Assembly: GCA_050012475.1 (NCBI GenBank)
Contig: JBEKHC010000071.1
Location: 1 to 27,200 of the forward strand
Source: Candidatus Velthaea sp.
Lineage (GTDB): Bacteria > Vulcanimicrobiota > Vulcanimicrobiia > Vulcanimicrobiales > Vulcanimicrobiaceae
Length of the DNA stretch: 27,200 nt
Reading direction: 5' to 3'
Shown here: in pieces, positions 1 through 27,200 of the stretch
How positions within the stretch are numbered: position 1 is the stretch's first letter
How the letters are laid out: every line of letters starts with the position of its first letter
Translations under genes and position numbers: made by a program
The notes under the pieces: model-generated
The model's input: the letters and a program-made list of their open reading frames with translations, nothing else
What the model was told of the DNA's origin: nothing
Databases searched by the model: none

Positions 1-36
1 GACGCCGCCGCCGCCGCCGAGAAGAAGGCATCTTAG
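1..36 (+). CDS. C-terminal end of a gene starting upstream of the window (…DAAAAAEKKAS*)
   Basis: Frame 1 reads gac gcc gcc gcc gcc gcc gag aag aag gca tct tag with typical high-GC codon usage. Too short to identify. Confidence 0.4.
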   Translation, partial: DAAAAAEKKAS

Positions 37-65
37 CAGTCCGAACCGCCGTCGCACTTTTCGCG

Positions 66-656
66 ATGGTCCTCGTAACGCGCTCCGCCGCGTGGGCGCA
101 ACCCCCCGCGGCGGCGTCAGTTCTTCCGATCGGTTCCCCCATCACCATCATTGCCGATGACACGGTCGACCGGCGCGTTCGGCCCGGCGCCGAATTTCGC
201 GCGCACTTGCGCGACCCGTTGGCACTGGGCGACAGGCTCGTCGCAACGGCCGGCACCCCCGCACGACTCGTCGTGACCGACACGATCACCGCCAAGGACG
301 GAACGCTCAGCTATCGCATCGCGATCGTCGGGCTCAATCTCGGTCTTGCCGGCACGCTGCCGGTGCGGCCCGATACGCCGACCGTCGCACACATCAGTGC
401 GGGCATGGCGATCCCGGCAACCACGCTCGCCGCACTCGGCTTCGAGGCGGGCAAGGTTCGCGTCGCGCTGCCGCTGCCGTTCAAACTTTCCAACGAAGCC
501 CCCAACGGCGGCTACACGCCCGCGCCCCTGCGCACTGCTGGCCCAATCATAAATCGCCGCCGCCCGACGCCGACGCCCGGCTTGACGGCGTCGCCATCGC
601 CATCGCCATCGCCATCGCCGGCCGCCTCGTCCTCGCCGCCGGCCGGCTCGCTCTAG
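66..656 (+). CDS. Secreted hypothetical protein with Pro/Ser-rich C-terminal tail
   Basis: 196-aa ORF with a signal-peptide-like N-terminus ending AAWA|Q, a beta-rich core and a PTPTP/SPSPSPSPSP tail. The frame is open upstream (…VRTAVALFAMVLV), so the true start may lie earlier. Confidence 0.65.
   Translation: MVLVTRSAAWAQPPAAASVLPIGSPITIIADDTVDRRVRPGAEFRAHLRDPLALGDRLVATAGTPARLVVTDTITAKDGTLSYRIAIVGLNLGLAGTLPVRPDTPTVAHISAGMAIPATTLAALGFEAGKVRVALPLPFKLSNEAPNGGYTPAPLRTAGPIINRRRPTPTPGLTASPSPSPSPSPAASSSPPAGSL
591..620 (+). repeat. Coding hexamer microsatellite (TCGCCA)x4 + TCGCCG encoding (SP)5
   Basis: tcgcca at 591, 597, 603 and 609, then tcgccg at 615. Confidence 0.85.
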
Positions 657-758
657 CCCGCACCATCGACGCCGGCGCCTTCGCCGTCCGTCCGGCCTTA
701 TGCGGGCAGCGCCGACGCACGCGCAGGCAGCAGCATCCCAGCTGCGAAGCTCGGCCAT

Positions 759-1442
759 ATGTTTGGCCGCATCGCCTCCACCGCGCTCGCCGCACTGCTG
801 CTGACGCCGGTTCATCCGGCCGCAGCTCAACCGACACCGGCACCGACACCCGCGACACTGTCGGCAACCGAAACCAAAGCCGTCGGCGAGATCGCTGCGA
901 TGCTGAATCAACGCTATCCGTCGCCCGCGGCGGCGGAGAAAGCCGGTTACGTCCGCTACACGAACGAGGACGACACCGGCGCGATCAGCTACGCCGACCG
1001 CGAGTGGAACTCGACGTCGGAAGAGCGTCCGTCACAGCTCTGGTACGACGTGAACGGCCGACTCCTAGGGGCCGATTACTCGGTGCTCGCCGACGGGCAT
1101 CCGACCCCGCCGGCGCTGTTCGGCATCGCGCCTTCACGCTTCTTCGAAGAGCACGCGCACATCCACTACGTCGTGCGCAACCCAGACGGAAGCTTGACCT
1201 ATAGTCGGGCGGTGGGCGCCAAAAAGTACGCGGCGGCGGGACTCGACGTCCAGCATCCAACCGCGGCGGGGCTGGTCAAAGTCGGAGCAGTCGATTCGCC
1301 CGACCGCGTCGCGACGGTTTTTTTGTTTCCGCACATCTGGGATGTGACGATTTGGGTGCTGCCCAACCCCGACGGCGCCTTTGCCGACAAGAATCCCAAC
1401 GTCAAGCCGGCGCACTCGCCCAGCCCGATGGACATGCATTAG
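759..1442 (+). CDS. Secreted/periplasmic hypothetical protein
   Basis: 227 aa. Signal peptide (…HPAAA|Q), PTPAPTP linker, motifs RY-x6-E-x-AGY, PSQLWYD-x2-G-x-LLGADY, HIHY and C-terminal W-x-x-x-NPDGAFADKNP. Its TAG overlaps the next GTG (TAGTG). Confidence 0.8.
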   Translation: MFGRIASTALAALLLTPVHPAAAQPTPAPTPATLSATETKAVGEIAAMLNQRYPSPAAAEKAGYVRYTNEDDTGAISYADREWNSTSEERPSQLWYDVNGRLLGADYSVLADGHPTPPALFGIAPSRFFEEHAHIHYVVRNPDGSLTYSRAVGAKKYAAAGLDVQHPTAAGLVKVGAVDSPDRVATVFLFPHIWDVTIWVLPNPDGAFADKNPNVKPAHSPSPMDMH

Positions 1443-2185
1443 TGCCTTCGACGCATCGGGTGGCGTTGATCACTGGGGCTTCGTCCGGGATCGGCGCCGC
1501 GATCGCGCGCGATCTCGGGGCGCGCGGCTATCATCTCGCGCTCGCGGCGCGCCGCAAACGCGACCTCGAGTCGGTCGCCCTCGCCATCCGAACCGCCGGC
1601 GGCGGTGCGATCCCGCTGGTCTGCGACGTGACGAAACCCGATCAGATCGCGACCTGCGTGGCCCGCACGCTGACGGAATTCGGCCGCATCGACGTGCTCG
1701 TCAACAACGCCGGCGTCATGCACAACGGTTTGATCGCCGGTGCCGACGTCGCGGAATGGCGCGCGATGATCGACGTCAATCTCATGGGGCTCATGCTCGT
1801 CACCCATGCGGTCTTGCCGCACATGAAGGCTGCGGGGGGCGGTCACATCGTCAACATCTCGTCGGTCGCGGGACGGATCGTCACCGTCAACAACGGCGTC
1901 TATAACGTCACGAAGTGGGGCGTCAACGTCTTCTCCGAAGCGCTGCGCAAAGAAGTCTACACCGACAACATCAAGATTACGGTCATCGGACCGGGGGTCG
2001 TCGAAACCGACCTCAAGGAAAAGATCGCCAATCCGCAAGCGCGGGCGACGTTCAAAGCCTTCGCCGCCGGGCTCGATCCGCTCACGGTCGAGGACGTGGC
2101 CGGCGCCGTCGCCTACGCACTCGAAGCACCGCCGCACGTCGCGATCAACGAAGTCCTCATGCGCCCGCTCAAACAAGAACGCTAG
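1442..2185 (+). CDS. Short-chain dehydrogenase/reductase (classical SDR, probably NADP-dependent)
   Basis: TGASSGIG glycine motif, ARR, LVNNAG, NISS and catalytic YNVTK (YxxxK). GTG start at 1442 overlaps the upstream stop; the ORF-track start at 1352 adds a non-homologous N-terminus. Confidence 0.93.
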   Translation: MPSTHRVALITGASSGIGAAIARDLGARGYHLALAARRKRDLESVALAIRTAGGGAIPLVCDVTKPDQIATCVARTLTEFGRIDVLVNNAGVMHNGLIAGADVAEWRAMIDVNLMGLMLVTHAVLPHMKAAGGGHIVNISSVAGRIVTVNNGVYNVTKWGVNVFSEALRKEVYTDNIKITVIGPGVVETDLKEKIANPQARATFKAFAAGLDPLTVEDVAGAVAYALEAPPHVAINEVLMRPLKQER

Positions 2186-2280
2186 AAGACGCCCCGCGGC
2201 GCCCTGGCGCCGCCGCTCGGGCCCTTTGGGTCCGAAACACCAGCGGTTTAGGCAGGCGCCCTGAACCGCGACTTGCGGTA

Positions 2281-2401
2281 GCCGCCAACGGCACGGGTTC
2301 AGCGCAGCAGAACTGAGGCTTGGGGCGCAGCGCAAACGCCACGGGTTCGGCGCAGCAGAACTGAGGCTTGGAGGCGCCGCAAACGCCACGGGCTCAGCGC
2401 A
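2281..2401. repeat. ~47-48 bp imperfect tandem repeat (~2.5 copies) between convergent SDR and rpoD
   Basis: cacgggttcagcgcagcagaactgaggcttggggcgcagcgcaaacgc (2292-2339), cacgggttcggcgcagcagaactgaggcttggaggcgccgcaaacgc (2340-2386), partial cacgggctcagcgca (2387-2401), and a partial unit end at 2281-2291. Confidence 0.85.
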
Positions 2402-2416
2402 AATCGCTGAACGCCG

Positions 2417-3586
2417 CTACTCGTTGGACCAGTAGTCTTTGAGGGCTTTCCCGCGGCTGGGATGGCGCAGTTTGCGCAGCGCCTTCGCTTCGATCTGACG
2501 GATGCGTTCACGGGTCACGCCAAATTCTTGGCCGACCTCCTCGAGCGTCCGCTGGTGACCGTCCTCGAGCCCGAAGCGCAGCACCAAAACTTTGCGCTCG
2601 CGCTCGGTGAGATTCTTGAGGACGTCCTGCATCTTTTCTTTGAGAAGCATGACCGATGCCGCTTCCGCCGGCGCGACGGCTTCCTGATCTTCGATGAAAT
2701 CGCCCAAGTGCGAATCTTCTTCTTCGCCGATCGGCGTCTCGAGCGAGATCGGCTCTTGCGAAATCTTGATGACTTCGCGAACCTTCTCGGGCGTGAGACC
2801 CATTTCGCTGGCAATCTCTTCGACCGTCGGATCGCGACCGAGTTCTTGCAGCAGTTGGCGCGAAATCTTGATCAACCGGTTGATCGTCTCGACCATGTGG
2901 ACCGGGATGCGAATTGTCCGCGCTTGGTCGGCCAGCGCACGAGTGATGGCTTGCCGGATCCACCAGGTTGCGTAGGTCGAGAATTTGTAGCCCTTCCGAT
3001 AGTCGAATTTCTCGACCGCCCGGATCAAGCCCAGGTTGCCCTCTTGGATGAGGTCCAAGAACAGCATGCCGCGGCCGACGTACTTCTTCGCGATCGAAAC
3101 GACCAATCGCAAGTTCGCCTCGGTCAGCCGGCGCTTTGCATCTTCTCCGTGATAGATGACCGCGTTGTCGGCGGTCCCGTTTTTCAACGCTTCTTTTTCG
3201 CCGGCTTCGATCGCCATGGCGAGCCGCTTCTCGTCGTCCATCGAGAGCAGGGGGACGCGGCCGATCTCTTTGAGGTACATCCGGACCGGGTCGTCGAGCG
3301 CCATCCCTGCGGGGATCGCGGCTTCGACCTGCTCCTCGGGCTCGGCTTCGACCTTTTCTTCCTTGGCTTGCTCTTCGACGATCTCGATGCCCATCGAAGC
3401 GATCTCTTCGAAAAGGTCATCGATCCGTTCCGGACCGACCTCGTCGATGTTGTCGAAAACGGCGTTGATCTCTTCGTACGTGAGCGAGCCGCGCTTTTTG
3501 CCCTTCTCAATGAGCTTCTTGATCAGCTCCTCGAGCGGGACTTGCGGTGCGTCAACGGTTGCGGTCGCGGATTTTTTACGGGCCAT
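2417..3586 (-). CDS. rpoD: RNA polymerase primary sigma-70 factor RpoD/SigA
   Basis: Region 1.1 ([12 protein letters not shown]), [75 protein letters not shown] at 3586 is preceded by an AAAGGGGGTG SD-like tract. Confidence 0.98.
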
Positions 3587-3674
3587 ACTGCTCTTCACCC
3601 CCTTTGCTCATCGATTGGATTTCGGCATATCAATGCGAAAATGTTACACGGTGCGGACTTGTTCGACGCTGGGG

Positions 3675-5474
3675 TTACCCTTTCAGTTTTGCGAGTAGCG
3701 CGCGGTGTTCGTCGCGCAACTCGCCCGGAATGCTCTCGCCGGCTTCGAGCAGCCGGTTCAATGATGAATCCACTTCGCGGTACCGCCGTTGCAGATCGTC
3801 CGACACAAAACGTGCGGCCACGCGGTCGAGATAGGCGCGCCGCTCGTCGCTTCCGGCAAAGCGCACCGTGACCGAACGTTCCGCACCAAGAATGTCACTG
3901 AGAACGGCCGACGCCTCGTCGTCCTCGCTAAACAGCACGCCGACGTCCGATGGTTGCAGGACTTCCTTTCGCCGGTCGACGAGCGTCGCGTACAGCCGCC
4001 GCAGCAACGGATGCTCGAAGCGCTCGGGTCGAATTCGCTCTGCATACTCAGCCAGCAAGAGCGGCTCCTCCAGTACGATGGCCAACACTTGACGCTCGTA
4101 CGACGGAGCGTCGACGGAGCCCGGAATGACGTGACGGCCGGCGCGCGCCGGCGCTCGCTCGCCTTCGGCGCCACGCGGCGCGAAGTGCAGCGCGTTGGTG
4201 AGCAAGCGGCTCTTACGCAGGTCGTCGACACTCAGTCCGAGCCGCGCGGCGGTGTAGACGCGCCAGCGGTCCCACTCCTCGCGCTTCGCGCTGGCCACGA
4301 CGAGCGCTTCGGCTTCGCGTGCGGTGTCGGCCTTGTTGGCAAAGCTCGACGCGAGCGCCTCGACCTTGCGATCGATCTGAAACTGGACGTCTTCCACGGC
4401 CGCGGCCAGCCGGGCCCGAAACCCTTGCGCTCCGTGCGCGCGCACGTACGCATCGGGATCGTCCCCCGGCGGCAACGCGACGATGCGCGGTTTACAATCG
4501 GCCAAGCGGAGAATGTCGATCGCTTTCGCGGTCGCGGCTTGACCGGCGCCGTCGGCATCGAAGCAGAGGAACACGTTTGCGGTGACCTTGCGCAGTTCGC
4601 GCGCTTGGTCGGGGGTAAAGGCCGTGCCCAGCGCTGCCACCGCGTTCGGTATCCCGGCTTGGTGCAGTGCGATGCAGTCGAGATAGCCCTCGACGACGAG
4701 GATCGCATCTTCTTTCCCGGCCGCACGGCGAGCGGCGTTGAGTGCGAACAGGTAGCGGCCCTTGGTATACACCGGCGTCGTCGCGGTGTTGAGATATTTC
4801 GGCTCTTCGTTGCCCAGCGCGCGGCCGCCGAAGGCGATGACTTCGCCGGTCGTTGCATAGGTTGGGATCATCAAGCGTCCGCGGTACACGTCGTAGTACC
4901 CGCCGCTCTGGCCCAGCTTGACCAGTCCGGCCTTCGCTGCGGTCACCAGATCGACCGCGTTGGCTTTGAGTTCGGCCACCAATCCGTCCCAGCGATCGGG
5001 GGCGTAGCCGAGCTTGAATGCATCGACGGTCGCGCGCGCCAGTCCACGTCGCTCGCAATACTGCCGCGCCGGCTCGCCGGCCGGATCGATCGACAGTAAG
5101 CGGTGAAAATAACTCGCGGCAACCGCGTTGGCGGCGTAGATCGCTTCTTTTTCGCTGCGCACGCGAGCCGTCGCCGGATCCTCGGCTTCGATCTCGATCC
5201 CCGCGCGCTTGGCCAACACGCGCAGCGCGTCCGGGAACGTCAGATTTTCCGCCCGCCGCAAATAGTTGATCACGTCGCCGTGCGCGTCGCAGCCGAAGCA
5301 CTTGAAAAACCCTTTGTCGGGGTGGACGTGAAACGACGGCGTTTTCTCGGCGTGAAACGGACACAGACCGACCAGGCTGTTTCCGCGCTTGCGCAGCGTG
5401 ACGAACTGTCCGATATATTCAGCGATGTCCGTCCGCGTCAGCACCTCGCGTTTCATCGAGTCGTCGATCCGCAC
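3675..5474 (-). CDS. dnaG: DNA primase DnaG
   Basis: CHC2 zinc finger CPFHAEKTPSF…FKCFGC, FGGR, PKYLN, TOPRIM VEGYLD and CFDADGAG, DPD. Lies directly upstream of rpoD. Start set to GTG 5474 (VRIDD…) after gaagagag. Confidence 0.97.
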   Translation of the reverse strand: MRIDDSMKREVLTRTDIAEYIGQFVTLRKRGNSLVGLCPFHAEKTPSFHVHPDKGFFKCFGCDAHGDVINYLRRAENLTFPDALRVLAKRAGIEIEAEDPATARVRSEKEAIYAANAVAASYFHRLLSIDPAGEPARQYCERRGLARATVDAFKLGYAPDRWDGLVAELKANAVDLVTAAKAGLVKLGQSGGYYDVYRGRLMIPTYATTGEVIAFGGRALGNEEPKYLNTATTPVYTKGRYLFALNAARRAAGKEDAILVVEGYLDCIALHQAGIPNAVAALGTAFTPDQARELRKVTANVFLCFDADGAGQAATAKAIDILRLADCKPRIVALPPGDDPDAYVRAHGAQGFRARLAAAVEDVQFQIDRKVEALASSFANKADTAREAEALVVASAKREEWDRWRVYTAARLGLSVDDLRKSRLLTNALHFAPRGAEGERAPARAGRHVIPGSVDAPSYERQVLAIVLEEPLLLAEYAERIRPERFEHPLLRRLYATLVDRRKEVLQPSDVGVLFSEDDEASAVLSDILGAERSVTVRFAGSDERRAYLDRVAARFVSDDLQRRYREVDSSLNRLLEAGESIPGELRDEHRALLAKLKG

Positions 5475-5567
5475 CCCGCTCTCTTCGACATCTTCGCGCG
5501 AACGACTCCGCCGGCTCGCTGCGATCAAGCAACCACGCGGCGGCCCCGCCGGGGATTGCCGCAAGCA

Positions 5568-6902
5568 TCATCCGGGGATGTAGAGCAGCTCCTCATCGGC
5601 GTCGTACTCGAAGAGTTCGGCGTAGCGCGCCCACTCGACGGCGGTCGAGAACTGGTGCTTGGCTTCTTCGGCGGGATAGTGCTCATCGAGCACGTCGATA
5701 AAGAAATCGGCGCGCATCGTCTTGTTGGCCTTCTCGCTCAGCGTTTTGACGATCGTGGCGATGATCGGCGCATGGGCGAGGACCTGCTGGCGGAACAGAT
5801 CCTTGCTGCGCAAAATCGTCGTGGTGGCATAGTCGCGCCCGAGCTCGGTTAGCGTGACCACACCGTCGGCGACGGTCGCGAATCCCAGCAGCGTGGCGGC
5901 ATCGAGAATCGCCAACAGATCGTCCACCGGCAGCGCGAGACGTTCCGACAGCCGCGCGATCTCGAGGCGTAATTCGCCCGTCTCGACGATGAGCTCGAGC
6001 AAACCGCTGATCGTACCGACGCGCACGTGCGGCAGCGCCCGCGCGTACGGCGACGCCTTGGCGGCGGCTTGCACTGGGGCGATGCCCGGAACCGGTACCG
6101 AAGGTCCGGCCGTCACCTGCATCGCGGGATTCGTCATCACGGTGTAGAGGTACTCGACGAGTGCTTTGAAGCGTTCGTCGCTGCGCTGGTGCGGCCGCGG
6201 CAGATCGATCCGGACTTCGCCGCGGACGCGGCCGGGATTGGTACCGAGCACCATCACCCGGTCGGCGAGAAACACCGCTTCTTCGATGTTGTGCGTCACG
6301 ATCAAGATCGCTTTGGCCGGAAACGTGCCGGCATTCCACAGATCGTCGATCTCACCGCGCAGATTCTCGGCGGTGAGCACGTCGAGCGCGCTGAAGGGTT
6401 CGTCCAGGAAGAGCACTTTGGGCTCGACCACGAGCGCCCGGGCGAAGCCGACCCGCTGCTTCATACCGCCGGAAAGTTCCTTGGGATAGGCGCTCTCGAA
6501 CCCGTCGAGCCCGACGAGATCGATGGCTTTGAGCGCGCGTTTCGTGCGCTCGACACGGCCGACGCCGCGTGCTTCGAGCCCCAGTTCGACATTCTCGATG
6601 ACCGTCAGCCACGGCAGCAGCGCGAACGATTGGAAGACCATGCCGACATCGGCATTGGGTCCGGCCAAGGGCACGCCGTTGCTCACGATCCGGCCGGACG
6701 AAGCCGGTATCAAACCGGCCATGATCCGCAACAGCGTGCTCTTGCCGCTGCCGCTGCGGCCCAGCAGCGCCAGGACTTCGCCGCGATCGACGCGCACGTG
6801 CACGTCGGTCAGAACGGTGTGCTCGCCCTTGCCGTCGGGCGACGGAAAGGCTTTCGAGCAGCTGCTCACGTCGATGAGCGTGTCGGTAACGGTCGGGCTC
6901 AT
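5568..6902 (-). CDS. NitT/TauT-family ABC ATP-binding protein with C-terminal AAA-associated domain
   Basis: Walker A GRSGSGKST, Q-loop VFQSFALLPW, signature LSGGMKQR, Walker B FLDEPF, H-loop VTH, plus a ~140-aa C-terminal extension ending WARYAELFEYD. ATG 6902 overlaps the permease stop (ATGA). Confidence 0.93.
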   Translation of the reverse strand: MSPTVTDTLIDVSSCSKAFPSPDGKGEHTVLTDVHVRVDRGEVLALLGRSGSGKSTLLRIMAGLIPASSGRIVSNGVPLAGPNADVGMVFQSFALLPWLTVIENVELGLEARGVGRVERTKRALKAIDLVGLDGFESAYPKELSGGMKQRVGFARALVVEPKVLFLDEPFSALDVLTAENLRGEIDDLWNAGTFPAKAILIVTHNIEEAVFLADRVMVLGTNPGRVRGEVRIDLPRPHQRSDERFKALVEYLYTVMTNPAMQVTAGPSVPVPGIAPVQAAAKASPYARALPHVRVGTISGLLELIVETGELRLEIARLSERLALPVDDLLAILDAATLLGFATVADGVVTLTELGRDYATTTILRSKDLFRQQVLAHAPIIATIVKTLSEKANKTMRADFFIDVLDEHYPAEEAKHQFSTAVEWARYAELFEYDADEELLYIPG

Positions 6903-8650
6903 ACGTGGTACTTCTTCTCCGCAAGCGCATAGAGCCGGCGCCATAAGACGCGATTGACGCCGACGACGTAGATGCTCATCATCCCCACGCCCAGGGTGAT
7001 GCGCGGCCAATCACCTTTCGCTGTGGCCGCGGCGATATACGCGCCCAAGCCCGTCGCGGTAAGCGTCGACGAGCCCCAGGTCACCACTTCGGAGACGATG
7101 CTGGCGTTCCACGCGCCGCCGCTGGCGGTGATGCCGCCGGTCACCCACGAAGAAAAGATGCCCGGCACGATCAGCCGCCGCCAGCGCTGCCAGCCGTGCA
7201 ATCCGACGTCGTCGGCCATCTCGCGCAGATCGGTCGGGATACTGGACGCACCGGCGATCGAGTTGAACAAAATGTACCACTGCGCGCCCAGCGCCATCAG
7301 CAAAACGCTGCCGTAGTTGATCGAGATATGAAACCGAATGAACGCCAGCGTTGCGAACGGGAAGATGAAATTGGCCGGAAAGGACGCGAGAAACATCGCC
7401 ACCGGCTGCGAAATGCGCGCCAAGCGCGGGCTGAAACCGATCGCGACGCCGATCGGCGTCCAAATCAAGGACGCAAACAGCAACAGCACCGCCACGCGCA
7501 GCAGCGTCAGCGCGCCCAGCCAAACCACGTGGCCGACTTCGGCGAGACCGACGGTCGCCAAAATAAAGCGGATCGCGATCGCGCCGAGCACCGCGACGAT
7601 CACCAACAGCGCCGCGTTGTAGAGCCGGTCGATGATTCTGGCGGTGCGCAAGCTTCGTTCGCGCACCGGTCGAAGCGGCCGAAAAGACGATAACAACCCT
7701 CCGAGCACGTCACCGGCCGGCGCGACGACGCGGCCCAAGGCGGGCACCAACCGCGCGTGCTGAATGATGTCGTACACCCAGGACTGCGGCGGTTCGGCAG
7801 CCGCGCTTTGTTCGAGCCGAAACTTATCGGACCACGCGACGATCGGCCGCCAAAAGAGTTGATCGATCGCAACGATCACGACCGCCATCGTGAGCACGGC
7901 GTATCCGAGCGCCGGCATATCCTGCGCGGTGACGGCGGCGGCAACATACGACCCGATTCCGGGCAGCGTGTAATTTTGGTTGAGCACGCTGATCGCCTCG
8001 CTCGCGGCGAGAAAGAACCAGCCGCCGCCAAAGCTCATCATGGCATTCCAGACCAGTCCGATCATCCCGGCGGGGACTTCGAGCCGGACGAACCGCTGCC
8101 ACACCGGCAATTCGTACGCGGCGGTCGCCTCGCAGAGATCGGCCGGCAGGGTGCGCAGCGATTGGTAGAACGAGAACGCCATGTTCCATGCTTGGCTGGT
8201 AAAAATGGCGAACACCGAGGCCGCCTCCAGACCCAGCAGACTGCCGGGGAAGAGCGCGATGAAGCCCGTCACCGTAATCGACAAAAAGCCCAGCACCGGC
8301 ACCGATTGCAGAATGTCCAAAAGCGGGATGAGGACCCGTTCGGCATACCGGCTGCGCGCGGCCGCATAGCCGTAGGCGAATGTGAACGCGAACGATGCCG
8401 CCAAGGCGATGAACATGCGCAGTGTCGAGCGCGCCGCATAGTACGGCAAGTTGCGCGGATCGAGGCTGATCGCCGGGACGTCCTTGGGCGGCGTGAAGGC
8501 CACGAACGCGCCGGCGCCGACACGGGCGATGAGCGCAAGCAGCAGCAATGCGCCGAGGATAACGGCAAGATCCGCGAGACCAAACCCGATCGGGCGCCGC
8601 AACGATCCTGGGGCGGGAAGCAAACGCTGCATCATCGGATTGACGGCCAT
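6899..8650 (-). CDS. NitT/TauT-family ABC permease with two fused transmembrane domains
   Basis: ~580 aa, highly hydrophobic, with two EAA-like loops (LPADLCEATAAYEL and IPTDLREMADDVGL) and LDILQSVPVLGF. Start is ATG 8650 or 8635. Confidence 0.9.
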   Translation of the reverse strand: MAVNPMMQRLLPAPGSLRRPIGFGLADLAVILGALLLLALIARVGAGAFVAFTPPKDVPAISLDPRNLPYYAARSTLRMFIALAASFAFTFAYGYAAARSRYAERVLIPLLDILQSVPVLGFLSITVTGFIALFPGSLLGLEAASVFAIFTSQAWNMAFSFYQSLRTLPADLCEATAAYELPVWQRFVRLEVPAGMIGLVWNAMMSFGGGWFFLAASEAISVLNQNYTLPGIGSYVAAAVTAQDMPALGYAVLTMAVVIVAIDQLFWRPIVAWSDKFRLEQSAAAEPPQSWVYDIIQHARLVPALGRVVAPAGDVLGGLLSSFRPLRPVRERSLRTARIIDRLYNAALLVIVAVLGAIAIRFILATVGLAEVGHVVWLGALTLLRVAVLLLFASLIWTPIGVAIGFSPRLARISQPVAMFLASFPANFIFPFATLAFIRFHISINYGSVLLMALGAQWYILFNSIAGASSIPTDLREMADDVGLHGWQRWRRLIVPGIFSSWVTGGITASGGAWNASIVSEVVTWGSSTLTATGLGAYIAAATAKGDWPRITLGVGMMSIYVVGVNRVLWRRLYALAEKKYHV

Positions 8651-8748
8651 CTCCGGGTTCGCGCGACGGCGGGTTCGTTTGCACGCAACAGTGAACCATC
8701 CCTTGACCGGCAACGCCGTTCGCCGCCGCGCGGCTACCAAACATTATC
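8651..8748 (-). promoter_or_regulatory. Putative -10 box (GATAAT, 8743-8748) followed by a structured 5' leader of the ABC operon
   Basis: Minus-strand GATAAT is followed by a 12-bp stem (8721-8732 pairing with 8660-8671, one G-U) enclosing an inner GGTTC/GAACC hairpin. The stem ends a few nt before GGAG-ATG. Confidence 0.4.
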
Positions 8749-8825
8749 GCTGTCTTAACAACCCGCGCGCGACCGTCGTCGACGCCGTCCCAAGACATTG
8801 CCGGCGACGGGCGAATCGTCGTATC

Positions 8826-10061
8826 GTGGCCCGCGGCAAACGCATCTTCGATCCGATCCACCGCTTCATCGAACTGGACGCCGGCGAGGTCGCGCTCCTC
8901 GAAGCGCCGCCGCTGCAGCGCATGCGCCGGCTGCGCCAGCTCGGACTTGCCTATCTCGCGTATCCGTCGGCCGAACATTCGCGCTTTTCCCACGCCCTGG
9001 GCGCGCTGGCGACGGGGACCCGCGTGCTCGACGCGCTACGCGTCCATTCGCCTCAAGCCTTCGATTCGGACGTCGAATTCGCCGCGCTGCGGCGCCTGCT
9101 GCGCGCCAGTTTGCTGCTGCACGACGTTGGGCACGGTCCGTTCAGTCACGCCTCCGAGGCCGCGCTGGGCGTTCGGCACGAAGCACGAACCGCGGAGATT
9201 CTCGCGCTGCCGCAGATTGCGCAGGCGCTCGACGCGCTCGGCGTCGAACGCGCCGACGTGCTCGCGCTCATCGTCGGCACGTCGCAGCAGCACCCCGTGC
9301 TGCGCGAACTCGTGAGCGGACCCAATCTCGATGCCGACCGCATGGACTACTTGCTGCGCGACGCCTATTTCACCGGCGTCGGGAGCGGCGGTTACGACAG
9401 CGAACAGCTCATCGCATCGCTGCGCGTGCTCGACGTGGACGGGCGCCAGGAACTCGGCGTCGACGGCCGCGGTGTCGTTGCGCTCGAATCCTTCGTGCTG
9501 GCCCGCTACATGATGTTTGCCAGCGTGTATTTTCACCATACGACGCGCGCGTTCGAACGGGTGCTGGGCGAAGTGCTTGCGCGGCTGTGGACCGAGCCGC
9601 GCAAACTCGACGACATCGACGAATATCTCGCCTGGGATGACTTGCGCGTGCTCGATGCGATCCGCGACGATCCGGATCCGGCCTCACGTGCGCTGCGCGA
9701 CCGCGTCACGCTGTACGGGCTCGCCGCGGAGTTCAACGCCGAACACGATCTTGCGACGTATGGCGCGTGCGAACGCGCGCTGCGCGCCCGATTCGGGGCC
9801 GCCGTCTGGAGCGACTCGCAGGAGCAGCTGATGCATCGCCTGCCGCTGGGCGGTGACGGCAAGCCCACCGTGCACATCAGCATCGGCGGGCGCATCGTCG
9901 ACGCCCGCCGGGCCTCGGACGTCATCGCGAAGCTGTCGGGCAAGGCCTATTGGCGCAAACTCTTCGTGCGCAAAGCCGACGCCGACGTCGACACCGCCCG
10001 CGCGATCTGCCGCGACATCATCGCCGCGGAACGCATGCCCTCACTGTTCGATCCGGCGTAA
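8826..10061 (+). CDS. HD-domain phosphohydrolase, SAMHD1/YwfO-like dNTP triphosphohydrolase family
   Basis: IFDPIH, QRMRRLRQLG, HSRFSHALG, LLHDVGHGPFSH, DADRMDYLLRD, RYMMFASVYFHH. GTG 8826 chosen because family similarity begins there. Confidence 0.92.
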   Translation: MARGKRIFDPIHRFIELDAGEVALLEAPPLQRMRRLRQLGLAYLAYPSAEHSRFSHALGALATGTRVLDALRVHSPQAFDSDVEFAALRRLLRASLLLHDVGHGPFSHASEAALGVRHEARTAEILALPQIAQALDALGVERADVLALIVGTSQQHPVLRELVSGPNLDADRMDYLLRDAYFTGVGSGGYDSEQLIASLRVLDVDGRQELGVDGRGVVALESFVLARYMMFASVYFHHTTRAFERVLGEVLARLWTEPRKLDDIDEYLAWDDLRVLDAIRDDPDPASRALRDRVTLYGLAAEFNAEHDLATYGACERALRARFGAAVWSDSQEQLMHRLPLGGDGKPTVHISIGGRIVDARRASDVIAKLSGKAYWRKLFVRKADADVDTARAICRDIIAAERMPSLFDPA

Positions 10062-10091
10062 GCACCGTCCGGCAACGGGTAAGAGCCGGGC

Positions 10092-10703
10092 ATGCAGCAA
10101 AGCGCGGCGGCCGTTCTCGGCACATGGTCGAACTTTTACGTCATCACCGGTTCGGCGGCTGCCGCCCTTACGGGTCTGGTGTTCGTCGTCATCACCCTGG
10201 TCGCCGGAGGAAGTGCCGGTTCGAGCCGGGAGGGGGTCGCGACGTTCAGCACGCCGACCGTGGTCCACTTCGGCACGGTGCTGTTCGTTTCGGCGCTCAT
10301 GAGTGCGCCTTGGCGCTCGCTCACGCATGCTGGTGTCATCCTCGCCCTGACCGGTGTCTGCGGCATCATCTACATCGTGCGCGTAACCCAACGGGCGCGC
10401 CGGGGCCCGGACAGCGCGTATCAGCCGGACTTCGAAGACTGGCTGTGGTACTCGGCCTTGCCGATCGGCGCCTACGTCGTCCTCGCCGGTGCGGCGATCG
10501 GCCTCGCTGCGGCGCCTTCCATCGCCCTCTTCGCGCTCGCCGCCGGCGTCTTGCTGCTGATTTTCATCGGCATTCACAACGCCTGGGACGTCGTCACCTA
10601 TATCGCCGTCCAGCTCGCGGCGGCAAAAGACGCGAAACGGACCGACGAGCGATCGTCTTCGCACGCGCAGCCCACACCCGAAGAGTTCGCGGACCGGCCA
10701 TAA
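10092..10703 (+). CDS. Hypothetical integral membrane protein (~5-6 TM helices)
   Basis: 203 aa with several hydrophobic segments, N-terminal WSNFYVITGSAAAALTGLVFV and C-terminal GIHNAWD. Fills the gap between the HD gene and the palindrome. Confidence 0.8.
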   Translation: MQQSAAAVLGTWSNFYVITGSAAAALTGLVFVVITLVAGGSAGSSREGVATFSTPTVVHFGTVLFVSALMSAPWRSLTHAGVILALTGVCGIIYIVRVTQRARRGPDSAYQPDFEDWLWYSALPIGAYVVLAGAAIGLAAAPSIALFALAAGVLLLIFIGIHNAWDVVTYIAVQLAAAKDAKRTDERSSSHAQPTPEEFADRP

Positions 10704-10713
10704 CCCAAGGTAC

Positions 10714-10822
10714 GGTGTAGATGCTCTGATTTCGTCCTGGCGAGGAGCAAAGCGGCGAAGTTTGCTTCAGCAAATGAGCCGCGTAGCGACGACGTCCAGG
10801 GCGAAATCAGAGCATCTACACC
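10714..10822. mobile_element. 109-bp palindromic MITE/REP-like element with 27-bp terminal inverted repeats
   Basis: Left arm ggtgtagatgctctgatttcgtcctgg (10714-10740) and right arm ccagggcgaaatcagagcatctacacc (10796-10822) are 26/27 complementary, with an internal hairpin gcggc…tttgc-ttca-gcaaa…gccgc. The inverted repeat is certain; mobility is inferred. Confidence 0.6.
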
Positions 10823-11817
10823 CGGCGCCGCGAGGTTGCCGCGAACAAGGCGCGCAACAGGCGGTCGCGGTCGAGATCGTAGCGCAGCGCCAGATCGTCG
10901 GCTTGCGCGATCGCGCGATCGCAGGCTTCGTCGGCCGCGGCCTGCGCGCCCAACCGGTCGAGCGCCGCGATGACCGCCACCGCGTCGGCGTCGCTCAGCT
11001 CGCCGATGCGCGCGTAGGCCTTCTCGACGACGCTGCGATCGGCCGACGGTTTTCCGTCGAGCGCCCAAACGACGGGGAACGACCATTTGCGGCGGCGGAT
11101 ATCGGCGCCGCTGGGCTTGCCGGTCTCGGCCGTCGTGCCCCACGTGCCCAAAATATCGTCGCGGATTTGAAACGCCCGCCCGTACGCACGGCCGAATGCT
11201 GCGTACGCCAACGCGCGTTCGTCGCCGACGCCCGCCGAACGCGCGCCCAGCTCGCAGGCCGCCGAGAACAGCGCCGCCGTTTTGCCGGCGATCATGTGCA
11301 GGTAGTCGGCGAATGTCACGAATTGCGCGGTCTCGAAACCGATGTCGAGTCCCTGGCCCTCGCACATGTGGAAATTCGCGCGCTGCAAACAGCGTTCCAT
11401 CGCCACGCGCCGTCCGGCCGGGATGTCGGCAGCGCCCGAAAAGAGCGCCAAATAACTCATCGCGCACATCGCGTTGCCGGCGACGATGGCACTGGGAACG
11501 CCGAAGCGCACCCACAGCGTCGGCCGTCCGTGGCGAATCTCGTCGCGATCTTCGATGTCATCGTGGATGAGCGAGTAGTTGTGCAGTAACTCGATCGCGA
11601 TGGCGGGGCCGTCGGCGTCGCCGCCGCGCGCGCCTTCGGTCTGCGACACCATCAGCAGAATGTGCGGCCGCAGACGCTTCCCGCGGCGGCGGCCGGCTTC
11701 ACCGTACCCGAAGTGGGCGCGCACCATGGCGGCGATGGGCGCATCGCTTTGACAGCGCAGAATCCATTCTTCGAGGCGATCCTCGAAAGCGGTCAACGCG
11801 TCGGGTGCGAGCGCCAT
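10816..11817 (-). CDS. Short-chain trans-isoprenyl diphosphate synthase (FPP/GGPP synthase)
   Basis: GKRLRP, FARM HNYSLIHDDIED-x4-RHGRPT, GQGLD, GKTAALF, SARM FQIRDDILG. Last gene of the hpn minus-strand operon. Confidence 0.93.
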   Translation of the reverse strand: MALAPDALTAFEDRLEEWILRCQSDAPIAAMVRAHFGYGEAGRRRGKRLRPHILLMVSQTEGARGGDADGPAIAIELLHNYSLIHDDIEDRDEIRHGRPTLWVRFGVPSAIVAGNAMCAMSYLALFSGAADIPAGRRVAMERCLQRANFHMCEGQGLDIGFETAQFVTFADYLHMIAGKTAALFSAACELGARSAGVGDERALAYAAFGRAYGRAFQIRDDILGTWGTTAETGKPSGADIRRRKWSFPVVWALDGKPSADRSVVEKAYARIGELSDADAVAVIAALDRLGAQAAADEACDRAIAQADDLALRYDLDRDRLLRALFAATSRRRV

Positions 11818-11818
11818 T

Positions 11819-12838
11819 TTACTTCGAGAGCACCGACTTGAACGAAGACACGATGTTCTGCGGCCGCATCGAGTCGATCACCGCGGTCATCTCATAGCCC
11901 GAGTGAACCATGCAATCGGTGCATTTGGGGTTGCCGCTCTTTTGCCCGTACTTGGACCAGTCGGTCGTATCCAGATACTCTTGCCAGGTTTTCGCGTACC
12001 CCTCGCCGAGCAGATAGCATGGTTTCTGCCAGCCGAACAGCGAGTACGACGGCATGCCCCAGGGCGTGCAGTCGTAGTCTTTGTCGCCGATGAGGAACTC
12101 CATGAACAGCGGGCTGGCGTTGAACTCCCATTTCGTCTTGCCCGCGGTGTACGGCAGCATGATTTCGCGGAACAGCGCCTTGGTCTGATCGCGCTGCAGG
12201 AAATGCTCTTGATCCGGCGCCTTCTCGTATGGATAGCCGGGCGAGATCATCATGCCGTCGACTTTGAGTTCGTTGGTCGCGAAGTCGAAGAACGCTTGAA
12301 CGCGTTTGGGATCGGCGTCCTTGAAAACGGTCGTATTGGTCGTCACACGGAACCCGCGCGCCTTCGCAGCTTTGATCGCTTTGACTGCGACGTCGAAGAT
12401 TCCGGCGCGGTCGACGGCCTTGTCGTGTTCGGCCTGCAGCCCGTCGAGGTGCACGCTGAACGAGAAGTACGGCGACGGCGTGAACTTGTCGAGATTGGCT
12501 TCCAGCCGAATCGCGTTCGTGCACAGGTAGACGAACTTCTTGCGCGCGACCAGCCCGCGCACGATCTCGTCGATCTGCGGGTGCAGCAGCGGCTCGCCGC
12601 CTGGAATCGCGACAACCGGCGCCCCGCATTCGTCCGCCGCGCGAAAACATTCTTCCGGCGTCAAATGACGGCGCAAGACCTCGACGGGATGCTGGATTTT
12701 GCCGCAGCCGCTGCAGGCGAGGTTACAGCGGAACAGCGGTTCGAGCATCAGCACGAGCGGGAAGCGCTTTTTGCCCCGGACCCATTGTCCGATCAGGTAC
12801 GATCCGACACCGAATGCTTGTTGGAGGGAAATGGCCAT
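11819..12838 (-). CDS. hpnH: Adenosyl-hopene transferase, radical SAM protein HpnH
   Basis: [23 protein letters not shown] (CxxxCxxC), [55 protein letters not shown]. Clustered with shc. Confidence 0.96.
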
Positions 12839-12844
12839 GCGAGG

Positions 12845-13846
12845 TTACCGGTGGTCCTTTCGGGGCGAGTCGAGATAGCCGTGGTCTGAAAACCATTGGA
12901 CCGCATCGGCCAGCGCGACGGTTACATCGCTTTGCGGCAAGCCGAGGTCATGTACCGCTTTTCGCGCGTCATAGTACATCTGCCCCTTTGCCATCCGGAC
13001 GCTCTCCAGAGCGACATCGGGCGTGAAGCCCAAGGGCGCGAGCAAGTACTCGCCGATCGCCGCGTACGCCAGCGGAACGGCCTGGGGAACGCGAAAGCGA
13101 GGAACGGAGCGCTGCGTTATTTTTGCCAGCCGGACGAAGATCTCGCGCAATGGGAGATTGAGATTGCCCAAGATATAGCGTTCGCCGGCAACGCCGCGCT
13201 CGTACGCCAAGCGATGCCCGGCGGCGCAATCGCGCACGTCGATGAGATTGAGGCCGGTGTCGACGTACGCCGGCATGGCGCCGCGGGCAAAGCGCAGCAC
13301 GATCTCGCCCGTCGGCGTCGGCTTGACGTCCCAGGGCCCGATCGGCGTGCTCGGATTGACGATGACGACGTCCTGGCCGGCGGCAGCCGCTTCGCGCGCC
13401 ACCCGTTCACCGAGGAATTTGGATTTCTTGTAAACGCCGACCAGCTTCGCGTAGGGGCTCTGATAGGTTTCATCGGCGACGCCGCCGTGGCGGACCCCGA
13501 TCGCGGCGACCGAGCTGGTATACACCACCCGCGGCACGCCGGCTTCGCGCGCCGACCGCAAGACGTTGCGGGTGCCCTCGACGTTGGTGCGCAGCACGTC
13601 GTCGCGGTCGCGGCGCCATAAGCTGTAGCGCGCGGCGACGTGAAACACCGCGTCGCAGCCGCGCATCGCCGGCCCCAAATCCGGCGCGAACAGGTCGCCG
13701 GCGACGCTGGCGACGTTCAAGCCGGCGAGCGCGGGGGGTTCCGGCGAGCGCACCAGCACCCGGACCTGCCAATCGTGGGCCAGCAGATCGCGCACGACGT
13801 TCGCGCCGACGAAACCGGCGGCGCCGGTGACGAATGCCGTTTTCAC
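12845..13846 (-). CDS. hpnA: Hopanoid-associated NAD-dependent epimerase/dehydratase HpnA
   Basis: VTGAAGFVG, FHVAARY, YTSSVA, YKKSK, VNPSTPIGPWDVKPTPTG, MPAYVDTGLN. GTG overlaps the RND stop (GTGA). Confidence 0.92.
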   Translation of the reverse strand: MKTAFVTGAAGFVGANVVRDLLAHDWQVRVLVRSPEPPALAGLNVASVAGDLFAPDLGPAMRGCDAVFHVAARYSLWRRDRDDVLRTNVEGTRNVLRSAREAGVPRVVYTSSVAAIGVRHGGVADETYQSPYAKLVGVYKKSKFLGERVAREAAAAGQDVVIVNPSTPIGPWDVKPTPTGEIVLRFARGAMPAYVDTGLNLIDVRDCAAGHRLAYERGVAGERYILGNLNLPLREIFVRLAKITQRSVPRFRVPQAVPLAYAAIGEYLLAPLGFTPDVALESVRMAKGQMYYDARKAVHDLGLPQSDVTVALADAVQWFSDHGYLDSPRKDHR

Positions 13847-16323
13847 TGCTTGCGGTCCACGAACGTGTAGGCCACGGGGATCACCACCAAGCTCAAAACG
13901 GTCGAGGAAATCAGGCCGCCGATGATCGCGATCGCCATCGGGGCGCGCAGCTCGGATCCCGCGCCGAAACCGACCGCGATCGGCAGCATCCCCAAGATCG
14001 TCGCCGATGTCGTCATCACGATCGGCCGGAACCGCCGCGAGGCGGCTTCGAGAACCGCCGCCGCCCGCTCCATGCCGGCTCGCCGGCGCTGCACGATCGC
14101 GTCGACGAGCAGAATCGCGTTCTTGTTCACCAGGCCGAACAAGAAGATCACGCCCATGAGCGAGATGAGGCCGAAGTCGGCCCGCACGACGAACAGCGCG
14201 AAGAGCGCACCGACGACCGACAGCGGCAAGGCCACGACGATCACCAGCGGCGCGCGCCAGCCGCGAAACAACAATCCGAGCACCACGATGATGCTCAGGG
14301 TCGAAAGGGCCAGGGTTATTCCGAAGCTCCCGAAGGTCGTGATCGTGTCGCCGGCCTCCCCGGCGAAAACATAGCGCGCGGTCTTGGGCAGGATGGCCCG
14401 CGCGATGGCGTCGACGCGCGCGGTGGCATCGCCGATATTGACGCCGACGAGGTCGGCGTCGACGTAGACGACCCGCTTGGCACCCTCGCGGGTGATCAGG
14501 GTCGGAATCCCGTGGGCGAACGTCAGCCCCCCGGCGCTGACGTCCACGAAGCCCTTCTGACCGGTGAGGCGCCGCGCCAACTGCTCGGAGGCGCGCTGCA
14601 AGACCGTCAGCTGCGGATCGGAGACCGTGATCCGCAGCGGCTTGGTCACCCCGTTTTCGACGAACGGCACGTCTTCGACGCTCGTGGTCGCATTGGCCAG
14701 TGGAGGAAGCATCGCGCGGACGCGGTTCTCGACCACGATGGTGGGCGCGCTGCGGTCGTGCTTGAGGGTCACGGCCAGGGTCGCGACCGCCGGGTCGCCG
14801 CGATCGCCGACGGCCGCGAGGACCGTTGCGACATCGGCGTCGCGGCGGATCACGGCGTCGATGCTCTCCGCGTCGGTAATCGCGTCGTGAACCGGCGTTG
14901 GGCCGGCATTGTTGAGCCGGATGGTGACCTGGAATTGGCCGCGATCGAGGTGCGGGATGAAGCCCTTGGGGATGAGGGGGATGATCGCGAGGCCGATCAG
15001 GAAGCTCACGACCGCGCCGCTGACGATCACGGCGCGATGGCGCAGCGACCAGCTCAGGGCGGCGGCGTAGAGCCGCGGCGCGGTCCGTTCGCGCGGATCG
15101 CGCCCCGAGGGCTTGAGCAGATACGCGGCCAGCATCGGCGAGAGCGTCCGCGCGACGGCCAGCGAGGTGAGGACGGCGACCGAGGCCGTCAGCCCGAACG
15201 GCCGAAAGAACTGGCCGAGGGTGCCGGTCATGAACGCAATCGGCAAAAACACCGCGACGATGGTGAGCGTCGCGGCGGTCACCGTGAGCCCGATTTCGTC
15301 GGTCCCTTTTTCGGCTGCCACCCGCGGCGTCTCGCCGCTCTGGATGTGGCGTTCGATGTTCTCGACGTCGACGATCGCGTCGTCGACGATTACTCCGGTC
15401 ACCAGCGTGAGCGCTAAAAGCGTGATGGTTTCCAGATTGAAATGGAACAGCGCCATCGCGATCGCCGTCCCCGCGAGTGAGACCGGGATCGCAATGGCCG
15501 AAATGAACGTCGCCCGCACGTCGCGCAGAAAGGGGAACACCACCAGCACCGATAGCGCCATCGCGATGCCCAGCGCGTCGGTCGTGGCGTGCGAAGCTTC
15601 GCGAATATACGGCGCCTGCGTCGCGGCGATCTCCAGTGGAATGCCCAGCAGCGCGCGGACCCGCGCCGCGACGACGTCGACGGCGGCAGCGACTTCGAGC
15701 GTGTTCGCGCCGCCTTTTTTGACGATGCGGATCATGATCGCACGCTGACCGTTGAGCCGCACCGCCGTGCTCTTGTCGGCACCGATCAGATCGGCGCGCA
15801 GCACGCCCGGAACCGCCTTGAAGGCCGGCACCGCGTCCCGGAACAGAATTCCGGCGTCGACGAGCAGCTTGACCTCGTCGTCGCTGGACTCCGCGTACGT
15901 TGCGACCGGGATCGCATTGATGTCGATCGACGTTGCTTTGATCGTTGCGCCGGGCGGAATGGGTCCGCGCGCGAGCAGCGCGTCGACGGCGGCGCGGCGC
16001 GCCTCGAGCGTCCCGCCGACGTCGAACGAGAGCGCGATCGAGGTGCGGCCGGGCTTCGAGGTCGAGCGCATGAGCGTCGAACCTGCCGGCGCCAGCACGC
16101 GTTCGAGCGGAATGGTGAGCCGCGCCTCGGTCGTGCGCGCATCGGGCTGGCCGCCGATGGCGGCGTCGACGACGATGAGCGGAATCGAGAAATCCGGGAG
16201 CAGCGTATACTTGAGCGAAGCGAAGGCGAAGCCGCCGGCAATGATGATGAACAGCCAGACGGCAGCCGTAACGATCGCGAATCGAATCGCGATTCGCGAA
16301 ATGTTAAAGCGTGAGCGCAGCAC
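13843..16323 (-). CDS. AcrB/AcrD/AcrF-family RND permease, shortened (826 aa); candidate hopanoid transporter
   Basis: TM4 GVIVDDAIVDVENI, TM10 GLVNKNAILLVD, TM11 RFRPIVMT, FLPIAFM-x-G-x2-GQFFRPFGLT and PMAIAIIGGL. Both periplasmic loops are short. Confidence 0.9.
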   Translation of the reverse strand: MLRSRFNISRIAIRFAIVTAAVWLFIIIAGGFAFASLKYTLLPDFSIPLIVVDAAIGGQPDARTTEARLTIPLERVLAPAGSTLMRSTSKPGRTSIALSFDVGGTLEARRAAVDALLARGPIPPGATIKATSIDINAIPVATYAESSDDEVKLLVDAGILFRDAVPAFKAVPGVLRADLIGADKSTAVRLNGQRAIMIRIVKKGGANTLEVAAAVDVVAARVRALLGIPLEIAATQAPYIREASHATTDALGIAMALSVLVVFPFLRDVRATFISAIAIPVSLAGTAIAMALFHFNLETITLLALTLVTGVIVDDAIVDVENIERHIQSGETPRVAAEKGTDEIGLTVTAATLTIVAVFLPIAFMTGTLGQFFRPFGLTASVAVLTSLAVARTLSPMLAAYLLKPSGRDPRERTAPRLYAAALSWSLRHRAVIVSGAVVSFLIGLAIIPLIPKGFIPHLDRGQFQVTIRLNNAGPTPVHDAITDAESIDAVIRRDADVATVLAAVGDRGDPAVATLAVTLKHDRSAPTIVVENRVRAMLPPLANATTSVEDVPFVENGVTKPLRITVSDPQLTVLQRASEQLARRLTGQKGFVDVSAGGLTFAHGIPTLITREGAKRVVYVDADLVGVNIGDATARVDAIARAILPKTARYVFAGEAGDTITTFGSFGITLALSTLSIIVVLGLLFRGWRAPLVIVVALPLSVVGALFALFVVRADFGLISLMGVIFLFGLVNKNAILLVDAIVQRRRAGMERAAAVLEAASRRFRPIVMTTSATILGMLPIAVGFGAGSELRAPMAIAIIGGLISSTVLSLVVIPVAYTFVDRKQ

Positions 16324-16354
16324 CTCTAAAGCGTTCGGCCCGTGGCCGCGCGGA

Positions 16355-17392
16355 TCACGACTGGCCGACGAAAACGAACGGCCGGCTGCGCACGCGTTCC
16401 ATGAGCCAGCGCAGCGTCGTATTGCTCAACGTCGTGGTCGAACCCGCCAGTATGAGTGACTTGACCTCACTGCGGGTGATCTTCACGCCGCCGCCTGAGA
16501 CGAGCATCTGTTCGCTGTGCTTGAGCTCGCGCAGCGTCGCGGCGGCAAACACGATCGGGAGAACGCAGAACAGCCGAATGCGCATCGCCGCCGGCGGGAT
16601 TTCGCTGACGTAGGCGAGCGCCTCATCGAGATCGGAGTCGGCGAGCGAGACAAGCGACTCGAGCGCGATGCGGTTATTGGCACGCAGCGCTGGATCGAGC
16701 AGCGAATCCTGACCGCTGCCTGCGGATTCGAGCAGGTCGCGCGGAATGAACACCGCGTTCTCGTGTTCGACGTCCCAGGGAATGTCTTTGAGGATGTTCA
16801 CCGTTTGCAGCGCTTCGCCGAAGGCCTCGCAATTGGTCAGCAATTTGGCATACGTCCGAGCCCGGACAAACGGCGAGTGCGCGTGCCACAAATCGGTCAG
16901 CAGATGACCCACGGTGCCGGCCACGAAATAACAGTAGCGCTTGAATTCGGCCATACTTTGGATCCGGATCCCGTCCGGATAGTCTCGCACGAACCCCTGC
17001 ATGCCCACGGTCATCTCGCTGACCCATTCCTGGATGATGCGCCGCGAGCCCGGATCGAGCGAACGATATGCCCGAAACACCAGGGAACTGCCGTCCAGAA
17101 GCTCGCGATCGGCCACGCTCATGCCGGCCCCGCCGGCGTCGGCGGCATAGCGCTCGGCGTCGTCCGCGTGCGCGAAGCAGACCCGGAATTGCTCGAGAAG
17201 CGCAAGCTTTCGGCCGGGCGCTAAACCGCGATCGTCCTCAATGGTGTCGGCGATGCGGCACAGCAGATACCCGATCGTTATCGGATCTTCGAGCGCCCGC
17301 GGAAGTAGACGGATGCCTAACGCAAACGTCCGCGAGACGCGCGGCAACATTGCGGTACAAAACCGATTTTCATTGACGACCGTTTCCACCAC
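16355..17392 (-). CDS. Squalene/phytoene synthase family protein, most similar to single-enzyme squalene synthase
   Basis: VSRTFAL flap, YLLCRIADTIEDD, YCYFVAGTVGHLLT, FGEALQTVNILKD, RLFC. First gene of the hpn operon. Confidence 0.88.
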   Translation of the reverse strand: MVETVVNENRFCTAMLPRVSRTFALGIRLLPRALEDPITIGYLLCRIADTIEDDRGLAPGRKLALLEQFRVCFAHADDAERYAADAGGAGMSVADRELLDGSSLVFRAYRSLDPGSRRIIQEWVSEMTVGMQGFVRDYPDGIRIQSMAEFKRYCYFVAGTVGHLLTDLWHAHSPFVRARTYAKLLTNCEAFGEALQTVNILKDIPWDVEHENAVFIPRDLLESAGSGQDSLLDPALRANNRIALESLVSLADSDLDEALAYVSEIPPAAMRIRLFCVLPIVFAAATLRELKHSEQMLVSGGGVKITRSEVKSLILAGSTTTLSNTTLRWLMERVRSRPFVFVGQS

Positions 17393-17482
17393 CCTACGGG
17401 TTTAGTCGGTTTCTTGCCGCGACCTGCCAAATGGCGCGATCAGCCGCAGGAGCGCATCGACAAAAATCGCAGAATATCGCGC

Positions 17483-18376
17483 ATGAAAATCGGAACATCG
17501 GAGCATCGCGAGCTCTTCTGCCAAACGTTTGTCGAAGGCCACATCGCTTACGAACCGGAGATGTTACCGTGGCCACAGCTCGAGCAAAAATATCTCGATC
17601 GCCTGCGCGCAATACCGTTCTGGGGAATTGCAAAAGCAATGGAGCGTAAGGCTGGGATCATGGTGTCCGCGTTTGCGCAGACCTTGGACGACCCCGCGAT
17701 TCGCGAGGCCGTGGCGCTGCAGGGAGCCGAGGAAGCGCGTCACGCCCGATTGATGGCGCACTTCATCGAACGTTACGGCCTGACGGCGCGCGAGGTCGAC
17801 GTTCGCGCCGGCGATCCCGTGAAGGAACAATTCGTCGTCTTCGGCTACGAAGAATGCGTTGATTTCTTCATGGGCGCGGGGCTCTTCCGTTTGGCCACCA
17901 AACTCGATATCTTCCCCGCCGACCTCGTCGCGATCTTCGACCGGGTACTGGTCGAAGAGGCGCGGCACGTCACCTTTTTCATCAACTGGTTCCGTTACGA
18001 AGAAGCCCGCGCCGGCCGCGACGGGACCCTGGGGCGGCATCTCATGGCGATCAAGAATTACTTCGGCTCGATCAAACAGTTGGTGCGCTCGTTCAGCGGC
18101 GAAGAGACGACGGGGTTCGTGGCGGCCAGTGCGAATCAACTCGTCGAAGGGATGACGCCGGTGATGTTTCTCGAGGCGGCGCTCGCCGAAAACCGGCGAA
18201 TGCTCGGACTTCTCGATCCTCGTCTGATCAAGCCGGCGCTGCTTCCCACGCTTGCGGCGACGGCGTTGACCGTGTTGCGGGCGCTCCCGCCCCGCCGCGA
18301 GAACCCGGCTGTGCCGGCCGCGCCGGCGCAACCGCAAGCGCAATCGCATTCGCTCAACAGGAGTGTTGCCGCCTAG
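17483..18376 (+). CDS. Ferritin-like diiron-carboxylate protein of unknown function
   Basis: 297 aa from ATG 17483, with E54…E84-A-R-H87 and E124…E159-A-R-H162 (two ExxH motifs). Ends 14 nt before hpnP. Confidence 0.82.
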   Translation: MKIGTSEHRELFCQTFVEGHIAYEPEMLPWPQLEQKYLDRLRAIPFWGIAKAMERKAGIMVSAFAQTLDDPAIREAVALQGAEEARHARLMAHFIERYGLTAREVDVRAGDPVKEQFVVFGYEECVDFFMGAGLFRLATKLDIFPADLVAIFDRVLVEEARHVTFFINWFRYEEARAGRDGTLGRHLMAIKNYFGSIKQLVRSFSGEETTGFVAASANQLVEGMTPVMFLEAALAENRRMLGLLDPRLIKPALLPTLAATALTVLRALPPRRENPAVPAAPAQPQAQSHSLNRSVAA

Positions 18377-18390
18377 ATGAACGCCGTTCG

Positions 18391-19953
18391 ATGCCGCTGA
18401 CGCCGCGTAACGTGCTGTGCGTGTTTCCGCGCTACAGCCCATCGTTCGGCACGTTTGAGTACGCCTATCCGCTCGTCGGCGTGAGCGGCTTCATGCCGCC
18501 CCAGGGGTTATTGGTCATCGCCGCCTCGATGCCCAAGTATTGGAACGTTCGCTTCATTGATGAAAACATCAAGACCGCCAGCCGTGCCGACATGGCCTGG
18601 GCCGACGTCGTCTTCGCCAGCGGGATGCACATCCAGCGCCAGCAAATCGTCGACATCACGAACCGCGCGCATGTCGCCGGCAAGGTCGTCGTGTTGGGCG
18701 GGCCGTCCGTTTCGGGGGCGCCGGAAACCTATCCCGACGTCGACATCCTGCACATCGGCGAACTCGGCGACGCGACCCGCGCCCTCTACGAATACCTCGA
18801 AAACGACGTCAGCCGGCCGGAACGGCAATTGCAATTCGTGACGGTGGAAAAGCTGCCGCTCGAAGCGTTTCCCACGCCCGCCTACGAGCTCATCGACCTG
18901 CGCCGCTATTTTCTGGGCAGCGTGCAAGCAACCAGCGGCTGTCCCTACCGTTGTGAATTTTGCGACATCCCGGAGTTGTACGGGCAAAATCCGCGGCTGA
19001 AAACGCCGGATCAAATCGTGCGCGAACTCGACGCGATGCTCGCCCGCGGCAACCCGGGTTGCATCTACTTCGTCGACGACAACTTCGTGGGGAACCGCAA
19101 GTTCGCCAAAGAACTCTTGCCCAAACTCGTGGATTGGCAAAAAAGGCGCGGCTATCCGGTGGAGTTCGCCTGCGAAGCCACGCTCAACATCGTCAAGAGC
19201 CCGGATCTGCTGGCGATGATGCGCGAGGCCTATTTCACCACGATCTTCTGCGGTATCGAAACCCCTGATCCGGAGACCCTGCACGCGATTTCAAAAGATC
19301 AGAACCGGAGCGTCGGGCTGCTCGAGGCCGTTCAGACGCTCAACTCCTACGGGTTGGAGGTCGTCAGCGGAATCATCATCGGTTTCGACACCGACACATC
19401 CGACACGGCCGATCGCATCATCGAATTCATCGAGCAGTCAAAGATCCCGCTGCTGACGATCAATCTGCTGCAAGCGCTGCCGCGCACGCCGCTGTGGCGC
19501 CGGCTCGAAAAAGAAGGCCGGCTCTATCACGGCGACGACCGCGAAACCAATATCGAGTACGTGCTGCCGTATGACGAAGTGCTCGGCATGTGGCGCAAGA
19601 CGATTGCTGCCGCATACTCACCCGAGGCGCTGTACGAACGCTTCCGTCATTTCGCAGAATACACGGCTCCGCACCGCATCACGCCGCCCAACAGCGGCGC
19701 GCGCGTCAATCCGCACAACATCCGCCGCGGGCTTACGATCCTGTTCAAAGTCCTCACGATCGTGGGCATCTTCTCCAACTATCGCAAGACGTTTTGGAAT
19801 CTCTGTGGACCGATGCTGCGCCAAGGACGCATCGAATCGCTGCTGCACGTCGGCATCGTCGGGCACCATCTCATCACGTACGCGCGCGGCGCGCTGTCGG
19901 GCCGTTTCAACGCCTCGCATTACTCCGCGCGCACGCGCAAGAAAGCCGCGTAA
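18391..19953 (+). CDS. hpnP: Hopanoid C-2 methyltransferase HpnP (B12-binding class B radical SAM)
   Basis: LCVFPRYSPSFGTFEYAY, FMPPQGLL, SGMHIQR, LGGPSVS, LHIGELGDAT, SGCPYRCEFCDIPELYG, YFVDDNF, FACEATLN, LTINLLQALPRTPLWRRL. Adjacent to shc. Confidence 0.88.
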   Translation: MPLTPRNVLCVFPRYSPSFGTFEYAYPLVGVSGFMPPQGLLVIAASMPKYWNVRFIDENIKTASRADMAWADVVFASGMHIQRQQIVDITNRAHVAGKVVVLGGPSVSGAPETYPDVDILHIGELGDATRALYEYLENDVSRPERQLQFVTVEKLPLEAFPTPAYELIDLRRYFLGSVQATSGCPYRCEFCDIPELYGQNPRLKTPDQIVRELDAMLARGNPGCIYFVDDNFVGNRKFAKELLPKLVDWQKRRGYPVEFACEATLNIVKSPDLLAMMREAYFTTIFCGIETPDPETLHAISKDQNRSVGLLEAVQTLNSYGLEVVSGIIIGFDTDTSDTADRIIEFIEQSKIPLLTINLLQALPRTPLWRRLEKEGRLYHGDDRETNIEYVLPYDEVLGMWRKTIAAAYSPEALYERFRHFAEYTAPHRITPPNSGARVNPHNIRRGLTILFKVLTIVGIFSNYRKTFWNLCGPMLRQGRIESLLHVGIVGHHLITYARGALSGRFNASHYSARTRKKAA

Positions 19954-21854
19954 CGGCCCAGTGCCGTCAGCGGGAAGTGCTGACAATACAGGTGGTAGCG
20001 GAGAAAAAAGTGCTGCGGAAAACCCGTGCCGGTGAACTCCGCTTCGTCCCACGTCCCATCGGCGCGCTGCTGGGTGAGGAGATGGGTGACGCCACGCTCG
20101 AGGGCGGGCGCGAATTCGGCACGTAGCCGCGGCAGCCGTTCGACTGTCGCCAGCACGCCGATGAGCCCCCACGCTGTTTGCGAGGGCGTGCTCGCGCCGC
20201 TGCCCCGCAATTCAGGGTGCTTGTAGCTCGCGGTCGTCTCGCCCCACCCGCCGTCGCGGTTCTGCACGCTGCGCAGCCACAGCGCACCGCGCACCAGCGC
20301 CGCTTCGATGGCCGCTCCGCCGGGGGTCGCACCAAGGGCAGCCAAAGCACCGCTGGTGCCGTACACGTAATTTACGCCCCAGCGCCCGAACCACGCACCG
20401 TCGGGCTCCTGTTCGGCCAGCAGATAGGCGAGCGCGCGCGGAAAGCGGTCGCCCTCCCAGGGCAACGCGCAGCGGGCAAACATCTCCATCACCCGCGCAG
20501 TCACGTCGGCGGTCGGCGGATCGATGCTTGCTTTGAGGTCGCTGTACGCGATGCGATTGATCCACGCCTTATCGTTGTCGATATCGAAAGCACCCCAGCC
20601 GCCGCCGCGGCACTGCATGCTCGCGACCCACTGCGCCGCGCGTTCGACCGCGGCCCGGCTGCGGGCCGGCTGCGGATGCGCGACCCCGTGGAGCGCCATG
20701 GCGATGACCGCCGTATCGTCGACGTCGGGATACCAGCGGTTGTCGAACTCGAAAGCCCAGCCGCCGGGCGGTCCGCCGGGATTCTTGATCGCCCAGTCGC
20801 CGTAGTCGAGAATCTGCTTTTCGAGCAGCCAATCCACGGCGCGCACCAGGCGCGGATCGTCCGCGGCCACCCCCGCATCGACGAGCGCGCGCACCGCGAG
20901 GCCGGTATCCCAAACCGGCGAAATGCAAGGTTGGACCCGGTACGCGCCGTTTTCAGCGATCGTAAACGTGTCGATCGCCGCGAAACCGCGCACGACCTCC
21001 GGATCGTCGAGCCGATAGCCCAACGCACGCAGCGCGAGCATCGAATTGAGCATCGCGGGGATGATGCCGCCCCAGTCGCCGGTCGCCTCTTGGCGCTCGA
21101 GCACCCAGCGCTCGGCGCGCGCCAGGCCGGCCGCGCGTCCGGGCCGGACACCGTACCGCTCGCCGAGTTTGAAAAGCGTGTCGAGCCCGTTGAACGCGGC
21201 TTCGACGGCATCGTTCGGGGGCGGCAGGGCATATTGCACGTTGCCGGCGCCTTCGGCGTACAATTCGTCGAGGTCGAGCACCGGACCGTACACGGGTTTC
21301 TGGTCGAAGACGATGATGAGCGGCACGGTGCTGCCGCGCGCCCAGCTGGAAAGATCGTAAATCGAAAAGATTCCGCGCTCCGGCAACAGCATCAGAAACG
21401 GCGGCAGCGACGGCAGGCCGGCCCAATCATAGGCGCCGACGAGCGCCAGATGCATTTTGGTGAAAATGCGCGTTTTTGAAATGCCGCCGCGCGCTAAAAT
21501 AAACGCGCGCGCACGCGCGAGCGCCGGATCGTCGTGGCCAACGCCCAGCAGCCGCAGCGCCATGTACGCCTCGACGGTAACGCTGAGTTCGCCGCCGTCG
21601 CCGTAGGCCAGCTCCCAGCCGCCGTGATCGCGCTGCTCGCCGCGAAAATAGCGGACGGCCGCGGCACGCGGTACGCGCGCGAAGCAATCCCAGATGTGGT
21701 GCAGCAGCACGACTTCGGCGGTGATCGTGACGTTGGACTGTAGCTCTGCCCACCAATAACCAGTCGGATGTTGGGTTGAAAACAACGCGTCGACCGCGCG
21801 CGCGATTGCGCTTTCGAGGGGTCGCGCCGGTTCGGAATCCGAAACGGCTTGCAT
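19920..21854 (-). CDS. shc: Squalene-hopene cyclase
   Basis: Catalytic YPDVDDTA (DxDD), QW repeats (QRDHGGW, QEATGDW, QCRGGGW, QEPDGAW, QNRDGGW, QRADGTW), QPCISPVWDT, RWGVNYVYGT, FTGTGFP. Start is ATG 21854 (MQAVSD…) or up to 21890. Confidence 0.97.
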   Translation of the reverse strand: MQAVSDSEPARPLESAIARAVDALFSTQHPTGYWWAELQSNVTITAEVVLLHHIWDCFARVPRAAAVRYFRGEQRDHGGWELAYGDGGELSVTVEAYMALRLLGVGHDDPALARARAFILARGGISKTRIFTKMHLALVGAYDWAGLPSLPPFLMLLPERGIFSIYDLSSWARGSTVPLIIVFDQKPVYGPVLDLDELYAEGAGNVQYALPPPNDAVEAAFNGLDTLFKLGERYGVRPGRAAGLARAERWVLERQEATGDWGGIIPAMLNSMLALRALGYRLDDPEVVRGFAAIDTFTIAENGAYRVQPCISPVWDTGLAVRALVDAGVAADDPRLVRAVDWLLEKQILDYGDWAIKNPGGPPGGWAFEFDNRWYPDVDDTAVIAMALHGVAHPQPARSRAAVERAAQWVASMQCRGGGWGAFDIDNDKAWINRIAYSDLKASIDPPTADVTARVMEMFARCALPWEGDRFPRALAYLLAEQEPDGAWFGRWGVNYVYGTSGALAALGATPGGAAIEAALVRGALWLRSVQNRDGGWGETTASYKHPELRGSGASTPSQTAWGLIGVLATVERLPRLRAEFAPALERGVTHLLTQQRADGTWDEAEFTGTGFPQHFFLRYHLYCQHFPLTALGRYAAFLRVRAE

Positions 21855-21867
21855 GTCCTCGAAGTTC

Positions 21868-23085
21868 GTGCGAATCATTTCGCTGCTCATGGTTGGCGGC
21901 TGGACCGGTTTGCTCGTGGCACGCGGACGATTTTGGGATCCGCCCGCCGACTGCCTTCGCGAGCCCGACGAATCGTCCGGCGCGCCGGACGTTCACGTCG
22001 TCATTCCGGCCCGCAACGAAGAAGCGCTCATCGGCGAAACGCTGCCGACGCTGTTCGCGCAGCGCTACGCGGGCCGGTTGGACATCACCCTCGCCGACGA
22101 CAACAGCGACGACGGGACGGCCGCGCGCGCGCATTGGCTCGCTACCGAATCCGGCAGTACGAAAAATTTTTCCGTCGCGACGGTCCCGCCCCGCCCGGAA
22201 CTTTGGGCCGGAAAAGTTTGGGCGATGGCGGCGGGCGTCGCGGCAGCCCGCGCGGCCGGCGCGCAGCCCGAGTATTGGCTCTTCACCGACGCCGACATCC
22301 GTCATGATCCGACCAGCGTCGCCGCGCTCGTGGCGACGGCGCGCGCCGATCGGCGCGATCTCGTTTCGCTGATGGTGCAATTGCGCTGCACGAGCGCCTG
22401 GGAACGCCTGATGATCCCGGCGTTTGTCTTTTTCTTCGCGAAACTGTATCCGTTCGCATGGGTCGCCGACGACGCGCGCAGCACGGCGGCAGCCGCCGGC
22501 GGCTGCGTGCTCGTCTCGGACCGCATGCTGCGCGCGATCGGCGGGTTCGAGCGCATCGCGGGCGCGCTCATCGACGATTGCGCGCTCGCCGCTGCGGTCA
22601 AATCCGAAGGCGGCCGGCTGCGGCTCGAGCTTTCGAGCAAAGCGCACAGCATCCGCGCCTACGATTCGCTGGGCGTCCTGTGGGACATGATCGCGCGCAG
22701 CGCCTACACGCAACTGCGCTTCTCCCCTTTGCTGCTGGCAGGCACGCTCGCCGGCATGATCGTGCTGTACGCGTTGCCGCCGATCGCAGCGGTCGCCGGA
22801 GTCCTTCGGCGCGATAAAGTGCTCGGCCTCAGCGGTGCGCTGGCATGGTCGATCATGAGCGCGTTGTATCTCCCGGTGCTGCGCCGCTACCGTCAGCCGG
22901 CCGCAGCCGCCGTGCTGCTCCCGCTCGCCGCGATGGTCTACACGCTCATCACGCTCGACTCGGCCCGTCGCCACGCGATCGGAAAGGGCGGCGAATGGAA
23001 GGGCCGGCTGCAGCCTGTCGCCGACGGTCATGCCGAAAGCACGCTGCGGCCGGACCGATTTTTCACCGCAGCGCCGCCGGTATAA
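21868..23085 (+). CDS. hpnB: Hopanoid-associated GT2 glycosyltransferase HpnB
   Basis: N-terminal TM ending RGRFW, VIPARNE, DDNSDDGT, WAGKVWA, FTDADI, IPAFVFFFAKLYPF, AAAGGC, LIDDCALA, WDMIARSAYTQL. Start is GTG 21868 or ATG 21853. Confidence 0.9.
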   Translation: MRIISLLMVGGWTGLLVARGRFWDPPADCLREPDESSGAPDVHVVIPARNEEALIGETLPTLFAQRYAGRLDITLADDNSDDGTAARAHWLATESGSTKNFSVATVPPRPELWAGKVWAMAAGVAAARAAGAQPEYWLFTDADIRHDPTSVAALVATARADRRDLVSLMVQLRCTSAWERLMIPAFVFFFAKLYPFAWVADDARSTAAAAGGCVLVSDRMLRAIGGFERIAGALIDDCALAAAVKSEGGRLRLELSSKAHSIRAYDSLGVLWDMIARSAYTQLRFSPLLLAGTLAGMIVLYALPPIAAVAGVLRRDKVLGLSGALAWSIMSALYLPVLRRYRQPAAAAVLLPLAAMVYTLITLDSARRHAIGKGGEWKGRLQPVADGHAESTLRPDRFFTAAPPV

Positions 23086-23188
23086 CCCGCCGATAGCCCG
23101 GATCCGCTCGCCGTTCTCTGCGCCGCGGTCCCGCTTGCAGTTCGACGAAGCGATCGCCGTGCTGCATCGCGCGAGCGACGAACGCTAA

Positions 23189-23827
23189 CTAAGCCGCGGC
23201 TAGCCGGGCCGCGGTCGAACGCAGCACGGTCAGCGCTCGAACGACGTGGCGAACGAAGCGCAGGCTGCGGGCCGGACTACGAACGAGCGCAAGGGTCAGT
23301 GCCAGCGGCCGCAGCGCACCGTCGCGATCGTAGACGTTGCTCAGATCCGGCATGGAGCCGAGCGCGTCGTCGCTGACGATGCGCACCATCGCTACCCGGA
23401 CCCCGCGCCCGTGCAGTACGCGGGCAATCGACGCGGCCTCCATGTCGATCGCCGCGGCGCCGGTCGCCGCTCGCAGCGCCGATTTCGCTGCCGGTTCACC
23501 GACCACGCTCGCGACGTTGGCGGCGCCAACTGGCACGACCGCGCAGACGGCCGCGCAGGCCGCGGCCAGCTCACGGTCGAGTTCGATGACCTCGGCACCG
23601 TCGGCGATGCGCGCATAAACGACCGTGTCGCCGACGCGCAACGCCGGATCGAGCGCACCGCACACGCCTAGGACGAGCGCCGTTGCGGGAACGGGGCCCG
23701 AAGCGAACTGCGCGCCGGCACCGCTGCCCGCAGGCACGCTGCGCAGAATCGCGCGCGCTTCCGGCCAGCCGCGTTCAACGGCGCTCGCTTCCGCACCGCG
23801 CGGAACGATGATCGCATCGAAGCGCAC
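23189..23827 (-). CDS. hpnG: Hopanoid-associated nucleoside phosphorylase/nucleosidase HpnG
   Basis: PNP_UDP fold motifs LGVCGALDPALRVGD, K-x2-L-x3-TGAAAIDME and RIVSDD, with N-terminal VPRGAE. Within the hpn cluster. Confidence 0.85.
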   Translation of the reverse strand: MRFDAIIVPRGAEASAVERGWPEARAILRSVPAGSGAGAQFASGPVPATALVLGVCGALDPALRVGDTVVYARIADGAEVIELDRELAAACAAVCAVVPVGAANVASVVGEPAAKSALRAATGAAAIDMEAASIARVLHGRGVRVAMVRIVSDDALGSMPDLSNVYDRDGALRPLALTLALVRSPARSLRFVRHVVRALTVLRSTAARLAAA

Positions 23828-23848
23828 GCTTGCCGATTCGCGCGCACA

Positions 23849-24103
23849 TCACGACATTCCGCGTTGAGGTGTCCCGGATCCAGCGGCGGCAAAGCGGTTC
23901 AGGCACGTTCCATGTCCGCAGTTGCACTCGCCGGGCGCTGCTTTGCCGCGCTCGACGTCGGCGAGTTCGGTCGTGTGTCCCATGCACCATTCGCTGCATG
24001 CGCCGGCCGAAACGAGATCGTTGCAGCCGCACGAAACATTGATGCACTGATGATCGGGCGCCGGCGGCGGTGTCGCATCGCCGTGCGTGACGTTGGTAGT
24101 CAT
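23849..24103 (-). CDS. Bacterial metallothionein (BmtA/SmtA-like)
   Basis: 84 aa with 8 Cys and 4 His arranged C-x4-C-x-C … CSEWC-x2-H … C-x-CGH-x2-C, matching the SmtA-type CSxxC-x2-3-H and CGHxxC pattern. Confidence 0.75.
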   Translation of the reverse strand: MTTNVTHGDATPPPAPDHQCINVSCGCNDLVSAGACSEWCMGHTTELADVERGKAAPGECNCGHGTCLNRFAAAGSGTPQRGMS

Positions 24104-24133
24104 GCGCGGGAGCGTACCCGTCGAACCCGCCGG

Positions 24134-24280
24134 TCACGCCGCGAGTACGGGCCCGCTTGGCGTACAGCCGAATCGGCTGCGTTCATACCGCATCAGCTCC
24201 GCATCGACGGCCATTCGAAGCAACCACGCGATGTTTATCACGAGCAATCCCGCGGTCGCGCCGCCGACGGCGCGCCTCAA
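24134..24280 (-). CDS. Candidate 48-aa single-pass membrane small protein
   Basis: TTG at 24280 overlaps the MaoC TGA (TTGA). MRRAVGGATAGLLVINIAWLLRMAVDAELMRYERSRFGCTPSGPVLAA has one hydrophobic segment and nearly fills the MaoC-metallothionein gap. Confidence 0.45.
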   Translation of the reverse strand: MRRAVGGATAGLLVINIAWLLRMAVDAELMRYERSRFGCTPSGPVLAA

Positions 24281-24747
24281 TCGTCGCGGTGGTGCCGGCG
24301 TGGAACGATCGTGTTGAGTTTGAGCGTTTGAACGGTCTCGCCCGCGGCGTTGCGCGTTTCGATCTTGAGCGTGACCATGCCGCGATCGGGTTTCGAGCGC
24401 AGCGGGCGCAATTTGAAAATCTCGATCCGGAGATGCAGCACGTCGCCCGGCACGACCGGGCGCAGCCACCGCAGCGCATCGACGCCCGCCCCCAGCGAGC
24501 CGTCCGACGGGCCGATCTCGCTGTCGACGAACATGCGCATCGTCATTGCGGCGGTGTGCGAACCGCTGGCGACCAGCCGGCCGAAGACGCTGGATCGGGC
24601 CGCTTCCGGATCGACATGGAAGGCCTGCGGGTCGTAGCGGCGGCCGAAGGCGATGATCTCCTCGGCGGTCACTTCGTACGACCCGGACGTAAACGTTTCA
24701 CCTTCGGTGAGGTCCTCGAAGAAGCGATGTCGGCGCACCGCTTTCAA
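24277..24747 (-). CDS. MaoC-family (hotdog fold) dehydratase
   Basis: FFEDL, EEIIAFGRRYDPQAFHVD (DxxxxH), FGRLVASGSHT, LRWLRPVVPGD. TTG 24747 is preceded by GGGAGG at 5-nt spacing. Confidence 0.9.
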   Translation of the reverse strand: MKAVRRHRFFEDLTEGETFTSGSYEVTAEEIIAFGRRYDPQAFHVDPEAARSSVFGRLVASGSHTAAMTMRMFVDSEIGPSDGSLGAGVDALRWLRPVVPGDVLHLRIEIFKLRPLRSKPDRGMVTLKIETRNAAGETVQTLKLNTIVPRRHHRDD

Positions 24748-24790
24748 CAGACCCTCCCGAAGCACGCCGGTTTGCAGCGCGGCGCATGCA

Positions 24791-24819
24791 AAGGGCGCAG
24801 GTGGTGTTCCTGCGCCCTT
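24791..24819 (-). terminator. Probable intrinsic terminator hairpin downstream of ppdK
   Basis: Perfect 11-bp stem aagggcgcagg / cctgcgccctt with a 7-nt loop, 50 nt after the ppdK stop. The U tract is short (UUU). Confidence 0.6.
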
Positions 24820-24869
24820 CGGCTTTTCACTCTAGCAGTCGGGTGCCGTGCCGGAGCCCGGCGCCTTCT

Positions 24870-27200
24870 CTAGAGAACCGCTTGCGCCGCCGCCAATCGG
24901 GCGATCGGGACGCGGAAGGGTGAACACGAGGCGTAGTCGAGCCCGAGCTCGTTGCAGAACATGACCGACGACGGTTCGCCGCCATGCTCGCCGCAGATGC
25001 CGATTTTCAGACCCGGACGTGCCTCGCGTCCGCGCGTGACGGCCATTTGCATGAGCCCGCCGACGCCGACGCGGTCGAGGACTTGGAACGGATCGTCCTT
25101 GAGGATCTTGAGCGTGAGATAACGCGGGATGAATGAGTTCTCCGCGTCGTCGCGGCTGTATCCGTAGGTCGTCTGGGTGAGGTCGTTGGTTCCGAACGAG
25201 AAGAACTCGGCCTTGCCGGCGAGTTCGCCGGCAACCACGCAGGCGCGCGGCAGTTCGATCATCGTGCCGATCTTGTACGGGACCGGGACGCCGGCCGCCG
25301 CGATGACTTCGTCGGCGATCTTCTTGGCCGCGTCGTAGGTGAATTCGATCTCTTCGATCGTCCCGACGCCGGGAATCATCACCAACGGCTTGGCATCGAC
25401 ACCCTGCTTGCGCAGTTCGGTCGCCGCCTCGAAAATCGCGCGCACTTGCATCGCATAGATCTCGGGATACACGATGCCGAGCCGGCACACGCGCAGGCCG
25501 AGCATCGGGTTCTGTTCGTGCAGCACACGCACGCGCGCCAACAGCTTCGCTTTTTCGAGATACTCGGGCGTCGACTCGCCGGTGCGCACGCGCAACTCGG
25601 TTGTTTCGACGAGCAGCTCCTCGAGCGAGGGCAGGAACTCGTGCAGCGGTGGGTCGAGCAGCCGGATCGTGACCGGATAACCGGCCATCGCCTTGAGGAT
25701 CCCGTTGAAGTCGGCGCGTTGAATCGGGAGCAGTTTGGCCAGCGCCGTCGCTCGCGCTTCGGGCGTGTCGCTGACGATCATCTCGCGGACGATCGGGAGC
25801 CGATCGGTTTCCATGAACATGTGCTCGGTCCGGCACAGGCCGATGCCCGTGGCGCCCAAGTCGCGCGAACGCTTCGCATCGTCGGGCGTGTCGGCGTTGG
25901 CCCAGACTTCCATGCGCGCGATTTCATCCGCGAGTCCGAGGAACTCCGCGAGCCAGTCCGGCAGCTTGGACGGCGGTGCGATCAGGGTGAGTTGGCCGAC
26001 GATCACGTCGCCGGCCGTTCCGTCGATGGTGATCAGGTCGCCTTCGTTGAGCGGTTTGCCGGCCAACGTCGCGGTTTTCGTGCGATTGTCCACGTTGAGC
26101 GCTTCGCAGCCGCTCACGCAGGGTTTGCCCATACCGCGGGCGACGACGGCCGCGTGCGACGTGGCACCGCCCTTCGCGGTGAGAATGCCTTTCGCCGCGA
26201 TCATGCCGTGCACGTCGTCGGGCGTCGTTTCCGAGCGCACCAGAATGACGGCTTTGCCTTCGGCAGCACGAGCGACTGCCGTGTTCGGATCGAAGACGAC
26301 GGCACCGCTGGCCGCGCCGGGCGAGGCGTTGAGACCCTTGGCGGTCTTCTCGTATTTTTCGCTGGGATCGATGCGCGCGTGGAAGAGCTGTTCGAGCGAA
26401 GCGGCATCGACGCGCCGGACGGCTTCGCGCTTATCGATGAGCCCTTCATGCAGGAACGCCAGCGCGAGTTTAACGGCGGCCTCCGAGGTGCGTTTGCCGT
26501 TGCGCGTCTGCAGCATGTACAGCTTGCCGCGCTCGACGGTGAACTCGAGATCCTGCATGTCTTTGTAATGCGTCTCGAGCTGCGTCGCGATGGCGGAGAA
26601 TTGGTCGAAGACCACGGGCTGGGCGCTCTTGAGATCGGCGATCTTCACCGGCGTGCGAATGCCGGCGACGACGTCTTCGCCTTGGGCGTTGACGAGATAC
26701 TCGCCGTACAACGCTTTTTCGCCGGTATTGGGATTGCGCGTGAACGCGACGCCACTGCCCGAGTCGTCACCGAGGTTGCCGAACACCATCGTGCAGACGT
26801 TGACCGCGGTGCCCCAATTATCGGGGATCTTGTAGAGTTTGCGATAGTCGGTTGCGCGCCGCGAGTGCCATGAATTGAAAACCGCTTCGACCGACAATTC
26901 GAGCTGCTGGGTGACATCCTGCGGGAACGGCTTCTTGGTTTCGCGTTCGACGATCTTATAGAATTCGGCAACGACGGTCTTCCAAGTTGCCGCATCGATC
27001 TCGGGATCGGTTTTGACGCCCAGTTTTTCCTTCGCGTCGTCGATGACGTTCTCGAACAGCGACTTCTTGAGCTCGAGCACGACGCTGCTGAACATCCCGA
27101 TGAAGCGGCGATACGCATCCCAGGCGAAGCGTTCGTTATTGGTGAGTTTCGCCAGACCGACGACGGTCTTGTCGTTGAGCCCCAGATTGAGGATCGTGTC
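24870..27200 (-). CDS. ppdK: Pyruvate, phosphate dikinase (5' end outside window)
   Basis: The frame is open to the window edge (DTILNLGLND…AWDAYRRFIGM). Motifs NAQGEDVVAGIRTP, LQTRNGKRT, phospho-His GGATSHAAVVARG, GIGLCRTEHMF, FSFGTNDLTQ, GICGEHGG. Confidence 0.98.
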   Translation of the reverse strand, partial: DTILNLGLNDKTVVGLAKLTNNERFAWDAYRRFIGMFSSVVLELKKSLFENVIDDAKEKLGVKTDPEIDAATWKTVVAEFYKIVERETKKPFPQDVTQQLELSVEAVFNSWHSRRATDYRKLYKIPDNWGTAVNVCTMVFGNLGDDSGSGVAFTRNPNTGEKALYGEYLVNAQGEDVVAGIRTPVKIADLKSAQPVVFDQFSAIATQLETHYKDMQDLEFTVERGKLYMLQTRNGKRTSEAAVKLALAFLHEGLIDKREAVRRVDAASLEQLFHARIDPSEKYEKTAKGLNASPGAASGAVVFDPNTAVARAAEGKAVILVRSETTPDDVHGMIAAKGILTAKGGATSHAAVVARGMGKPCVSGCEALNVDNRTKTATLAGKPLNEGDLITIDGTAGDVIVGQLTLIAPPSKLPDWLAEFLGLADEIARMEVWANADTPDDAKRSRDLGATGIGLCRTEHMFMETDRLPIVREMIVSDTPEARATALAKLLPIQRADFNGILKAMAGYPVTIRLLDPPLHEFLPSLEELLVETTELRVRTGESTPEYLEKAKLLARVRVLHEQNPMLGLRVCRLGIVYPEIYAMQVRAIFEAATELRKQGVDAKPLVMIPGVGTIEEIEFTYDAAKKIADEVIAAAGVPVPYKIGTMIELPRACVVAGELAGKAEFFSFGTNDLTQTTYGYSRDDAENSFIPRYLTLKILKDDPFQVLDRVGVGGLMQMAVTRGREARPGLKIGICGEHGGEPSSVMFCNELGLDYASCSPFRVPIARLAAAQAVL

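Follow-up and report, generated by a model that had tools for sequence, protein, structure and literature searches.

A ferritin-like di-metal protein family located recurrently in hopanoid gene clusters: in all likelihood an addition to the accessory hpn genes, and a candidate for an oxidative tailoring step

The window, which is the whole contig of 27,200 nucleotides that was analysed and belongs to the 94% complete genome G000, carries a hopanoid gene cluster arranged in three blocks. The first, on the reverse strand, begins at the cluster end with a polyprenyl (FPP/GGPP) synthase recognised by domain match (10816..11817), and continues with hpnH, coding for adenosylhopane synthase (11819..12838; TIGR03470 over cut-off), hpnA (12845..13846; TIGR03466 over cut-off), a short AcrB-type RND transporter distinct from HpnN (13843..16323), and a single-enzyme squalene synthase-like gene, SQS (16355..17392; Pfam SQS_PSY, with TIGR01559 the best NCBIfam match, below cut-off). 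The second, on the forward strand, comprises a gene coding for a ferritin-like di-metal-carboxylate protein of 297 amino acids (17483..18376), the product and family of which are referred to as FLP, and hpnP, coding for the hopanoid C-2 methylase (18391..19953). In the third lie shc, coding for squalene-hopene cyclase (19920..21890, reverse strand; TIGR01507 over cut-off), the hpnB glycosyltransferase gene (21853..23085, forward strand; TIGR03469 over cut-off) and an hpnG-like nucleoside phosphorylase gene (23189..23827, reverse strand; TIGR03468, below cut-off). The FLP stop codon lies, as the earlier note had it, 14 nt from the ATG of hpnP; the divergent SQS gene lies 90 nt upstream of FLP. 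Among named organisms, G000 is closest to Ca. Velthaea and other Vulcanimicrobiota/Eremiobacterota. No hpnI, hpnJ or hpnK family match was obtained in G000, nor any tblastn match for hpnL or hpnN. The RND gene of ~826 amino acids between hpnA and SQS (window 13843-16323) is kept in this cluster type (L129, L130, L139, L140), and a gene resembling it adjoins FLP in L046; this short transporter is possibly an alternative hopanoid exporter.

The identification of 18391..19953 as HpnP is supported by sequence comparison, and is rendered credible by the presence of the three HpnP domains (B12-binding, radical SAM and DUF4070) together with 57% identity over 99% of the length to a gene that lacks annotation on a replicon of Methylobacterium bullatum; the other 14 among the matches listed exhibited 33-38% identity. 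In the accessible part of Hoshino 2023 (PMC10697835), Eremiobacterota sequences fall in the HpnP clade. The hpnP and shc genes are direct neighbours in the window, their 3' ends overlapping by 34 nt, are adjacent also in G292, G239 and G291, and lie within ~9 kb of one another in G162, G293 and G215. The adjacency in the window lineage is therefore a counter-example to the statement, in that same part of Hoshino 2023 (PMC10697835), that shc-hpnP synteny is found in no phylum. RNA contigs from three runs of one study cover parts of FLP, hpnP and SQS, none of them bridging the FLP-hpnP junction, and a search for a sigma-70-like promoter match returned none.

Assignment of the FLP gene was based on an ORF translation free of stops, on the ligand columns and on the predicted fold; the start is the MKIG methionine seen in homologs, an in-frame TTG being present also at 17414. 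The ligand set of which the earlier note had spoken (E54, E84xxH87, E124 and E159xxH162) was located at precisely those positions, the ExxH motifs at 84 and 159 being the only two in the protein, and E83, R86, D127, E158 and R161 constituting the second shell. All six ligands were invariant in 44 close homologs and in 38 diverse sequences, the latter a set hand-picked as full-length and mostly ligand-intact. They were intact in 572 of 596 domain rows, redundant rows included, these being the rows out of 687 with all six ligand columns filled and taken without ligand-intact selection. That degree of conservation in the close homologs and the domain rows indicates that the motif is not a product of chance. 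The remaining 24 of the 596 rows represent paralogs devoid of the full ligand set, including a clade mostly keeping the five second-shell residues. Ten ligand-less rows form one clade with a support of 1.0, and the paralogs concerned (P0161, P0166, P0167, P0170, P0174, P0187, P0190, P0191, P0201, P0243 and P0253) mostly possess the second-shell residues; by analogy with monooxygenase beta chains, they are possibly non-catalytic partner subunits.

Clustered at 50% identity, the sequences found by a profile search comprised 860 FLP representatives at E<=0.001, among which fragments were frequent, and 145 at 1e-30; the names returned by the homolog search included Massilia and Stellaceae. The only match in a Pfam scan was DUF455 (E=0.009, below cut-off), and an NCBIfam scan gave no match. 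Judged on sequence, FLP is a real family of apparent di-metal proteins that lacks a curated Pfam or NCBIfam counterpart.

Two AF2 models of FLP were in agreement (pLDDT 90.6 and 92.3), and when compared with PDB folds were best matched by R2, R2lox and bacterial multicomponent monooxygenase subunits (Z 13-15, 6-14% identity, rmsd ~3.6-4.3 over ~200-235 residues), although Z values of 13-15 are about the level that the tool describes as common for helical proteins. A Foldseek search with the model gave no match at E<=0.001, acyl-ACP desaturases and PDB 2j2f being among the weaker rows; a phmmer search against the PDB returned nothing below E 0.8 (DesA2, E=1.3), and the best PDB sequence-profile match was a MiaE-like protein (E=0.029). 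In the Atlas, PF03405 clusters first occurred at rank 12. The models display a four-helix bundle with E / ExxH / E / ExxH ligands, and this predicted four-helix site of two His and four Glu within an R2/R2lox-type fold places FLP in the ferritin-like di-metal carboxylate superfamily.

Comparison with the known members of that superfamily revealed both likenesses and differences. Among 543 unique intact FLP domains, G121 was kept in 542 and D127 in 538, and position 91 was occupied by L, M, I, V or F, never by Tyr; because it lies four residues beyond the first of the His ligands, we take position 91 to be equivalent to that of the R2 radical Tyr. The candidacy of FLP as a class I ribonucleotide reductase R2 was rejected on that absence of a radical Tyr and on the lack of any Pfam or NCBIfam R2 match at E<=0.01. 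The overall fold is nevertheless common to R2lox (4hr0, 7qbp, 3ee4) and to class Ic/Ib R2 (4d8g, 6y2n, 1uzr), with Z 13.7-15.1 and rmsd 3.6-4.3 over ~218-232 residues, and the same comparison extends to Glu as the first ligand and to the lack of a Tyr at the R2 radical position; according to the models, FLP has the R2-type fold without the radical Tyr by which R2lox is distinguished, R2lox being known also for a Tyr-Val ether cross-link and a fatty-acid channel. By way of contrast, identity to these R2lox and R2 structures amounted to only 10-14%, no nrdA neighbour was seen, the genetic context is that of hopanoid clusters, and FLP possesses extra basic amphipathic helices.

The soluble acyl-ACP desaturases (2uw1, 1afr and DesA2, 1za0) have twin (D/E)ExRH-type motifs, presumably the class motif of these enzymes and of monooxygenase hydroxylases, and FLP has EEARH twice; bacterial multicomponent monooxygenase hydroxylases (2inn, 1t0q, 1mhy, 1fyz) were among the fold matches. 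O2-dependent C-H chemistry is the analogy proposed with both groups. FLP differs from the desaturases in having no match to Pfam FA_desaturase_2 (PF03405), and from both groups in that its recurring neighbours include neither an ACP nor a reductase or regulatory subunit. The MiaE-like and aldehyde-deformylating-oxygenase-like proteins (5ux1, 8fhb, 5ux2, 5uwz) provided the best profile match, a value (E=0.029) that is not significant; entries with ADO activity matched the FLP fold at Z 10.6-11.9, FLP is ~70 residues longer with extra helices, and none of the MiaE, ADO or Coq7 family models in Pfam or NCBIfam matched it.

The C-terminal segment LLPTLAATALTVLRAL is predicted to form a helix at 253-267 and is amphipathic, in accord with the earlier description of it. 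Both this helix and that at 182-205 are amphipathic, with family-median net charges of +2 and +3, respectively, and a transmembrane anchor was rejected because the best 19-residue Kyte-Doolittle mean (1.32) is too low to span a membrane; two basic amphipathic helices and no membrane span would therefore suggest binding to the membrane surface. Conservation extends to small and aromatic residues in the vicinity of the ligands.

In a phylum sample of 301 genomes, FLP was detected in 126 with a single-protein search, a few matches being fragments, and in 125 with a profile; 125 of the 126 carriers belong to family f1. When searched at E<=1e-100, shc was present in 219 of the 301 genomes (a tally that includes the unpublished G233) and in 118 of the FLP carriers. 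Seven of the eight carriers below that threshold have shc in pieces, and G071 has FLP without shc, but hpnI and hpnK over cut-off. With fragments counted, shc sequence thus accompanies FLP in 125 of 126 carriers in this one-phylum sample, and not one of the 125 family-f1 carriers is without it. Of 82 f1 genomes without FLP, 50 had a full shc match and 32 did not; as shc in these 32 was scored on full matches, the contrast between carriers and non-carriers is overstated to some degree, and because related genomes are not independent a p-value for the association is omitted. Coordinates of both genes were available, among the matches listed, for 91 of the 126 carriers, on a common contig in 73 and on different contigs in 18; with one FLP copy counted per genome, the two genes were no more than 15 kb apart in 66 of the 73 and far apart in seven. 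Homologs are accordingly strongly enriched near hpn genes and in shc-positive genomes, the absence of which enrichment the earlier note had set in advance as grounds for refutation.

The association is that of an accessory rather than a core gene. In genus g4, at one and the same cluster edge, FLP is present in L119 and L122 and absent in L120, L121 and L134 with the core undisturbed, a pattern from which it is apparent that FLP is an accessory hopanoid gene, like hpnB, hpnL and hpnM in hpn clusters. Family f20 had shc in 16 of 16 genomes and FLP in none of the 16, and in genus g2 FLP occurred in 18 of 19 genomes and hpnP in 0 of 19, the usual order being SQS-FLP-shc. Two types of hopanoid cluster occur within one family (L119, L122 and L133 vs the window), with FLP attached to both: type 1 has the single-enzyme SQS and an shc clade of ~58-82% identity to that of the window, and type 2 has hpnC/D/E and another shc clade at ~42-48%. 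The g4 hopanoid cluster is also flanked by an ORF containing an MBOAT acyltransferase (L119:6125-8827; L120-L122, L134), a candidate gene for acylated BHT, and in FLP-negative g4 loci a true ferritin-domain gene (PF00210), different from FLP, adjoins hpnA (L120:5949-6509 and L134:16628-17320).

The association extends to other phyla. A metagenome set, found by FLP patterns alone and annotated by neighbour clustering plus a scan of cluster representatives, comprised the best 80 of 588 confirmed matches, a few of these 80 being Vulcanimicrobiota-like. An hpn neighbour was present in 48 of these 80 loci, three of which rest only on a weak hpnG-like label (~30% identity), against a background of 0.46% in random 16.8-kb windows of G000. 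When considered alone, loci of at least 5 kb included 30 of 48 with an hpn neighbour, the other 18 counting against the link. The neighbours in the 80 loci were hpnL (24), hpnK (9), hpnG-like (9), hpnJ (8), hpnN (8), hpnH (7) and shc (7). The arrangements were diverse: hpnI/hpnJ-FLP-hpnK in cyanobacteria-like loci (cluster mates named Prochloraceae and Cyanobacteriota), FLP-A/FLP-B-hpnL in Stellaceae-like loci, hpnK-hpnJ-sulfotransferase-FLP-hpnN and hpnN-FLP-ispH-hpnH-hpnG-shc elsewhere, and FLP-hpnB-hpnA-ispH-hpnH-hpnN in Cupriavidus metallidurans. Different FLP clades adjoin different hpn genes, six of the seven context-defined clades examined having SH-aLRT values of 93-100 and the Burkholderiaceae clade 53. 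Three of the four Burkholderiaceae loci examined (B. cenocepacia, B. multivorans and Caballeronia) had no hpn neighbour, which counts against the link; in its favour, shc was present on 11 of 13 FLP-bearing PLSDB records, all from Burkholderiaceae and hence not independent. With its recurrent location in hpn clusters across phyla and, in the phylum sample, in shc-bearing genomes, FLP has the attributes of an accessory hpn gene and very probably is a new one.

Three further observations concern FLP neighbourhoods. A clade with a support of 100 lies outside the hpn cluster near an opposite-strand hydantoinase/oxoprolinase gene (L084, L090, L101, L103, L104, L115, L128 and L138), and the two whole genomes examined, G293 and G105, have shc and hpnP elsewhere. 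The stand-alone FLP of B. cenocepacia is situated ~1 kb upstream of the gene for a trimeric autotransporter adhesin of 2742 amino acids (L035:13788-22013). In five loci (L098, L099, L106, L109 and L111) a sulfotransferase-family gene (Pfam Sulfotransfer_3) directly precedes FLP, the pair standing among hpnK/hpnJ and/or an hpnN-like gene; it is a candidate gene for sulfated hopanoids.

Duplicated copies offer some guidance as to function. FLP stands directly beside hpnJ in G045, G145, G283, G202 and G281, and an extra copy lies beside hpnJ in G121, G201 and G230, which are all three of the hpnJ-bearing g2 genomes. An obligate link to the HpnI/J/K cyclitol-ether route was rejected, hpnJ being missing from 61 of 126 FLP carriers and FLP from 20 of 85 f1 hpnJ genomes. 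The extra copies suggest that FLP is specialised by head group, which would accord more readily with chemistry on the side chain than on ring B. The family includes two paralogs, A and B, with 34% identity in L056. They are found either as tandem genes or as fusions, and both clades keep the ligands; 84 two-domain hits were recorded, of which 82 were at least 540 amino acids long. The A+B fusions of ~580 amino acids (P0280-P0363; L062, L079, L085, L086) include two cases named from Stellaceae, and tandem and fused loci usually have hpnL next. A heterodimer prediction for the L056 pair scored 0.00 and gave no answer, weighing neither way. The existence of two paralogs fits pentol plus hexol formation, and fits Δ6 plus Δ11 desaturation as well.

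The copy in the window may be a special case. Position 128, which we liken to A171 of R2lox, is Ser in 476 of the 543 intact domains and Phe in the window subclade (42 rows, each sharing 65% identity or more with the query); it lies one turn after ligand E124, and by that analogy F128 could close a pocket. The lack of hpnI and hpnK matches in G000, G292 and G162 weakens the head-group argument for the window copy, and the absence of hpnI/J/K from G000 together with F128 implies that its substrate may differ; a simpler hopanoid substrate, a different chemistry or a closed pocket may each apply.

The accessible part of a 2025 survey (PMC12583986) states that no genes are known for either pentol/hexol formation or Δ6/Δ11 unsaturation and that no candidates turned up near hpn clusters; it records BHpentol mostly as a cyclitol-ether derivative (16 species), and it already offers a sterol-desaturase-family candidate for unsaturation, which counts against FLP as a desaturase. 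In PMC8560942, some features in B. cenocepacia, of which a different strain carries FLP, bear annotations of pentol and unsaturated cyclitol ethers. A BHpentol cyclitol ether is present in the phototroph Rhodopila LVNP, which was cultured under both anoxic and oxic conditions; the portion of PMC8590665 available leaves the growth mode unstated, and an O2-free route may therefore exist.

The earlier claim that no ferritin-like protein figures among the named hpn genes (hpnA-P, R and X, with the proposed hpnS and hpnT, with which FLP has clusters in common) was upheld, there being none in Table S2 of PMC12583986. The word 'ferritin' has 0 occurrences in the text and eight supplements of that survey, and likewise 0 in the main text, as distinct from tables S3, S7 and S8, of a synteny preprint (10.1101/2025.07.29.667474). 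According to that main text, the preprint grouped neighbours by domain annotation, a basis on which the FLP family, being largely without such annotation, offers little to group. The family is not named in the accessible parts of PMC6460317, PMC13459092, PMC5462960 or 10.1101/2025.07.29.667474, and a literature search, the scope of which left out most subscription papers, returned no paper apparently tying a ferritin-like protein to hopanoids or hpnP, and under diiron proteins a paper on membrane desaturases.

It is apparent from its recurrence beside hopanoid genes in several phyla that FLP is, on genomic evidence, a good candidate for an unassigned hopanoid oxidation step, and an accessory role as an oxidative hopanoid-tailoring enzyme seems probable. 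As to the reaction, hydroxylation of the side chain at C-31, converting BHT into bacteriohopanepentol, and then at C-30 (hexol) by a repeat of the reaction or by a paralog, is the tentative choice; a ring desaturase (Δ6/Δ11) is fairly unlikely, and another hopanoid oxidation quite improbable. On the best reading, side-chain C-31/C-30 hydroxylation stands slightly ahead of Δ6/Δ11 desaturation. In its fullest form, with the family acting as an O2-dependent bacteriohopanepolyol C-31/C-30 hydroxylase and the deeply split A/B paralogs performing the successive pentol and hexol steps, the proposal is somewhat more doubtful than C-31/C-30 hydroxylation as such. Mechanistically, FLP would dock on the inner face of the membrane, where its Fe2 (or Mn/Fe) site would be reduced by a general ferredoxin or flavodoxin, a choice suggested by the lack of a conserved redox partner among its neighbours; the di-metal site would then activate O2 and attack an unactivated C-H bond in an extended hopanoid by hydrogen abstraction. 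Since hpnI/J/K were not found in G000, the enzyme there would act on BHT, on a glycoside made by HpnB or on an intermediate preceding these.

Three alternatives merit consideration. The first, unlikely overall, is that FLP is associated with hopanoids without tailoring them, whether as an R2lox-like lipid-binding oxidase, a carrier, a sensor or a membrane-surface O2/peroxide reductase, the last retained alongside hpn genes owing to a common function in stress. R2lox is indeed among the top folds, and no conserved ferredoxin or reductase recurs beside FLP; D127 is a carboxylate at ligand+3, a position at which a carboxylate occurs also in rubrerythrin and in the desaturase mutant T199D (PDB 2j2f); and the ligand-less paralogs and the F128 of the window subclade also accord with such a role. 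However, FLP is placed inside operons between tailoring genes (hpnJ-FLP-hpnK, FLP-hpnL), its duplicates track the hpnJ island, and small as well as aromatic residues near the ligands are kept; the operon placement and the hpnJ-island duplicates fit membership of the pathway better than generic stress co-regulation.

Oxidation of a non-hopanoid substrate (another isoprenoid, a quinone or, MiaE-like, a tRNA) by an enzyme hitch-hiking with isoprenoid genes has little probability. It would accommodate the MiaE-like best profile match, the stand-alone FLP copies, and the presence beside FLP in some clusters of SQS, an FMN-dehydrogenase-family gene (probable IDI-2) and ispH, but the commonest neighbours, hpnL, hpnK, hpnJ and hpnN, serve hopanoid head-group formation and transport rather than general isoprenoid metabolism, and shc sequence is lacking from none of the 125 f1 carriers.

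The third alternative, an O2-protective or activating partnership with the Fe-S/B12 enzyme HpnP, had been raised in the earlier note together with a special tie between the two genes, and the distribution of hpnP does not bear that tie out. A close hpnP (61-87% identity, G000 itself apart) was present in 21 f1 genomes, eight other genomes having HpnP-like sequences at 34-39%, and 19 of the 21 carry FLP, but only in four of these 19 (G000, G292, G239 and G162) are the two adjacent, and 107 of the 126 FLP carriers have no hpnP match. G291, from the genus of the window, has the same cluster including hpnP without FLP, leaving a gap of only 322 nt between SQS and hpnP, and G063 and G293 are similar, with SQS and hpnP divergent and no FLP between them. 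The adjacency of FLP and hpnP is local to the lineage and incidental, and the partnership, which the same-strand spacing of 14 nt and the 19 of 21 genomes had favoured, was rejected as highly improbable on this co-occurrence, on the natural deletions typified by G291 and on the one Methylobacterium replicon that has shc and a close hpnP homolog without FLP.

Hopanoids, which are major lipids of membranes, are also molecular fossils, and for their oxidative tailoring the FLP family constitutes a concrete and widespread candidate; with its natural presence/absence pairs and cultured carriers, among them Cupriavidus metallidurans CH34 and Cyanothece PCC 7425 (UniRef B8HV31), the question is a testable one. 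If FLP is indeed a C-31/C-30 hydroxylase, it would be the first example of a ferritin-like enzyme with a pentacyclic triterpenoid as substrate, and penta- and hexa-functionalised hopanoids would become gene-predictable oxygen markers; if the step needs O2, its products would leave redox information in the rock record.
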